64,000 bases of DNA from Alphaproteobacteria bacterium (GTDB lineage Bacteria > Pseudomonadota > Alphaproteobacteria > MPNO01 > UBA830). Both the position numbers and the translations under genes were made by a program. The notes under the pieces were generated by a model, which did no database searches, was not told the DNA's origin, and saw only the letters and a list, made by a program, of their open reading frames with translations. The stretch lies in contig OZ251539.1 of NCBI GenBank assembly GCA_965243135.1, positions 2,464,001 through 2,528,000 of the forward strand. The letters run 5' to 3'. Below, piece after piece: positions 1 to 64,000 of the stretch (position 1 is the first letter of the stretch; every line of letters begins with the position of its first letter).

Positions 1-545
1 CGGCCGCCGCCGTCGCCACGCGGCAGAATTCCTTCTTCATCGGCGGCGCCCGGGCAATGCAGGCGATTTCGCTGGCCGGTGCCGCAGTCGCCGGTTTCGG
101 GCATCCGGTTTGCCTGTGCCGTGCGAAGCGCACCGAACTCCGTGAAGTCGATTCGCGTTTGTCATGGAGTTCCGGAATCAAGTCGAGCGGCGCCTTCGGG
201 ACGACTTTGCGCGGTTGCAGGGTTCGCCGACGAACGAGGTCTTCGTTCGTCGCAGAGAGCGTGCGGAGCGTTCGAGATCCTCGGCGCCTGCGGCGAGAGA
301 CGCGCCGAAGGAGAGCGGAGCGATCAGCATCCGGAGCCTGGCAGGGATTCCTGGCGAACGCGAACTCCCGGCGGGCGCGTCGCCGACAAGCCGTGCGACG
401 GGGTTCGAAAGATCACGGCGCAGGGCGAGCGGGCCGTCGAGGTCGAGCGTCCAGGCGCACAGGCGGTTGCCGCGGGCGCTTTTCTTGCTGCGTTGCAGCA
501 TCGCAGCTTGACGCGCGCTTTCGAATGGATAGGTTGCGTCGCGTG

Positions 546-1580
546 ATGCTTGAAGTGCAGTTCTCCGCCGAAGGTCGGGCAGGCCGCATCCACCTCAACA
601 AACCGGAATCGCTCAATGCGTTGACGGCGAACATGTGCGTGGAAATTCACCGCCGCCTGAAAGCTTGGGAGACGGACGATTCGGTTCGCGTCGTCGTCGT
701 CACCGCCGAGGGAGCGCGCGCGTTCTGCGCCGGCGGCGACGTTCTCCAGGTCTACCGGACCGGCCTCCAAAGCCCCGCGCGGGCGCGAGAGTTCTTCGTA
801 AAGGAATACCGGATGGACGCGGCGATCGCCGCGTTTCCCAAGCCCTTCGTCAGCCTCGTCGACGGCATCGTAATGGGCGGCGGGCTGGGCGTTTCCGTCA
901 ACGGCCGCTACCGGGTCGTCGGCGAACGAGTCGCGGCGGCCATGCCGGAAACCGGAATCGGCCTCCTGCCCGACGTGGGCGCCACCGTCTTTCTCAATGC
1001 GTGCCCGGGACGCCTCGGCCTCTATCTCGGCCTCACGGGCGACCGGATCGGCGCCGCGGACATGCTGTATGCCGGACTCGCGACGCATTTCGTGACCGGC
1101 GACCGCCATGCGGAGCTTATGGCGGCGCTCGCGCGAGATCCAGACCCCGTCGAAGAAATTCTGGCCCGTTTCTCCGGCGACCCCGGCGAATCCCGCCTGG
1201 CGGCGCGGCGGAACGAAATCGACCGGCTGTTCGACGCCGACGACGTCGAAGAAATTCTCGACAGGCTCGAGGGCGAGAATACGGAATTCGCCGCGGCGAC
1301 GGCCGCCGCCTTCCGGCGCATGTCGCCGACCAGCATGAAGATCACGGCGCGGCAGCTCGCCGCCCACGCCGGCCTGTCGGTAAGGGAAGCGCTCGCGCTG
1401 GAATACCGGATGATATGCCACGTGCTGGAACGCCGCGATTTCTACGAAGGCATCCGCGCGGCGTTGGTCGACAAGGACCGCAACCCGCGCTGGAAGCCGG
1501 TCGCGCTGAGAGACGTGACGCCGGCCGAAGTGGACGCCCATTTCGCGACGCTCGGCGAAGCCGAGCTGTCGTTCGACTGA
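546..1580 (+). CDS. Enoyl-CoA hydratase/isomerase family, 3-hydroxyisobutyryl-CoA hydrolase-like
   Basis: Motifs LNKPESLNAL, AFCAGGD, GIVMGGG, MPETGIGLLPDVG, DFYEGIRAALVDKDRNPRW. Start trimmed to ATG 546 (525 possible); the upstream part of ORF 57..1580 is low-complexity. Confidence 0.9.
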   Translation: MLEVQFSAEGRAGRIHLNKPESLNALTANMCVEIHRRLKAWETDDSVRVVVVTAEGARAFCAGGDVLQVYRTGLQSPARAREFFVKEYRMDAAIAAFPKPFVSLVDGIVMGGGLGVSVNGRYRVVGERVAAAMPETGIGLLPDVGATVFLNACPGRLGLYLGLTGDRIGAADMLYAGLATHFVTGDRHAELMAALARDPDPVEEILARFSGDPGESRLAARRNEIDRLFDADDVEEILDRLEGENTEFAAATAAAFRRMSPTSMKITARQLAAHAGLSVREALALEYRMICHVLERRDFYEGIRAALVDKDRNPRWKPVALRDVTPAEVDAHFATLGEAELSFD

Positions 1581-1610
1581 AACCCGCCCACCGAAAGAAG
1601 GACTTCCGTA

Positions 1611-2387
1611 ATGGCCTACGAATACATCCTCGTCGAAACCCGCGGCCGCGCCGGTCTGATCACGCTGAATCGCCCCGAGGCCCTCAACGCCTTGTGCACG
1701 CCGCTGATCGTGGAACTCGGCGAAGCGCTCGACGCCTTCGAAGCCGACGACGGCATCGGCGCCATCGTGCTGACGGGATCCGAGCGGGCGTTCGCCGCCG
1801 GCGCGGACATCAAGGAAATGAAGGACAAGACCTGGCCCGCCGCCTACATGGAAGACTTCATCACCGACGGCTGGGAACGCATCTCGCATTGCCGCAAGCC
1901 CGTCGTCGCCGCGGTCGCCGGGTTCGCCCTCGGCGGAGGCTGCGAGGTGGCCATGATGTGCGATTTCATCATCGCCGCCGACAACGCGAGATTCGGCCAG
2001 CCCGAGATCAATCTTGCCGTTCCTCCCGGCGCCGGCGGCACCCAGCGCCTCACCCGGTTCGTCGGCAAGTCGAAGGCGATGGAGATGTGCCTGACCGGAC
2101 GCTTCATGGACGCGGAAGAAGCCGAGCGCGCGGGCCTCGTCTCGCGGGTCGTGCCGGCGGCCGACTTGCTCGACGAAGCTCTCAAGGCGGCGGAAACCAT
2201 CGCTTCGAAGTCCCTGCCTTGCGCCATGATAATCAAGGAATCCGTCAACCGCGCCTACGAGACGACGCTCGCCGAAGGCATCCGCTTCGAACGGCGAATG
2301 TTCCACGCCGCGTTCGCGACCGCCGACCAGAAGGAAGGCATGGCCGCGTTCGCCGAAAAGCGCAAGCCGGAGTTCAGCCATTCCTGA
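1611..2387 (+). CDS. Enoyl-CoA hydratase (crotonase)
   Basis: [44 protein letters not shown]; RBS-like AAGGA upstream. Confidence 0.95.
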
Positions 2388-2460
2388 AGACTCGGCGGGC
2401 CGGTTGGCCGTCGCGGGCGGAACGGCGTAAACTCGGCCTCGCAATATCCGGAGCGACGCC

Positions 2461-3477
2461 GTGGAGACGGTCGCCTACGCCGCATCGGTAGGGCACTCGG
2501 TCTGGTTCTCCTACGACCTCGGGGAAACGTGGAATCGCGCCCACACCGAAACCGGCGGGATTTACAACGAGTCCCGGTGCTGGTGCGTTTCGACCCACCC
2601 GGCGCGTCCGGGCGCCGCGCTGGCCGGCACCGACCTGGGCGTCTACCGCTGGGACCGCGAAGCGGCCCGCTGGAACCACCTGCCCTCTCCCATGGACGGG
2701 TTGCACATCCTGCAGATCGCGCAGCATCCGGACGACCCCGACTTCGTCGTCGCCGGAACGCGGCCGGCGGCGATCTTCGTGTCCGAAGACGGCTGCCGCT
2801 CCTGGTTCAGGGCGCCGCTGGGCAACGCCTCCGAATGCGAGTTCATCAACACGCCCCGCGTCACCTCCGTCCAGTTCGATCCGCGGCGGCCCGACGCCGT
2901 ATGGGCGACCATCGAGATCGACGCGATCTGGCGATCCCGCGACCGGGGCCGCAGCTGGGAGCGGCTGGGCCGCGGCCTCCGCACCGACGATACGCACAAT
3001 CTCGTCATCGTCGACGACGACGGCCCGCGGCGCGTGCTGTGCTCGACCGAACTCGGACTGCACCGCTCCGACGACGACGGCGAAACCTGGAGTTTCGTGG
3101 ACGTCCCGGAGGCGCCCTGGCCTTATTTCCGCTGCATGGCGCGGCGGCCGGACGACAGCGGAGTCGTCTTCCTTTCGGTCGGCGACCGGCCCTCGGGCGA
3201 AACCGGCCTGCTGCTGCGCAGCCGGGACCGGGGCGAAACCTGGGAGGACGCCGGATTGCCGACTCCGGTGAACTCGACGATCTGGTCGATCGGCGTGAAC
3301 GCCGCCGACCCGATGCTGATCTATTGCTGTACGATCATGGGCCAGATATTCCGTTCCATGGACGGCGGCGAAACGTGGCGCAAGATGGCGCGGGAGCTCG
3401 GCGAGTTGCGCATGATCGCGTGGGCGCCCGGCGCGGCGCGCGCCCCCGGACCCGCCGCAAGGGAGCGAATCCGATGA
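2461..3477 (+). CDS. BNR/Asp-box repeat beta-propeller protein (WD40/YVTN-like)
   Basis: Repeated S-x-D-x-G-x-T/S-W boxes (SYDLGETW, SEDGCRSW, SRDRGRSW, SDDDGETW, SRDRGETW, SMDGGETW); no signal peptide. Confidence 0.85.
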   Translation: METVAYAASVGHSVWFSYDLGETWNRAHTETGGIYNESRCWCVSTHPARPGAALAGTDLGVYRWDREAARWNHLPSPMDGLHILQIAQHPDDPDFVVAGTRPAAIFVSEDGCRSWFRAPLGNASECEFINTPRVTSVQFDPRRPDAVWATIEIDAIWRSRDRGRSWERLGRGLRTDDTHNLVIVDDDGPRRVLCSTELGLHRSDDDGETWSFVDVPEAPWPYFRCMARRPDDSGVVFLSVGDRPSGETGLLLRSRDRGETWEDAGLPTPVNSTIWSIGVNAADPMLIYCCTIMGQIFRSMDGGETWRKMARELGELRMIAWAPGAARAPGPAARERIR

Positions 3478-4154
3478 ACGAATTCCGCATGCCGCAACAG
3501 GTCATCGACCGGGTCATGGAAAAGCGCGGACGCCTGAACGTGTTCGAGTCCTTCGATCCGGCGAAGACCGCCTTTCTCGTCATCGACATGCAGAACTTCT
3601 TCGTCGAAGGCGTCCAGCCCTGCCTCGACATCGTTCCCGCCATCAACCGCCTCGCCGCCGCGCTGCGAGGCGCCGGCGGCCTCGCGGTCTGGGTTTCGCT
3701 GACGGTCGCCGAAACCCCCGGCGGCCCCAGCCTCTGGCCGCTCTACCACGAGCATTTCTTCACAGACCGGAAGATGCAGGCCCACAAGGACGGGCTGACG
3801 CGGGGAAGCGCGGGCCACGCCCTGCATCCCGGCCTGGACGTCCGGGAAGGAGACCTGTTCTGCGAAAAAACCCGCTTCAGCGCGCTCGTGCAGGGATCTT
3901 CCGACCTCCACGAACGCCTCCAGGAACGCGGAATCGAAAACCTTCTCGTCGGCGGAACGCTGACCAACATGTGCTGCGAGTCGACGGCGCGCGACGGAAT
4001 GATGATCGGCTATCGCGCGATCATGGTGGAAGACTGCAACGCCTCCAGAAACCCCGAAGAGCATCTCGCGGGCCTCACCTCGGTCTACCAGAGCTTCGGC
4101 GACGTCAGGTCGGCGGACGACGTCATCCGCAACGTGCTCGCGATCGACGGCTGA
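3474..4154 (+). CDS. Isochorismatase-family cysteine hydrolase
   Basis: FLVIDMQNFF, EKTRFSA, GTLTNMCCESTARD; ATGA overlap with the upstream stop. Confidence 0.9.
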   Translation: MNEFRMPQQVIDRVMEKRGRLNVFESFDPAKTAFLVIDMQNFFVEGVQPCLDIVPAINRLAAALRGAGGLAVWVSLTVAETPGGPSLWPLYHEHFFTDRKMQAHKDGLTRGSAGHALHPGLDVREGDLFCEKTRFSALVQGSSDLHERLQERGIENLLVGGTLTNMCCESTARDGMMIGYRAIMVEDCNASRNPEEHLAGLTSVYQSFGDVRSADDVIRNVLAIDG

Positions 4155-4320
4155 TGCGCCGGAGCGGAACGACCTGCGTCGTCGGTCGGGGAGGAGCCCC
4201 GAAAGGCTCGCGCTTCCTGCCGTCCGGCGCCGCGCCGCGGACGCCGCTGCCGGCCTCGCCGGGCCGGGAAGGAGGCGTTTTCGTTCCGGCCGGCAAGGGA
4301 ACCGCGGCGGAGGTCGCCCC

Positions 4321-4977
4321 ATGACGACGAACGGCATCGTCGCCCGGCTCGCGAAACTCGACACGCCGGCGGTCTCCGACGCGCTCGACCTGCTCGAGCT
4401 TCCGGGCCGGGTCACCGGGCTCTTGCGCCTTTCCTCCGAAAGGCGCGTCGCCGGCAGGGCGCTGACCGTCAAGCTGGGCGCGAACGCGCCCAGGCAGGGA
4501 CCGCTTCGCCATCTCTGCACGGCGGCGGTCGAGGCCGGCGGCCCGGGAGACGTCATCGTGATCGAGCAGCGGACTGGCATCGAAGCGGCGGGATGGGGCG
4601 GCATTCTTTCCAACGGCGCCAGGCTGCGCGGCATAGAGGGCGTGATCTGCGACGGACCGGTACGGGACGTCGACGAAAGCCGAACGCTCGATTTCCCGGT
4701 ATTCGCGCGGCGGGCGATCCCGACCTCGGCCCGAAAGCGAATCGTCGAGCGTGCGTTCAACGAACCCGTCGCGATCGGCGACGTCACCGTGTCCGCCGGC
4801 GATTTCGCGCTGGCCGACGGGTCGGGCGTATGCTTCCTCGAAGCCGCCCGTGCGGAGGAAATTCTCGACGCCGCGGAGACGATCGCCCGCCGCGAAGCGG
4901 CGATGACGAAAGCGGTCCTGGCGGGCGAGCCGATCGGCCGGGTGATGGGCGCCGATTACGAGAAGATGCTCGACTAA
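4321..4977 (+). CDS. RraA / HMG-aldolase family protein
   Basis: DTPAVSDALD, AGWGGILS, GVICDGPVRDVDE, ADGSGVCF. Confidence 0.9.
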   Translation: MTTNGIVARLAKLDTPAVSDALDLLELPGRVTGLLRLSSERRVAGRALTVKLGANAPRQGPLRHLCTAAVEAGGPGDVIVIEQRTGIEAAGWGGILSNGARLRGIEGVICDGPVRDVDESRTLDFPVFARRAIPTSARKRIVERAFNEPVAIGDVTVSAGDFALADGSGVCFLEAARAEEILDAAETIARREAAMTKAVLAGEPIGRVMGADYEKMLD

Positions 4978-5864
4978 ACCTGCCGGCCCGCTCCGCGGGA
5001 ACGGAGAAGGCCCGCGAAAGCTCCCCGGACGCCGCACCGCAAGAAATCCGCCCTTGCCGGCGCGACCCGCGCCGCGAGCGGGTCGCCCGCCCGGAGAAGC
5101 GCGATCAGGCGGTCGGCCAGCCGCGCGACGACGGCCGCTTCCATGGAAAGACGGGTGCCGCGCAGCCGGAACGGCAACGTTCGCGCGCGGGCCATCAACT
5201 CCTCGCAGCCGTCCAGACATTGATCGATCGCCCCGCGCAACTGCAGCGACGCGGAGTCGCGGCCGAGATCGGAGACGGCGGCGCCCTGCGCCCGCATCCA
5301 GTCGCCCGGCAAATAGACGCGGTCCAGCTCCAGATAGTCGCGCCCGAGATCCTGCAGATGGTTGAGCACCTGCAACGCGTCGCACAGCGGATCGGAATGA
5401 CGGCGCAACGCCGAATCCTCGCCGTGAAGATCGAGCAGGAACCTTCCGACGGGCGAGGCGGACAAGGCGCAGTAGCCCATGAGATCGTCCCAGCTGGCGT
5501 ATCTCGATTTGACCGTGTCCTGCCTGAAGGCGCGAACGAGGTCGAGGGCGTGGCGCACGGGCACGCCCGTCGCTTCCGCGCTTCGCCGATGCGCGAGGGC
5601 CTCCGGGGGGCCGTCCTCGAGCTCGCCGGCGAGCGTCCGTTCGAACAGATCGAGACGGGCGGCCTTTTCGCCGGGATCGAGGTTCGCGTCGTCGGCGACG
5701 TCGTCCGCCGCCCGCGCGAGCGCGTAGAACGCGGCGACGTGCGGTCGCGTCTTCGCCGGCAGCAGAAACGATCCGACCGGAAAATTCTCGTCGGACGCCG
5801 TCTTGCCTTTTCGACGGAGGAAACCGGGCCGTCCGCTCGCCGACTCGCCGCGACCTTCATCCAT
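4974..5864 (-). CDS. hpnC: Squalene/phytoene synthase family, HpnC-like
   Basis: DENFPVGSFLLP, YALARAADDVAD, YCALSASPVGRFLL, LQVLNHLQD, DRVYLP. Confidence 0.85.
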   Translation of the reverse strand: MDEGRGESASGRPGFLRRKGKTASDENFPVGSFLLPAKTRPHVAAFYALARAADDVADDANLDPGEKAARLDLFERTLAGELEDGPPEALAHRRSAEATGVPVRHALDLVRAFRQDTVKSRYASWDDLMGYCALSASPVGRFLLDLHGEDSALRRHSDPLCDALQVLNHLQDLGRDYLELDRVYLPGDWMRAQGAAVSDLGRDSASLQLRGAIDQCLDGCEELMARARTLPFRLRGTRLSMEAAVVARLADRLIALLRAGDPLAARVAPARADFLRCGVRGAFAGLLRSRGAGRQV

Positions 5865-6603
5865 CGGCCACGAGTCCCCAGACGAGCTTGACCTCCATCG
5901 CGCCGATAACGCCGAGAATGACGTAGTTGAAGACGCGGACGCTGATCCGCCGCGCCAAACGCATGCCGAGCGGGGTGAAGATCAGGACGGGAATGACAGC
6001 GAGGGCGCCCTGCATCGCTCTCTCGCCGTCGTACAGCCCGGCCGCGCCGACGGTCAGAAGATGCGTCACGGATACCGAGGCGAAGAGCAGCGAGGTGGCC
6101 AGGACGTAGGTCTCCTTCGCGAAGCCCAAGGCATGCCCCCAGGTGGCGATGAACGGGCCGGAGAATCCCGTCGCGCCCTGACTGATTCCGGCGGCGCAAG
6201 CGATCAAGGGAGACGCGATCCTCGCTCCCCTGCCCTCCGCCCGGATCGTGAGGCCGAACGCCGTGGTCAGGAGAAAGACCGCGATCCATGCCGCGAGAAC
6301 GATGGTCAACGCGCGCCTGTCGATATTGGCGAGCACCCACGTGCCCGCCGCCACGCCGGCCGCGGCGACCGCGAACGGCAACCAGATCCTCGGCACCTGC
6401 CGTATCCGGTCCCGCTGCAGCCAGACGATCAGAATGTTGGCGAACGCGACCGGAATCGTCGCGACCACGATCGCGTGCTCGACGTCGAAGAACGCCGAAA
6501 GGATGGCGATGGCGACCGGCGGAAGGCCGAGCCCGGTCAATCCCTTGGCGAAGGCGCCTGCCGCGAGGGCGGCGCATATGATCGCGACGGCTTCCGGCGT
6601 CAC
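5857..6603 (-). CDS. TauE/SafE family sulfite/sulfonate exporter
   Basis: Hydrophobic C-terminal part of ORF 5857..7365 from GTG 6603 (AGAFAKGLTGLGLP; AGISQGATGFSGP); overlaps the upstream stop. Confidence 0.8.
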   Translation of the reverse strand: MTPEAVAIICAALAAGAFAKGLTGLGLPPVAIAILSAFFDVEHAIVVATIPVAFANILIVWLQRDRIRQVPRIWLPFAVAAAGVAAGTWVLANIDRRALTIVLAAWIAVFLLTTAFGLTIRAEGRGARIASPLIACAAGISQGATGFSGPFIATWGHALGFAKETYVLATSLLFASVSVTHLLTVGAAGLYDGERAMQGALAVIPVLIFTPLGMRLARRISVRVFNYVILGVIGAMEVKLVWGLVADG

Positions 6604-7343
6604 CGCAGCAGGCCTTCGTAGACGAGCTTGATCTCCATCAGCGCGATCACCGCGACGACGGCGCCGTTGAACGCCTTCAGGCTGACCATGCCCATCGCCT
6701 TCATGCCGAGATGCTGGAACAGGAACAGCGGCGCCAGGGCGAGAAGGCCTTCGAACGTGCGCTGCCACGTGAACATGCCGAAGGACAGCATCGCGGCGAC
6801 CTGCACGAAGTTGAAAAGCCCGAAGACAAGGCCGTTGTAGTAGACGAATCCTTCCTTCCTGAAGCGAAACGCGAGTATCACGGCCGAGAAAAGCGGTCCC
6901 GACACCCCCGTCGCCCCCTGCGCAAATCCGCCGATCAGACCGGCGGCGGGCGGAATCACGCGCCCGGCCGTTCCGGTCAGCCGGAACGGCCGGCTCGCCA
7001 GCAGCACGAGAAACGCGGCGACCACGGCGGCCAACAGCAGGATGATCGTCCGGTTGTCCGCGATTTCGAGAAACCACACGCCGACGACGGTCATGACCAC
7101 GGCGGGAACGATCATGTCGTAGCGCAACGGCACTTCCCGCGCCTGCTTCCGGTTGCTCCAGACCAGCCAGGCGTTGGACACGAGGCCCGGTATCTGCATC
7201 ACCACGATCGCATGCTCGGCGCCGACGAAGGCCGCCATGAACGGGACCGCCACCAGCGGCAGCCCCATGCCGGTCAGGCCCTTTACGAACGCGCCGACCG
7301 CGAGGCCGAAAAGGATGATGCCGAGCGAATGGAAGTCGACCAA
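6600..7343 (-). CDS. TauE/SafE family exporter (second, tandem)
   Basis: GAFVKGLTGMGLPLVAVP; GGFAQGATGVSGP; multiple TM segments. Confidence 0.85.
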   Translation of the reverse strand: MVDFHSLGIILFGLAVGAFVKGLTGMGLPLVAVPFMAAFVGAEHAIVVMQIPGLVSNAWLVWSNRKQAREVPLRYDMIVPAVVMTVVGVWFLEIADNRTIILLLAAVVAAFLVLLASRPFRLTGTAGRVIPPAAGLIGGFAQGATGVSGPLFSAVILAFRFRKEGFVYYNGLVFGLFNFVQVAAMLSFGMFTWQRTFEGLLALAPLFLFQHLGMKAMGMVSLKAFNGAVVAVIALMEIKLVYEGLLR

Positions 7344-7361
7344 CGAAACGGCCGCCCCCGT

Positions 7362-8282
7362 TCAAAGGCCGTCGGCAACCTCGACGCCCTCGGCTTCGAG
7401 CTGCAGGCCGGACGCCGCCGCCTGCAGCGACAGCAGCGCCGCGAAGTCCTGGTCCGCGTATCCGTGACCGATCAGGGACTGGACGATCTCCCGCGCGGCC
7501 GCCGTCACCGGCATGGGAACGCCGCGGTCGCGGGCGGCCGACAGGCCGAGATCGAGATCCTTGAGCAGGAGCTTCGGCGTGAAGGTGACCGAATAGTCGA
7601 GATTCACCAGCGCGGGCGTCTTGTATCTGGAAAACATGGATCCCATGACGCTGTTGTTGAGAAAGTCGAGAAACGCATGCCGCGGCACGCCCGACTTCTC
7701 GGCGAGAGCGGTGATCTCCACCATGTTCTGGATCACGACGCCGAGAAACGCGTTGTGGCAGATCTTGATGAATCGGGCGAGTTCGCCCTCTCCGACCCAG
7801 GACGATCCCCGCCCCATCGCGTCGAGCCAGGGCGCGACCTTGTCGTAGGCCCGGCGAGGCCCGGAAACCACGAAAGCGAGCTTCCCCGCCTTGACGACCT
7901 TGGCGTTGCCGGAAACCGGCGCGGCCAGCATGTCCACGCCCATTCCGGCCGCCGCCTCGCGCACCCGGGCCGACGCTTCCTCGTCGATGGACGTGGAATC
8001 CACGAGAACGCCGGGCTTCGCGTCCCGCGTCAGGACGCCGTTCTCGCCGAGAGTGACCTGCACGAAATCGTCCGGGCCGCCCACCATGGTGAACACGACG
8101 TCCCGGTCGGCCAGGTCGGCGGGGCTATCGACGACCGTCGCGCCGTCGCCGGCCAACGGTTCGGCCTTGGACCGCGTGCGGTTCCATACCGACACGTCGG
8201 CGCCGCCCTGAAGCAGCCGCCGCGCCATGGCGAAACCCATGCGCCCGGTTCCGATCCATCCGATGCTGCATCGTTCCGCCAT
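7362..8282 (-). CDS. NAD(P)-dependent beta-hydroxyacid dehydrogenase (3-hydroxyisobutyrate dehydrogenase family)
   Basis: IGWIGTGRMG, WNRTRSKA, APVSGN, KICHN, LLKDLDLGL; start ATG 8282. Confidence 0.9.
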   Translation of the reverse strand: MAERCSIGWIGTGRMGFAMARRLLQGGADVSVWNRTRSKAEPLAGDGATVVDSPADLADRDVVFTMVGGPDDFVQVTLGENGVLTRDAKPGVLVDSTSIDEEASARVREAAAGMGVDMLAAPVSGNAKVVKAGKLAFVVSGPRRAYDKVAPWLDAMGRGSSWVGEGELARFIKICHNAFLGVVIQNMVEITALAEKSGVPRHAFLDFLNNSVMGSMFSRYKTPALVNLDYSVTFTPKLLLKDLDLGLSAARDRGVPMPVTAAAREIVQSLIGHGYADQDFAALLSLQAAASGLQLEAEGVEVADGL

Positions 8283-8405
8283 CTTCCGAATCCTTCGAGT
8301 TCGAGACCGCTCCGCTTGCGGACGCTCATCGCTTACTGCAACGATGCGCCGATGACAAGAAGCGCCGCGCGCCCGCGGCGCTCCGGAACGCGCCAGGAGA
8401 ACAAG

Positions 8406-9167
8406 ATGCCGGACCTCGCCCTCTACAACTTCCCGCAATCGACCTGCAGCCAGAAGGTGCGCCTCGCGCTTTGGGAAAAGAAGATCCCGTACGAAGACCG
8501 CATCGTCGATCACAGGAGGCGCGAGCAGCTGCAGGACTGGTACCTGAAACTCAATCCCAACGGGGTCGTGCCGACGATAACCCACGGCGCCGCCGTGGTC
8601 GTCGACTCGTCGGTCATCATGGAATATCTCGACGAAGTCTTCCCCGACGTCCCCATGACGCCGCGGGATCCGGTGGAACGGGCCCACATGCGCAAATGGC
8701 TGCGCTACCTCGAGGAAGTGCCGACGCCCGCGATCCGCGTGCCGTCCTTCAACAACTATCTCGCGAAGCGCTACGAAGGAATGTCGGATGACGCCTACAG
8801 GCGGATGGCCGACAGCCATCCGGTGCGCAAGCACTTCTACAGGCGCCTCAACAAGACCGCCTTCGGTCCCGAGGAGACCGACGAAGCGACGGACCGGCTC
8901 GATTCGGCGGCGCAGCGGTTCGACGCCGCGCTCGCCGCCCACGGCGGAGACTGGATCATGGGAGACGGGATCACGATCGCCGATGCGGCCTATCTGCCGA
9001 CCGTCGACCGCATGTACGACCTCGGCCTCGGAGGGCTCGTCGACCGCCGGCCCGCGCTGGCCGCATGGTACCGGCGTTACCGGGCGCGCGAAGCGTTCCG
9101 GAGAACCTTCTACGACGGCACCCGGCTGTCGGAGATCTTCGGCGCGCCGTCCGCGCCCGGCTCGTGA
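8406..9167 (+). CDS. Glutathione S-transferase family protein
   Basis: STCSQKVRLAL, YLKLNPNGVVPT, DSSVIMEYLDE, ITIAD; AGGAG RBS before ATG 8406. Confidence 0.92.
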   Translation: MPDLALYNFPQSTCSQKVRLALWEKKIPYEDRIVDHRRREQLQDWYLKLNPNGVVPTITHGAAVVVDSSVIMEYLDEVFPDVPMTPRDPVERAHMRKWLRYLEEVPTPAIRVPSFNNYLAKRYEGMSDDAYRRMADSHPVRKHFYRRLNKTAFGPEETDEATDRLDSAAQRFDAALAAHGGDWIMGDGITIADAAYLPTVDRMYDLGLGGLVDRRPALAAWYRRYRAREAFRRTFYDGTRLSEIFGAPSAPGS

Positions 9168-9181
9168 TCCGGCCCGCGCGT

Positions 9182-10171
9182 TCAGCCTTCGCCGACCTCT
9201 TCGAACAGTTCCTCCACCGGAAAGGTCTCGGCAATGAAGCCCTGCTGGCGCAGGTATTTGACGAAGGCCTCGAGAGTCGGGCGATTCTTCTCGACCCCGT
9301 AAGGCCAGGGATCGCCGCCGAACAGCTCGTCGATTTCGCGCAGGTCGTCGAACAGCCACGGCAGCATGTAACGCTGGGCCCCGGAAAAGCGCATCCGCTC
9401 CGCCGCCCAGTCCCTGGCGGCGACGAAACCCTTGAACAGGCTCCGCGCGATCCACCGATGCCTGCGAAACAGTTCGCGGCGGATGACGACGAGGTGCATG
9501 ATGGGATGGATGCGGGTTTCGGCGTAATACCGCTTCTCCTCGCCGCGGAAATCCGGCCAGAGATGCGCGACCCTGTCGGGACGCTCGCGCGCCGAATCGG
9601 GCATCCGCGACCCGAGCGTCGCGTCGATTTCGCCGTCCGCCAGCATGTCCGACAGCGACTTGCCGGACAGGTTCGGCGCTACGTCGACGGGACGCAGCAG
9701 CTTCGGAGGCGACGGCGGATTGCCGTGGCCGCCGGGCTTTTCCATGGCGCCCTGGAGCCAGCGGACGCCCGACAGATCGACGCCGTAATGATTTTCCAGA
9801 TCGCCGCGTATCCACACGGCGGCCGACTGCGTGTAGAGCGGCGTGCCGATGCGCCGGCCAACGAGGTCTCCCGGTTCGCGGATGCCGGCGCCGCGGTTGA
9901 CGCAGACGAACGCATGGCGAAACGCCCGCGACGGAAACACGGGAATGGCGACGAACGGGCAGTCCCCCCTCGCCTTCATCGCGACGTATTCCGCGATCGA
10001 CATTTCGGACAGATCGAATTCCTGCCCGCCGACCATGCGATCGAAGATTTCGCGCGGCGCCTGTATCTCGAGGAAGTTGAGATCGATTCCCTCGACGTCC
10101 ACGATGCCGTACTTGAGGGCTTCCATGCGGTCGTACGGACCGCAGGCGAAGGTCAGCTGCAGTTTCGACAT
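9182..10171 (-). CDS. 4,5-dihydroxyphthalate decarboxylase-like / periplasmic-binding-fold protein
   Basis: LTFACGPYDRMEAL, EFDLSEMS, AIPVFPSRAFRH, IHPIMHLVVIR, DPWPYGVEKNR. Confidence 0.8.
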   Translation of the reverse strand: MSKLQLTFACGPYDRMEALKYGIVDVEGIDLNFLEIQAPREIFDRMVGGQEFDLSEMSIAEYVAMKARGDCPFVAIPVFPSRAFRHAFVCVNRGAGIREPGDLVGRRIGTPLYTQSAAVWIRGDLENHYGVDLSGVRWLQGAMEKPGGHGNPPSPPKLLRPVDVAPNLSGKSLSDMLADGEIDATLGSRMPDSARERPDRVAHLWPDFRGEEKRYYAETRIHPIMHLVVIRRELFRRHRWIARSLFKGFVAARDWAAERMRFSGAQRYMLPWLFDDLREIDELFGGDPWPYGVEKNRPTLEAFVKYLRQQGFIAETFPVEELFEEVGEG

Positions 10172-10471
10172 CGTTTCCCCGCTCCCGGTCGCCCGCCCGC
10201 CTGCGCTTTACGGCGAGCCGGGGTTCGTTCCGGCCTCGCGCGTTCCCAAAGGTTCGGCGTCGTCCGCCAGCGCCGCGCGATCGGGCGTTCGCGCCGCCGC
10301 GAGTTGCACATGCTTCCAAACAGTCCGCATTCAGGGTTCTCCGGCCGGTGCCTGCAGTATAGCATTGCCGACGCGGCCCTGCCCGGCTGTCCGCCGGCCG
10401 ATCCAGGCCGCGACGCCGCTCGGCCCCGGCGCGGGGCGAGCGCAGCGCAACGCGAACGACGCGCCGGGCAG

Positions 10472-10513
10472 TGGGACGAATCCCATCGTTTTCGTTTCAA
10501 GAAAAAATGGGAT
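10472..10513. promoter_or_regulatory. Palindromic candidate operator upstream of the 10544 operon
   Basis: TGGGA-CGAA-TCCCA (10472-10485) and ATCCCAT...ATGGGAT (10480-10486 / 10507-10513) in a locally AT-rich stretch 30-70 bp before ATG 10544. Confidence 0.45.
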
Positions 10514-10543
10514 AGGTTTCCGGTTTCGAAGACGGAATGACGA

Positions 10544-11920
10544 ATGACATCGCACGCGGAGATGATCCGGAAGATCGAAGCCTTCTGCCGCGACAGGGGC
10601 ATGGCCGAGTCGACGTTCGGCCGTCTGGCCGTCAACGACGGCAAGTTCGTGCGGCGGTTGCGCGAAGACAGGCGCGTAACGACCGCGACCGTCGCCCAAA
10701 TCGAGGAGTTCCTGCAAAACGGCCCTGCGGTCGAACACCAGACCTACGATCCCCGGCTCCGCGCCGCCCCGGCGTCCCGACCCGTCGGCGACGACGAGGC
10801 TCCGTCCCATTTTCGGTTTTACGACAACCGCCAGAAGTACCTTCTGTTCGTGAACACCTGTTCCGAGAAATGGGCGGTGGCGGACCGGGTCGGGCAGGAA
10901 CTGAGGCGCCTCCAGCTGCGTCCTCCGGCGCTTCGGGTCTTCGACGCCGGGATGGGAGACGGCACCGTGCTCACCCGCGTCCTGCGCCAGATGCATCACC
11001 TTTTTCCGACGATTCCGTTCTACGTCGTCGGCAAGGAGATCAGCCTCGAAGACGTGCGGCTGACCCTCGAGAAACTGCCGGACAGGCTCAACGAGCATCC
11101 GGCGATGGTCTTCGTGATCACCAATATGTTTTACAGCGAAGCGCCCTCCCTGACCCCGCATACGCCGGAAAGCGCCGCCCGGCTGAGTTGGCAGGAGATC
11201 GCGCTGGAAGGCGATTCCGCGCACGATTTCGCGACCCAGATCGCGGCCCTGGAACCCGCGATCGCCGAAGGCTGGCAGGTGCGGACCAGCGGCAGGACAG
11301 GCAATCCTCTCTATGTCCGCCCGTCGGCGCTCATCCTCTATCGCGACGACCACAAGCTTCTGCTCGACGGCATCATCCCGCGCCCCGGCCGGGCGATGAA
11401 CGACTACAACCTCATCATCGCTTCGCAGCCTTTCCGCGCGCGCGCTTCTCTCGACCTCAAGGTCAAGCGGGTTCTGGCGCCGCTCGCCCGCGCGCTCGCT
11501 CCCGGCGGCCGCATGCTGACCATCCACTCGCACGGCGACGATCCCGGCCTCGACATCATCAGGAGGATCTGGAAGGACGAGAATCCCTTCCTCCACAACC
11601 GCCAGATTCTGCTTCCCGCGCTGAAAAAGGCCCTCGGACGCGACGGGCGCGACCTGAGCTTCGCCGCGGCCTCCGACAAGCGCGCGCTGTTCCGCTACGT
11701 GATGCACACGCTGCCGACCGAGATCGGCTCCTCCATCGGCACCTCGACGCTGATGGCCGCCTGGAACGCCGCGGTCTACGTCGCCCAGATCGAGGACGGG
11801 CGCCTCGAGCAGGCGATGGTCGACGGAAGCTACCTGGACGCGACCCGCGAGGTGCTGCACGAGAACAACGGCCTGTGGTTTCTCGACGAATCCTTCGTCG
11901 TCTCGAGGCGGCGCGACTGA
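10544..11920 (+). CDS. Uncharacterised protein: small N-terminal HTH-like domain fused to a class I SAM-methyltransferase-like fold
   Basis: N-terminus IEAFCRDRGMAESTFGRLAVNDGKFVRRLR; motif-I-like VFDAGMGDG; later ALAPGGRML. Confidence 0.75.
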   Translation: MTSHAEMIRKIEAFCRDRGMAESTFGRLAVNDGKFVRRLREDRRVTTATVAQIEEFLQNGPAVEHQTYDPRLRAAPASRPVGDDEAPSHFRFYDNRQKYLLFVNTCSEKWAVADRVGQELRRLQLRPPALRVFDAGMGDGTVLTRVLRQMHHLFPTIPFYVVGKEISLEDVRLTLEKLPDRLNEHPAMVFVITNMFYSEAPSLTPHTPESAARLSWQEIALEGDSAHDFATQIAALEPAIAEGWQVRTSGRTGNPLYVRPSALILYRDDHKLLLDGIIPRPGRAMNDYNLIIASQPFRARASLDLKVKRVLAPLARALAPGGRMLTIHSHGDDPGLDIIRRIWKDENPFLHNRQILLPALKKALGRDGRDLSFAAASDKRALFRYVMHTLPTEIGSSIGTSTLMAAWNAAVYVAQIEDGRLEQAMVDGSYLDATREVLHENNGLWFLDESFVVSRRRD

Positions 11921-12837
11921 TGAGCCGGCTGTCCGCATCGCTCGCCGAACGGCGTTTCGCCATAACCGCCGAAGTGTCGCCCCCGCTCTCGGCCGATCCC
12001 GAAGATCTGCTTTCGCGGGCGTCGATTCTCGAGGGCTGGGTGGACGCCGTCAACGTCACCGACGGGGCCAGCGCGCGGGCGCACATGTCGAGCGTGGCGG
12101 CGGCGTCGATCCTGCTGCGCGCGGGAATCGAGCCCGTGCTGCAGATGACCTGCCGCGACCGCAACCGGATCGCGTTGCAGAGCGACCTGCTCGGAGCGGC
12201 GGCTCTCGGCGTGGAGAACGTCCTGATCCTGCGCGGCGACGATCCGTCGGCCGGCGACCAGCCCGACGCCAAGCCGGTGTTCGATCTGGAAAGCCACGAA
12301 CTGATGGAAACGGCGCGGCGGATGCGGGACGAAGGCGTCCTGCCGTCCGAACGCCGGCTCTCCGGGCCGCCCCGACTCTTCGTCGGAGCCGCCGACGTGC
12401 CCATGGATCCCGACGACGGCAAGTGGAATCCCGGCTCTCTCGACGCGAAACTGGACGCCGGCGCGGAATTCGTGCAGACGCAGTTCTGCTTCGACGCGGC
12501 GCTCGTCCGCAAATACGCGGCCGCCCTGGTCGACCGCGGCGTCGCCGCCAGATGCGGCATTCTGATCGGAATCGGCCCCATCGCCTCGGCTCGCTCCGCG
12601 CGATGGATGCGCGAGCATCTTTGGGGCACCACCATTCCGGACGCCCTGATCGATCGCCTGGAAGGCGCGGAAGACCAGAAGGCGGAGGGAACCGCGATCT
12701 GCGCCGAGCTGATCGCGGAATACGCGGACGTCGAGGGCGTCGCGGGCATTCATCTCATGGCGCCGCTCGGCATCGACCAGGTACCGGCGGCCGTGGAACG
12801 ATCCGGCGTCAGGGCCGGACGCAGCCGGGAGCCGTAA
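11920..12837 (+). CDS. metF: Methylenetetrahydrofolate reductase
   Basis: ITAEVSPP, VNVTD, EPVLQMTCRDRNRIALQSDLLGA, KLDAGAEFVQTQFCFD; TGATG coupling with the upstream gene. Confidence 0.92.
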   Translation: MSRLSASLAERRFAITAEVSPPLSADPEDLLSRASILEGWVDAVNVTDGASARAHMSSVAAASILLRAGIEPVLQMTCRDRNRIALQSDLLGAAALGVENVLILRGDDPSAGDQPDAKPVFDLESHELMETARRMRDEGVLPSERRLSGPPRLFVGAADVPMDPDDGKWNPGSLDAKLDAGAEFVQTQFCFDAALVRKYAAALVDRGVAARCGILIGIGPIASARSARWMREHLWGTTIPDALIDRLEGAEDQKAEGTAICAELIAEYADVEGVAGIHLMAPLGIDQVPAAVERSGVRAGRSREP

Positions 12838-12838
12838 C

Positions 12839-13948
12839 ATGCCGAAACCTTTCTTCCACGCCGACCAGGTCGGCAGCCTTCTCAGACCGGACCACCTCCT
12901 CGAGGCGCGCGGGCGCTGGAGGGCCGGAGAGATCGACCGGAGAGAGCTGCGCGCCATGGAAGACGCCGCCATCGCCGAATGCGCGGGCATGCAGGAGGAG
13001 ATCGGGCTGGAAGCGATCACCGACGGCGAATTCAGGCGCGAGAACTGGTGGATCGACTTCATCTCCGCGATCGACGGCATCGAAGTCAGCGATCCCGACA
13101 CGGACTCCCCCTTTCGCGGCGGCCAGGAGCAGGGCGGCTCCTATCTGCCCAAGAAGGTGACGACGACGGGGCGGCTTGGCGGCGGCGGCTCGATTTCGGT
13201 CGCCGATTTCGAGTATCTGAAGGGATGCACGGAGAAAACTCCCAAGGTCATGATTCCCTCGCCCAGCCGCATTCACTTCCACGGCGGACGGGATTCCGTG
13301 AGCCGCGACGCCTATCCGTCGATGGACGCGTTCTGGGCGGACGTCGCCGCCGTCTACCAGGACGAAATCACCGCGCTCGAAGCCCATGGCTGCGCCTACG
13401 TCCAGATCGACGATCCGGTGCTGACCTATTTCCTCGACGACCGGCTGCGGCGGAACGTGGCGGACATCGGCGAGGATCCCGACCGGCTGCTGGGACTGTA
13501 CGGCGACGTGATCAACGCCTGCGTTTCGAAACGGTCTTCCGACACCTGCCTCGCCATTCACCTGTGCCGCGGCAACGCCCGGAGCCAGTGGATCGCGGCG
13601 GGCAGTTACGACCGGATGGCGAAGGAACTGTTTCCCCGCCTGGCCGTCGATTCATGGTTCCTGGAATACGACGACGAGCGTTCGGGCGGTTTCGATCCCT
13701 TGCGCTTCATGCCGGACGGCGTCCGGGTCGTGCTCGGGCTCGTGACCACCAAGACCGGAAGGATGGAGGATCCCGACGAGATCCGGGCGCGCGTCGCCGA
13801 AGCCTCGAAGATCGTGCCTCTGGAAAATCTGGCGGTCAGTCCGCAATGCGGATTCGCCTCGATCGAGACCGGCAACCGGATCGCCTTCGACGAACAAAGG
13901 GCGAAGCTCGGGATGGTGGTCGACCTCGCAGGGAAAATATGGCGCTGA
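12839..13948 (+). CDS. Cobalamin-independent methionine synthase catalytic-domain-only (core MetE-like) protein
   Basis: HADQVGSLLRP, TDGEFRR, Zn ligands HLCRGN, FLEYD, SPQCGF; lacks the N-terminal MetE half. Confidence 0.88.
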   Translation: MPKPFFHADQVGSLLRPDHLLEARGRWRAGEIDRRELRAMEDAAIAECAGMQEEIGLEAITDGEFRRENWWIDFISAIDGIEVSDPDTDSPFRGGQEQGGSYLPKKVTTTGRLGGGGSISVADFEYLKGCTEKTPKVMIPSPSRIHFHGGRDSVSRDAYPSMDAFWADVAAVYQDEITALEAHGCAYVQIDDPVLTYFLDDRLRRNVADIGEDPDRLLGLYGDVINACVSKRSSDTCLAIHLCRGNARSQWIAAGSYDRMAKELFPRLAVDSWFLEYDDERSGGFDPLRFMPDGVRVVLGLVTTKTGRMEDPDEIRARVAEASKIVPLENLAVSPQCGFASIETGNRIAFDEQRAKLGMVVDLAGKIWR

Positions 13949-13973
13949 CCGCGGCCCTCTTCGGAGACTGATC

Positions 13974-15515
13974 GTGAATCCGCGGACGCTCAAGGAAACG
14001 CTCCAGGACGGCGAAGAACTCGCCCTGTTGGACGTGCGCGAAGCCGGCCAGTTCGGGCTTGACCACATGCTGCATGCGGTTCCGTGCCCGTTCAGCGTCC
14101 TCGAAGCGCGAGCCCCCCTGCTGGCGCCGCGCAGAACCGTGCGCATGGCGCTCGTGGACGCAGGCGACGGCGTCGCGGAGAGAGCCGCGATCCGCCTTGC
14201 CGAACTGGGGTACGACAACGTCTCGGTTCTGGGGGGCGGCAACCCATCGTGGAGCGCCGCCGGCTACGAGACGTTCCAGGGCGTCAACGTTCCTTCGAAA
14301 GCGTTCGGCGAAATCGTTGAACGCGAGGCGGCAACGCCGCACGTCACGGCCGACGAACTGCACGCCATGAAGCGGCGGGGCGACGATCTCGTCGTTCTTG
14401 ACGGTCGAACGCCGGAGGAGCACGCGCGCATGTCGATTCCGGGCGGCGTGTCGGTGCCGAACGCGGAGTTGATGTACCGCGTCCACGATCTGGCCCCCGA
14501 CCCCGGCACGACGATCATCGTGAACTGCGCCGGGCGGACGCGTTCGATCATCGGCGCGCAGACCCTGATCGACGCGGGCGTTCCCAACCGCGTCGCCGCG
14601 CTCAAGGACGGAACGATGGGCTGGAAGCTGGCGGGCCGCGAACTCGAGCGCGGCAGCGCGCTGCGCCATCCGGAAGTTCCGTCGCGGAAGTGCGCGGAGA
14701 GCGCCGCGTCGTATGCCCGCAACATGATCCGCGAATTCGGAATCCCGGTAATCGACGCGGCGACGCTCGACGCCTGGAGAGCGGATTCCGGCCGCACGCT
14801 TTTCCTGTTCGACGTGCGGACGCGGGAAGAATTCGACGCGGGCCACGCCGCAGGCGCCGTTCATGCGCCGGGAGGACAGCTCGTGCAGGCGACCGACCAT
14901 TGGTGCGGCGTCTGGGGCGCCCGCGTCGTCCTGCTCGACGAGGCTCCCTGCGCCCGCGCCGTCGCCACCGCGCACTGGCTCCGGCGAATGGGCTGGGACG
15001 CCAGCGCGCTCGATATCCAGGGGATCGAAACGGGCGACGCGGCCGGCGTCGACCTTCCCGCCGCGGAAGAAATTTCCTGCGCTCAGTTGGCGGACGAAAT
15101 GCGCGGCGGCGGCATTTTCCTTATCGACGCCGGACAGTCGGCGGATTACCGGGCTGCTCACCTGCCGGAGGCCGTCTGGAGCGTCCGTCCGCGCCTCGAC
15201 CGCCTCGACATCCCTGACGGAAAGACGGTCGTCGTTTATTCCGGGCGGCGGACCCGCGCCTCGCTGGCGGCGCGGGATCTGTCGGAAACGCGACCCGTCC
15301 GCATTCTGGCGGGAGGCCGCGAGGCGTGGGTCGCCGAGGGGCGGCCCACAGCGGCCTCGCCCGGAGCGCCGCCGGACAGCGAGGCGATCGATCACCTATT
15401 CCTGATGTCGGCGCGCCACCAGGGCGACGACGCGGCGGCGCGCGCCTACCTCGAATGGGAAGAAAACCTCCCGACGCAAATCGCGGCCGACGGCGACGCG
15501 CGCTTTCGGCTTTGA
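13974..15515 (+). CDS. Multi-domain rhodanese-like sulfurtransferase
   Basis: Four rhodanese-like modules (LLDVRE, VLDGRTPEEH, LFDVRTREEF, LIDAG..Y..AHLP); active-loop NCAGRTRS. Confidence 0.88.
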   Translation: MNPRTLKETLQDGEELALLDVREAGQFGLDHMLHAVPCPFSVLEARAPLLAPRRTVRMALVDAGDGVAERAAIRLAELGYDNVSVLGGGNPSWSAAGYETFQGVNVPSKAFGEIVEREAATPHVTADELHAMKRRGDDLVVLDGRTPEEHARMSIPGGVSVPNAELMYRVHDLAPDPGTTIIVNCAGRTRSIIGAQTLIDAGVPNRVAALKDGTMGWKLAGRELERGSALRHPEVPSRKCAESAASYARNMIREFGIPVIDAATLDAWRADSGRTLFLFDVRTREEFDAGHAAGAVHAPGGQLVQATDHWCGVWGARVVLLDEAPCARAVATAHWLRRMGWDASALDIQGIETGDAAGVDLPAAEEISCAQLADEMRGGGIFLIDAGQSADYRAAHLPEAVWSVRPRLDRLDIPDGKTVVVYSGRRTRASLAARDLSETRPVRILAGGREAWVAEGRPTAASPGAPPDSEAIDHLFLMSARHQGDDAAARAYLEWEENLPTQIAADGDARFRL

Positions 15516-15654
15516 ATTCGCGAAGCGACCGCCATCGTTGCGCCGCCCGCCTTCGCCGGGACGCTTCGCTTTCCGGCGCGAGGCCCTGATCGGGCCGCAA
15601 ACTCATGCCGCGCAACGGCGGGCGGCGACGAGAGCGTCGTGCTATCGTGCAGCC

Positions 15655-16209
15655 ATGAGCGCCAGCTTCGTATTCCATCCTCACGTGCGCAGATCGGACG
15701 GCGCGACCGTAACGCCGGATATCCTCATCGACCGCGTCCGCGTCATCGGTCCCGATAGCGTCGAGGCCCGGCCCGTGACGCAGTTGACGACGGAGACAGC
15801 TTTGCAACGGCCGGCGGACGGCGCCGCGGGCAAGCCCGCCTACGCGCTTGTCGCTGCAAGTTTCGGCACGCTCCTCGCGGCCGGCGCGGTTTTCGACGAC
15901 GCATTGCCTTTGGGCCGCGTTGCGTGGCGTTACGCCGACGCGCGCTCCGGGTTCCGCGGACCGCTCGCGCGCTTCATCGACGGCGGCGGGCGGGTCGCGG
16001 TCGACCGGCCTGCCCGCGTACCGTCGCCTTCGGAGATTATGGAAAGGCTTGGAGACGGGTCGGCGCTCGCGCCGGGAACGGCGGCATTCGTTCACGGCGA
16101 CGCGCCCGCCGCCGTCGCAGCGCGCCGGATGGAGATCTCGGTCGAACGGACATCGGGCGAACTCCTGTCCCACGGCTTCGACATGGCGAATGCGGATCCG
16201 TCCGCCTGA
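15655..16209 (+). CDS. Hypothetical protein (weak resemblance to DUF2848/FAH-like)
   Basis: Plausible ORF from ATG 15655; the C-terminus RMEISVERTSGELLSHGFD is reminiscent of DUF2848 termini. Family call is weak. Confidence 0.45.
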   Translation: MSASFVFHPHVRRSDGATVTPDILIDRVRVIGPDSVEARPVTQLTTETALQRPADGAAGKPAYALVAASFGTLLAAGAVFDDALPLGRVAWRYADARSGFRGPLARFIDGGGRVAVDRPARVPSPSEIMERLGDGSALAPGTAAFVHGDAPAAVAARRMEISVERTSGELLSHGFDMANADPSA

Positions 16210-16509
16210 CCGACCGGGACGGCAGCGCATCCGTGACGGGATTTTCGCATCGCGCCGTTCTCCGCGCAGCGTGAACGCGCCGTGCGTAACGGCGGCGTTC
16301 CCGAACGCGAACGGCGGATTCCCGAGATCGATCCCGGACTATGATTGCGCCGTCAGCGGATTACAATGAACGCTGGAAGCGAGAGTGGAACCTCCATGAA
16401 ATCCGCGATTTTCGGCACCGCGCTTGCGGCGGCTTTCGCCTTCGGCGGCGCCGCGGGACGCGCGGCGTAATCGCCCGGTCCCGCCGAGGCGAATTTTTGC
16501 GAGGAACCC

Positions 16510-17691
16510 GTGTTCGCGCGCGATCACAAAAACGTCCTGATCCTCTCCACCTGCCAGATGATGTTCGGCACCGGGCGTTCGCTGTTCATGGTGACCGCCC
16601 CGATCGCCGCGTTGGGGATCGCGCCGCACCTTGCTCTCGCCACCTTGCCGACCGCCCTGATCGTCGTCGGCACCGCGATCGCCGCCATGCCCGCTTCTCT
16701 CTTCAGCCAACGCACGGGACGAAAGCGGGGGTTCCTCGTCGGCACGCTGATTGCCGCCGCAAGCGGCGCGTCATGCACTGGCGCAATGGTGTTCGAGAAT
16801 TTCTGGCTGCTGGCGCTGGGAGGCCTGCTTTACGGCATATTTTCCGGCTTTGCTCAGCTCTATCGCTTCGCCGTCGCCGACGTGGCGTCGGAATCGTTCA
16901 AGCGAACGGCGATCTCGCTGGTTCTCGCCGGCGGGGTTTTCGCCGGACTAGCCGGTCCCAACCTCGCGAAGTGGGGCAAGGACATGGTCGCCGATCCGAT
17001 CTACGCCGGCGCTTTCCTTTTCATGATCGCGACGGGGCTCGCCGCGGCGCTCGCATTGCTCTTCCTCGACATCCCGGGGCTCACCAAGGCGGAACGCGAG
17101 GGACCGCAACGGCCGCTTTCGGAAATCATGAGGCAGCCGGTCTTCGTCGCGGCCGCGCTGTCCGCCACCGTCGCGCAATGCGTCATGAATTTCCTGATGA
17201 CGGCGACGCCGATCGCCATGGTGGCCCAGTGCAACCACGGCTTCGACGATGCCGCCGACGTCATCGCCTGGCATATCGTCGGAATGTTCGGGCCCGGCTT
17301 CTTCACCGGGGCGCTGATCAAGCGGTTCGGCGAGATAGCGATGATCCTCGCCGGATTCGCCTTGCAGGCCGCCTGCATCGGGGTCGCGCTTTCGGGCGTC
17401 GAGGTGTTCGATTTCTGGCTCGCGATGTTTCTGCTCGGCGTCGGCTGGAATTTCTCGTTCACTGCCGCCACCAGCCTCCTGACGACCGCCTACACGCCCG
17501 TCGAGCGCGCCAAGACCCAGGGCATGATGAATCAGATCATCTATACGTTCGTGGCTATCGGTTCGCTGTCTTCGGGTGCGTTCATCCATTATTTCGACTG
17601 GAACTGGGTCAACCTCGGCGTCGCGCCGCTGCTCGCCGTCGCCGCCACGGCGACCCTGTGGTACGCGGCCGACCGTCGCCGGACGGCATAG
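16510..17691 (+). CDS. MFS transporter
   Basis: About 12 TM segments; SQRTGRKRGF loop; YRFAVAD; HIVGMFGPGFFTG; GVGWNF. Confidence 0.9.
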   Translation: MFARDHKNVLILSTCQMMFGTGRSLFMVTAPIAALGIAPHLALATLPTALIVVGTAIAAMPASLFSQRTGRKRGFLVGTLIAAASGASCTGAMVFENFWLLALGGLLYGIFSGFAQLYRFAVADVASESFKRTAISLVLAGGVFAGLAGPNLAKWGKDMVADPIYAGAFLFMIATGLAAALALLFLDIPGLTKAEREGPQRPLSEIMRQPVFVAAALSATVAQCVMNFLMTATPIAMVAQCNHGFDDAADVIAWHIVGMFGPGFFTGALIKRFGEIAMILAGFALQAACIGVALSGVEVFDFWLAMFLLGVGWNFSFTAATSLLTTAYTPVERAKTQGMMNQIIYTFVAIGSLSSGAFIHYFDWNWVNLGVAPLLAVAATATLWYAADRRRTA

Positions 17692-17985
17692 CGGCCTGTC
17701 ACGGCGAATCCATGGCGACGGGCGGCCAGAGCGATCGGCGGGGCGCCGAGCGGACGGCAGCCGACAGAAAATCACAGCGCAAACGCTTCTCGTTCCGGCT
17801 GTTCGCCGAAGCATTCACGGGATAGACGATGATCGCCCGTATCCCGTTTCCAAACCCGCGCAGCAGCACATGGTCCACGATGGAAACGATACAGGCTCTT
17901 GCTGGAGCCGCTGGTCAGGACATACGTTTTCCCGTCTTGGCCTTGCGGCCTCCGCATAGTCCGCGTACAGCGGCGGCGTTTGTCT

Positions 17986-18238
17986 CGGGGCGAGGGCTCG
18001 GATGTCGTAGGTGATGTCCTCTGAAAACCGTCGGACGGCGCGCCACGCCTTCGCCAATGAGGTGCCTCCCTTGAAAGTGAGGCGGCGCCCGAACGGCGCC
18101 TCGACGAGAACCCGCAGAGTTCTCGACTACCCAGATGTCTTTCTCGATCAGGTAGGCCCGGCGGCCGCTTCGGTCCGCCGCGAAATTCAGCGCGTACCGT
18201 CTATCGTCAAGGGAAAGCGACCGGAACGGCGTTTCAGC
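17986..18238 (-). pseudogene. AbiEii/AbiGii nucleotidyltransferase toxin, frameshifted 5' remnant
   Basis: Manual translation: AETPFRSLSLDDRRYALNFAADRSGRRAYLIEKDIWVV, frameshift, then LRVLVEAPFGRRLTFKGGTSLAKAWRAVRRFSEDITYDIRALAP; similarity then ends and no start codon remains. Confidence 0.8.
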
Positions 18239-18824
18239 CCACCCGCGCGCCTACCGGTTCCGCCATCCAAGCCGGCATGATCGCGCGCGCCGCCGCCAGC
18301 TCGGCCATGTCGTCGTCGGAGAGCTTGTTGATAACCTTCGCAAGAGCGTCCTCGACTTCTCGCGGGCCGAACCAAGCCAGAGCGCGAACGGCGTCGCCAG
18401 CCCGTCGGTACGGCGCCACGAGTTGCCAGCGCGGCGCATGACGCAGGCGCACTTCTTGAGCACCGAAGCGCAATCGGCGGTTGGACCCCGATGTGAGATA
18501 GACGGACAACACCGGATTCTGAGTGGTGAGGCCGAGAACGTTGGCGGCCGAGGCGCCGCAAGGAACGATGGTCTCGCCCCACAACGCGGAGAGCCAAGCG
18601 ATCGCTTTTTCGATGCTCGGAGCGCAGGAGCCGAAGCGGGTCTCGACGGGCCGCATGTAAACGCCCCGACAGACGCGCAGGAGGCGACCGGCGCGGGCGA
18701 GCCGGGACAGCGCCTGATCGACGGCGGCGCGGTTCCCGAGGTGAAGCAGCGCGCCCGGGCACAACGGCCCTGCTTCGGGCAGAGCGGCAGCGTGCGCCAA
18801 GATGAGGTTCGGTAGGCTCGACAT
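18234..18824 (-). CDS. DUF6088 / AbiEi-like type IV antitoxin
   Basis: LLHLGNRAAVDQALSRL, RVCRGVY, GASAANVLGLTTQNP, YLTSG; start ATG 18824; immediately upstream of the AbiEii remnant. Confidence 0.85.
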   Translation of the reverse strand: MSSLPNLILAHAAALPEAGPLCPGALLHLGNRAAVDQALSRLARAGRLLRVCRGVYMRPVETRFGSCAPSIEKAIAWLSALWGETIVPCGASAANVLGLTTQNPVLSVYLTSGSNRRLRFGAQEVRLRHAPRWQLVAPYRRAGDAVRALAWFGPREVEDALAKVINKLSDDDMAELAAARAIMPAWMAEPVGARVG

Positions 18825-18836
18825 AGCGGTGTCTCG

Positions 18837-18880
18837 TTGCAATTTGTCAGAAACTAAACACCAGTATCGACAGGATGCAA
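18837..18880. promoter_or_regulatory. Imperfect inverted repeat upstream of the AbiEi-like gene (possible autoregulatory operator)
   Basis: TTGCAATTTGTCAGAAAC ... GTATCGACAGGATGCAA. Confidence 0.35.
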
Positions 18881-18885
18881 CCGCT

Positions 18886-19443
18886 TCAGTCGGTCCAGCC
18901 CGTCCGGCAATCGCCGCCTCGGTTGCGTCCGAACTGGCGCCGACCGTTGTTAGGTGGCGTCCCGCCTCTGCGATTGAATGCCCGGTGAATCCAGCGTCTG
19001 ACGGACGTGGGGTCGGCAGTCCAGTCGTAGATGCATGCGAACGGGTCATCTCCGCCACAGTTGTCGGCGAGCCGCGGCGGTATCAGACCGGGCGTATATT
19101 GTTTTCTTCCGTAGTTCGTATGATCTGGGAGAAGCATTCCCAACAATCCGCAGCGAGGATTCAAACGCGTATCCCGAAGACTGGATCCGATTTCCCAATC
19201 GACATGCTTTCTCTGCCAAGTGCAAGGACCGATCAGTACGACTGTCACGGTGGCGTCACGGATGAACTCGTCGCGAATTTTCTGTCGTATCGTCTCCGTC
19301 GCAAGATAATCATCGTTTATGTCTCCGTCCTCGACGGATCTGTCTACACAATGGTGCTCCATCATGCGAACAAATTTATCCTTGTACCATTGGTCCTCGT
19401 GGTGGAAACTAACGAAAACCATGTGTCGGGGGACTTCGTTCAT
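18886..19443 (-). CDS. TIR-domain protein, Thoeris ThsB/MTH538-like
   Basis: HMVFVSFHHED, ETIRQKIRDEFIRDATVTVVLIG, TWQRKHVDWEIGSSL (catalytic Glu), IPPRLADN. Confidence 0.88.
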   Translation of the reverse strand: MNEVPRHMVFVSFHHEDQWYKDKFVRMMEHHCVDRSVEDGDINDDYLATETIRQKIRDEFIRDATVTVVLIGPCTWQRKHVDWEIGSSLRDTRLNPRCGLLGMLLPDHTNYGRKQYTPGLIPPRLADNCGGDDPFACIYDWTADPTSVRRWIHRAFNRRGGTPPNNGRRQFGRNRGGDCRTGWTD

Positions 19444-19958
19444 CGGATTTCTCCTTCGATATTTTCGAGATCGGTCATGTCCTCGACTCCCGCGATTTCG
19501 GCGAGCATTCGGTTGTAATCGCGCAACGTGGCCTGAAGCTCCTCCAGTTCCCCGCGAAATTCTGCCTGCTTGGCTTCATCGTCGAAAGCGCCCGCGAGGG
19601 ACAGGCGGTGCCATTTGGCGGTGAAGGGCCGCACCTTCTGGTTCAGGATTGGTATGGCGATCTTGGCGAACTGCACGGCTTTCGGCCCGTGGCGGCGCAA
19701 GATCTCCCGCGTCGTCGGGAACAAGGAGTATATGCTGTCCAGCGCGGTCCTGTCGTCCCCGTCCTCGGAAGGCAGGGGCTGGGTGACGACTCTGGTCAAC
19801 ATCTCTACATATAATTCCCAAGCGGCGTTGCGGCCCACATCGGTTATCCGCACCTCCCCTTTTAATACCATGGCATTCAGTTTTATATTTTCCAAATGGT
19901 ACTTTTCGAATAAGCTTTTCAAATTGAATGATGTTCCTCTCCTGAATGGGTTTCTCAT
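19440..19958 (-). CDS. Conserved-looking hypothetical helical protein coupled to the TIR gene
   Basis: AAWELYVEMLTRVVTQPL, ALDSIYSLFPTTREILRRHG, ILNQKVRPFTAKWH; ATGA overlap with the TIR gene; AT-rich 5' part. Confidence 0.8.
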   Translation of the reverse strand: MRNPFRRGTSFNLKSLFEKYHLENIKLNAMVLKGEVRITDVGRNAAWELYVEMLTRVVTQPLPSEDGDDRTALDSIYSLFPTTREILRRHGPKAVQFAKIAIPILNQKVRPFTAKWHRLSLAGAFDDEAKQAEFRGELEELQATLRDYNRMLAEIAGVEDMTDLENIEGEIR

Positions 19959-20204
19959 CTTGATTCTCCATGACGCATGTATAAAAAAACCGACAAGTCA
20001 CGCAGATTAGTCCATCGGCAACGGGGAGCGCAATTGGTCCAAGGCAGGTGGGCCTGAGTGCGGCAATACTTGCCCCCAAACGTTGACATCCTGCACCACA
20101 CATAAGGGTGCGACGGATTGCGCAGCATGTCAAGAGTCGGCACTTCGGCTGTAACGAATGATATGGTCGATACCAGACGAGCTGCTCGGTCTTAAAATCA
20201 GGAG

Positions 20205-21010
20205 ATGCGTTGGACGAAACAACTGCAAGAACTGAAGAAGTTCGACAGTCGTACCCACTGAGGTGTGTCGAGCCAAGGCGAAGCGGCGTAGGCGTTTCGG
20301 AGCGCACCTTCCGGCGCTGGCGCGATCGCTACGAGACCGAGGAAATGAAAGGGCTCCATGACCGTCGTTTACCTCGGCGCAACGCGCATCGACGCGAACG
20401 GTCGTGCCGGGCGCTGCCCCAAGACGGCTCTCGCGGTAAGCGGGTGCTAGAAGTGGGATCTGATCGTCACCATGAACGACGCCATCAGCGAGGTCTGCTT
20501 CGCCTTCTTCGTCGCCGAAGAGGGCACTATGTCGAGTTTCAGGGCGTTTCGCGGAACGACCCGCGAACGCGGGCCGTTCCGCTCGCTCCAACCGCGGCAC
20601 CCGGTACTCGCGCATCGGCGAGGCCGGCGGCAAGGTCGATAAGGACAACCCAACTCGGCATCGAGATGATCCCGGCTTACTTCCCCGCAGACCACCGACA
20701 TGGCCGAGGCCAATCGCTTCCTCAGGAAGGTCTACCTGCCGGACCACGACGGACGCTTCGCGACCCCGTCCAAGGTCGATGAGTCGGCCTTCGTGCACTT
20801 CGTAGGCGCTCTGGACGTCGCCCTCTGCGTCCACGAGGAATGCGCCGTCTCGAACGATGATAACGTGCGAGGGACTCAGCTTCCCGCTGTCCGCCACCGC
20901 TACGTCAGGGCCATGATCCAGGTTCACGAGCACCCCGACCGCGCACCCGTCCTCGCTGGCTTCCACGACCCGGGCGCCGCGCCTACTACCAAGCCGACGG
21001 GTTCCTGATC
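20205..21010 (+). mobile_element. Degenerate ISNCY/IS481-like transposase remnant
   Basis: Fragments in several frames: MRWTKQLQEL.., GVSERTFRRWRDRYE, WDLIVTMNDAISE..FFVAEEGTMSSF, QLGIEMIPAY, MAEANRFLRKVYLPDHDGRFA. Confidence 0.75.
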
Positions 21011-21210
21011 GAAACCGAAACCCGAAAGGCCGCGCGATCTGCCGACGCCATGTGGACAGCCGCAACGCCGTTAATGACGCCCGAACGCCTCGCATCTTGA
21101 CTCGCTGGCCGACTCGTTCCGATACTGCCTTGGCAACAGGGATTGCTGTCCGCCTGCGCCAAACATCGGAATCGCCGGGCGGCTCGGAAGAACGAAAGGG
21201 AGAATTCGCC

Positions 21211-22197
21211 GTGAAAAAGTTCTCGATCGCCGCCGCTGTCGTCGCGACGCTGGTTGCGGCCCCGGCGGCGCAAGCCGCCGAAGTCGCGCTGAAGGGAATT
21301 TCGGCGTGGCCCAAGACGTTTCCGCTGACGCCCGACTTCCTGCGCTTCATCGAAGAGGCGAACGAGCGCGGCAAGGGCCACTTCAAGATCGCCCATATCG
21401 GCGGACCGGAAATTTCCAAGGCGCCGGCCCAGTCGAAAGGGTTCAAGTCCGGCCTCTACGACCTGATGTTCACCGCCGCGAGCTACCATCGGGGCGTCGC
21501 GCCCGAGGTGGATGCGCTCTCGGCGACCCAGATGAAACCCTGGACGGCAAGAAAGAACGGAGGGATGGCGGCGCTGAACGCAGCCGTCACGAAACGGCTC
21601 GACGGAATCATCCTCGCGCAGTGCGCGACCAGCGTCTCCTTCATTCTCTACCTCAACCGCGAACCGAAGCGGGCCGCGGACGGCATGGTGTCGCTCGAGG
21701 GCTTCAAGATGCGGTCGGTGCCGATATACGACGGTTTTCTCAGGGAGCTCGGCGCGACCACCGTCACCGTGCAGGTGCCGGAACTCTACAACGCGCTCGA
21801 ACGCGGGCTGGTCGACGGATTCGCGTTCCCGGAACTGTGGACCCGCCGCAGCGGCTGGGCGAAATTCGTCAAGTTTCGCGTCTATCCCAGATTCTATCAG
21901 CTCGAACCCAGCATCTTCGTCTCCAACAAGGCCCTGAAGAAGCTCTCCGGGAAGGGCCGGGAAATCCTTCTCAAGGCGGGAGAGGACTGGGAACGCGTCT
22001 CGCATGACTACTGGAAGCCGCTCATCGAGAAGGAACGCGAGATTCTGGCCGGGGAATTCGGGCAGAAAGAAATCCGGCAGACGGACGCAGCGGCCGACAG
22101 ATACATCGCCCTCGCCAACACCGTCCCGATCGAACGGCTCAAGAAGGTGTCGACGCCCGAGGCGAAAATCCTCAGCAAGATCTATCACGGCCAGTAG
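21211..22197 (+). CDS. dctP: TRAP transporter substrate-binding protein
   Basis: Signal peptide from GTG 21211 (KKFSIAAAVVATLVAAPAAQA); IGGPE; GFKMRS; ELYNALERGLVDG. Confidence 0.9.
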   Translation: MKKFSIAAAVVATLVAAPAAQAAEVALKGISAWPKTFPLTPDFLRFIEEANERGKGHFKIAHIGGPEISKAPAQSKGFKSGLYDLMFTAASYHRGVAPEVDALSATQMKPWTARKNGGMAALNAAVTKRLDGIILAQCATSVSFILYLNREPKRAADGMVSLEGFKMRSVPIYDGFLRELGATTVTVQVPELYNALERGLVDGFAFPELWTRRSGWAKFVKFRVYPRFYQLEPSIFVSNKALKKLSGKGREILLKAGEDWERVSHDYWKPLIEKEREILAGEFGQKEIRQTDAAADRYIALANTVPIERLKKVSTPEAKILSKIYHGQ

Positions 22198-22230
22198 GCC
22201 GCCCGGCGGCGGCCCGCGCGCGCAAGACCC

Positions 22231-22743
22231 ATGAAGACGGTCTCACGCGCTTATGACAACCTGATCATCGGGCTGGCGATCACCGCCGGCCTGATGCTCG
22301 CCGTGATCTTCGTCGGCATCATCGCGGACGTCACCGTCCGCTCCGCCGGATACAACGCGCTTCAGTGGTACAGCGCGGTTGCGGAGTATTGCCTGCTGTT
22401 TTCGACCATGCTTGGCGCGCCTTGGTTGGTGCGGCTCAAGGGCCATGTGGTGGTGGAGTCGCTCACCATGGCGATGCCCGCGGCGCTGCGGCGCCTGATC
22501 GCCAAGGCCGTCTACCTGCTTTGCATCGTTTTGTCGCTCTTGTTCGTCTACTACGGCTACGCGGAAATGGCGGGCGCCTTCGCTTCGGGCGATCTGGACC
22601 TCCGCTCCATAGACATGCCGAAGTGGATCCTCTACCTGCCCTTTCCCGTCGGCTTCACCTTGGTCGCGATCGAGTTCGGGCGCTATCTGTTCGGCTCGGA
22701 CTCGTACTATTCCGGCAAGGCCGGTTCGTCGGAATCGCTCTGA
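22231..22743 (+). CDS. dctQ: TRAP transporter small permease
   Basis: Four TM segments; EYCLLFSTMLGAPWLVRLKGHVVVE. Confidence 0.9.
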   Translation: MKTVSRAYDNLIIGLAITAGLMLAVIFVGIIADVTVRSAGYNALQWYSAVAEYCLLFSTMLGAPWLVRLKGHVVVESLTMAMPAALRRLIAKAVYLLCIVLSLLFVYYGYAEMAGAFASGDLDLRSIDMPKWILYLPFPVGFTLVAIEFGRYLFGSDSYYSGKAGSSESL

Positions 22744-24071
22744 TGGAGTTGCTCGCGGAGTGGTACGCCATCGCCGGATTCCTGGTCGGCATGGTCATCG
22801 TCTTCATGCTGCTGGGAATTCCAGTCGCGTTCGCTTTCCTCGCCGCCAACGTCGTCGGCGCCATGATCTTCATGGGCGGGCTCGACGCGATGCCGCAGAT
22901 CGTCGTCAACGCGGTGGAATCGGTGACGATCTTCGCCCTGATTCCCGTTCCGCTCTTCATCATCATGGGCGAACTGTTTTTCCACACCGGGCTTGCGGTG
23001 CGCGTCTTCGACACGCTCGACCTCTGTTTCGGTCGGCTGCCGGGGCGGCTTTCCTATATCACGGTGGCGGGCGGCACGATCTTCGCCACGCTTTCGGGCT
23101 CGACGATGGCGAACACCGCGATGATGGGGTCGATGATGGTCCCCGAAATGACGAGCCGCGGCTACAAGAAGCACATGTCGATGGGGCCGATTCTCGGAAC
23201 CGGCGGCCTCGCGATGATCATCCCGCCTTCCGCCCTCGCCGTGCTGCTGGCGAGCCTCGCGGAAATAGACATCGGCAGGCTGCTCGTCGCCGGCGTGCTG
23301 CCGGGGCTGGTGCTCGCGATCCTCTATTCGATCCTGATCTACGCCCAGGTCAAGATCGATCCTGATGCGGCGCCTGCGTATTCCGTCGAAAACCACTCTC
23401 TCGGGCAGATCGCGTTGTCGGTGATCGTCAATGTGCTGCCGATGGGGCTGGTGGTGTTCTGCGTCATCGGACTGATCATCCTCGGCATCGCGACGCCGAC
23501 CGAGGCGGCCGGCTTCGGCGCCCTGGGCGTCCTGATGCTGGCGATCGTCTATCGCGTCGTTTCCTGGCAAATCCTCGTCAAGTCCTTTGCCGGTTCCCTG
23601 CGGGTGACGGCGATGGTGCTGCTGATCATCCTGGCCTCCTCCACGTTCAGCCAGCTTCTCGCCTTCACCGGAGCCAGCGGCGGATTGATCGCGTGGGCTA
23701 CGACGGTCGAGCTCGCTCCTGTCGTCATGCTGTTGATCATGTTCGCGGTGCTGCTCGTCCTCGGCATGTTCATGGATCAGGTTTCGATGATGCTGCTGAC
23801 CGTCCCGATTTTCTTTCCGCTCGCGGAGACGCTGCAGTTCGACCTGATCTGGTTCGGACTCGTGATGCTTCTGGCGCTGGAGATCAGCCTGACGACGCCG
23901 CCCTTCGGACTTCTTCTTTTCGTCATGATGGGGGTGGCGCCGCGCGGCACCAGCCTCTGGCAGGTCGCGTATGCCGCCGCGCCCTACATCGGATGCGCCT
24001 TGATCGTCCTCGTGCTCCTGATCCTCTTCCCCGGGCTCGCGACCTATCTCCCGGGGCTGATGAGCAGGTAG
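22743..24071 (+). CDS. dctM: TRAP transporter large permease
   Basis: PVPLFIIMGE, LSGSTMANTA, GGLAMIIPPS, ATPTEAAG, TTPPFG. Confidence 0.92.
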   Translation: MELLAEWYAIAGFLVGMVIVFMLLGIPVAFAFLAANVVGAMIFMGGLDAMPQIVVNAVESVTIFALIPVPLFIIMGELFFHTGLAVRVFDTLDLCFGRLPGRLSYITVAGGTIFATLSGSTMANTAMMGSMMVPEMTSRGYKKHMSMGPILGTGGLAMIIPPSALAVLLASLAEIDIGRLLVAGVLPGLVLAILYSILIYAQVKIDPDAAPAYSVENHSLGQIALSVIVNVLPMGLVVFCVIGLIILGIATPTEAAGFGALGVLMLAIVYRVVSWQILVKSFAGSLRVTAMVLLIILASSTFSQLLAFTGASGGLIAWATTVELAPVVMLLIMFAVLLVLGMFMDQVSMMLLTVPIFFPLAETLQFDLIWFGLVMLLALEISLTTPPFGLLLFVMMGVAPRGTSLWQVAYAAAPYIGCALIVLVLLILFPGLATYLPGLMSR

Positions 24072-24078
24072 TTTCCCG

Positions 24079-26427
24079 ATGCGAACCCCGCCCTCCGGCA
24101 TGCTCGTCGGATCTTCGCCGTCCCGGCTCATGGCGCGCCGTGCGGTCAGCGGACGAGCGCGGCACGTCGACGACCTGGCGTTGCCGCGCATGACGGACGC
24201 CGCCTACGTCCGCAGCCCGTTCGCCCATGCCGACATTCTGGAAATCGACGCCGGCGCCGCCCGGGCGCTGCCGGGCGTAGTCGCCGTCGTCACCGGCTCC
24301 GAAATCGCCGAACGCATGACGCCGTGGATGGGCGTGATGCGGAATCAACCGAACCTGCGCACGGCGCCGCAATACGCGCTCGCGGTCGACCGGGCGCTGT
24401 GGCAGGGAGAACCGGTTGCGGCGGTGGTCGCCGAGAACCGCGCCGTCGCCGAGGATGCCGCGGAGATGGTCCGGGTCGAATGGCGGGAGCGGCCCGCGGT
24501 CGCGGACATGGAAAGGGCGCTCCACTCGCCGGTTCTGCATCCGTCGCTCGACGACAACCGCATGTACCGGCGCAGCGTGGACAAGGGAGACGTCGACGGC
24601 GCGTTCGACGCCGCGGCCCATGTCGTCGAGGAAGTCTTTCGCTTCGCCCGCCACACCGGCGTCACGCCCGAGCCCCGCTCCGTGGTCTCGTCGTATGACC
24701 CGTCCGAAGGCCGCCTGACCGTCTGGTACGGCGGCCAGGCGCCGCACATGATCCAGGCGCTCTTCTCGCGCCATCTCGGCATCCCGGAACGGGATATCCG
24801 AATCGTAACCATGGACTGCGGCGGCTCGTACGGGATCAAGAGCCACCTCTACGGCGACGAGTTCGCCACGGCGGTCCTTTCCGTCATGCTCGGACGGCCG
24901 GTTCGATACCGCGCCGACCGCCTGGAGTCGTTCGTATCCGACGTTCACGCCCGCCATCACCGGATTCGCGCGCGTCTGGCGGTCGACGAGGACGGCCGCA
25001 TCCTCGGCTTCGAGATGGACGACCTTGTCGGCGGCGGCGCCTACTCCGCCTACCCGCGCACCAGCTGCGTCGAAGCCAACCAGGTTCTGAACGTCGCCGG
25101 GGGGCCGTACCGGATCCCGAATTACCGCGCCGCGACGACCGTGGTGTTTCAGAACCTGCCTCCGATATCCCAATATCGCGCGGTCGGCCATCCGATGGGC
25201 ATCGTCGCCTGCGACAGCCTGCTCGAACGAGCCGCCGGCAAGGTCGGCCTCGACCGCCTGGAAATCCGCCGCCGGAATTTCGTGCCGGACGATTCCTATC
25301 CGGCGGCGGCCCCCTCCGGCCTCGAGCTGGACGAACTGTCCCATCAGGCCTGCCTCGAGAAACTGGTCGCGGAACTGGATTGCGACCGGCTGCTCGCGGA
25401 CCAGGCGGCGCGGCGGGACGAGGGAATCCTCCGCGGCGTCGGTTTCGCGAGCTTCATCAAGGGAACCAATCCGGGCACGACGATCTACGGTCCCGCAGGG
25501 GTTCCGGTCTCGGGCCAGGACGGCGTCACGATGCGCTTCGAGCCGGGCGGCGGCGTCACCTGCCTGACCGCCGTCACCGAACAGGGGCAGGGAACCGAAA
25601 CCGTTCTTGCCCAGATCGCCGCTTCGGTCATCGGCATCTCGTTCGAAAGCGTGCGCGTCATCACCGGCGACACGGATTCCATGCCCTACGGCGGCGGCAC
25701 GTACGGTTCGCGCGGCGCGGGCATCGGCGGAGAGACCTGCAGGCGCGCGGCATCGGCCCTCCGCGCCAAACTGCTGGAGACGGCGGGCGTCCTGCTTCAG
25801 GCTCGCCCCGAAGAACTCGACATCGCCGACGGCGCCGTGATCGATCGAAAGGGCGGCGCGCAGCGAATGACCCTCGCGGCGCTCGGAAACATCGCGTTCC
25901 TGCGCAGCCACGAGTTGCCGGACGATTACCATCCGGAACTGGTCGCGACTGCGCGGTTCCGGCTGCGGGACTACGTCTTCACCAACGCCGCCCACGGCGC
26001 CTACGTCGAGGTCGATCCCGACACCGGTTTCGTCAAGGTGCTGGATTACCGGGTCGTCGAAGATTGCGGCAGGGTCATCAACCCCTTGCTCGTCGCCGAA
26101 CAGCAGCGCGGAGCCGTCGTGCAGGGCCTCGGCGACGCGCTCTACGAGCACTGCCTGTACGACGATGCGGGTCAGCTTCGCAACGGCACCATGGCGGACT
26201 ACCTGCTTCCCATGGCCGCCGAAATGCCCGACATCTCCGTTGCCCATGTGACCACCTTCACCTCCAAAACCACGCTTGGCGCCAAGGGAGCCGGCGAAAG
26301 CGGCACCGCCGGCGCACCGCAAACCATCCTGAGCGCCGTCAACGACGCCATTGCGCCCCTTGGCGGCCGGGTCAGCGCGGTCCCCGTCTCACCGGAAGAC
26401 GTGCTGAAAGCGCTGGGACGAATCTGA
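24079..26427 (+). CDS. Xanthine dehydrogenase family molybdopterin-binding subunit (orphan large subunit)
   Basis: VRSPFAHA, GGSYGIK, QYRAVGHP, EQGQGTET, EDCGRVINP, GAKGAGESG. Confidence 0.92.
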   Translation: MRTPPSGMLVGSSPSRLMARRAVSGRARHVDDLALPRMTDAAYVRSPFAHADILEIDAGAARALPGVVAVVTGSEIAERMTPWMGVMRNQPNLRTAPQYALAVDRALWQGEPVAAVVAENRAVAEDAAEMVRVEWRERPAVADMERALHSPVLHPSLDDNRMYRRSVDKGDVDGAFDAAAHVVEEVFRFARHTGVTPEPRSVVSSYDPSEGRLTVWYGGQAPHMIQALFSRHLGIPERDIRIVTMDCGGSYGIKSHLYGDEFATAVLSVMLGRPVRYRADRLESFVSDVHARHHRIRARLAVDEDGRILGFEMDDLVGGGAYSAYPRTSCVEANQVLNVAGGPYRIPNYRAATTVVFQNLPPISQYRAVGHPMGIVACDSLLERAAGKVGLDRLEIRRRNFVPDDSYPAAAPSGLELDELSHQACLEKLVAELDCDRLLADQAARRDEGILRGVGFASFIKGTNPGTTIYGPAGVPVSGQDGVTMRFEPGGGVTCLTAVTEQGQGTETVLAQIAASVIGISFESVRVITGDTDSMPYGGGTYGSRGAGIGGETCRRAASALRAKLLETAGVLLQARPEELDIADGAVIDRKGGAQRMTLAALGNIAFLRSHELPDDYHPELVATARFRLRDYVFTNAAHGAYVEVDPDTGFVKVLDYRVVEDCGRVINPLLVAEQQRGAVVQGLGDALYEHCLYDDAGQLRNGTMADYLLPMAAEMPDISVAHVTTFTSKTTLGAKGAGESGTAGAPQTILSAVNDAIAPLGGRVSAVPVSPEDVLKALGRI

Positions 26428-26606
26428 CCTGAGAGCAGGGTTGGCAGTCGCAGCGGCGCTGGCCTCCGCCCCACGTGGAGAACGGCGTCCACCGCCTGTC
26501 GCCCGCAATGCCCGTCTGGCCGGGGCACCCGCATAAGTCGCGACCCGGACGATCGAAGAAGCCCTTTCCTCCATCGCGAAAGCGGGGTGCGTTGGCCGCC
26601 GGCCGT

Positions 26607-27035
26607 TCATGTCGGCGCAACCGACCAAGGGTCGACAAGATCGACTCCCGCACCTTCGAAATCCCGCACGTTTCGAGTCACCAAGACAGCGCCGCACGAG
26701 CGGGATATAGCGGCGATCTGGCAGTCAGCCTCGCTGATCGGCCGGCCTGCGCGGCGCCTGTGGGCCGCTATCTCCGCATAGGCTCGGGCAGCGGCGCTGT
26801 CGAACGGCAGAATCCGCTCGCGAAAGCCAAGGGCAAGCCACCGGGTAATGATGTCCTCCAGCATGGCACGTCGCCTGCCCGTCGGCATGATCGCGACACC
26901 ATAAAGAAGCTCCGCTTCGCTGATCGCCGTCAGAAACAACTCCTCCGCATCCCGCTCCGCGATCCACGCCGCGACCGCGGGCGCCGGCACCGGCCGCATG
27001 ATTTCGGAAACCACATTCGTGTCGAGCGTAAACAT
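26607..27035 (-). CDS. vapC: VapC/FitB PIN-domain toxin
   Basis: MFTLDTNVVSEIMRP, TAISEAELLYG, ILPFD, ADCQIAAI, LVTRNVRDF. Confidence 0.92.
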   Translation of the reverse strand: MFTLDTNVVSEIMRPVPAPAVAAWIAERDAEELFLTAISEAELLYGVAIMPTGRRRAMLEDIITRWLALGFRERILPFDSAAARAYAEIAAHRRRAGRPISEADCQIAAISRSCGAVLVTRNVRDFEGAGVDLVDPWSVAPT

Positions 27036-27045
27036 CCGACGCGGA

Positions 27046-27291
27046 TCAGACGAAGTCCAGAGGTTCGCGCATCGGGCCTCGCGGCGGAAGTTCGAGCTCG
27101 ACACCGTCAAGGGGCGCGAAGCACTCGCGGGTGAACTTGGCCAAGTCCCGGGGGCCAGTTCCCCCGTCGCTCACGGCCTCGCGCAGAATGATGCGCACCT
27201 CCTCTTCCATTGATCGGCTGTGCTCGGCGGCGCGTATGCGCAGACGCGTCTTCACGCCGTCATCGAGATTGCGGATCGTGATGCTCGCCAC
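27046..27291 (-). CDS. FitA-like ribbon-helix-helix antitoxin
   Basis: ASITIRNLDDGVKTRLRIRAAEHSRSMEEEVRIIL from GTG 27291; GGAGGAG RBS. Confidence 0.9.
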   Translation of the reverse strand: MASITIRNLDDGVKTRLRIRAAEHSRSMEEEVRIILREAVSDGGTGPRDLAKFTRECFAPLDGVELELPPRGPMREPLDFV

Positions 27292-27327
27292 TGGCCAACC
27301 CTCCTCCCGGTTCGGAAACGCCCTGAT

Positions 27328-27354
27328 TATTGCATGCTTGCAGTGCATGCAATA
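27328..27354. promoter_or_regulatory. Perfect inverted repeat, probable antitoxin operator
   Basis: TATTGCATGC-N7-GCATGCAATA about 40 bp upstream of the antitoxin start. Confidence 0.65.
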
Positions 27355-27543
27355 GCGAGTTCAATATTAAGGCATTGCGTGCGCGGAGCTACCTCCCATG
27401 CTTGCGCTCACTGTTCCATGCGGCCAATCCGTCCTGATAGCTCGCCTTTTATTCAAATAAAGGGACCTGATTCGCTCGCCGTATCGTGGTTCCAACCGGA
27501 CGATTGCTCCGAAAGCGCGCTCGCAACTCAGCGAGGCCTCCAG

Positions 27544-28734
27544 CTAGAATCGGCCCCCTGACTTCGCCACCCAGACGGACAGGAGGCAGAGAAGCATAAT
27601 CCCGGCCGAGCCGACGGCGTAGAAGGCGTATTCCAGTCCGACCAGTTCCGCGAGGCCTCCCATGACGACCGGAAAAACGGCGTTTCCAAGGCGATTGAAG
27701 GAAATGCGGAGCGCGGCGACGCGCCCCTGAAGATCCGGCGCGACGGCGCGTGCAGCGATCGACATCATCAACGGCAGGTTGAGCCCCTGCCCCGCGCCGC
27801 GCAAGCCGATCGCGACGGCCAGCAGGACGAAGCCCTCGATCATCGGCGTGAAGGCGATCCCGACGATGGCCAGACCGACGGTCACGATCAACAACCAGTA
27901 GTCGGCGATGCGGCGGGTCAACGGGCCGACCGACAGCGCCGCCAGCGCGGAGACGCCGTTCCCGATCCCGATCAACAGCCCGATCGCGTCGGCGGAAAAG
28001 CCGATCCCGTCGAGCCAGACCGCGTAAAAGGACGCCTGCATGCCCGAACCCGTCTGCCGAAGAAAGGTGGCCGCGATCACCAGCGCGATCGCCGTGAGCG
28101 CGAGCATCCGAAACGTCACGCGGTAGTCCGACGCTTTCGGCAAAACGTCCGCACGGCGGGAAACCGCCCCGCCGCCGACGCGGCGCGGCAGGAAGGACGC
28201 CGCGACGACGCCGCCGAACGACCAGAGGGCGAAGAACAGAAAGCCGCCCGCCGGTCCGAACTGCACCCACGAAAATCCGACCAGAAACGGTCCAAGCATG
28301 CCGCCGACGCGCGCGCAGGCGGTCATCCGGCCGGCGTAGACGGGTTGGCCCCGCATCAACTGGCCGACAGCCGCCTGGGCGCCGATCCAGCTGGTGGTTT
28401 CCGCGAACCCGACGATCATCTGCAACAGGATCACCGCCCACAGGAAGGGGAGAACCGGAAACAGCAGGGTGGACGCCGTGCCGACGAAGCCGAGAATCAT
28501 GATCACGTTGCGCGGGCCGAATCGGTCGAGCAGCGCGCCGCCGTGGATCGACAGGGTCACCGGCAGCAGCTGGCGGCTGGCCACCACGATTCCGATCTCC
28601 AACGGCGACGCGCCCAACTCCAGCGCCCAGAGCGGCATCACCACATGGCTCATGGGAAAGAGATTGCCCGCGAAGAACGCCACGCCGTAGACGGGAACCT
28701 GAAGCCGCCAGGAAAAAGGCGCATGAGCGTGCAT
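27544..28734 (-). CDS. MFS transporter
   Basis: GALLDRFGPR motif A; about 12 TM segments. Confidence 0.88.
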   Translation of the reverse strand: MHAHAPFSWRLQVPVYGVAFFAGNLFPMSHVVMPLWALELGASPLEIGIVVASRQLLPVTLSIHGGALLDRFGPRNVIMILGFVGTASTLLFPVLPFLWAVILLQMIVGFAETTSWIGAQAAVGQLMRGQPVYAGRMTACARVGGMLGPFLVGFSWVQFGPAGGFLFFALWSFGGVVAASFLPRRVGGGAVSRRADVLPKASDYRVTFRMLALTAIALVIAATFLRQTGSGMQASFYAVWLDGIGFSADAIGLLIGIGNGVSALAALSVGPLTRRIADYWLLIVTVGLAIVGIAFTPMIEGFVLLAVAIGLRGAGQGLNLPLMMSIAARAVAPDLQGRVAALRISFNRLGNAVFPVVMGGLAELVGLEYAFYAVGSAGIMLLCLLSVWVAKSGGRF

Positions 28735-28837
28735 GCCCGCGTATGCCCGAGTCCCCGGCCGATCGCAAGCGAACGCCGCCGCGGGCTCGCGCCTGTCGTA
28801 TAATGCCCTAACAGATCACGGCTCCGGGAATCGTTCC

Positions 28838-30028
28838 ATGACCACCAGCCTCCAAGTGCTTTCGCATATCACGGTTCTGGATCTCACCCGGGCCCGCGCC
28901 GGACCGACGGCGGTGCGCCAACTCGCCGACTGGGGCGCTCAGGTCATCAAAATCGAAACGCCGGGAGCGCCCGACAGCGCCGACCTCGGCCGCCGTCACG
29001 GAGCGGATTTTCAGAATCTTCATCGAAACAAGCAATCGATGACCCTCGACCTCAAGTCCGAGGCGGGCCGGGAGATTTTCTATCGCATGGCGGAAACTGC
29101 GGACGTGGTGGTCGAGAACATGAGGCCCGGCGTCAAGCGCAGGCTCATGGTCGATTACGAGACGCTCCGTACGCGCAATCCCCGCCTCGTCTACGGGAGC
29201 ATTTCAGGATACGGGCAGGACGGCCCTTACGCCGAACGCCCCTGCCTGGACCAGATCGCCCAAGGCATGGGCGGGCACATGATGGTCACCGGCGAACCGG
29301 GGGCCGGACCCATGCGCTCGGGCGCGGCGATCAGCGACATCACCGCCGGGCTTCTGTGCGCCAACGGCATCATGCTGGCGCTGTACGAACGGGAACGGTC
29401 GGGCGAGGGACAATGGGTGCAGACATCGCTGCTCGAGGCGCAGATATTCCTGCTCGACTTCCAGGCGGCTCGCTGGCTCGTCGAGAGCGAAGTTCCGCCG
29501 CAGGCAGGTCTCCACCACCCGTCCATCGCGCCGATGGGCGCGTTTCGGACGAGCGACGGCCACATCAACATCGCGCCGATGCCCGACATGTGGGAGCGCT
29601 TCTGCAAGACCCTAGGCCTGCAGACGCTGGTCGCCGATCCGCGTTTCGCCACCTTCGAAGCCCGATACGCGAACCGCAAAGCCTTGAACGCGGAAATCGA
29701 AGAAGTGACGGCGACCCGCGACGCCGCCCACTGGATCGAACGGCTGAACGAGGCCCGCATACCCTGCGGGCCGATATACGCCATTGATCGAACGTTCGCC
29801 GACCCGCAGGTTCGGCATACCGGGATCGCCCGCAGAATCGAATCTCCCGGGCTGGGAGAAATCGAGATCGTCGGGCAACCGCTGCATCTGACCCGGACGC
29901 CGGACCGGATCGAGACAGGCGAAGCAACCGCCACCCCCGACTACGGCCAGCACACCGAGGAAATACTACAACGCTACGGCTATTCCGACGAAGACATCGC
30001 CGCCCAGCGCGCCGACGGCGTTCTATGA
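28838..30028 (+). CDS. CaiB/BaiF family III CoA transferase
   Basis: VLDLTRARAGP, HRNKQSMTLDLKS, ADVVVENMRPG, SISGYGQDGPY, DQIAQGMGG. Confidence 0.93.
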   Translation: MTTSLQVLSHITVLDLTRARAGPTAVRQLADWGAQVIKIETPGAPDSADLGRRHGADFQNLHRNKQSMTLDLKSEAGREIFYRMAETADVVVENMRPGVKRRLMVDYETLRTRNPRLVYGSISGYGQDGPYAERPCLDQIAQGMGGHMMVTGEPGAGPMRSGAAISDITAGLLCANGIMLALYERERSGEGQWVQTSLLEAQIFLLDFQAARWLVESEVPPQAGLHHPSIAPMGAFRTSDGHINIAPMPDMWERFCKTLGLQTLVADPRFATFEARYANRKALNAEIEEVTATRDAAHWIERLNEARIPCGPIYAIDRTFADPQVRHTGIARRIESPGLGEIEIVGQPLHLTRTPDRIETGEATATPDYGQHTEEILQRYGYSDEDIAAQRADGVL

Positions 30029-30206
30029 CGGAAAGAGCGTCTGCGCCTCGATCAATCCGCGGTTATTGCGGAAAACGGCAGGGCCCTCCTTCCTTGATTT
30101 CGGTTCTCCGGTTCCCGCGCGTTCCGCGACCTCCGAAACGCGGCGCATGGCCTGAGAAATCCAAGGCAGCATCCAAACGCCAAACTCCCGGCAAGGAGTG
30201 AAACAA

Positions 30207-31340
30207 ATGAAACTATTAAAACTCAAGGCAACGCGTTTTCGAAGCCTGCGCAGCGTGGAAATCGAACTGGACGATCTCAATCTCTTTATCGGAGCCAACG
30301 CGGCGGGGAAAAGCACGATTCTCGATGCGCTAAGATTCCTGCACGAAGCGGTTCTGGCCCACGACTTCCGTGGACCCGCGTTTGCGCGAGGGGGCTTTCT
30401 TCACATGGCATGGAAAGGACAAGAAGCGGACGAAATCGGTATCGCCGTCTTTGTCAAAGACGCCGAGGATCGAGATTACGAATGGTCCCTCCGGTTCGCG
30501 AGAGACGGCTACGATTTTTATGTGGAAGAAAATCTGAGGCAGCATCACGCTTCGTCTCCTCCGTCGGATCTGCTGACTGCGCGCCGGGGAGAAGGACGGT
30601 GGCGGTCGGGAAATCAAAAACTGGTAGAGTTAAAGAAAAACAAGACGACATGCGCTTTGGCCGCCGCTTCCGCAGATGCTTCGTTTCCAGCCCGTCACAT
30701 TGCGGAATTCGTCGGACGTTGGGGATTTTTCGACCCGAATCCGTTTTTGCTTCGCCGCGATTGGCCTGGCGCCAATTTCGACGGTTTCGATCACTATGGC
30801 CGCAATCTGGGTGAAACGCTTTTCAACCTTCAGAATTCGTCCCCGGAACTATTGGAAAAGATCGTAATGGTTACGCGCTCGATTACAGGATTGCCCTCGA
30901 CGATCGAAACGCGCGAATCCGAAAATCGCCGGTACTTCGTGCAGCGCGAGCCCGGGTTGAATTATACGGTGCATCAGATGGGAGTTTCGAGCGGTACGTT
31001 GCGCTTGCTGGCCCTCATGACGGCGATTTTCGCGCAACCGGAAACAAATCTCATCGGGATCGAGGAACCGGAGAACTACGTTCACCCTACGGCGTTGGCT
31101 TCGCTCGTCCAGTGCTTTCAGAGAGAACGGCATCATGTACAGTTTCTCCTGACTACGCATTCTTCCTTGCTGCTCGATTTATTGGACGAACCGGAAGCCG
31201 TTCGAATCGTGCGGCGTCACGAGCAGGAAGGAACGAACGTAATGATGCATGGAAATCCGGAGCAAATAAGGAAAGCGTTGGACGAAACCGGCTTCGGTCT
31301 GGGAGAGTTCTACGAAACGAAAGGTTTCGGAGGCCAATGA
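30207..31340 (+). CDS. ABC/SMC-like ATPase (AAA_21 type)
   Basis: Walker A GANAAGKS, signature VSSGTLRLL, Walker B IGIEEPEN, LLTTHS; AAGGAG RBS favours ATG 30207. Confidence 0.92.
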   Translation: MKLLKLKATRFRSLRSVEIELDDLNLFIGANAAGKSTILDALRFLHEAVLAHDFRGPAFARGGFLHMAWKGQEADEIGIAVFVKDAEDRDYEWSLRFARDGYDFYVEENLRQHHASSPPSDLLTARRGEGRWRSGNQKLVELKKNKTTCALAAASADASFPARHIAEFVGRWGFFDPNPFLLRRDWPGANFDGFDHYGRNLGETLFNLQNSSPELLEKIVMVTRSITGLPSTIETRESENRRYFVQREPGLNYTVHQMGVSSGTLRLLALMTAIFAQPETNLIGIEEPENYVHPTALASLVQCFQRERHHVQFLLTTHSSLLLDLLDEPEAVRIVRRHEQEGTNVMMHGNPEQIRKALDETGFGLGEFYETKGFGGQ

Positions 31341-31915
31341 TGAAACGCGTGGTCGTCATTGCGTCAGGAAATACGGAAAGGCAAGCTATTCCGCATTTAG
31401 TCGCCCACCTTCGGAACGAATCCATTTTTGTGCATGAAGTCAGGATCCCGCCGAGGAACGGGCGACTAGACATCCGAACGGCGGAAAAGCTGATCAAGGG
31501 CGCATGGTATGAAAATTTCGATCTTCCGATTGGCAAATTTGTAATTTTGCTGGATGTAGACGGCAAAAGTCCCGATGAGGTATTGGCCCCGTTCGAACGG
31601 CAACTTCCTGATCGATTGCGCGACATTCCGGCGCCGGTTGTCTACGCTTTTGCGCAATGGCATCTTGAAGCATGGTATTTTGCGGATTCGCAAAACCTCA
31701 GAAATCACCTTGGTCGCGATCTCGGCAAAATCGATACTTCAAAACCCGACGATATTCAGAACCCGAAGCGCCATCTGATACACTTGATTCATGATTCGTT
31801 GTACACGTCTCGTGTAGCGGAACAGATAGCTGGAGCGCTTGATTCCGAAATTATCGCCGACAGAAGTCCTAGTTTTAAAAACTTTTTGAACTCTATCAGG
31901 AACGGGAAGAACTAA
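31337..31915 (+). CDS. DUF4276/RloB-like (TOPRIM-related) partner protein
   Basis: VVVIASGNTE, VILLDVD, HLEAWYFAD, PDDIQNPK, RSPSF; ATGA overlap with the ATPase; lower GC than flanks. Confidence 0.8.
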   Translation: MMKRVVVIASGNTERQAIPHLVAHLRNESIFVHEVRIPPRNGRLDIRTAEKLIKGAWYENFDLPIGKFVILLDVDGKSPDEVLAPFERQLPDRLRDIPAPVVYAFAQWHLEAWYFADSQNLRNHLGRDLGKIDTSKPDDIQNPKRHLIHLIHDSLYTSRVAEQIAGALDSEIIADRSPSFKNFLNSIRNGKN

Positions 31916-32165
31916 CGATAGGTTTTTCAAAGAAATGCGACTTTTCATGAATCTACGAGCGGAACTGCTTTCAATAGATCTTTCGTCTTCTGGACAACGC
32001 CGGCATCGCTTCGAGAAAGTTGCGTCGTCCCGGCCGCCGCCCGGTCCGAAAACCGGCCACGCCGCGACTTGCCGCGTCGCTTCTTCATGAGGCAAGCAAG
32101 GCGTTTGCGATCTTCGGAATATCCTGTGCCATAATGGACCCGCAAGGCGTTTGAAAGGTGACGGC

Positions 32166-33170
32166 ATGCCCGATTCGCACATCCTGACCACCGTAGTGGG
32201 CAGCTACCCCGTTCCGGACTGGCTCGGCGCCCGGCCGTCCGAACAGGCGATCGTCGACGCGACCCGAATCGTAATCGCGACCCAGGAGGCCGCCGGCATC
32301 GACGTCGTCGCGGACGGCGAACTCTACCGCTTCGACGCCGACCATCCCGAGACCAACGGCATGATCGAGTATTTCACCCGTCCCATGAGCGGCATCCGCA
32401 ACGAGGCTACGTTCGAGGAAACGATCGCCTACAGGTCGCAGAAAGGAATGGGTTACCGCACCCGTCCGCCCGGCGTCGTCGAAGGAGAAATCGGCCACGG
32501 CGCGCTGGACCTGCCGGGTGCCTGCGCGCGCGCCCGTCCGCTGACGCGCAGACCGCTAAAATTCACCCTTACCGGGCCTCACATGCTGGCCAAGACGCTT
32601 GTCGACAAGCATTACGGCGACCTGCCGGCCCTGACGTCGGCGCTCGGCCGGGTTCTCGCCGAACAGGTGGCGCATCTCGATGCGGACGTGGTTCAGCTCG
32701 ACGAAGCGAACCTCCCCGGCAGCCCGCGCGAATGGAAATGGGCCGCCGAAGCGCTCAATCTCGTCCTCGACGCCGTCAACGGCGCCGCCGCGGTGCACCT
32801 GTGCTTCGGCAACTACGGCGGACAGCGCGTGCAGGAAGGAACGTGGAAGGACCTCGTCGACTACCTCAATGCGCTGCATGCGGACCACGTCGTCATGGAG
32901 ACCCGAAGGCGGCCTCCCGAGGAACTCGCCGTGTTCGCAGGTCTCGACCCGAAAATCGGCATGGGTCTCGGCGTCGTCGACATCAAGACGACGGCGGTCG
33001 AGACCGCCGACGACGTCGCCCGCGCCATCGAACGCGCCGAACGCGTCATCGGAGCGGGACGGGTAAGGTACGTTCATCCCGACTGCGGCTTCTGGATGCT
33101 GCCGCGTTCCGTCGCGGACGCCAAGCTCGCGGCGCTCGCCGCCGGCCGCGATCTCTACGAGGGCCGCTGA
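32166..33170 (+). CDS. Second core MetE-like (methionine synthase II family) protein
   Basis: TTVVGSYPVPDWL, ADGELYR, QLDE, HLCFGN, HPDCGF. Confidence 0.88.
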   Translation: MPDSHILTTVVGSYPVPDWLGARPSEQAIVDATRIVIATQEAAGIDVVADGELYRFDADHPETNGMIEYFTRPMSGIRNEATFEETIAYRSQKGMGYRTRPPGVVEGEIGHGALDLPGACARARPLTRRPLKFTLTGPHMLAKTLVDKHYGDLPALTSALGRVLAEQVAHLDADVVQLDEANLPGSPREWKWAAEALNLVLDAVNGAAAVHLCFGNYGGQRVQEGTWKDLVDYLNALHADHVVMETRRRPPEELAVFAGLDPKIGMGLGVVDIKTTAVETADDVARAIERAERVIGAGRVRYVHPDCGFWMLPRSVADAKLAALAAGRDLYEGR

Positions 33171-34027
33171 TCCCAGGACTGCAAGAAAGGAACGCTTCTT
33201 TCCAGGCAAGTCGACAGCACCTCGTCCGCCGGCCGCGTCCACCAGTCGAACTTCGAGAATATCTCGACTTCGACCGGCCCGGCGTAGCCGGCGGCGGCGA
33301 CCTGCCGGCCGATCCCGGCAAGGTCGACGACGCCGTCGCCCATCATGCCGCGATCCAGCAACGGATCGCGGGTTTCGCGAAGCCAGTCGCAGACGTGAAA
33401 GGCGAAGATGCGTCCGTCCCGGCCAGCCCGCGCGATCTGCCGCTCCAGTTCTGGATCCCACCACACGTGATAAACGTCGATCGCGACCCCCGCGCCGTCG
33501 CCCAACGCCTCGCACAGATCGAGCGCTTGCCCCAGCGTGTTGATGCATCCGCGATCGGCCGCGTACGCCGGATGCATCGGCTCGATCGCGACCTTCACGC
33601 CGCAGGAACGAGCATAAGGAAGCAGTTCCGCGAGGCCGTCCGCCACCTGCCTTCGCGAATCCTCGAGGCCGCGGCTGCCGACGGGCAGGCCGCCGGCCAC
33701 GATTACCAGGCAATCTGCGTCGAGTTCCGCCGCTTCGTCGACCGCTCGCCGGTTGTCGTCCATCGCAGTCTTGCGGCTAACCGCGTCCGCCGCCGGAAAG
33801 AACCCACCGCGGCACAGGCCGGTGACCCGAAGTCCGGCAGCCCGGATCGTTCGCGCAGCACTCCCGAAGTTCGCCGCATGCAGCTGGTGCCGCCACGGAT
33901 CGATTCCCGAGAAACCGAATTTCTCGCATCCCCTGACGGCGGCGTCGATCGGCGAATCCCAGCCGAGAGTCGCCGTATTGAGCGACAGGCGAGCCGCGTA
34001 GCGGCGCAGTTCCGGCGCGGGTTTCAA
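33155..34027 (-). CDS. Sugar phosphate isomerase/epimerase (xylose-isomerase-like TIM barrel)
   Basis: LSLNTAT, GLCRGGFF, AIEPMHP, DVYHVWWDP, FHVCDW, DRGMMGDG, EVEIFS; TTG start overlapping the upstream stop. Confidence 0.88.
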   Translation of the reverse strand: MKPAPELRRYAARLSLNTATLGWDSPIDAAVRGCEKFGFSGIDPWRHQLHAANFGSAARTIRAAGLRVTGLCRGGFFPAADAVSRKTAMDDNRRAVDEAAELDADCLVIVAGGLPVGSRGLEDSRRQVADGLAELLPYARSCGVKVAIEPMHPAYAADRGCINTLGQALDLCEALGDGAGVAIDVYHVWWDPELERQIARAGRDGRIFAFHVCDWLRETRDPLLDRGMMGDGVVDLAGIGRQVAAAGYAGPVEVEIFSKFDWWTRPADEVLSTCLERSVPFLQSWDQRPS

Positions 34028-35175
34028 CGAATGCCGTAGGCGGCGAGAACCGAACGCATGCGATCGACCGCAAGATCCGGGTCTCCCAAGAGGCCGGCGC
34101 GGTCGGCGAGGCGGAAGATCTCCGCCATGTGAACGATCGACCGCGCGCTCTGCTGCCCGCCTATCATCACGAAATGGTCCTGGTGGCCGTTGAGGTAGGC
34201 CATGAAGACGACGCCGGTCTTGTAGAATCTCGTCGGCGCCTTGAAGATGTGCCGGGACAACGGCACCGTCGGCGCAAGCAGATCGGCGAAGCCTCGGACG
34301 TCGCCGTCCGACAGACAGCCCAGAGCCGCCGACGCCGCGGGCGCGATGGCGTCGAAGATTCCCAGCAGGGCGTCCGAATGCCCTTCTTCGTCGCCGGCGA
34401 TCAGTTCGGCGAAGTTGAAATCGTCGCCCGTGAACATGCGGACGCCGGCGGGAAGGCGGCGGCGCATTCCGATCTCGCGATCCTTGTCGAGCAACGAGAT
34501 CTTGATGCCGTCCACCTTTTCGGCATGCGCCTCGATTACGGACAGGCAGACGGACATCGCTTCGCCGTGATCCAGGCGTCCCCAGTATCCTTCGAGAGCG
34601 GGGTCGAACATTTCCCCGAGCCAATGAATGATGACCGGTTCGCCCACTTGCGAAAGAATGCGGTCGTATACCCGCACGTAGTCTTCGGGTCCCGAAGCGC
34701 AGGCCGCGAGCGCCCGGCTGGCCATCAGGACGACCCGGCCTCCGAGGGATTCGACGAACTCGATCTGCTCTTCATACGCGGCAATTACGTCGTCGGCCTC
34801 GACATGCGGTCCGGGAATCAGGTGATCGGTGCCGACGCCGCTGGCGACCAAAGCTCCTTCGCCGGCCGCGTCGAGCGTGCGGCGAATGAGGTTCTTCGCT
34901 CCGGTCCAGTCGAGTCCCATGCCGCGTTGAGCGGTATCCATCGCTTCGGCGACGCCGAGTCCGAGGTCCCAAAGATAGGCGCGGTATCGAATCGTCGATT
35001 CCCAGTCGATCGCGGCGTCAAGCCAGGGATCCCCGTCCGCCAGCGGATCCGCAACGACGTGAACCGCGGCGTAGGCAACGCGATTGAACGGGCGACGCCC
35101 GGGAAACGCGGAGCCGCGGCGCAGCGCGTAGGCTTCGAGGCGGCCGTCCGCCGTCGGCAACGCGATCGAGGGCAC
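34024..35175 (-). CDS. DUF993 family (DHDPS-like TIM barrel) protein
   Basis: RVAYAAVHVVADP, AEAMDTAQRGMG, LMASRALA, HWLGEMFDPALEGYWG, GIKISLLD, TGDDFN, YKTGVVF. Confidence 0.88.
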   Translation of the reverse strand: MPSIALPTADGRLEAYALRRGSAFPGRRPFNRVAYAAVHVVADPLADGDPWLDAAIDWESTIRYRAYLWDLGLGVAEAMDTAQRGMGLDWTGAKNLIRRTLDAAGEGALVASGVGTDHLIPGPHVEADDVIAAYEEQIEFVESLGGRVVLMASRALAACASGPEDYVRVYDRILSQVGEPVIIHWLGEMFDPALEGYWGRLDHGEAMSVCLSVIEAHAEKVDGIKISLLDKDREIGMRRRLPAGVRMFTGDDFNFAELIAGDEEGHSDALLGIFDAIAPAASAALGCLSDGDVRGFADLLAPTVPLSRHIFKAPTRFYKTGVVFMAYLNGHQDHFVMIGGQQSARSIVHMAEIFRLADRAGLLGDPDLAVDRMRSVLAAYGIR

Positions 35176-35177
35176 CG

Positions 35178-36329
35178 CTAACCCTCCATCTCCGTCAGAT
35201 CGACCCAGCGCCGCTCCTTCCACGATCTGAGGCCGGCCTCGGCAAGTTGGACGCCCTTGGCGCCCTCCCGCAACGTGTGGGGCCATGGCGCGTCCTCCAT
35301 GACGTGCCGGATGAACAGTTCCCACTGGACCTTGAACCCGTTGTCGTAAGCGACGTTGTCCGGCACTTCCTGCCAACCGGAGAAGAAGTCGATGGTCTGC
35401 GGAACGTCCGGATTCCAGACAGGCTTGGGCGTATTGACGCGAGCCTGCGAGAAGCACTTGTGCAGTCCCGCGACGGCGGAACCGAGGGCGCCGTCCAAGT
35501 GAAAGGTGACGAGGTCGTCGCGCCGGACGCGCGTGCACCAGCTCGAATTGACGCTCGCGACGACGCCTCCCTCGAGTTCGAAGTGCGCGTAGGCGGCATC
35601 GTCGGCGTCCGCGGCGTAGAAGTTCCCGTCCTCGTCCCGGCGTTCCGGAATATGGGTCGCGCCGATGCAGGATACGGATTTGACGGGCGCGATCACGTTG
35701 TCGAGGACGTAGCGCCAGTGGCACAGCATGTCGAGAATGATGCCGCCGCCGTCCGCCAAGCGATAGTTCCAGCTCGGACGCTGCGCGGGCTGCCAATCCC
35801 CTTCGAACACCCAGTAGCCGAACTCGCCGCGAACCGAGAGCAAGCGCCCGAAGAAGCCGGATTCGCGCAGCATCCGCAGTTTCAGCAGACCGGGAAGAAA
35901 TATCTTGTCCTGAACCACGCCGTGCCTGACGCCCGCCTCGTCCGCCAGCCGCGCGACTTCGAGGGCGCTCTCCAGGTCGTCCGAAACGGGCTTTTCGCAG
36001 TAGACGTGCTTTCCCGCCTCGATGGCCTTGCGCAACAGCCCGGCCCGCATCTCGGTGGTCGCGGCGTCGAAAAAGACCGCGTCGTCGGGATCGGCCAGCG
36101 CCGCCTCCAGATCCGTCGTCCATCTTTCGAGGCCGTGCGACCGCGCGAGCGCCTCGAGCTTGTCCGCGTTCCGCCCGACCAGGATCGGATCCGGCATCGC
36201 GCGATCGCCGTTCGACAAGGCGACTCCGCCCTGCTTCATGATTTCCAGCACCGAGCGGACGAGATGCTGGTTGGTGCCCATGCGGCCCGTCACGCCGTTC
36301 ATGATGATGCCGAGTCTGCGTCGCGGCAT
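35178..36329 (-). CDS. Gfo/Idh/MocA family oxidoreductase
   Basis: GIIMNGVTGRMG, GKHVYCEKP, GGGIILDMLCHW. Confidence 0.92.
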   Translation of the reverse strand: MPRRRLGIIMNGVTGRMGTNQHLVRSVLEIMKQGGVALSNGDRAMPDPILVGRNADKLEALARSHGLERWTTDLEAALADPDDAVFFDAATTEMRAGLLRKAIEAGKHVYCEKPVSDDLESALEVARLADEAGVRHGVVQDKIFLPGLLKLRMLRESGFFGRLLSVRGEFGYWVFEGDWQPAQRPSWNYRLADGGGIILDMLCHWRYVLDNVIAPVKSVSCIGATHIPERRDEDGNFYAADADDAAYAHFELEGGVVASVNSSWCTRVRRDDLVTFHLDGALGSAVAGLHKCFSQARVNTPKPVWNPDVPQTIDFFSGWQEVPDNVAYDNGFKVQWELFIRHVMEDAPWPHTLREGAKGVQLAEAGLRSWKERRWVDLTEMEG

Positions 36330-36341
36330 GACGATCTCCCT

Positions 36342-38693
36342 TCAGGCTTGTCGCGGGGAACGAACGCGGTCTGCGGTCCGCATATGTTCGGCGTCCATGA
36401 TCGCCCGCCATATTCGCTCGGGCGTGGCGGGCATTCCGATATGCGTCGCGCCGAATGCCGAAAGCGCATCGACGACGGCGTTCGTCACCGCGGGAAGAGC
36501 GCCGACGGTTCCCGCTTCGCCGGCCCCCTTGACGCCAAGAGGATTGGTGGCGGTCGGCACGGGGTTGCTTTTCACTTCGATCGCCGGAAAATCGTCGGCG
36601 CGAGGCATGGCGTAATCCATGAACGTGGCGGTCACGTTCTGCCCCGCTTCGTAACGAAGGTCTTCCATCACCGCCTGGCCCAGCCCCTGCGCCACGCCGC
36701 CATGGATCTGCCCCTTGAGAAGCAAGGGATTCATCACGGTTCCCACGTCGTCGACCACGCTGTATCGAAGGATTTGAGTCGATCCGGTTTCAGGATCGAT
36801 CTCGAGTTCGCATACGTGGCAGCCGTTGGGATAGTTCATCGTCTTCGCCGTATAGACGGCCTGCGCCGTCAGCCCCGGCTCCATGTCGTCCGGGATCCGG
36901 CCGGGATCGGCGGCCGCGCGGGCGACGTCGCGAATCGTCACGGTCCGGTCCGTCCCCGCGATTCGAAAGACGCCCTCGTCGAACTCCACATCGTCCGCCG
37001 CCGCCTCCAGCGCGTGCGCGGCGATGCGTTTCGCCTTGTCCAGAATCTTGTCCGCGGCCATGAGCAACGCCGAGCCGCCGAGCGTCGCCGAACGCGAACC
37101 GCCGGTGCCGTGTCCGAATGGAACGAGGTCGGTATCGCCCCAGCCGTAATGGACGTCGTCGTAATCGAGGCCGAGACGATCGCAGACAAGTTGCTTGTAG
37201 ACCGTCTCGTGCCCCTGGCCCTGCGTGATCGATCCCGAAAGAACGGCGGCCGTGCCCGAGCGGTCGAAACGGATTTCGGCGCCTTCGATGCCGGGAGCCG
37301 CCGCGCGCTCGATGGTGTTGGATACGCCGATTCCGCGGAGCCGCCCGCGCCCGGCCGCTTCCTCCCGGCGCTCCGGGAATCCGCCGTAATCGGCCAGTTC
37401 CAGAGCCATATCCATGTTCTTTTCGAACTCGCCGCAATCGTATTCGAACACGAGGCCGGTCTTGAACGGCATCGCGTCCGGCGGGATGGCGTTGCGGCGG
37501 CGCAACGAAACCGAATCCGTGCCGAGTTCGACCGCCGCGAGTTCCACGAGCCGCTCCATCACGTAAGCGGCTTCCGGCCTTCCCGCTCCCCGGTACGGGC
37601 GGGTCGGGGTGGTATGGGAATAGACCGTCGCTATGTCCACGTGGATGGCTGGCGTCCTGTACACGCCGGCCAGCGTCCCGATGTTGTTCACCGCAGGACC
37701 GCTTCCGGCCTGGATCAGGTAAGCGCCGACATTGACGACGTTCCTGACCCGCATCGCGAGGAAGCGCCCGTCCCGATCGAGCGCCAACTCGGCGGCGGTC
37801 GCATTGTCCCGCCCCTGGCAATCGGACTGGAACGCCTCGGTCCGGCTGCTCGTCCACTTGACCGGCCGGCCGACGACCCGAGACGCCCACAGCACGAGGA
37901 TATTTTCGCGGTAGACGGGAGATTTCATGCCGAAGCTGCCGCCGATGTCGCCGGCGACCACCCGCACCCTGCTTTCGGAAACGCCGATGACCTTCGCGAG
38001 ATGCATGCGATAGGGGTTCGCCTGCTGGAGGGTCGTATAGATGACGTAGCGGTCGTCCGACGCGTCGCCGAGGCACGACCGCGGCTCCATCGCGGCCGCG
38101 GTGACCCGATTGATCGCGAAGTCCTTCGAGACGACGTGCGCGGCGGACGCGAAAGCGGCATCGACCGCGGCCCGGTCGCCGACCTGATGTTCGAAGCAGA
38201 CATTGTCGGGATTGCCGTCCCAGACGGCGGGCGCTCCGCCTGCCGCCGCCTTCGCGGTATCGGTGACGGAGGGCAGCGGTTCGTAGGTCACTTCGATCAG
38301 TTCCGCCGCGTCTTCGGCCAACGCCCGCGTTTCGGCCACGACGAAGGCCACGGCGTCGCCGACGAACCGGACCCGCTCCGTCGTCAGCGCCGGAAACCGC
38401 GAAGCGTACATTCGGGTCCCGTCCCGCTTCCTGCGATTCGGCGGATCCCCCGGAACGTCGCCCCAACCCAGCGCCTGCCAGTCGCGTCCCGTCAGCACCG
38501 CGAGCACGCCCGGCGCGGCGGCGGCGGCTTCCGCGTCGATTTCCGTTATGCGGGCATGGGCGTGAGGCGAGCGCAGGACATGGCCGTGAACCATTCGAGG
38601 AAGCGTCCGGTCGTCGGCGAACCTGCCGGCGCCGCGCAGCAGGCGAGGATCTTCCGATCGGGGAACGGGTTGCCCAAGCGCGTACTTGCCCAC
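36342..38693 (-). CDS. Xanthine dehydrogenase family Mo subunit (form II CoxL-like), orphan
   Basis: GQPVPRSEDPRLLRG, GGSFGMK, PYRGAGRPE, QGQGHET, GVKGAGEAG. Confidence 0.92.
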   Translation of the reverse strand: MGKYALGQPVPRSEDPRLLRGAGRFADDRTLPRMVHGHVLRSPHAHARITEIDAEAAAAAPGVLAVLTGRDWQALGWGDVPGDPPNRRKRDGTRMYASRFPALTTERVRFVGDAVAFVVAETRALAEDAAELIEVTYEPLPSVTDTAKAAAGGAPAVWDGNPDNVCFEHQVGDRAAVDAAFASAAHVVSKDFAINRVTAAAMEPRSCLGDASDDRYVIYTTLQQANPYRMHLAKVIGVSESRVRVVAGDIGGSFGMKSPVYRENILVLWASRVVGRPVKWTSSRTEAFQSDCQGRDNATAAELALDRDGRFLAMRVRNVVNVGAYLIQAGSGPAVNNIGTLAGVYRTPAIHVDIATVYSHTTPTRPYRGAGRPEAAYVMERLVELAAVELGTDSVSLRRRNAIPPDAMPFKTGLVFEYDCGEFEKNMDMALELADYGGFPERREEAAGRGRLRGIGVSNTIERAAAPGIEGAEIRFDRSGTAAVLSGSITQGQGHETVYKQLVCDRLGLDYDDVHYGWGDTDLVPFGHGTGGSRSATLGGSALLMAADKILDKAKRIAAHALEAAADDVEFDEGVFRIAGTDRTVTIRDVARAAADPGRIPDDMEPGLTAQAVYTAKTMNYPNGCHVCELEIDPETGSTQILRYSVVDDVGTVMNPLLLKGQIHGGVAQGLGQAVMEDLRYEAGQNVTATFMDYAMPRADDFPAIEVKSNPVPTATNPLGVKGAGEAGTVGALPAVTNAVVDALSAFGATHIGMPATPERIWRAIMDAEHMRTADRVRSPRQA

Positions 38694-38703
38694 GACCGCC
38701 CCC

Positions 38704-39516
38704 TCAACCGGCGTTCTGCGCGAATTCGGGATCGGCGTAGCGCGCGCTCGCCGACAACGCGTGATCGAGGATGTCCGGATCCGGGTTGCCCCGCGGCACC
38801 GGATCCGGATCCCAGTGCCGGTGCCTGTCGGCGCCCCGCGCGAGAAAGGCGGTGCGCCGTCCGATCGTCGACCTTACGTGCGCAGGCACGTAAAAGACGG
38901 CAAGTCCGATTCGCGGCGCGGCCGTCCCGTTCGGAAGCGACCCGTGCACGATCCTTTCGTGATGGCAGGAAAACTCGCCCGCCTTCAGCTCGAGATCCAC
39001 CGCGTCGGCGTCGTCGATCCCCTCGATCGCCTGGCCGCGCGCCAGCAGATTCTTTTCGTGAAAGGTTTCGACGTGCGCCCGCTCCGGCCCCCGGTGCGAT
39101 TCGGGAATCACCCGAAGGCAGCCATTTGCCGGGTTGCTGTCGGTGAGCGCCAGCCAGACCGTGACGAGTTCATGGGGTTCAAGACCGAAATAGGCGGAAT
39201 CCTGATGCCACGACACGTAGGAGCCGTCGTTGCCCGGCTTGATCCAGAACCGGGAGGCGAACGTCAGAATGTCGGGGCCGATCAGGTCTTCGACCACGTC
39301 GAGAATGGGCGTTTCGAAGCAGAAATCATACGATCTGCGAAAACACAGATGCCCCTTCATATTGATGTCGCCGGCCGATACGCCCGTCGCGCGCCGGAAA
39401 CGATCGAGATCCGCGCACATGGAGCGCGCCCGATCCGGATCGATGCCGCGGAACGGCGCCAGATAACCGTTTCTCCGGTAGAATTCGACTTGGTCCGCGC
39501 TCAGGATTCCCGACAT
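38704..39516 (-). CDS. Phytanoyl-CoA dioxygenase (PhyH) family Fe/2OG oxygenase
   Basis: WHQDSAY, VWLALTD, NGCLRVIPESH, HGSLPN; start ATG 39516. Confidence 0.9.
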   Translation of the reverse strand: MSGILSADQVEFYRRNGYLAPFRGIDPDRARSMCADLDRFRRATGVSAGDINMKGHLCFRRSYDFCFETPILDVVEDLIGPDILTFASRFWIKPGNDGSYVSWHQDSAYFGLEPHELVTVWLALTDSNPANGCLRVIPESHRGPERAHVETFHEKNLLARGQAIEGIDDADAVDLELKAGEFSCHHERIVHGSLPNGTAAPRIGLAVFYVPAHVRSTIGRRTAFLARGADRHRHWDPDPVPRGNPDPDILDHALSASARYADPEFAQNAG

Positions 39517-39845
39517 CGCCCGCCCTCTTGCGAACGCAATCCTATCGCATTCTCCGACGCCGCGGTATCGCGAGAGCGGCGCGCCGTTCGCGGACTCCGG
39601 AACCCCGGGAAACCCGCGGCCGCGCCTGGACCTCGAGACCGGCAGCCGGCCGAGAGGGTTCCCGTCGGTCGGCTCGCCGGGCATCGACCGAACTCCGCGC
39701 GTCGTTCGAAAAACCCGAAACCCTCGGGAACCCGGCGCGGCTCGGCGGAAACGAGGACGCTCCGCCGGACATGCCGGCCGTCGCCGCGTTGCGGACATTC
39801 GCAAACTGCGGAATAATGCTCCTCTTCACGTATTCGCCGACATTC

Positions 39846-41003
39846 ATGAAATTCGTTCCTGCTTCCGGCCGCCTTACGGGCGCAATGACGTTTCTGACGC
39901 CGCCGTTGGCCATGCTGGTCCCCTTGTTCCTCACGGTCGTCCTTCTGGTCGGCGCGCTTCTGGTCCTGGCGGCGCGCGCATTCGACCGTCGCATCATGCG
40001 CCTCACCCTGCCAGGGGTCCTGTTGTGCGGGCTGCTGGCCTGGTCGGCGATCAGCGTCTTCTGGACGACCGATCCCGAGGCGGCGCTTCCGAAGCTCTCG
40101 GGAACGGTCGCGCTCGTCGCCGCAGGACTGATTTTCCTGAGCGCGCGCGCTCCGTTCGGCGACGGCCACCGGCGTCTTTTCCTGGCCGGGATCTGCCTGG
40201 CGGTCTGCATTCTGGCCGGCGCTCTGGTTCTCCTGCCGGTCTGGGCCGCAAACGAATCGGGCCGCCTGGTTCATTTCAATCGCGGCCTGGCCTTTCTCGC
40301 GATCGCGATCTGGCCGGCCATCGTCGTGGCCGCGCGTCATCGACGGCTCTTCGGCACCGCGCTTTATTTCCTCCCGTTCTGCCTGTTCTTCGCGTTCGAA
40401 TCGAACGCCGCCCTGGCGGCGATGCTGCTGAGCGGCGTAGCCTTCGCGGCCGTTTACGCAGCGCCGAGGATCTCGGGCCTCGCGCTGACGGCAATCGCCG
40501 CCGCGTACATGCTCGCCGCCCCGGCAATTCACAAGGACGTGCCGCCCCCGGAAGTCCTTGCCTTGGTCGACCTTCCGGAATCCGCCTATCACCGGCTCGT
40601 CATTTGGGACTACACGACCGATCGGATAGCCGAGCGCCCGCTGCTGGGATGGGGCTTCCATGCGTCCCGCCGCGTTCCCGAAGTCAATCCGGCGAAGCCG
40701 CTGGAGAGGTCGCTGCATCCTCACAACGTCGCGCTTCAGCTCTGGCTCGAGCTGGGAGCGGTGGGCGGGCTGCTGGGGGCCGCGCTGTTCGCGGCGATAG
40801 CGAATCGCGTTCGCAGGATCTCCACCGACAAGCTCCGTCTGGCGGCCGCGTCGGCCGCCTGCGTGTCGGCCTTCACCGTCGCCCAGGTCGGGTACGGTTT
40901 CTGGCAAAGCTGGTGGGTGGCGACGCTTTTCCTGTGCGCCGGCTTCGTGACGATCGTTTGCGGCGCGAACCGCTCGCCGACCGCAACGCCGACGAACGGC
41001 TGA
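39846..41003 (+). CDS. O-antigen ligase family membrane protein
   Basis: SAYHRLVIW, PLLGWGF, LHPHNVALQLWLELG; many TM segments; start uncertain. Confidence 0.85.
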   Translation: MKFVPASGRLTGAMTFLTPPLAMLVPLFLTVVLLVGALLVLAARAFDRRIMRLTLPGVLLCGLLAWSAISVFWTTDPEAALPKLSGTVALVAAGLIFLSARAPFGDGHRRLFLAGICLAVCILAGALVLLPVWAANESGRLVHFNRGLAFLAIAIWPAIVVAARHRRLFGTALYFLPFCLFFAFESNAALAAMLLSGVAFAAVYAAPRISGLALTAIAAAYMLAAPAIHKDVPPPEVLALVDLPESAYHRLVIWDYTTDRIAERPLLGWGFHASRRVPEVNPAKPLERSLHPHNVALQLWLELGAVGGLLGAALFAAIANRVRRISTDKLRLAAASAACVSAFTVAQVGYGFWQSWWVATLFLCAGFVTIVCGANRSPTATPTNG

Positions 41004-41007
41004 GCGT

Positions 41008-41739
41008 TCAGGAACCGAAGCCGGGATCGAGCCTTTCGGCGAGGCGACGGTACATCGGCCAGTCGTCCGCGCCGAAGGGCCGGTTGCCGCGCCGGACGCG
41101 CATTTGTTCGAAGGTATGCCTCGCGAGATGCGGAGACAACTCGCGAGGCGTCGCCTTCATCGCAAGCAGGCGCGCCTGAAGCGCGCAGGCGTCGACGAGC
41201 CGATGCATATAGGCGAACGCTTCGCCTATCGTGCGCCCGACGGTCAGCAGCCCGTGGTTTCTCATGATCAGCGCGTGCTTGTCGCCGAGGTCGGCGACGA
41301 TGCGCGGACCTTCCTCCAGTTCCTGGGCGATCCCTTCGAAATCGTGATACGCGACTTCGCCGTAGAGCGCGCACGAACTCTGATCGTAAATCCCGAGACC
41401 TTCTTCGGTCGCCGATACGATGACGCCCGCCGCTTCGTGAACGTGCAGCGAACAGCCGATCTCGGGCTTCATGCGCAGGATGCAGCTGTGGAAATTGAGG
41501 CCGGCGGCGCCGGGCTTGCCGCCGTCCCCGGAAACGACCGTCCCGTCGACATGCGCCCGAAGCAGGCGCGACGCGGTGACTTCACCCCATCCGACTCCGG
41601 CCGGGTTGATCAGGAAATGATCCGGATCGCTCGGGACGCGCGCCGCAATGTGGTTGCGCGACGTTTCGTTCCAGCCGTAGTGGTGGGCGACGCGAAACGC
41701 GGCGGCGAGTTCGACCCGCGCTTCCCGCTCGTCGGTCAT
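41008..41739 (-). CDS. Class II aldolase/adducin family protein
   Basis: NHIAARV, FLINP, HSCI..HVH, LIMRNHGLLTVG. Confidence 0.9.
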   Translation of the reverse strand: MTDEREARVELAAAFRVAHHYGWNETSRNHIAARVPSDPDHFLINPAGVGWGEVTASRLLRAHVDGTVVSGDGGKPGAAGLNFHSCILRMKPEIGCSLHVHEAAGVIVSATEEGLGIYDQSSCALYGEVAYHDFEGIAQELEEGPRIVADLGDKHALIMRNHGLLTVGRTIGEAFAYMHRLVDACALQARLLAMKATPRELSPHLARHTFEQMRVRRGNRPFGADDWPMYRRLAERLDPGFGS

Positions 41740-41797
41740 GAGCGCTTCCTCCTTCGCTTCGGGCGCGGGTCGGCGTTCCGCCGTCCCGACGCCGGGT

Positions 41798-42685
41798 TCA
41801 CGGCACCGTTCCGTCGGGCAACGCGACGACATGATCGTATATGTCTCGCGGACGAGCGAACCACACGCGGTCGGCGCGGTCGACGATATGGCGCAGGATG
41901 TCGCGCAGCCCCGCCAGCCGGTACGGCTGGCCCACCACGAAGGCGTGGAGCGCGAGACTGAAGACCAGAGGCTGGCGTTCGCACTGGCGGATCTGCTCGT
42001 CGAAATGCGCCGTGACCATGCGGGTGAAGTCGTCGGCGGTGTGACGCCGGGTCAGTTGCGCCGGGGAATCGTTGATTTCGATATGGTAGGGAATGGCGAG
42101 CAACCGGCCCGCCCTGGTGCGCATCCAGAACGGCTGGTCGTCGGCGGACCAGTCCATGACGTAACGGTACCCCGCCTCCTTCAGAAGATCGGGCGTGTTG
42201 CGGCTTTCGGAAATCCACGGTCCCATCCAACCGCCCGGCGCCTCGCCCTCGCGACTCCTGAACGCTTCGGTGGCCTCCCCTATCAACCGGCGCTCCTCGT
42301 CCTCGGCGAACTCGCCCTGCGCCTCCGAATTGGTCCGCCCGTGCCCCACGAACTCGTCTCCGCGCGCCCTGACGCGCGCCGGTATCTGCGGCGCGTAGTC
42401 ATAAATCGCGGAATTCATCAGATGGCACAGCGGCAGCCCGAATTCATCGAACAAATCGAAAATGCGCCATATGCCGACCCGCAGCCCGTAGTCCCGCCAC
42501 GCGTAATTCCTGACGTCCGGCTGGGCGCCGGGCGCGGTCGGCGAGTGGCCGAGGCCCTCGCCGAAACTGAAGTGCTCGACGTTGAGCCCGAAATACGCCG
42601 CCAGCCGCTTGCCGCCCGGCCAGTCGTAATCCGGGCGTTCGACGATCGGCGAATAATCGTAGCGTCCGTGCCGTTTCAGCTCCAC
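41798..42685 (-). CDS. Polysaccharide deacetylase family, PuuE/allantoinase-like
   Basis: RYDYSPIVERP, WPGGKRLA, WRDYGLRVGIWR, HGRTN, GWMGP, DDQPFW, ALHAFVVGQP. Confidence 0.88.
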   Translation of the reverse strand: MELKRHGRYDYSPIVERPDYDWPGGKRLAAYFGLNVEHFSFGEGLGHSPTAPGAQPDVRNYAWRDYGLRVGIWRIFDLFDEFGLPLCHLMNSAIYDYAPQIPARVRARGDEFVGHGRTNSEAQGEFAEDEERRLIGEATEAFRSREGEAPGGWMGPWISESRNTPDLLKEAGYRYVMDWSADDQPFWMRTRAGRLLAIPYHIEINDSPAQLTRRHTADDFTRMVTAHFDEQIRQCERQPLVFSLALHAFVVGQPYRLAGLRDILRHIVDRADRVWFARPRDIYDHVVALPDGTVP

Positions 42686-43703
42686 GTCCGGGCCTCCCCT
42701 TGCATGCATAGCATACCGCCGCCCCCCCGCTTGCGAAAACCGTCGCCGAATCCGCAGGAAAAATTTCCGCTCCCGACGACCAGCGCCGCCTCCTGTCGGC
42801 GCTCTCGATCAGGAGAGCTTGACGGACAGGACAGGCGAACGCCTTCCGCTTTCCGCAAACGCCGCGTTCCGCGCCCGAATCGAGATCCGCGAACTCGCCT
42901 TCCCGGAGAATCAGGGCATCCCCGTCCATCTCGAAGATGCGAACCTTCCCTCTCCCCGTTGCGCTCGGGTTTCGGAAGCTACTGGTTCGCTACGCTCCGG
43001 GCGGCGGCGGGGTTAAAGGCGCCCGCGGGCGAAGAACGCTCTCCTCCGGGAGGAAAACCCGGACCCGGAACGTCGGCAGATCCTTCCGGCCAGCCGGAGG
43101 GCATTGCGGACATCAAGCGGAGCGCAGTCCATTCCGGCGCGGCATCCCTGAGTCTCGTCCCCCTGCTTCGAACGTCCGACCGCCCGGCCCTCGCCGGGTT
43201 GAGAAATTCGGGAACAGGCCGGGCGGGTCGGAAAATGCCAACCGGAACTTCAGATCTCCTGACATGGCACGACGCCGCACGGACGCTCGACGCTCCCTGG
43301 CAAGGCGCAGCGATGGACGGAACCGCCCGGTCCGAAGAACCGAAGGCGGCGTCGTCGCGGACGTGCCCAGCCGGCCGCTGACGAGACTGCTTTGTCGGGC
43401 ATGGAAAACCGCGAATTTCTCATCCCGGGAACACGGCTCGCCCCGAGTTCGCCGCACGGCGCCGCGACAGCCGGATATACCGTTTTCGTTCCGAAGTCCC
43501 TGCGCGACCCCGCAGGCATTGCCGACGGGCGGACGGGGCGCCGAACGAAAATGGCGCAGCGCAAACGCCTCCTCGCGCAGGAAGATTGACGGCGGGCATG
43601 TGGCAGTTTTGAAGCATAGGCGTTCAAACGCACATGGACAGAGAATGGCTCGACGGAACCTTTCCATCCCCGAGAAGACGGATCGTGCGGTTCGAACCTT
43701 GCT

Positions 43704-46105
43704 CTGCCCTGTCATCACAAATCCCCTTCTGGACTGAGCAGGGGATGCGATCGTCCCGATTTCTTGATTTCCGCCAGATCCTCGTATGCCTGACAATAGC
43801 CGGAGAGATAGGAATAACCCTGCCAGATTTTCTGATGGCCGGGCGGCGGGTCGTGCTTGCGGTTGCGGTAGCCGGCCATGATGGCGACGATCAGCACCGC
43901 TTCTTTGAGCGTCCTCGGCTTCGGCGTTCTCGGCAGTTTCGTCGCGTAGTCTTCGATGACGAGCAGTTCCATGTCCGAGAACATGAGCCCGGCGGGGACG
44001 TCCGGCGTCTCGCGCGCCAGCAGCGCCATCAGCATGACGCGCCATGCGATGACTGCGTTGATCGCAATCACGCGTTCGAGGCGCGCTGCGGTGCGGTGGC
44101 CCGTTTCTTCGACCTTGCACCCGGACTTCAGCGTGCGATGCCAGTCTTCGATGCGCCATCTCAGGGCGTACCAACCCACGACCCGCATGGCGTCTTCGAC
44201 GGACGAAACGGCGACCGTGGTAAGCAGGAACCATTCGACCGGTTTGGCCCCTTCCGGCGGCTTCGGCTCGCTGATGTGAACGACCTGAACGGGAAGCGGC
44301 GCGGTTCCGCCCGACGTCGGCGGCAGAGAGACGGTCCGAATCTCCATGTCGGCGACGCGTTCCTTGCGCCCGTTCGTCGCCTTGCGTTTGCTGACCTTGG
44401 GCCGTTGGCTCAGGCGCGAGACCGTAAGTTTCCGGTGCCCTTGAACCGGCGCGGCGCGGACGCTGTCGAACAGCTTCTCCGTTTTCGACAACTTCCGGCT
44501 GTGCTTGGCGCGCACCAGAATGTCGATATTGCCGAGACGCCGCTGCTCGGCGAACATTTCGAAGAAGTCCGCTTCCCGGTCCATCACGCTGACCAGTTGC
44601 GTACCTTCGAGCCGCCGGGCCGCCTCGGCGCATTCGCGCAGCCCTCGAAGCCACCGTGCCGACTTGCGTTCTTCCGGCAGCTTGTCCTTGCCCGGCCGAG
44701 GCGCGTCGAACTCGAGCTTCAGCAGACCCAGCGGCAAGCCGGCGTCATCCACCGCCATCGTCGTGTGCAGATGAAGTCCGGCGGTCTTGGCGCTGGTCTG
44801 GTTGTGCCCAATTACGCCCAGGTCGTCGCACTGCGCACGCGTGGCGAAGTTCAGGTCGGTGCCGTCCTGAAGGCACAGAACCGTATCCCGTGTCTGCATT
44901 CGCCCGAGCGTGCGCTCCTTGTGCGGCGTCAGGATGTTTTCCGGCGTGACCGCCCCCGGCTCGTCTCGCGGACGGCAGGCGGTAAAACCCCGTCACTGCC
45001 GCCATGTTTCCGCCCGCCGCTACCGAGAAGGGAGCGTGCGGTGCCTCCGCCTGGGCATGGGCACTGTCGACCAGGCGCTTCGCCAGACGCTTGTCTCCCA
45101 ACGGCGCACCTCCGAACTCGTTCTCGGCCCAGCACTCGCGCGACAGCCCTTCGCCGACCGGCACCGGGAGGGCCGGCCGGGCGCTCAGCGTTGCCCGGCA
45201 ACCCGGTTCGAGCTCGTACATGTATATCTCTTTCATGGACTCGGCCGCCAGTCCTTTCCGGTCCTGCCGGCCGCGTCCGCGAGTTGCGCCCACATGCGTC
45301 CAGTTCGCCGCGCGGAGCGAGATCCCTAGGTGATGCGCCGGGTCGACAAAGGTCTCCACCAACCAGGGGCGATGGCCGTAGCGTTCCTCGAAGTCCTGCG
45401 CCATCGTCGTCAGCGACATGCTCAACACCTGTGACGCGAGATTGCGGCACTCGACGCCGGGCCGGATCAGAAAGCGGTTCAGCCCGACGATGCGGTGAAG
45501 GCGCCGCTCCCGCGTCTTGTCGTCCCAGCCGATCCAGTTGTCGCGCGCCGCCAGGCGCCGCGCCGAGGCGGCAAAACCCACCGCGCCGAGCCAGCCATGG
45601 GACGAACCCACGAGATAACGGCACTGATAACCAACCAGCACCGCCTTGCCGAGGGGGTGTTCCGTGATCATCAATTCGTTCCAGATTGCGCTCTGTGCAG
45701 GGTTCTGCACCGGGACCAACTGTAGCTCCTCGATGAGATCCACCCGTTCGGGAACGTCTACCGCGGGCGGCACCGGTTCCGGGTTGCGGCGCACCCGGCG
45801 GCCTCCGCTTCCTCGCGGTGGCGGCAGAGCAATCCGTCCGTCCGTCGCGAGAACGCCAAGAGCCGCGTTGCAACTACTGATCTGCGGACGCCCGCGGGCA
45901 TCGAAAAAGCCGAACTCGTGACAAACCCTGCGGCTGAGTTCGGCTCGCGAAAGTTGCGGTTCGGCAGACAGTAATCCGCCGACCCGCTGCAATGCCTCAG
46001 GCGTGCTCAGGCGTTGCTTGACAAGATTCTGCGTATCCATGGCGTCTTGGTGAATACGCGAATCGATTGTCTCTGTCCAGAGCCTTGTTTGTGTTCACAG
46101 GGCAG
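43704..46105 (-). mobile_element. IS4-family insertion sequence (2402 bp) with terminal inverted repeats and 8-bp target duplication
   Basis: Left end CTGCCCTGTCATCACAAATCCCCTTCTGGACTGAG vs reverse-complemented right end CTGCCCTGTGAACACAAACAAGGCTCTGGACAGAG; direct repeat ACCTTGCT at 43696-43703 and 46106-46113. Confidence 0.92.
43715..46040 (-). pseudogene. DUF4338 (DruA-like)-IS4/Tn5-type DDE transposase fusion, frameshifted near 44975
   Basis: N part: HPLG..LVGYQCRYLV, RDNWIGWD, RFLIRP, NLAS, LVETFVD, SLRAANW, then WAENEFGGAPLGDKRL. C part: QDGTDLNF, VMDREADFF, YALRWRIEDWHRTLKSGCKVE, PPGHQKIWQG. Confidence 0.9.
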
Positions 46106-46395
46106 ACCTTGCTCGGGTGCAAAGACGGCAAGAAAGGCGGCCTTTTTCGCTTCGGCGACAAGGCGGCCACCTTGCGTATGCGTGGACCTTAACGCCCTGA
46201 TCGGCGCATCGTTACAATGGGCACGCTACCGCGCAGGTTCTATCGGGGATGACTGCGCGGCGAGTTCGTGACCATCACCGTGAAAATGGCCGCAATGGCC
46301 AAGGTCCTCGCCCGGCCGCTCCGGCAATGGCTGCTTGAGCCCGCTCAAGCAGCGGCTACCGTCGACAACATCGGTGCAAGGGCGGTGGAAGAGCG

Positions 46396-47201
46396 ATGAC
46401 CTTCGAGCGGCAGCCCACGGACAAGTGGCGCAAGGAGATCCCGGGTACGCGCTGGTTCAAGGCGGATCTGCACGTCCACACCATCGACGACCATCCGGGC
46501 GGTCGGGCAAAAATGCCTGCTGGCCTGTCCGGCGATCCAGCGGATCCGCAAACGCTATCGGGCTATGCACGACGCTTTCCGAAAGCCCTCGTCAAACGCG
46601 GCGTACAGGTCGTCGGCCTGACTCCGCATTCGCCGCGCGCGGGGATCGGCCTCCGGTATCCGGCCCGACGCGGCTGCGATATAGCCGCATTCGCCGCGCG
46701 CGGGGATCGGCCGTCGGCAGTTCAATCGCCGCGCCGACCGTTCAACCGCATTCGCCGCGCGCGGGGATCGGCCCCGAAACGAGCGCAGTCTGGCGCATCG
46801 TCGACGAATGGAACGGTGGAACCGACGACGACAGCGTTCCGTTCCGGGAAAAGATTTATGCCATATTCCCCGGATTCGAGCCGTCGCTTAAAGACGGTGA
46901 ATCAGGATTGCACCTTCTGTTCCTTTTCGATCCCGAGATCGGCCGCGATCATTACCTGAAAGCGTTCGACCTTGTCATGAGTGGCGTATCGCCTTGGCAC
47001 GCCGGAAAGTTGCAGATTGCTGGAAAGCGTGCCGAAAAGGCATTCGACGAGTTGGAGGAGTTTCGGGAACGGAAGTGCTCTGTTGCGGCCGGCGGAAATC
47101 GCGCGTGGAGTTCCATGGTTCTTGGCCCCTATATCGACGCAGAGAAGAGATTTTCCGGGGATCGAAAAGCTCAAGTGCTGCAATTCTTCGATCACGGGTA
47201 A
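46396..47201 (+). pseudogene. PHP-domain N-terminus of a TrlF/Ppl-like PHP-ATPase, interrupted by a CRISPR-like mini-array and truncated
   Basis: WFKADLHVHT, VQVVGLTPH, IYAIFPGFE, GLHLLFLFDP. The frame is broken by a 122-bp insertion (46652-46773 equivalent); no ATPase domain follows. Confidence 0.8.
46624..46773 (+). CRISPR. Orphan mini-array: 3 identical 28-bp repeats, 2 unique 33-bp spacers, type I-E geometry
   Basis: CCGCATTCGCCGCGCGCGGGGATCGGCC at 46624, 46685 and 46746; spacers TCCGGTATCCGGCCCGACGCGGCTGCGATATAG and GTCGGCAGTTCAATCGCCGCGCCGACCGTTCAA; the 3' half matches the GCGGGGATnnnCC end of I-E repeats. Confidence 0.8.
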
Positions 47202-47271
47202 GCGTTCGCTACCCGGGGGACGAAAAAAATTTGCCCCGGGGACTGGAAACGATTCGCTGATCCCTGCGCCT

Positions 47272-47565
47272 TCATGGAGTTGGCGACACGCAGCCCGTCG
47301 GCTACGCCAATGGCTCTGTCGCAAGCACAAGGTGCGTAAAGGAAAGCATGCGCACTTTCCAAGCGAATGGAACGAAATAGGTCTTACACGCCTACACCGC
47401 AACGAAGAGCTTTCCGTGGGCGAAGGCATGACGAAGCGCGGGAAATCCGCACGTCCGGTTTGACGAGCGGGGACTGGAAACGTGGCCAAGGGAGCCGGAC
47501 CGAGGCCCGGAGCGAAAGCGACGGAACCCGGACCCTAAAGCTAACGCGCCAGTCCTCGACTCTAC
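47272..47565 (+). mobile_element. 3' remnant of a group II intron (maturase tail, domain V, domain VI)
   Basis: RRLRQWLCRKHKV...GLTRL maturase tail; DV-like GCGGGAAATCCGCACGTCCGGTTTGACGAGCGGGG; terminus CCTCGACTCTAC at 47565. Confidence 0.8.
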
Positions 47566-47910
47566 CTCGACACGCTGGAGCGATTGCCGGCATACGTGGA
47601 CAGGCTTCACCGGCTCGCGGAGGACGCCGGGCGGGATCCCGCGTCGCTCCGGGTCATGTGGTTCACGTTGTGGTGGGGAACGGAACCGGGCGAGCCGCTT
47701 CGGCCGGCGGAGGCCAGTGCTCCGTTTCCCGGCGGCGACCGGCGCCTCCTGAGCGGCGGCACCCAGCGGATGAAGGACGACATGGCGGAGATGGAGGGGA
47801 TCGGCGTCGACTCCGTCATCGTCAACTTCGAGCGGGAAACCGTCGAGGACACGCTCGAAGGCATGGAGGTGTATGCGGCGGAGTTCATCGGGTCCGGAAC
47901 CGGCCTGTGA
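47566..47910 (+). pseudogene. C-terminal fragment of an LLM-class flavin/F420-dependent oxidoreductase
   Basis: LHRLAEDAGRDPASL, LLSGG..MKDDMAEMEGIGVDSVIVNF, MEVYAAE; begins right at the intron 3' end. Confidence 0.6.
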
Positions 47911-48479
47911 CCCGCAATCTCCGGCCGTGGAAGTTGCTGGGATCGAGAGAGATATTCGTCGTCCCCCGGCGGTTCTCGGTGTCCGCCCACGCGGTCGAGT
48001 TGCCCGGCGGCCGACGATACGAGCCCTACTACCGGGTCGATCTCGCCGATCAGGCCTGGGTGGCCGCGACGACGGAGGACGGCCGGTTCATCTGCCAGCG
48101 GCAGTACAAGCACGGGCCGGAGCGGGTCGCGCTCACCCTTCCCGGCGGGATCGTGGATCCGGGTGAGGAGCCCTTGGCTGCCGCCCGCCGGGAACTGCTC
48201 GAAGAGACGGGGTACGAATGTCGGGACTGGCGGCCTCTCGGCGCCTTCTGCCGCAACAACAACCAGCGCTGCGGCGAGGAGCATTTCTTCCTGGCGTCGA
48301 GCGGCGTCTGGAAGCAGGAGCCCGACCCGTCGACGAACCTGGAGGAGATCGAGACTGTGCTCATGACCCGCGACGAGCTGGCGCGGGCCGCGGCGAACGG
48401 CGAGGCGCCCGTGCTCGGCCATCTCGCCGGCATCCTGATGGCCCTTCGGCAACCGCCGCCGGAAGCCGGGAGATCGTGA
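47907..48479 (+). CDS. NUDIX hydrolase
   Basis: RQYKHG, Nudix box PGGIVDPGEEPLAAARRELLEETGY; GTG start overlapping the upstream stop. Confidence 0.9.
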   Translation: MTRNLRPWKLLGSREIFVVPRRFSVSAHAVELPGGRRYEPYYRVDLADQAWVAATTEDGRFICQRQYKHGPERVALTLPGGIVDPGEEPLAAARRELLEETGYECRDWRPLGAFCRNNNQRCGEEHFFLASSGVWKQEPDPSTNLEEIETVLMTRDELARAAANGEAPVLGHLAGILMALRQPPPEAGRS

Positions 48480-48554
48480 CGCCGCCGCCGGGCTCGGCGG
48501 GATTCAGTCCATATCGACCATGTCGACGGATTGCGCCGCCTGCGGTCCGGCGTT

Positions 48555-49628
48555 TCACCCGGCCTCGTCCCATGCCGCGGAGACGGAGGAAGCGAGCCCG
48601 AACAGCGTTTCCTTGCGCATATTCCATCTTTGCCGGTCCAGGATGCAGTACCACTGCTCCGTGACGTTGTTCGTAGGAGGAGCATTGGGTGGAGGCTCGC
48701 GTTCGAAAGGGATGGTTCGCTCCGCCTCCCCGAATTCCTCTTTGCAAAGATGCACCGAGACAGGAAAAAAGGTCACGCGCATCTCCCCGCGATCGGTGAT
48801 CGTCAACGACAGTGGGGCGTTGAATCTTGTCTCGTGTTCGGGGAGTTCCAACGACCGTCGCGCTGTATAGAAGGTGTACCCGCGTGTGCGGGCGTGCAGC
48901 GTGTAACGGCCTTGTTGTTGGAATCTCTCGACCGCCTCGTGGAAAATATCGCTCACACCCTGATTTTCCGCGAATTCGTCGACGGCGCGATGGCGCTCTT
49001 CGCGGCTCTGTCGCCTGTTGCGGCCCCCTCTTGCCGCTTCGGTCGCCTCCGGTTCCGCCCGTACTTGCCTGGCGAGGAGCGTTTTGCCTTCGTGTTCGTA
49101 ACCGTGGAACGTCAGGAGCGATACGTCCACGCCCCGGGCCGCCAGGAAATCCACCATTCGGGTAGCCCGGGCATTGGTGCCGAGGCCGACGAGTATCATC
49201 CTCACGGGCCTCAAGGACGACAGCGGCTGTCCTTCGAAGCGCTGGGCGTACCAGTCCTCGAAATCCTCTATCTCGGCTATGCCGTCGCGGCCCGAGTGTT
49301 GAGCGATGTGCGCCGTCAGTTCGTCGTCGCCCATGGTTTCGAGGTGCGAGGCGTAGTCGATGATCTGGGTGACCGCGTCCCGTGTGAGATCGCCGCGCTT
49401 CAGTTCGAATACGACGAGCTGGCCGTCCGGGTCCACGCCCAGCAGGTCGAGCCAGCCTCCATCGGTCGGAGTCTGCCGCCCCACGAGTTCCAGCCCCGGT
49501 ATCAGCATGTCTGGGTTCTGAACGAGCGTATCCTCGAGCAGGGTCTCGGTTTCGGTGTGACTCGCCCGTTCCACCGGAGCGACCTCGCCTCCGCCCTCGA
49601 TCGCCCACATTTTCAGTTCTTCCGCCAC
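48555..49628 (-). CDS. NucS/DUF91-like PD-(D/E)xK nuclease domain protein with an unknown C-terminal domain
   Basis: LLEDTLVQNP, LVGRQ, LDLLGVD..GQLVVFELKRG, AVTQIIDYA. Confidence 0.82.
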   Translation of the reverse strand: MAEELKMWAIEGGGEVAPVERASHTETETLLEDTLVQNPDMLIPGLELVGRQTPTDGGWLDLLGVDPDGQLVVFELKRGDLTRDAVTQIIDYASHLETMGDDELTAHIAQHSGRDGIAEIEDFEDWYAQRFEGQPLSSLRPVRMILVGLGTNARATRMVDFLAARGVDVSLLTFHGYEHEGKTLLARQVRAEPEATEAARGGRNRRQSREERHRAVDEFAENQGVSDIFHEAVERFQQQGRYTLHARTRGYTFYTARRSLELPEHETRFNAPLSLTITDRGEMRVTFFPVSVHLCKEEFGEAERTIPFEREPPPNAPPTNNVTEQWYCILDRQRWNMRKETLFGLASSVSAAWDEAG

Positions 49629-49672
49629 GTCCACTCCTCCTCGTCCGCCCTTCCCCGTGGGTTCCGGCGCGG

Positions 49673-50088
49673 TCAGTCGAGGTTTCCCCAGCTTACCACG
49701 CGCTCGACGCGGACGGCGATGACGGGAAGGCCCTCTAGGGCCATCCGCCGGTACTGAGGGGTATCGCCCCCGCAGCATCGCCTGCGCACGGTCGTGCTCC
49801 TCCCCGTTCTCCAGGATTTCCGCCGCGCCTCACCATGACCCAGCCGAGAAGGCTCCAGTCCTCGTCGTAGCGGTCGACGACCAGCGCCGCGGAAGGGTTT
49901 TCGAGGATGTTGCGAATGCGCTTCAGGGGCCGCGCCGTCTCCCTCTTCGGTTTCTCGTCGATCGTGACGTAGAGGCCGCGCGCCCCGAGCGCGAAGCACA
50001 CCGGCGTCACGTGGGGCCGCCCGCCCGCGTCCGCCATCGCCAGCCGCCCGACGCGCTGGCCGTCCAGAAACGCCCGCTCCCCGAACAT
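49673..50088 (-). pseudogene. PPOX-class F420-dependent oxidoreductase (TIGR03668-like), frameshifted
   Basis: RVGRLAMAD..GRPHVTPVCFA, IDEKPK, LKRIRNILENP, VDRYDEDWSLLGWV; the C-terminus (AEILE..; YPQYRRMAL..VIAV..VVSWG) lies in other frames. Confidence 0.8.
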
Positions 50089-50250
50089 CCGTAGGAACCC
50101 TTTAGTTGACATCCATGAGTGATTGTGCGAATGGTCTTCCGAAGAAACAGCAGACGGAGTTCGCCATGAGCCGGTGGAAGCCTATTTTCTAGCGTTGGTC
50201 TACACGAGGTTTCGTCTCGCCCCTGACCCGTGAAGTCGGGAACTGGACGT

Positions 50251-50886
50251 TCAAGACCGCCTCTGATCGCTCCGTTCCTGGGCTTTCTCGGCCAACGACC
50301 GGAAGTGCTTGAAGTATCCGGGTGGCATCCCCGTCTCCTCCGCCCGGGCGGAGACGTGCATCTCGACGACATCGTGCAGTTGGATGAGCGCCCCACCGTA
50401 CAGGGGGAGGACGTCGTCCAGCTGCATCAAATCCCGTTCTACCAGCAAACCGACGGTTTCGAAGAATCCCGGCAGCTTCGGGATTTTCAAATAGCGCGCC
50501 TCGCCCGTATCGCGCATATCATGTAGGCGACGGGAGCATTCCTCTCGGAAAGCATCGGTCTTTCTCGATTCGTCAAAGTGTTTGTAATCGTCGTTACTGT
50601 TGACGAACGTTTCAACATCTCTTCGAAAATTGTGAAATTCCGTGCGCGGATCACTGAATTCCGCACTTTCCCACAATCGATCGAGATCGAGGATGATAGA
50701 CGCCCGAGCTTGCCGGGCTCTGCCCTTATTTGCCTCGATTGCCGCCTGAGCCTGCTCCGACGCGGCACCGGTCCGATGCATCGCAAGATGCAGAGCCCGT
50801 ACCGCGACGACTGCCAAGACCACGTTCGCCGCCGCGGATCTGCTTTGGAAACTCTGGTCGGGGATAGCGGTCGCGCGCAGCGCCAT
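50251..50886 (-). CDS. Hypothetical protein with N-terminal hydrophobic segment, DUF4760-like
   Basis: VVLAVVAV hydrophobic segment; ARASIILDLDRLWES; GFFETVGLLV; YFKHFRSLA. Start uncertain, possibly decayed. Confidence 0.55.
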   Translation of the reverse strand: MALRATAIPDQSFQSRSAAANVVLAVVAVRALHLAMHRTGAASEQAQAAIEANKGRARQARASIILDLDRLWESAEFSDPRTEFHNFRRDVETFVNSNDDYKHFDESRKTDAFREECSRRLHDMRDTGEARYLKIPKLPGFFETVGLLVERDLMQLDDVLPLYGGALIQLHDVVEMHVSARAEETGMPPGYFKHFRSLAEKAQERSDQRRS

Positions 50887-51019
50887 TGTCTCCGGCCGTT
50901 GCGGGAAAGCGAGGATTTGGCTTTGGCCCTTCGAGGCGATGACGCTTGTCCCTTGGTTCGCGGCGCCTGATGATTGTTTGCCACGCCGAATCGACCCGAC
51001 TTGGCCCTGAAGGTAAGAA

Positions 51020-51700
51020 CGTTCTGACCTCATGCCCCGGCGCGCCGCTTCGTACGCCGGTTGACCAGCGCCTTGTTGCTTGTTGGCGGGCCACGCCTGA
51101 CCCGTAGCCTCCAGCATTCAGGTTCGCGTAGCGCATGCGGTGCCCGTGCTCGCGAAATCGCCCGATCTCGCGCTCGAGATCCTTGAGCGCCGTCGCTGTC
51201 GTCGCCTTGTCGCGGAGATGGCGCGGCCTTGTCGATACCATTGGCATTGCAACTCAGGACGGCACGGTACTTCTCGTCGGGCGCGACGGTCGGCAACATC
51301 GCTGAGACGTTCGCATGCACGACGAAAATAGACCGCCTGTTGGTCGGGTTGGAGTCTCTCGAGAAACGTCCGGTTGTCGGCTGCGGCGTCGGCGATAGCG
51401 AAAAGCTGAAGGCCAAGCCGCACTTTCGTGGGCGACCTCTTCGGCAATCTGCGCTTTTAGCGTCGCCTCACCGGCCGAAATGCAAATGATCCCGGTCGAT
51501 TGCCGTCCGCGTCATGGAAACTGACGCCTCGCGTCGGCGCGCTTCTTCGCGCCCGTTGGAACGCAGCCCGACGCTGTCGAGCGAGACAGCGCCGCCCGGC
51601 ACCGGTTTCTCCTTGTTCGTCCAAGCCCGCCTCCCCCTTCTCCTCCCATGCCCGCCATCGCCAAAAGGTGCCGCAGGTAACTCGACGACGAGTTCATGCT
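51020..51700 (-). mobile_element. Degenerate ISKra4/ISLre2-like transposase remnant
   Basis: Fragments REAS.., HLHFGR, ADAAADNRTFLE..YFRRACERL, FREHGHRMRYA..GYGSGV, NKALVNRRTKR spread over several frames. Confidence 0.6.
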
Positions 51701-52346
51701 CCCCGGCTTTCCGAAGAGTTTGGTCCCGCGGCGTACAGCGATCCATGACCAAGAGAGCGCGGTAACCGGTCCAACCGTCAACCAAACCGAGGCTTTCGTC
51801 GACCGGCGGACGAACTCCCGCGAGCGGGAGAATGTGACCGGACCGGACAACGCGGGTTCATCGCGTCGGCACAGCCCGGTAGAAAACCTGACCGTCCCGG
51901 CGGACCGGGCCGTGGCCATCGTCCTGCGATGTAATCGCCTATAGCCGCACGGCAGGCAGGCAAGCTCGAACGACCCGGTTTCGGTGAACGCTTCGAATCC
52001 CTGATCCCGTCGTTCCATCCGTTTGAGGGCTGCGACTGACTGAAGCGCCTCGGCCGTCGCCGCAGGGAGGTTCGAGAAGGGCAAACCGGGGCGGTAACGC
52101 CGACATGGCAATGCCGAACCTCCATCCGTTCCAAGTGCGGCGCTCGCCATGTAGGTCGGCGGCCCGCGGCATGAGCCGACGGCAAATCGAGCGAGAGCGC
52201 CGCTGGCGACCCGCCGCCAGGATACGCTCTTCCGCGAGCGCCGCCGGCCCCGGAGCGCGACGCCGGCCATGAACGGGCGCCGCCGCTTGCGCACGGCGAA
52301 ACGGAGTGTGAATATCGGGCTGCGGACAACGGTAGCGGAGGACGGG

Positions 52347-53219
52347 GTGAAGGCGCCGAAATTCAGGTACGCGAGGGCGGAGTCGGTAAGGCATGCCCTC
52401 GAGCTGCTTCAGGCCCATGGGGAGGACGCGCGGATTCTCGCGGGCGGCCAGAGCCTTATGCCGACTCTCAACATGCGCCTGTCGCAGCCGGAGATTCTAA
52501 TCGACATCAACCGTCTCGAAGAGCTGCGCGGCATCCGCGACGACGACAGCGCGATACGCATCGGCGCCCTCGCGCGGCACGTCGAAGTGCTGAACTCGGA
52601 CATCGTCGGGAAGCGTCTGCCGCTGATCGCCGAAGCGATGCCGCACGTCGCCCATGCGGCGGTCCGCAATCGCGGGACGTTCGGCGGCAGCGTGGCGCTC
52701 GCCGACCCCGCGGCCGAACTGCCGGCCTGCGTCCTCGCGCTCGGCGCGACCATCGTCCTGGAAAGCGTCGACGGCAAGCGGGAGGTCGCGGCGGAAGACT
52801 ACTTCAAAGGCCTTTACGAAACCGCGCGGCGCGACGACGAACTCCTCGTCGAAATCCGCGTTCCTCCGCAAAAATCCGAAAACGCGTCGGTTTTCCTGGA
52901 ACTCGCGCGCCGCCGCGGCGATTTCGCGATCGCCGGCGTCGCCGCCTGCGGAAAGGTGTCGAAAGGAACGATAGAAGACATGCGCCTGGTTTATTTCGCG
53001 AGCGAGGACAAACCGACGGTCGGAACGGCGGCCGCCGCCGCCCTGCGAGGCCGGCCCTGGTCGAACGAGACGCGCGAGGCCGCGACCGCGGCGCTGGAGG
53101 ACGATCTCGACCCGATGGCGAACCTGCACGGCAGCGCAGCGATGAAGATGCATCTCCAGAAGGTGCTGACCGGCCGCGCGATGGACGCGGCCGTCGCGCG
53201 CGCGGAAGCGTCGTCATGA
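52347..53219 (+). CDS. Xanthine dehydrogenase family FAD-binding subunit (CoxM-like)
   Basis: LAGGQSLMPTLNMRL, VRNRGTFGGS, ADPAAELP, RRRGDFA. Confidence 0.92.
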   Translation: MKAPKFRYARAESVRHALELLQAHGEDARILAGGQSLMPTLNMRLSQPEILIDINRLEELRGIRDDDSAIRIGALARHVEVLNSDIVGKRLPLIAEAMPHVAHAAVRNRGTFGGSVALADPAAELPACVLALGATIVLESVDGKREVAAEDYFKGLYETARRDDELLVEIRVPPQKSENASVFLELARRRGDFAIAGVAACGKVSKGTIEDMRLVYFASEDKPTVGTAAAAALRGRPWSNETREAATAALEDDLDPMANLHGSAAMKMHLQKVLTGRAMDAAVARAEASS

Positions 53220-53704
53220 ACGAGGAAACCCTTGCGGTCTCCATGACCGTCAACGGCGAACGAATCGCCCGGTCGATTCCCGTCAGGCAGCATCTGGTCG
53301 ATTTCGTGCGCAACGAACTCGGTTTCACGGGATCCCATCTCGGCTGCGAGCACGGGGTCTGCGGCGCGTGCTCGGTGCGGGTCGACGGCGCCGTCGTGCG
53401 CGGCTGCCTCGTTCTCGCGGTGCAGTGCGAGGGAGCCGACGTCGTCACCATCGAAGGCCTTTCGGATTCTGGCGAGATTAGCGATCTGCAGGAAACCTTC
53501 GTCGAGCGCAACGCGCTTCAGTGCGGATACTGCACGCCCGGAATGCTGATGACCGCGGCCGAACTTCTCGCCGAACGCCGGCCGCGAAGCCGCGAGGAAA
53601 TTCGCGAATTCATGTCCGGCAACTACTGCCGCTGCACCGGCTACCACGCCATCGTCGACGCGATCGAAACCGTCAACGACGCTCGGCTCGGGACCGAGCG
53701 ATGA
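53216..53704 (+). CDS. (2Fe-2S)-binding subunit (CoxS-like)
   Basis: GCEHGVCGAC, QCGYCTPG, NYCRCTGY. Confidence 0.95.
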   Translation: MNEETLAVSMTVNGERIARSIPVRQHLVDFVRNELGFTGSHLGCEHGVCGACSVRVDGAVVRGCLVLAVQCEGADVVTIEGLSDSGEISDLQETFVERNALQCGYCTPGMLMTAAELLAERRPRSREEIREFMSGNYCRCTGYHAIVDAIETVNDARLGTER

Positions 53705-56076
53705 TCCATCCCTACGAGCGCCCGAACTCGTACATCGGACGTACCCTTCCGCGTTCCCGCGCCCGGCGCGCCGTCGCCGGCCGCGCGCGGTACAGCGACG
53801 ACATCGCTCCGCCGCGCGCCCTGCACGCGGCTTTCGTCCGCAGCCCCCATGCGCATGCCGCGATCTCCGGGATACGGGCCGCCGACGCGAAGGGAGCGCC
53901 GGGCGTGAGGCTCGTCATGACGGGCGCGGAACTCGCCGAAATGTGCGCCGGCCCCTGGATCGGAACGTTGACCGTGTTCGAGGGCATGAAGGCGGCGCCG
54001 CAGTATCCGATGGCGGTGGAACGCGCTTGCTGGCACGGAGAGCCGGTCGCGATGGTCGTTGCGGACAGCCGCGCCGAAGCCGAAGACGCCTGCGAACTTG
54101 TCGAGGTGTCTTACGAGGAACTTCCCGTCGTCATAGAAAAGGAAAAAGCGCTCGATCCCGCTTCGCCCTTGATCCACGAAGCTCTCGGCACCAACCGGGC
54201 CTGGGGGAAGACGGTCGTTTCGGGGGACGTGGACGCGGCCTTCGCCGAAGCCGATCACGTGCTCGAAGACACCTTTTCGTTCGGCCGCCACACGGCGGTC
54301 AGCCTCGAGCCGCGCGTCCTTCTCGCCGATTTCGACCCGGGCACCGGCCGGCTCGAGATCCACACCTCGAGCCAGTGCCCGCACATGATCCAGACGGTCT
54401 TCGCGACGACGCTCGGCCTCGAGGAGCACGACGTGCGCGTCGTCGCCCCTGACGTGGGCGGTTCGTTCGGCCTGAAGATTCACACCTTCGGCGACGAAGT
54501 CGCGACGACCGCGGCGTCGATGAAGCTCGGCCGGCCCGTAAAATTCGTCGCGGATCGGCTGGAATCCTTCGTATCCGACATCCACGCGCGCGAAAACAGG
54601 GTTCGCGCCCGAATCGGCGTCATGAGCGACGGCACGCTCACGGCCGCCGAGATCGACGTGCTGTCCGGCGTCGGCGCGTATTCGCAGTACCCGAGAACGA
54701 GCGTCTTCGAGGCCAACCAGATCCTCAACGTCACCTTCGGCCCCTACGGACATCCGAACTACCGAGCCCGGGCGGCGGTCGCCTACCTCAACGCCGTGCC
54801 GACCTCGCAGTACCGGGCAGTGGGCCATCCGATCGGGATATCGGTCGGCGAAGCCATGATGGACAGGGCGGCCGAGGCGACCGGACTCGACCCGATCGAG
54901 ATCCGGCACCGAAACGTCATGGCGGACGATTCATACCCGAGAAAGATCGGGGCCGGCATCGTGATGAAGGATCTTTCTCACCAGGCCTGCCTCGAGAAGC
55001 TTCGCGCGATGATGGATTACGACGCTCTGCGTCGGGAACGGGACGCGCTTCGCCTGGAGGGCGTCTATCGCGGCATCGGCGTCGCCGGCTTCATAAAAGG
55101 CACCGCGCCGAGCCCGGTCGGGTATTACGGCGCGGGAGGCGCGCGGATCGCCGCGCAGGACGCGGCGACGGTCAAACTGGAGCCTTCCGGCGGGATATTG
55201 GTTCATCTCGGCGTCACCGATCAGGGCCAGGGCGTCGACACGGTGATGGAGCAGATCGCGGCCGCGGCCGTGGGCGTTCCCGTGGAGCGCGTCCGCGCCA
55301 TTTCGGGCGACACGGATGCGGTGCCTTACGGCGGCGGCACCTACGCGTCGCGCGCCACCGCCATCGGCGGAGAAGCCGCCTACCAGGCGGCCCTCGACTT
55401 GCGCCGGGAGATCCTCGAAATCGCGAGCCAGCTGCTCCAATCCGATCCGGAAGCGATCGATATCGTCGACGGCAACGTCGTGGATCCGGAAACCGGAACG
55501 GTGCGCCTGCCGCTCTCCGAAATCGGACGAATCGGCCATTTCCAGCTGGGCGAACTGCCGAACGACTTTCAACCGGTTCTTTCCCACACCCGGCGCTTCC
55601 GCCTGCAAGATCTGCCTTACATCTTCACCAACGGCTTTCACGGCGCCTATGTCGAAGTCGACGCCGATACCGGCTGGATCAGGCACCTCCGGCACTGGAT
55701 CGTCGAGGACTGCGGCCGCCTCATCAATCCGCAACTTGCGGACGAGCAGGTTCGCGGCGGCGCGGTTCAGGGGCTCGGCGGCGCGCTCTACGAACATTGC
55801 ATCTACGACGATAACGGCCAGCTGCAGAACGGAACCATGGCCGACTACGTCACGCCGATGGCGGGGGAAATGCCGGATATCGACGTCGCCCATGTCGAGA
55901 CGCCGACAAGCGAATCGGAACTCGGCGCCAAGGGCGCCGGAGAGTCCGGCACGGGGGCGGCTCCGGGCGTGGTGATGAACGCGGTCAACGACGCGATCGG
56001 TCCGCTTACCCGGCGGCGCGTCACGGAACAGCCGATGACGCCCGAGGTGGTGCTGAAAGCGCTGGGCAGAATCTGA
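53701..56076 (+). CDS. Xanthine dehydrogenase family Mo subunit
   Basis: RPNSYIGR, GGSFGLK, QYRAVGHP, DQGQG, GAKGAGESG; ATGA overlap. Confidence 0.93.
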   Translation: MIHPYERPNSYIGRTLPRSRARRAVAGRARYSDDIAPPRALHAAFVRSPHAHAAISGIRAADAKGAPGVRLVMTGAELAEMCAGPWIGTLTVFEGMKAAPQYPMAVERACWHGEPVAMVVADSRAEAEDACELVEVSYEELPVVIEKEKALDPASPLIHEALGTNRAWGKTVVSGDVDAAFAEADHVLEDTFSFGRHTAVSLEPRVLLADFDPGTGRLEIHTSSQCPHMIQTVFATTLGLEEHDVRVVAPDVGGSFGLKIHTFGDEVATTAASMKLGRPVKFVADRLESFVSDIHARENRVRARIGVMSDGTLTAAEIDVLSGVGAYSQYPRTSVFEANQILNVTFGPYGHPNYRARAAVAYLNAVPTSQYRAVGHPIGISVGEAMMDRAAEATGLDPIEIRHRNVMADDSYPRKIGAGIVMKDLSHQACLEKLRAMMDYDALRRERDALRLEGVYRGIGVAGFIKGTAPSPVGYYGAGGARIAAQDAATVKLEPSGGILVHLGVTDQGQGVDTVMEQIAAAAVGVPVERVRAISGDTDAVPYGGGTYASRATAIGGEAAYQAALDLRREILEIASQLLQSDPEAIDIVDGNVVDPETGTVRLPLSEIGRIGHFQLGELPNDFQPVLSHTRRFRLQDLPYIFTNGFHGAYVEVDADTGWIRHLRHWIVEDCGRLINPQLADEQVRGGAVQGLGGALYEHCIYDDNGQLQNGTMADYVTPMAGEMPDIDVAHVETPTSESELGAKGAGESGTGAAPGVVMNAVNDAIGPLTRRRVTEQPMTPEVVLKALGRI

Positions 56077-56370
56077 TCGCGGAGCGCCGGCTTCCGGGAA
56101 CCCGCGGCGCTCGTCCCGCGGTCGCGGCGGAGGCAGGACGGCCGGCGCCGGAAAACGCCAGGGGCGCCGCCGTCGTTTCGCAGGCGCGCGCGGAATTTCC
56201 GGCCGGCTTCAGCCTTCCTTTCGGCGCGAACGGCAGGCTCGACGAGGGGCGCTCCATGAAGGAAGCGCGGCTTCGCCGCCGACTCCCGGACGTCTCGGCG
56301 GATCCCCGTCCGGCCGCAGTTGCGGCTTCCTGCATGCGGCCGCCGTACGGGGGAATCTGCGAGGCAACGT

Positions 56371-57987
56371 TCACGCTCCAGGATCGTTGGCCCTTCGGCG
56401 CAGTTCGGAACGCCGGATCTTGCCGTTGACCGTTTTCGGCAGTTCGGCTTCGAAAGCGACGGCGCGCGGATACATGTACGGCGGCGCATGCCGCTTCACG
56501 TGGTCCTGCAGTTCGGTCGCGAGCGCATCGTCGCCGGCCGCGCCCGGAGCCGGCACGACATAGGCCTTGACGACCGCGCCGCGCCGTCCCGTCGGGTCCG
56601 GGGCCGGCACGCAGGCGCATTCGGCGACCGCCGCATGCTGCATCAGCACGCTTTCGACCTGCACCGGCGAAATGTTGTAACCCGCCGAGACGATCATCTC
56701 GTCGTGGCGGGCGACGTAACGGAAGTCGCCCCGGGCGTCGCGGACGACGACGTCCTGAAAGACGTTCCAGCCGTCTCTGACCGTTTTCGCCTGTTGGTCC
56801 GGCTTGTTCCAGTAGACGGTGCCGGTGGGCCCGCGGGCCGCCAACAGCCCCGGCGCGCCGTCCGGCACGGGTTCGAGCGTATCCGGATCGAGAACGGCAA
56901 CCTCGTATCCCGGCGCTTCGCGACCCAGCGTCGCGGCGCGCGGCGGACCGTCGAACCGCGTGGAGGTCAGGAAGCAGTGGAGCATCTCGGTCGTGCCGAT
57001 GAATTGCTCGAGCGGCAGGCCGGTCGCTTCCAGCCACGCTCGTTCCACCTCGCCGGCAAGCGGTTCTCCGCCGGTCATGGGGTGGCGGAGGCTCGAGAGG
57101 TCGGGCGCCGTGTCCCGTATCAGGGGCACCAGGGCGTTGTAGTACGACACCACGCCCGCAAAGATGGTGATCCGGCGGGCGGCGATCAGCTCGAGCGCCT
57201 TCTGCGGCGATTTGTCGGCTTCCAGAACCGCGGCGTGGCCGAGCCTGAGGGGGAAATACACGAACAGGCCGAAGCCGAGAGCGAAGGCGATCGACGGAGG
57301 TCCGCCCACGACGTCGTCGGGCCGGGGGGCCACCGACCCCCGCCAGTAACTGTCGGCGATCGCCAGCATATCGCTGTGGCAATGGCACGTGCCTTTCGGC
57401 TCCCCGGTGCTGCCGGAAGTGTAGAGCAACAGGCAGAGCGCTTCGGCGTCCGTGTCCGCGTAGACCGGTTCGACCGGACCTTTCGGCAGGCAGTCCGCGA
57501 AAGACCGGAAACGGCCCAGCGGATCGCGAGTCAGCGCGACGACTTCCGTTCGCGCGGCTCGGGCCACAGGCGCCGCCTCGTCGAGCAACTCGGCGGACGA
57601 AATCAGCAATCGCGCGTCGGCGTCGTCGGCGCGGTAAATCAAGTCTCCGGCGCGAAGCTGGATATAGGTGGGCATGGCAACCGCGCCGATCGCCTGGACG
57701 GCGAGAATCGAGGCCACGAGATCGAAACCGTCGGGAATGCGCAAAATCACGACGTCGCCCTCGACGATCCCCAACGCGCGAAGCGCCGCCGCGAAACGGT
57801 GCACTTCGCTCCGGACCTCGCCGAAGGATACGGTCCGCTGGTCTTGGTAGTAGGCGGGGCGTTCCGTCCAGCCTGCCGCGCGCGCTTCTTCGAGAACGGC
57901 CTCGACGGCGTTCAGACGCTCCGGGTAACCGAAAGCGACCAGTTCCGGCGCCGATTCCGGTGGACAGAGATCCGCGTATTTACGCAA
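56371..57987 (-). CDS. Benzoate/2-aminobenzoate-CoA ligase-like AMP-binding enzyme
   Basis: LYTSGSTGEPKG, GPPSIAFALG, IGTTEMLHCF, RGPTG, SAGYNISPVQVE, LPKTVNGKI. Confidence 0.9.
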   Translation of the reverse strand: MRKYADLCPPESAPELVAFGYPERLNAVEAVLEEARAAGWTERPAYYQDQRTVSFGEVRSEVHRFAAALRALGIVEGDVVILRIPDGFDLVASILAVQAIGAVAMPTYIQLRAGDLIYRADDADARLLISSAELLDEAAPVARAARTEVVALTRDPLGRFRSFADCLPKGPVEPVYADTDAEALCLLLYTSGSTGEPKGTCHCHSDMLAIADSYWRGSVAPRPDDVVGGPPSIAFALGFGLFVYFPLRLGHAAVLEADKSPQKALELIAARRITIFAGVVSYYNALVPLIRDTAPDLSSLRHPMTGGEPLAGEVERAWLEATGLPLEQFIGTTEMLHCFLTSTRFDGPPRAATLGREAPGYEVAVLDPDTLEPVPDGAPGLLAARGPTGTVYWNKPDQQAKTVRDGWNVFQDVVVRDARGDFRYVARHDEMIVSAGYNISPVQVESVLMQHAAVAECACVPAPDPTGRRGAVVKAYVVPAPGAAGDDALATELQDHVKRHAPPYMYPRAVAFEAELPKTVNGKIRRSELRRRANDPGA

Positions 57988-57996
57988 GGCGGCGCG

Positions 57997-59064
57997 TTAC
58001 CGGCGAAGAAGCGGCAAGACCCCTTCGGCGATGGCGCGCATCTGGCCGAACTGGTCGGGCGAACCGATTACGAACTGGAAGATGCGGACGCCGACGTCGA
58101 TATATTCCTGGAGGCGCGCGGCGATCCGTTCGGGAGGGCCTGCAACCGCCCAGCGGTCGACGACGTCGTCGCGGATGGGCGGTCCGTGGAAATCCTCAAG
58201 GTGCGAGCGCACGCCTTCCCAAGCGGCGCGGGGGTCGTCGCCAACGTTCATGAAGCAGTTCCAGGCGCGCGCGTAGGGCTTGCCCGGTTTGCGCTCCGCG
58301 GCAAGGTTTTTGATCGTCTTCCAGTTCTGCGCGTATTCTTCGGGAGTGACGTGAACCGTAATCCAGCCGTCGCCGTAATCCACGACCCGATCGAGATTGC
58401 CCGGCAACCATTTGCCCGCGTTCTTCGCCTTCCAGCCATGATGCACCGGCCCGCCCGGCTGGGTCGGAAAGTAGATGCCGGATCCGACGAGGACCGGCGG
58501 CATGGACGAGGGCCGCGCATAGCCCAGCGTAATCTCGTTGAAGCGAAAATACTCTCCTCTATAGGCGAACTTGTCCTCGCTCCAGAGGCGCCTCATGACC
58601 TCAAGGCATTCGTCGAATATCCGTCCTCGCCTGTTGTACAACGCGGCCGCGTCAAGGTCCGTATCGTGGCGAAGCGCCGCCAACCCTTCGAATTCGCGCT
58701 TTATCAAGGTCGGCGTGCCGGCGCCCATCCCGACCCCCATCACGGCGCGGCCTTCCGACAATTCGTAAAGGGTAGCCCATTGATTGGCCGTCGCGACCGG
58801 ATTCCGCACCTGAGGAGTGAGTATGCCGGTGCAGAGGCGCAACTTTCGGGTGCGTCCCGCAATGGCCGACAGCGTATTGATCGGACAATAGGCCGCGGTC
58901 GTCCGCCGGCCCATCATCGCGTCGTGCACCCAAACGGCGTCAAATCCCATGGCTTCCGCCTCGACCCCGGCTCGCACGAGATCCCGGAGATCGTAGGATT
59001 TGCCGGTGATTCCGGTCACGTTGTTGACGGAAACCCCGATTATGAACTCGTCGGCAAATTGCAT
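57997..59064 (-). CDS. LLM-class flavin-dependent oxidoreductase
   Basis: AEAMGFDAVWVHD, LSAIAGRT, RNPV..A, LSEGR..MGVGMG, YGDGW. Confidence 0.88.
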   Translation of the reverse strand: MQFADEFIIGVSVNNVTGITGKSYDLRDLVRAGVEAEAMGFDAVWVHDAMMGRRTTAAYCPINTLSAIAGRTRKLRLCTGILTPQVRNPVATANQWATLYELSEGRAVMGVGMGAGTPTLIKREFEGLAALRHDTDLDAAALYNRRGRIFDECLEVMRRLWSEDKFAYRGEYFRFNEITLGYARPSSMPPVLVGSGIYFPTQPGGPVHHGWKAKNAGKWLPGNLDRVVDYGDGWITVHVTPEEYAQNWKTIKNLAAERKPGKPYARAWNCFMNVGDDPRAAWEGVRSHLEDFHGPPIRDDVVDRWAVAGPPERIAARLQEYIDVGVRIFQFVIGSPDQFGQMRAIAEGVLPLLRR

Positions 59065-59400
59065 GGATGCCCCACCGGATGCGCCAAGCGAAGAAGGGAG
59101 TAACATCTGCGCCCGAGCGGCGCAACGACGGGTTCCGGCCATCGCTCAACGCCCGCAAAGCGGCAAGCTTGCCGTCGCAGGCGCGGCGAACGATGAGCCC
59201 AACGGTCGTCCGGCGGAACGAACCGCGGGCGAACAACTGCGCTTCGAACCGCGTCCCGTCGCAGTCGGAACGACGAACGTCGATGACGGACGACTCGCGG
59301 AACGCGGACGAAGCGAAAATCTTCGCCGGATCGAGCTTGACAACGCCAACCGATTCTCCGACCCTGCAGCGCTGTGGGCTGCACAGGATGGATCTCCAAT

Positions 59401-60063
59401 ATGTATAGTATCCTGACTAGGCCTGTCCTCCGTCAAAGCGCCCCGCGGCTTCGCCTAGCGTTCGCCGCGTGTCTCGCGGCCCTCGCCACCGGTTGCGCGG
59501 CGCCGGTCCCGACGGGCCAGAGCGACATCTGCTCGGTCTTCGAACAGTTTCCGGACTGGTATGACTATGCGCGCGCCTCCGAGTCGCGCTGGGGCACGCC
59601 GATCCACATTCAGATGGCCTTCGTCCGCCACGAATCGAGCTATCGCAGCCACGCCCGGCCGCCGCGGAAATGGTTCCTCTCCATCATTCCTCTCGGCCGC
59701 CCGTCTTCGGCCAAGGGCTATGCGCAAGCCCAGGATCCCGTCTGGCGCGAGTACGAGAGAGAGCGCGGCAGCCTGTTTCGAAGCCGGTCGGACATGGAAG
59801 ACGCGCTCGACTTCATCGGCTGGTACAACTACAAGACTTGGCGCGCTCTGAAGATCCCGCGAAACGACGCGCACCGGCTTTACCTTGCCTATCACGAGGG
59901 ACGCGGCGGATACCGGCGCGGCAGCTGGAAGAAGAAGCCCGGAGTCCAGCGAACGGCGAATAAGGTCGTCGCAACGGCGCGGCGGTACAAGTCGCAACTC
60001 GAACAGTGCGAGAAGAGGTTCCGGTGCGATTCCTGGTATCAGGTTTGGCCGCTCTGCCGTTGA
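59401..60063 (+). CDS. Transglycosylase SLT-domain lipoprotein
   Basis: Lipobox ATGC; HESSYRSHARPP, SSAKGYAQA, DALDFIGWY, YLAYHEG. Confidence 0.85.
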   Translation: MYSILTRPVLRQSAPRLRLAFAACLAALATGCAAPVPTGQSDICSVFEQFPDWYDYARASESRWGTPIHIQMAFVRHESSYRSHARPPRKWFLSIIPLGRPSSAKGYAQAQDPVWREYERERGSLFRSRSDMEDALDFIGWYNYKTWRALKIPRNDAHRLYLAYHEGRGGYRRGSWKKKPGVQRTANKVVATARRYKSQLEQCEKRFRCDSWYQVWPLCR

Positions 60064-60157
60064 TCTCCTGACGGGCTCGCGCCCTGCGGCGCTCTCCCGC
60101 CTCCGGAAGAAAGGGAGTCGCGCTGTCCGACGGCGGCTCCGCCGCCGTTGTCCGCGG

Positions 60158-62524
60158 TCATTTGCCGCTAGGCAGCTTTCCCAACGCCTCCAATACGCTT
60201 TCGGGCGCAAAAGGCTGGCGCGTCACCTGTGCGCCGAGCGGTCTGAGAGCGTCGTTCACCGCGCACCACAAGGCGGCGATCGCGCCGATCGTGCCGGATT
60301 CTCCGATGCCGTTGGCCCCGAGTTCGGTCTGCCCGACAGGCGTCTCGACATGGGCGATTTTTATATCGGGCATTTCCCCCGCCATCGGCAGAAGGTAATC
60401 GGCCAGAGTTCCGTTCCGGATCTGGCCGGTCTCGTCGTAGATCAGATGCTCGTAAAGCGCGTTGCCGATGCCCTGGACGATTCCGCCGCGAAGCTGTTCG
60501 TCCACCAACAAGGGGTTGACGACTCGCCCGCAGTCGTCGGCGACCCACCATCCGAGCAGCCTGACGAAGCCGGTATCCTGGTCGACTTCCACGTGCGCGC
60601 CCTGCACCCCGTTGGCGACGTAATAGGGCGTCTCCGATGCGTGATGACGGGTCACCATCAGTTCCGGCTGGACGCCGGGAGCGAGCAAGTCCTGCCGGAA
60701 ATAGCCGATCGCGGCAAGTTCGGACAGGCCCATCCGCGCTCGTCCGGTCGCCGCGTCGCGGATCTCCCCGCCTTCGATCGCCAGGGCCTCGGGCGTGGTC
60801 TGGAGGATCGACGAGGCGAGTTCGAGGATGTTGGCGCGCAGCGCCTTGCCCGCCTGAAGAGCCGCCTCGCCGCCCATCGCCATGCCCCGCGACGCCCATG
60901 CGCCGCCGCCGTACGGAGTGACGGCGCTGTCGCCGGCGATGACGTCGATTTGGTCCATGCCCACGCCGACCTGTTCGGCGACGATCTGCGCTATCCCGGC
61001 GAGCGTGCCCTGTCCCTGGTCCGTAACGCTGGTCAGGCAGCGAACCGCGCCCGAAGGCTCGAGCTTGACGGTGCATCCGTCCTGGGTGGAAACCCTCGCG
61101 CCGGAAGGGCCGTAATACGACGCTCCGAAGGCCGCCGCCTCGACGAAGGCGGCGACGCCGAGGCCGCGCCGGACGCCCGCTTTCCGCAACCCGGCCTGTT
61201 CCGCGCGCAGCCCTTCGTAGTCCATGAGTTCGACGCAGGCGTCGAGGCACTGGCGCAGCGACAGGCGAGCCGCCTGGTAGCCGCCGACCGTGGTCAGCGG
61301 ATAGTCCTCGTCGGCATGAAAGTTGCGGCGGCGGAACTCCACCGGGTCGACGTTCGCGCGGGCGGCGGCCTGGTCGACCAGAACCTCGGTGACGGCGCAG
61401 CCGACGGGAACGCCCACGCCGCGGAACATGCCGACGACGCCCTTGTTGACGTACGCGACGCGGGTGCGGGCGCGGTAGTTTTCGAAACTGTAGGGCGCGG
61501 CCGCGCAGGTGATCGCCATCATGCCTTCCGCCAGTCCGAACCGGATGTAGGCGGTGTACGGCCCCACGGAGAGCGCGTCGTCGAAATCCATCGCCACGAT
61601 GCGGCCAGCGGAATCGACGCCCATGCGCGCCGTCGCCACGTGATCCCTGGTCTGGCAGTCGGCGGCGAACGATTCGAGTCGGTCGGCGGCGTACTTGACC
61701 GCGCCGCCGATAAGCTTCGCTATGGCGGCGACGGCGAGCTCTTCGCCGTGAACGTTGATCTTGAGCCCGAAGCCTCCGCCGACGTCGGGAGTTATCACGC
61801 GCACCTTATGCTCGGGAATATCGAGATGGCGGGAATAGACGTCCTGCATCTGAAACGGCGACTGGTGCGACTGATGGACCGTCAGCCTCTCCTCGACCGG
61901 ATCCCACGCGGCGACGATCGCGCGGCCTTCCAGCGTCACCGCCGTGTGGCGGCCGAATTCGAACCGGTGTTCGACGACATGAGCGGCGCCGGCGAGAGCG
62001 GCCTCCGCGTCGCCATTGTCGATTTCGTGCCTGAAACACTGGTTGTCGCCCAACTCGGGATGGATGACCGGGCCGCCCGGAGCGAGAGCGGCCTCGGTGT
62101 CGGTCACGGCCGGAAGCTCTCGCCACGTCACGCTCACCAGTTCCGCCGCGTCCTCGGCCTCGGCGCGGGTGGCGGCGACCACGGCGGCGACGGGTTCGCC
62201 CTGGTAGCACGCCCGTTCGACCGCCAACGCGTGCTGAACCGCGGACTTGTGGCCGGGACGGTGCGCCGCCACGGAATGCATCGGCTTGCAGGCCCGGGAG
62301 ATTTCGGCGCCCGTGAAGACGCGCGCCACGCCCGGCGCCGCGGACGCTTCCGCGCAATCGATCTTCTCGATCGCGGCGTGGCCATGCGGACTGCGCGCGA
62401 AAGCGACGTGAAGCATCCGCGGCATCCGGATATCGTCCGTGTAGCGTCCGGCGCCGTGAATGAGGCGTCTGACTTCAGGGCGCGGCACCCGTTTGCCGAT
62501 CAACGAACCCGCTTCGGAGGTCAC
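60158..62524 (-). CDS. Xanthine dehydrogenase family Mo subunit
   Basis: LIGKRVPRP, GGGFGLK, MFRGVGVP, DQGQG, DDCGRVVNP, GANGIGESG; GTG start 62524. Confidence 0.92.
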   Translation of the reverse strand: MTSEAGSLIGKRVPRPEVRRLIHGAGRYTDDIRMPRMLHVAFARSPHGHAAIEKIDCAEASAAPGVARVFTGAEISRACKPMHSVAAHRPGHKSAVQHALAVERACYQGEPVAAVVAATRAEAEDAAELVSVTWRELPAVTDTEAALAPGGPVIHPELGDNQCFRHEIDNGDAEAALAGAAHVVEHRFEFGRHTAVTLEGRAIVAAWDPVEERLTVHQSHQSPFQMQDVYSRHLDIPEHKVRVITPDVGGGFGLKINVHGEELAVAAIAKLIGGAVKYAADRLESFAADCQTRDHVATARMGVDSAGRIVAMDFDDALSVGPYTAYIRFGLAEGMMAITCAAAPYSFENYRARTRVAYVNKGVVGMFRGVGVPVGCAVTEVLVDQAAARANVDPVEFRRRNFHADEDYPLTTVGGYQAARLSLRQCLDACVELMDYEGLRAEQAGLRKAGVRRGLGVAAFVEAAAFGASYYGPSGARVSTQDGCTVKLEPSGAVRCLTSVTDQGQGTLAGIAQIVAEQVGVGMDQIDVIAGDSAVTPYGGGAWASRGMAMGGEAALQAGKALRANILELASSILQTTPEALAIEGGEIRDAATGRARMGLSELAAIGYFRQDLLAPGVQPELMVTRHHASETPYYVANGVQGAHVEVDQDTGFVRLLGWWVADDCGRVVNPLLVDEQLRGGIVQGIGNALYEHLIYDETGQIRNGTLADYLLPMAGEMPDIKIAHVETPVGQTELGANGIGESGTIGAIAALWCAVNDALRPLGAQVTRQPFAPESVLEALGKLPSGK

Positions 62525-63012
62525 GGCGCCGACCTCGCCCTGGCGACGCTTTCGATCGCGTCGACGATCGCCTGATAGCCGGTGCATCGGCACAGGTTCC
62601 CGGAAATGTGCTCGCGGATCTCGGTCCGGTCAGGCACGCGGCGCGTCGCCAGCAATTCCGCCGCCGCGACCGCCATGCCGGGGGTGCAAAATCCGCACTG
62701 GGCGGCGTTTCTGATCTCGAATTCATGCAGGAGATCGGCGATCTCGCCCGATCGCGACAATCCCTCGATGGTTACGACCTCGGCGCCGTCGGCCTGCGCC
62801 GCGAGCATCAGGCAGCCGCGCACGGCCGCGCCGTCCACCCGAACCGTGCAGGCGCCGCACACGCCGTGCTCGCAGGCGAGGTGGGAACCGGTGAGATCGA
62901 GATCGAGACGCAGAAAATCCACGAGATGACGGCGTACGGGAGTCGACCGGGTGAAGGTCTCGCCGTTTACCTTGAGAGTGATGCGCACGGTTTCTTCAAC
63001 CATGGCAGCCAT
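62521..63012 (-). CDS. (2Fe-2S)-binding subunit (CoxS-like)
   Basis: ACEHGVCGAC, QCGFCTPG, NLCRCTGY. Confidence 0.95.
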   Translation of the reverse strand: MAAMVEETVRITLKVNGETFTRSTPVRRHLVDFLRLDLDLTGSHLACEHGVCGACTVRVDGAAVRGCLMLAAQADGAEVVTIEGLSRSGEIADLLHEFEIRNAAQCGFCTPGMAVAAAELLATRRVPDRTEIREHISGNLCRCTGYQAIVDAIESVARARSAP

Positions 63013-63350
63013 TCTCGCATCGCCAGCGCGTCAAGAAAAGCGCATTCCGGCGCCGACTTCTCGCTCCCTGTCGACTTCGTGGTCCACCCCCGCCGCTCGA
63101 GAATCTGCAGTCGGGTTCGGAGGCAGGCCATGCGACGAACTTCCGCCGTCGTTCTGCAGGCGAGGGTTTCCGATCGTCGACGAGCCGCGCCCGCGGGAGC
63201 GTTTTCGCGGACCGGCCGCCGCGACGCCGTTCGAGTCGTCGAAAGGGTCTCGGCAAGAGCGCCGCCTTCGAACTTCGGGTATCCTCTCGCGACGGAAACG
63301 CATCGACCGATTCGTGAATTCATCAGCAAGAATTCGGACAGGAGCGAACC

Positions 63351-63809
63351 ATGACGAAATCAAGACTCTGCCGTTTGCCGATCGCGCTGGCCGCCGCCGT
63401 CGCGCTGACGACCGGATTCGCGGCCGCCCAGCAAGGCGACGGCGCGCCCGAAGGCGAAAGGCAGACGCCGCGCACGTTCACCATTCTCGATGCCGACGGC
63501 AACGACAAGGTGACCCTCGACGAAATCTTCGCGGAGCAGAAACGCCTGATTTCGGCCTCCGATCTGGACGGGGACGGCAAGCTCTCCGTGATGGAATTCC
63601 GTCGACGCGGCTGGTGGTTCCAAAGGCTTCGGACGACCACGCTCTTCGATCTCATGGACGCGAACGGCGACTTGTCGCTGACCGCCGACGAAATCGCCGC
63701 GCCGTCCGCCCGTTGGTTCAAGCGGTACGACGCCGACGCGGACGGCAACGTCACGGTCGAGGAGCTCCCGAAGCGGAAACGCGGAAAGCGGCGCAGAAAC
63801 TGGCGTTGA
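63351..63809 (+). CDS. Secreted EF-hand domain protein
   Basis: Signal peptide; four DxDxD loops (DADGNDKVTLDE, DLDGDGKLSVME, DANGDLSLTADE, DADADGNVTVEE). Confidence 0.88.
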   Translation: MTKSRLCRLPIALAAAVALTTGFAAAQQGDGAPEGERQTPRTFTILDADGNDKVTLDEIFAEQKRLISASDLDGDGKLSVMEFRRRGWWFQRLRTTTLFDLMDANGDLSLTADEIAAPSARWFKRYDADADGNVTVEELPKRKRGKRRRNWR

Positions 63810-63830
63810 CAGCTGGCGCGCGCGGGCGCA

Positions 63831-64000
63831 ATGCAGGCATCCGAAGAACGGACGCTCATCGACCGGGCGGCGGCCGGGGACGGCGCGGCATGGACCCGCC
63901 TCGTCGATCTGCACCTGTCGCCGCTGGTCGCGTTCGCCTGGTATCGCCTCGGCGACCATGGAGAAGCCGAGGACGTGGCGCAGGAAACCATGCTCCGTTT
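63831..64000 (+). CDS. ECF sigma factor, 5' part (runs off the window)
   Basis: Manual translation MQASEERTLIDRAAAGDGAAWTRLVDLHLSPLVAFAWYRLGDHGEAEDVAQETMLR (region 2). Confidence 0.85.
   Translation, partial: MQASEERTLIDRAAAGDGAAWTRLVDLHLSPLVAFAWYRLGDHGEAEDVAQETMLR

Follow-up and report, generated by a model that had tools for sequence, protein, structure and literature searches.

A mini-array of three identical repeats and two spacers lies inside a protein-coding gene in the 64,000-nucleotide stretch of bacterial chromosome analyzed here (the window). Very probably, it is the product of natural ectopic type I-E spacer integration, in which the bacterium's own Cas1e-Cas2e would have inserted self-derived prespacers into a native codon target. 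What was observed comprises the array geometry, the native target in single copy, chromosomal sources for both spacers, a cognate I-E module that is intact, and further loci in the genome that bear this signature.

An array inside native codons

A genome-wide search found the 28-mer CCGCATTCGCCGCGCGCGGGGATCGGCC exactly three times in the 6.10-Mb genome, and all copies lie in this array, on the plus strand of the window, at 46624-46651 (repeat 1), 46685-46712 (repeat 2, a duplicated copy) and 46746-46773 (repeat 3), which places them 61 + 61 nt apart from start to start. The next-best match in the genome has 6 mismatches. The three copies have different flanking bases, which fixes the repeat length at exactly 28 nt. 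Spacers 1 (46652-46684) and 2 (46713-46745), also on the plus strand, are 33 nt each and have no mutual similarity, so that the three identical repeats and two unrelated spacers reported in the initial annotation were recovered exactly. Three exact copies of a 28-mer at a constant spacing of 61 nt cannot have arisen by chance, and the insert unit of 33 + 28 = 61 bp matches the spacer and repeat lengths of type I-E systems (28/33/28/33/28).

The upstream part of the gene (46396-46623, plus strand, 76 codons) was assigned to a TrlF-like PHP-domain AAA-ATPase pseudogene from its translation and its match to positions 2-51 of the NF045780 TrlF_fam_ATP profile. The open reading frame starting at 46396 reads through repeat 1 in frame (...VVGLTPHSPRAGIG), where the repeat supplies the codons P-H-S-P-R-A-G-I-G, and repeat 3 is in frame with the downstream part (PHSPRAGIGPETSAVW...FFDHG). 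This continuation, ETSAVW...FFDHG, occupies 46774-47201 on the plus strand and closes with a stop codon at 47199-47201. The span 46396-47201 is 806 nt long, and subtracting 122 nt (2 x 61) leaves 227 codons and a stop, in agreement with the earlier proposal that a 122-bp deletion restores a continuous 227-aa frame. The 150-nt array has a G+C content of 74.7%, and the 230 nt upstream of it are coding sequence of 63-67% G+C, so that an AT-rich leader is absent, as had been claimed. As to the further claim that the window holds no cas gene, Cas1 matches in the genome are confined to 5.26-5.31 Mb, and the window is thus without cas1.

Homologues of the gene point to a single ancestral copy of the repeat. 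The TPHSPRAG motif pattern is present once in 115 of the 120 homologues listed, the top matches read GLTPHSPRAG.GPETSAVW uninterrupted, and the alignment consensus likewise has a single motif. At homologous loci in other genomes the motif is single-copy in 9/9 cases, one of which carries a 28-mer 23/28 identical to the repeat. Additionally, a full-length paralogue in the same genome has the TPHSPRAG codons once, with 9 residues between GLTP and ET.AVW, as in the repaired frame, and its DNA alignment to the array locus is 122 nt shorter across the array. By these alignments, the array repeat is native coding sequence of the gene and would have been single-copy before integration; the single PHSPRAG motif that the initial annotation expected in intact homologues was therefore found.

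The gene has also suffered a separate loss. Over residues 1-85 it shares 86% identity with the 922-aa homologue P0002, and the downstream part is 79% identical to the same protein. The gene fragments match NF045780 at profile positions 2-51 and 71-100 only, short of a full-length family match. P0002 and the paralogue span profile positions 2-944 with scores of 328 and 290 bits, under the cut-off of 350, and for this reason the gene is called TrlF-like. It is cut off prematurely after about residue 226 of ~920, at window position ~47197, by an event separate from the array, and residues 227-922 occur elsewhere in the genome only in the paralogue. The truncation is explained by a ~93-nt dispersed repeat element that sits at the cut-off point, outside the array (47197-47289, no strand assigned), and of which the rest of the genome holds 5 near-full copies (91-98% identical) and 4 partial ones. 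Just before 47197/47198, contigs of public runs show very high depth and many different loose ends. The 122-nt insert does shift the reading frame, as had been proposed, but the gene is also truncated independently, so the frameshift cannot be named as what killed it.

The cognate type I-E system and the source of the spacers

An intact type I-E operon, cas3-cse1-cse2-cas7-cas5e-cas6e-cas1e-cas2e, is located 2.8 Mb from the array, and all eight of its ORFs are open. Cas1e matches TIGR03638 at 5.6e-90 and Cas2e matches TIGR01873 at 2.1e-27. Solved E. coli Cas1 structures also align with Cas1e (E 1.4e-44), in which the GIEG, GF(I/V)H and DIAD segments, taken here to hold the catalytic residues, are conserved. 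The canonical I-E array (genome 5302437-5307163, minus strand) consists of 78 repeats and 77 spacers in 28+33 geometry, spaced at 61 in 75 of the 77 intervals and at 62 in the remaining 2. No other CRISPR system of the genome has 28+33 units; the other two arrays have 36- and 37-nt repeats with periods of about 66 and 75-81.

The canonical repeat, GCTTCCCCCGCACACGCGGGGATGTACC, and the new repeat have the same terminal GCGGGGATnnnCC pattern in register, and the 3' half CGCGGGGAT...CC is likewise common to both in the same register. Over the whole repeat the in-register identity is 15/28, the 5' halves being dissimilar, compared with a median of 9 and a 99th percentile of 14 for random genome 28-mers scored as the best of two orientations. 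The host cas1/cas2 genes and repeat that an I-E origin calls for are thus present, as a complete operon with a 78-repeat array of period 61 and a shared 3' pattern. The canonical array is like the new one in its 28-nt repeat, its 33-nt spacers and this 3' half. It differs in that an AT-richer leader adjoins cas2, the repeat forms a hairpin and only 2/77 spacers match its own genome, whereas the new array has no leader, no hairpin and 2/2 self-derived spacers.

Both spacers of the new array have perfect 33/33 matches to distant loci in the same chromosome. Spacer 1 is an exact copy of genome 4935965-4935997 (plus strand), just upstream of a sulfatase gene, and spacer 2 of genome 362269-362301 (minus strand); in each case, identity ends exactly at the spacer ends. 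Foreign origin of the spacers was considered and rejected, as these perfect self matches stand against only chance-level matches (best E 0.1) of the 150-nt array to phage and plasmid collections searched in distant mode at E <= 10. The spacer search proposed in the initial annotation therefore located both sources in the host chromosome.

For the AAG/AWG-type PAM that had been suggested, the flanks are mixed. The protospacer of spacer 1 has AA directly 5' of the 33-mer, then T, but that of spacer 2 has a 5' flank of TT then G and no AA motif at either end. Genome-wide, AA lies directly 5' of the 33-mer in 7/15 self-protospacers, against a genome AA frequency of 0.041, an enrichment with p of about 1e-6, or 9e-5 if either end is allowed. 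This share would fit the figure described for naive I-E adaptation in E. coli, where AAG accounts for at most about 50% (PMC10011333). The whole canonical array gave no megablast match to phages and plasmids, so that the native PAM can be read only from self matches. The cumulative GC skew of the chromosome is lowest near 5.1 Mb and highest near 1.6 Mb, with dnaA at 46 kb; 5/13 self-protospacers lie at 4.66-4.94 Mb, and no tie of these to the origin, the terminus or a mobile element was found.

We propose that Cas1e-Cas2e twice inserted a 33-bp piece of the host chromosome, as a prespacer, at a site outside the CRISPR arrays, namely the codons of the conserved TPHSPRAGIG motif of the TrlF-like PHP-ATPase gene. 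These 28 bp would mimic the cognate repeat through a central alternating CG tract and the 3' half in register, so that the two staggered attacks would have fallen 28 bp apart. Gap repair would then have duplicated the 28-mer, as happens in normal adaptation, and a second event at one of the two copies would have given the repeat-spacer-repeat-spacer-repeat order, with an insert of 122 nt and a shifted frame. We infer Cas1e-Cas2e as the agent from geometry and co-occurrence, and the two integrations presumably followed the order given here. With the 5' half of the repeat dissimilar and no leader-like or AT-rich sequence upstream, integration must have been leader-independent if it proceeded in this way. 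Leader-independent integration is inefficient in E. coli. The idea of two successive ectopic spacer acquisitions at repeat-mimicking codons, put forward in the initial annotation, gains support from the single-copy homologues, the I-E module and the 33/33 self matches.

Similar loci and alternative origins

A genome-wide offset scan for exact direct repeats of at least 20 nt identified 12 loci at offset 61, with 11 of them outside the canonical array. Offsets 55-59 gave 0 loci, offset 62 the canonical array only and offset 64 a single locus; neighbouring offsets not divisible by three gave 0-2 loci. The offset-61 loci outside the canonical array have 28-nt or 28+1-nt repeats with a central alternating CG core, and their target sites are 46-61% identical to the canonical repeat. 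Self-derived spacers make up 13/25 unique spacers in the small loci vs 2/77 in the canonical array (Fisher p = 4.5e-8), and for loci B, C, F and G, paralogous copies carry the site empty and in single copy. Ectopic integration appears to have occurred at about eight further independent loci in this genome. Sister loci range from 1 to 10 spacers. At an 11-repeat locus (genome 2742314), the target sequence is single-copy in a paralogue, the spacers are AT-rich with no host-genome match, and the repeat can form a 5-bp hairpin.

At 65% G+C, an open frame by itself says nothing about coding status, and position-specific G+C gave a clear coding signal among these loci only for the array gene and locus G. 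In same-genus genomes, the flanking genes of two other loci showed ~70-80% identity and the array-bearing stretches were not alignable. DNA of the locus under study had a match in 0/4 same-genus genomes, so that the empty sites available for comparison are paralogous and homologous rather than orthologous. In a wider set of relatives, 2/40 gave a match, and these were 24-25-nt chance matches only.

An assembly artefact, i.e., a chimeric or mis-joined contig, could be suspected because the array comes from a single assembly and the best-matching public runs are probably that assembly's own source and hence not independent. Sampled 31-mers of the locus were 100% present in two public runs. Logan contigs from other samples and two other studies, three studies in all, carry the junctions. 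Contig X4 (46244-46742) joins repeat 1, spacer 1 and repeat 2 to spacer 2, and contig X6 (46415-46667) from repeat 1 to spacer 1, while contig X5 (46694-47226), from a metagenome strain with 4 base differences elsewhere, covers repeat 2, spacer 2 and repeat 3 into the downstream gene. All show 0 differences at the junctions. These junctions in contigs of further public runs show that the array is not a mis-assembly, and we regard an artefact as hardly credible. Alleles with other spacer numbers, raised in the initial annotation, were not encountered: contigs of 4 runs showed no 0- or 1-spacer alleles and, in the covered parts, none that skipped 61 or 122 nt. Metagenome contigs scanned for exact copies of the left-junction 40-mer and of the 28-mer yielded 0 matches in each case. 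A joint of 46493 to 46921 (side 28) was taken as paralogous or foreign, its contigs matching 46448-46499 only.

The array could also be the remnant of a genuine older I-E-type (orphan) array, brought into or beside the gene by recombination or horizontal transfer, with a merely coincidental in-frame fit. The genome does hold a small orphan array (genome ~4812991) whose repeat is 25/28 identical to the canonical one. The repeat studied here, however, reaches only the 15/28 given above and encodes the conserved TPHSPRAG found once in nearly all homologues listed and at all homologous loci, and removal of the 122 nt restores both the frame and the spacing of the paralogue. By the homologue alignments, such a remnant seems already contradicted, and we consider it very unlikely. 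Tandem duplication, replication slippage or a small mobile element might instead have made the triplication without Cas proteins, and coding tandem repeats at offsets that are multiples of three are indeed common in the genome. Yet 61 is not divisible by three, and the two inserts of 33 nt, unrelated to each other, each reproduce a different distant locus of the chromosome exactly. The 28+33 unit is also seen at 10 other loci, with repeats of different sequence and at no offset but 61. We know of no non-Cas element with a 28-bp target duplication and a 33-bp cargo, and the chance of such an origin is minimal. Ectopic integration by Cas1e-Cas2e remains the reading that we prefer.

Function of the mini-array and its significance

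Whether the array works as a source of crRNA is doubtful. Among the listed runs that contain the locus, none is recorded as RNA. RNA of the new repeat forms no canonical 6-bp/4-nt-loop hairpin (-9.3 kcal/mol, z +0.68), compared with a 6-bp stem and 4-nt loop for the cognate repeat (-13.1 kcal/mol, z -2.93), in line with the earlier remark that the 5' half is non-canonical and the hairpin imperfect. The missing canonical hairpin and the cell's tolerance of self-matching spacers suggest that the array makes no functional crRNA. Integration might have proceeded as described and still have left a functional mini-array, in which a transcript from the gene promoter would give crRNAs that guide Cascade in self-regulation or defence. 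In its 3' arm and at the start of its 3' handle region (GCGGGGAT), the new repeat does not differ from the cognate one, and one promoter-like site, a consensus match only, lies ~400 nt upstream at 46189-46218. We find this improbable in view of the absent hairpin and because both spacers match the chromosome perfectly and the cas3 and Cascade genes are open, so that efficient loading should be autoimmune. As a caveat on autoimmunity, the protospacer of spacer 1 is preceded by an AAT-type flank and that of spacer 2 by a non-AA flank.

The kind of event proposed here is known mainly from E. coli over-expression experiments. Nivala, Shipman & Church reportedly obtained neo-CRISPR arrays in that species by off-target type I-E Cas1-Cas2 integration (2018, Nat Microbiol 3:310). 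The E. coli neo-CRISPR arrays described there resemble the present one in three ways: a spacer of I-E length sits in the chromosome outside a CRISPR locus, a target of repeat length is duplicated, and more spacers can follow. Unlike those arrays, the present one is natural and not over-expressed, belongs to a sponge-associated bacterium of 65% G+C, lies inside a conserved protein motif with both protospacers still in the chromosome, and is joined by the roughly eight other independent loci, among them one that has reached 10 spacers.

For Pyrococcus furiosus Cas1-Cas2, off-target full-site integration in vitro at repeat-like plasmid sites has been described (PMC6698737). As here, the reported sites are non-CRISPR, of repeat length, leader-independent and share a few positionally conserved bases with the repeat, and one is 43% identical to the repeat, compared with 46-61% for the sites in this genome. 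That system is archaeal, with a 30-bp repeat and assayed in vitro, whereas the integrations in the present genome have become fixed in a bacterial chromosome. Ectopic spacer acquisition in Streptococcus thermophilus CRISPR3 (PMC7999890) likewise places spacers away from the leader-proximal repeat, but it is described for genuine repeats within existing, genuine arrays and not for protein-coding DNA. For natural genomes, the literature searched describes off-target array founding only as 'circumstantial evidence' in two species (bioRxiv 10.1101/148544), and a natural case of ectopic integration at multiple loci was not found there.

A broader reading, which we put forward tentatively as a possibility, is that the integrase of this bacterium follows a relaxed, leader-independent target rule that requires a ~10-bp alternating CG core centred in a 28-bp window. 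Under such a rule, ectopic integration would be a recurrent natural mutation and a source of new arrays; the two-spacer array would be an early stage, and the 11-repeat locus a later stage that may already work in immunity.

The origin of arrays and the frequency with which the adaptation machinery damages its own host are questions on which this genome bears. One genome presents a native-codon target, both spacer donors, the cognate integrase and, in series, sister loci that hold between 1 and 10 spacers, which together provide a natural target-site data set for a I-E integrase and would include a direct example of a gene frameshifted by CRISPR adaptation. The organism is apparently available as high-depth sequenced material, so array birth, Cas6e tolerance of new repeats and the avoidance of autoimmunity should be testable. 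If the relaxed-target reading is true, de novo birth of a CRISPR array would have been caught in nature.

Geometry of the array and its host gene

The host genome is a single contig of 6.10 Mb with 65% G+C, of which the window covers positions 2464001-2528000. The 28-mer CCGCATTCGCCGCGCGCGGGGATCGGCC starts at window positions 46624, 46685 and 46746, a spacing of 61 nt, and a whole-genome search allowing up to five mismatches found no further copies in the rest of the genome. As the initial annotation had described, the three copies are exact; the neighbouring bases on both sides differ among them, defining a unit of exactly 28 nt of repeat and 33 nt of spacer. The two flanking reading frames also agreed with that description, since the ORF starting at 46396 reads into repeat 1 in frame (...VVGLTPHSPRAGIG) and the downstream part of the gene is in frame with repeat 3 (PHSPRAGIGPETSAVW..., stop at 47199-47201), the frame being shifted by the 122 nt that separate the starts of these two repeats. 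The array has a G+C content of 74.7%, and the coding sequence ahead of it one of 63-67%; thus, the AT-rich leader reported as missing is indeed absent.

Both gene fragments matched the N-terminus of the TrlF family AAA-like ATPase model (NCBIfam NF045780, profile positions 2-51 and 71-100). With the downstream fragment as query, 693 proteins were recovered at E <= 1e-5; the best 120 of these were mostly ~920 aa long and were headed by P0002, the closest full-length homologue (79% identical). A single PHSPRAG-type motif had been expected in intact homologues, and the pattern [VIL]x[GAS]xT[PD]H was single in 115 of these best 120 of 693. The top homologues contain the uninterrupted sequence GLTPHSPRAG(T/D)GPETSAVWRIVEEWN, and the consensus of an alignment of six homologues with a paralogue from the same genome gave the same contiguous reading. 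The codons were likewise single-copy in all nine homologous loci of other genomes (MAGs labelled Alpha- and Gammaproteobacteria, Spirochaetia, Rhodothermales, Arenicellales, Thermoanaerobaculia and Acidobacteria), one of which carries a 28-mer identical to the repeat at 23/28 positions. In the full-length paralogue (genome 1098667-1101411; 54% identity to P0002), nine residues lie between GLTP and ET.AVW, the same distance as in the interrupted gene with one repeat copy, and its DNA alignment is 122 nt shorter over the array. Altogether, these comparisons show that the repeat is native coding sequence.

P0002 and the paralogue matched the TrlF model end to end with 328 and 290 bits, respectively (cut-off 350), and both matched the C-terminus of the anti-phage protein Ppl, which indicates that the host gene is TrlF-like and possibly defence-related. 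This gene is cut off at approximately residue 226 of ~920 (window ~47197), at the start of a 93-nt dispersed repeat, and a genome-wide search did not recover the remaining 700 codons. Truncation may have come before or after integration, so that the spacers are at most a possible cause of the gene's inactivation.

The dispersed repeat (window 47197-47289) contains an internal GC-rich hairpin around an A/T run, recurs elsewhere in the genome as five near-full (91-98% identical) and four partial copies, and reached very high contig depth in all four sequencing runs compared. Nearby, an ORF at window 44745-46040 on the minus strand has matches to both the Druantia DruA family (PF14236, 1.5e-29) and a transposase DNA-binding domain (PF14706); downstream, at 47367-48479, is an ORF with a NUDIX domain. 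These surroundings resemble a decayed defence or mobile island.

Spacer origin and the cognate type I-E system

Comparison of the spacers with the genome gave a perfect match at a distant locus for each. All 33 nt of spacer 1 recur at genome 4935965-4935997, just upstream of a sulfatase gene, and all 33 nt of spacer 2 at 362269-362301, on the opposite strand; the match to the chromosome stops exactly where both spacers end. Searches of phage and plasmid collections yielded chance matches only. Both spacers thus derive from the host's own chromosome. At the 5' flank, where an AAG/AWG-type PAM had been anticipated, the spacer 1 protospacer has AA and that of spacer 2 has TT.

In agreement with the initial annotation, cas1 is not found in the window; Cas1 family matches lie at 5.26, 5.28 and 5.31 Mb of the genome. 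The type I-E cas1/cas2 genes that the proposal called for are present in an open cas3-cse1-cse2-cas7-cas5e-cas6e-cas1e-cas2e operon on the minus strand, adjoining a canonical array of 78 repeats (5302437-5307163) with a spacing of 61 nt in 75 cases and 62 nt in two. Cas1e matched the solved E. coli Cas1 (E 1.4e-44) and keeps the GIEG, GF(I/V)H and DIAD segments, which we take to be the sites of the catalytic Glu, His and Asp. Without shifting, the repeat in the TrlF-like gene is identical to the canonical repeat (GCTTCCCCCGCACACGCGGGGATGTACC in the operon direction) at 15/28 positions, including positions 15-23 (CGCGGGGAT) and the final CC, compared with a median of 9 and a 99th percentile of 14 for random genome 28-mers. 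Two further arrays have 36- and 37-nt repeats with periods of ~66 and 75-81 nt, so only the I-E system fits. The three CRISPR-Cas loci, each with its own Cas1 match, occupy 55 kb (5263941-5318800), and the two non-I-E arrays comprise 115 and at least 48 repeats, respectively.

Recurrence across the genome

Exact direct repeats of >=20 nt were sought across the whole genome at each offset between 35 and 99. Protein repeats populated the offsets divisible by three, and the remaining offsets had 0-3 loci, unless part of a CRISPR array; offset 61 gave 12 loci, 11 of them beyond the canonical array. One of these, a locus of 3-4 repeats at 4812991-4813200, lies 0.49 Mb away from the I-E operon. Its repeat agrees with the canonical one at 25/28 positions and its first spacer with the chromosome at 30/31 nt, and it is better called a small orphan I-E array. 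Besides this locus and the array in the TrlF-like gene (genome 2510624, 3 repeats), eight independent loci have 28-nt duplicated targets and 1-10 spacers of 33 nt each, with many of these spacers copying host-chromosome sequence exactly. Their first repeats lie at 385672 (4 repeats), 1912722 (2 repeats, with a near-identical duplicate at 1922850), 2208565 (3), 2545732 (3, only 17.7 kb past the window end), 2742314 (11, the largest, extending to 2742951), 2992258 (2), 4477871 (2) and 5621020 (2). The repeats of these eight loci and of the TrlF-like gene, all of 28 or 28+1 nt, are unrelated; they agree in register with the canonical repeat at 13-17 positions and share an alternating CG tract (positions 9-18). 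Such tracts are common in the genome (158 exact (CG)5 sites; 3373 with one mismatch), so integration per site is rare.

Across the ten small loci, 13/25 unique spacers matched the chromosome at another place, nine of them at 32-33 of 33 nt and four across 28-31 nt, versus 2/77 in the canonical array (Fisher p = 4.5e-8). AA lies directly 5' of the 33-mer in 7/15 protospacers, against a genome frequency of 0.041; for naive E. coli adaptation, a review puts the share of protospacers with the motif at about half (PMC10011333). It also describes a protospacer of 33 bp whose first base comes from the PAM, and the order in which the two attacks occur. A 277-kb stretch (4658567-4935997; 4.6% of the genome), 0.2-0.4 Mb from the GC-skew minimum, holds five of the 13 small-locus self-protospacers. 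The two self-matching canonical spacers, 35 and 37 (5304541 and 5304663; 33/33 and 28/28), both have an AA-G motif at the end opposite the normal I-E orientation. Such reversed insertion would spare the cell self-targeting and is the expected outcome of selection for survival under active interference, although two spacers give no more than a hint of this.

Four other small loci sit in sequences with paralogous copies, in which the 28-mer is single. The 1912722 locus lies within a dispersed element, and in at least nine other copies of this element the two flank alignments overlap by 17-18 nt; the 2208565 locus has a copy at 3781203-3781663. For the 11-repeat locus, both flanks meet in one 28-mer (24/28 identical) in the copy at 4504418-4505007. 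The 2992258 locus is situated in a decayed DDE transposase gene; its flanks weakly matched PF13701 (profile 300-331, 1.3e-4, and 325-351, 5e-4), and its sister copies have a single site with overlaps of 29, 29 and 23 nt. Counting the TrlF-like gene, at least two integrations therefore occurred in recognisable genes. In the 11-repeat locus, spacers 7 and 9 are identical and accompanied by an alternating C/T repeat variant, which indicates an internal 122-nt duplication; several of its spacers are AT-rich, none of these matching the host genome, and its repeat can fold into a hairpin of 5 bp with a loop of 6 nt.

Inheritance, proposed mechanism and function

Thirteen public sequencing runs were found, of which 11, across four studies, contain the whole or part of the array stretch. 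Two contain all sampled 31-mers and are probably the source of the assembly; contigs of four others were compared with the stretch. A 499-nt contig of run X4, another sample of the same study, covers 46244-46742 with zero differences and extends through repeat 1, spacer 1 and repeat 2 to 30 nt into spacer 2. Run X6, from another study and under another organism label, gave a contig spanning 46415-46667 that contains repeat 1 and reaches 16 nt into spacer 1. In X5, a sponge metagenome from a third study, a 527-nt contig (46694-47226) starts within repeat 2 and runs through spacer 2 and repeat 3 into the downstream gene; it differs at four bases and, further along, has a deletion of 6 nt. Mis-assembly, which the initial annotation had raised as a possible objection, is contradicted by the repeat-spacer junctions in the contigs of these three runs. 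The alleles with 0 or 1 spacer that it had envisaged did not emerge, as no contig among the four runs compared skips 61 or 122 nt. The array is inherited and common to strains differing by <1% in the stretch.

Starting from the observed target, donors, geometry, cognate module and genome-wide recurrence, we infer that Cas1e-Cas2e would load a 33-bp self fragment and take the codons, through their CG-rich centre and GCGGGGAT...CC half, for its repeat. Both strands would be attacked 28 bp apart, independently of a leader, repair would duplicate the 28-mer, and a second integration would follow at one of the two copies. If the usual polarity applied, spacer 1, which lies beside the upstream copy and has a normally oriented AA motif, would be the younger. 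X5 also contains a separate 523-nt contig whose only match is the 33 nt of spacer 1, which fits the spacer 1 protospacer locus; this run thus has spacer 2 in array context and spacer 1 only at its source, a pattern compatible with, but not proving, a younger spacer 1.

Folding of the repeat RNA did not give the canonical hairpin (-9.3 kcal/mol, z +0.68, versus -13.1 kcal/mol, z -2.93, for the cognate repeat), and, having neither this hairpin nor a leader, the locus is very probably not a functional CRISPR array. Since its perfect self matches are tolerated despite open cas3 and Cascade genes, we think that it makes no working crRNA. The process matches that reported for 'neo-CRISPR' arrays (Nivala et al. 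2018) and for the off-target sites resembling its repeat that P. furiosus Cas1-Cas2 uses in vitro (PMC6698737). The natural evidence for such integration is called circumstantial in a preprint (bioRxiv 10.1101/148544), and a natural genome with several such loci was not found in the literature searched. The array in the TrlF-like gene is an unusually well-documented natural example of an already known process.
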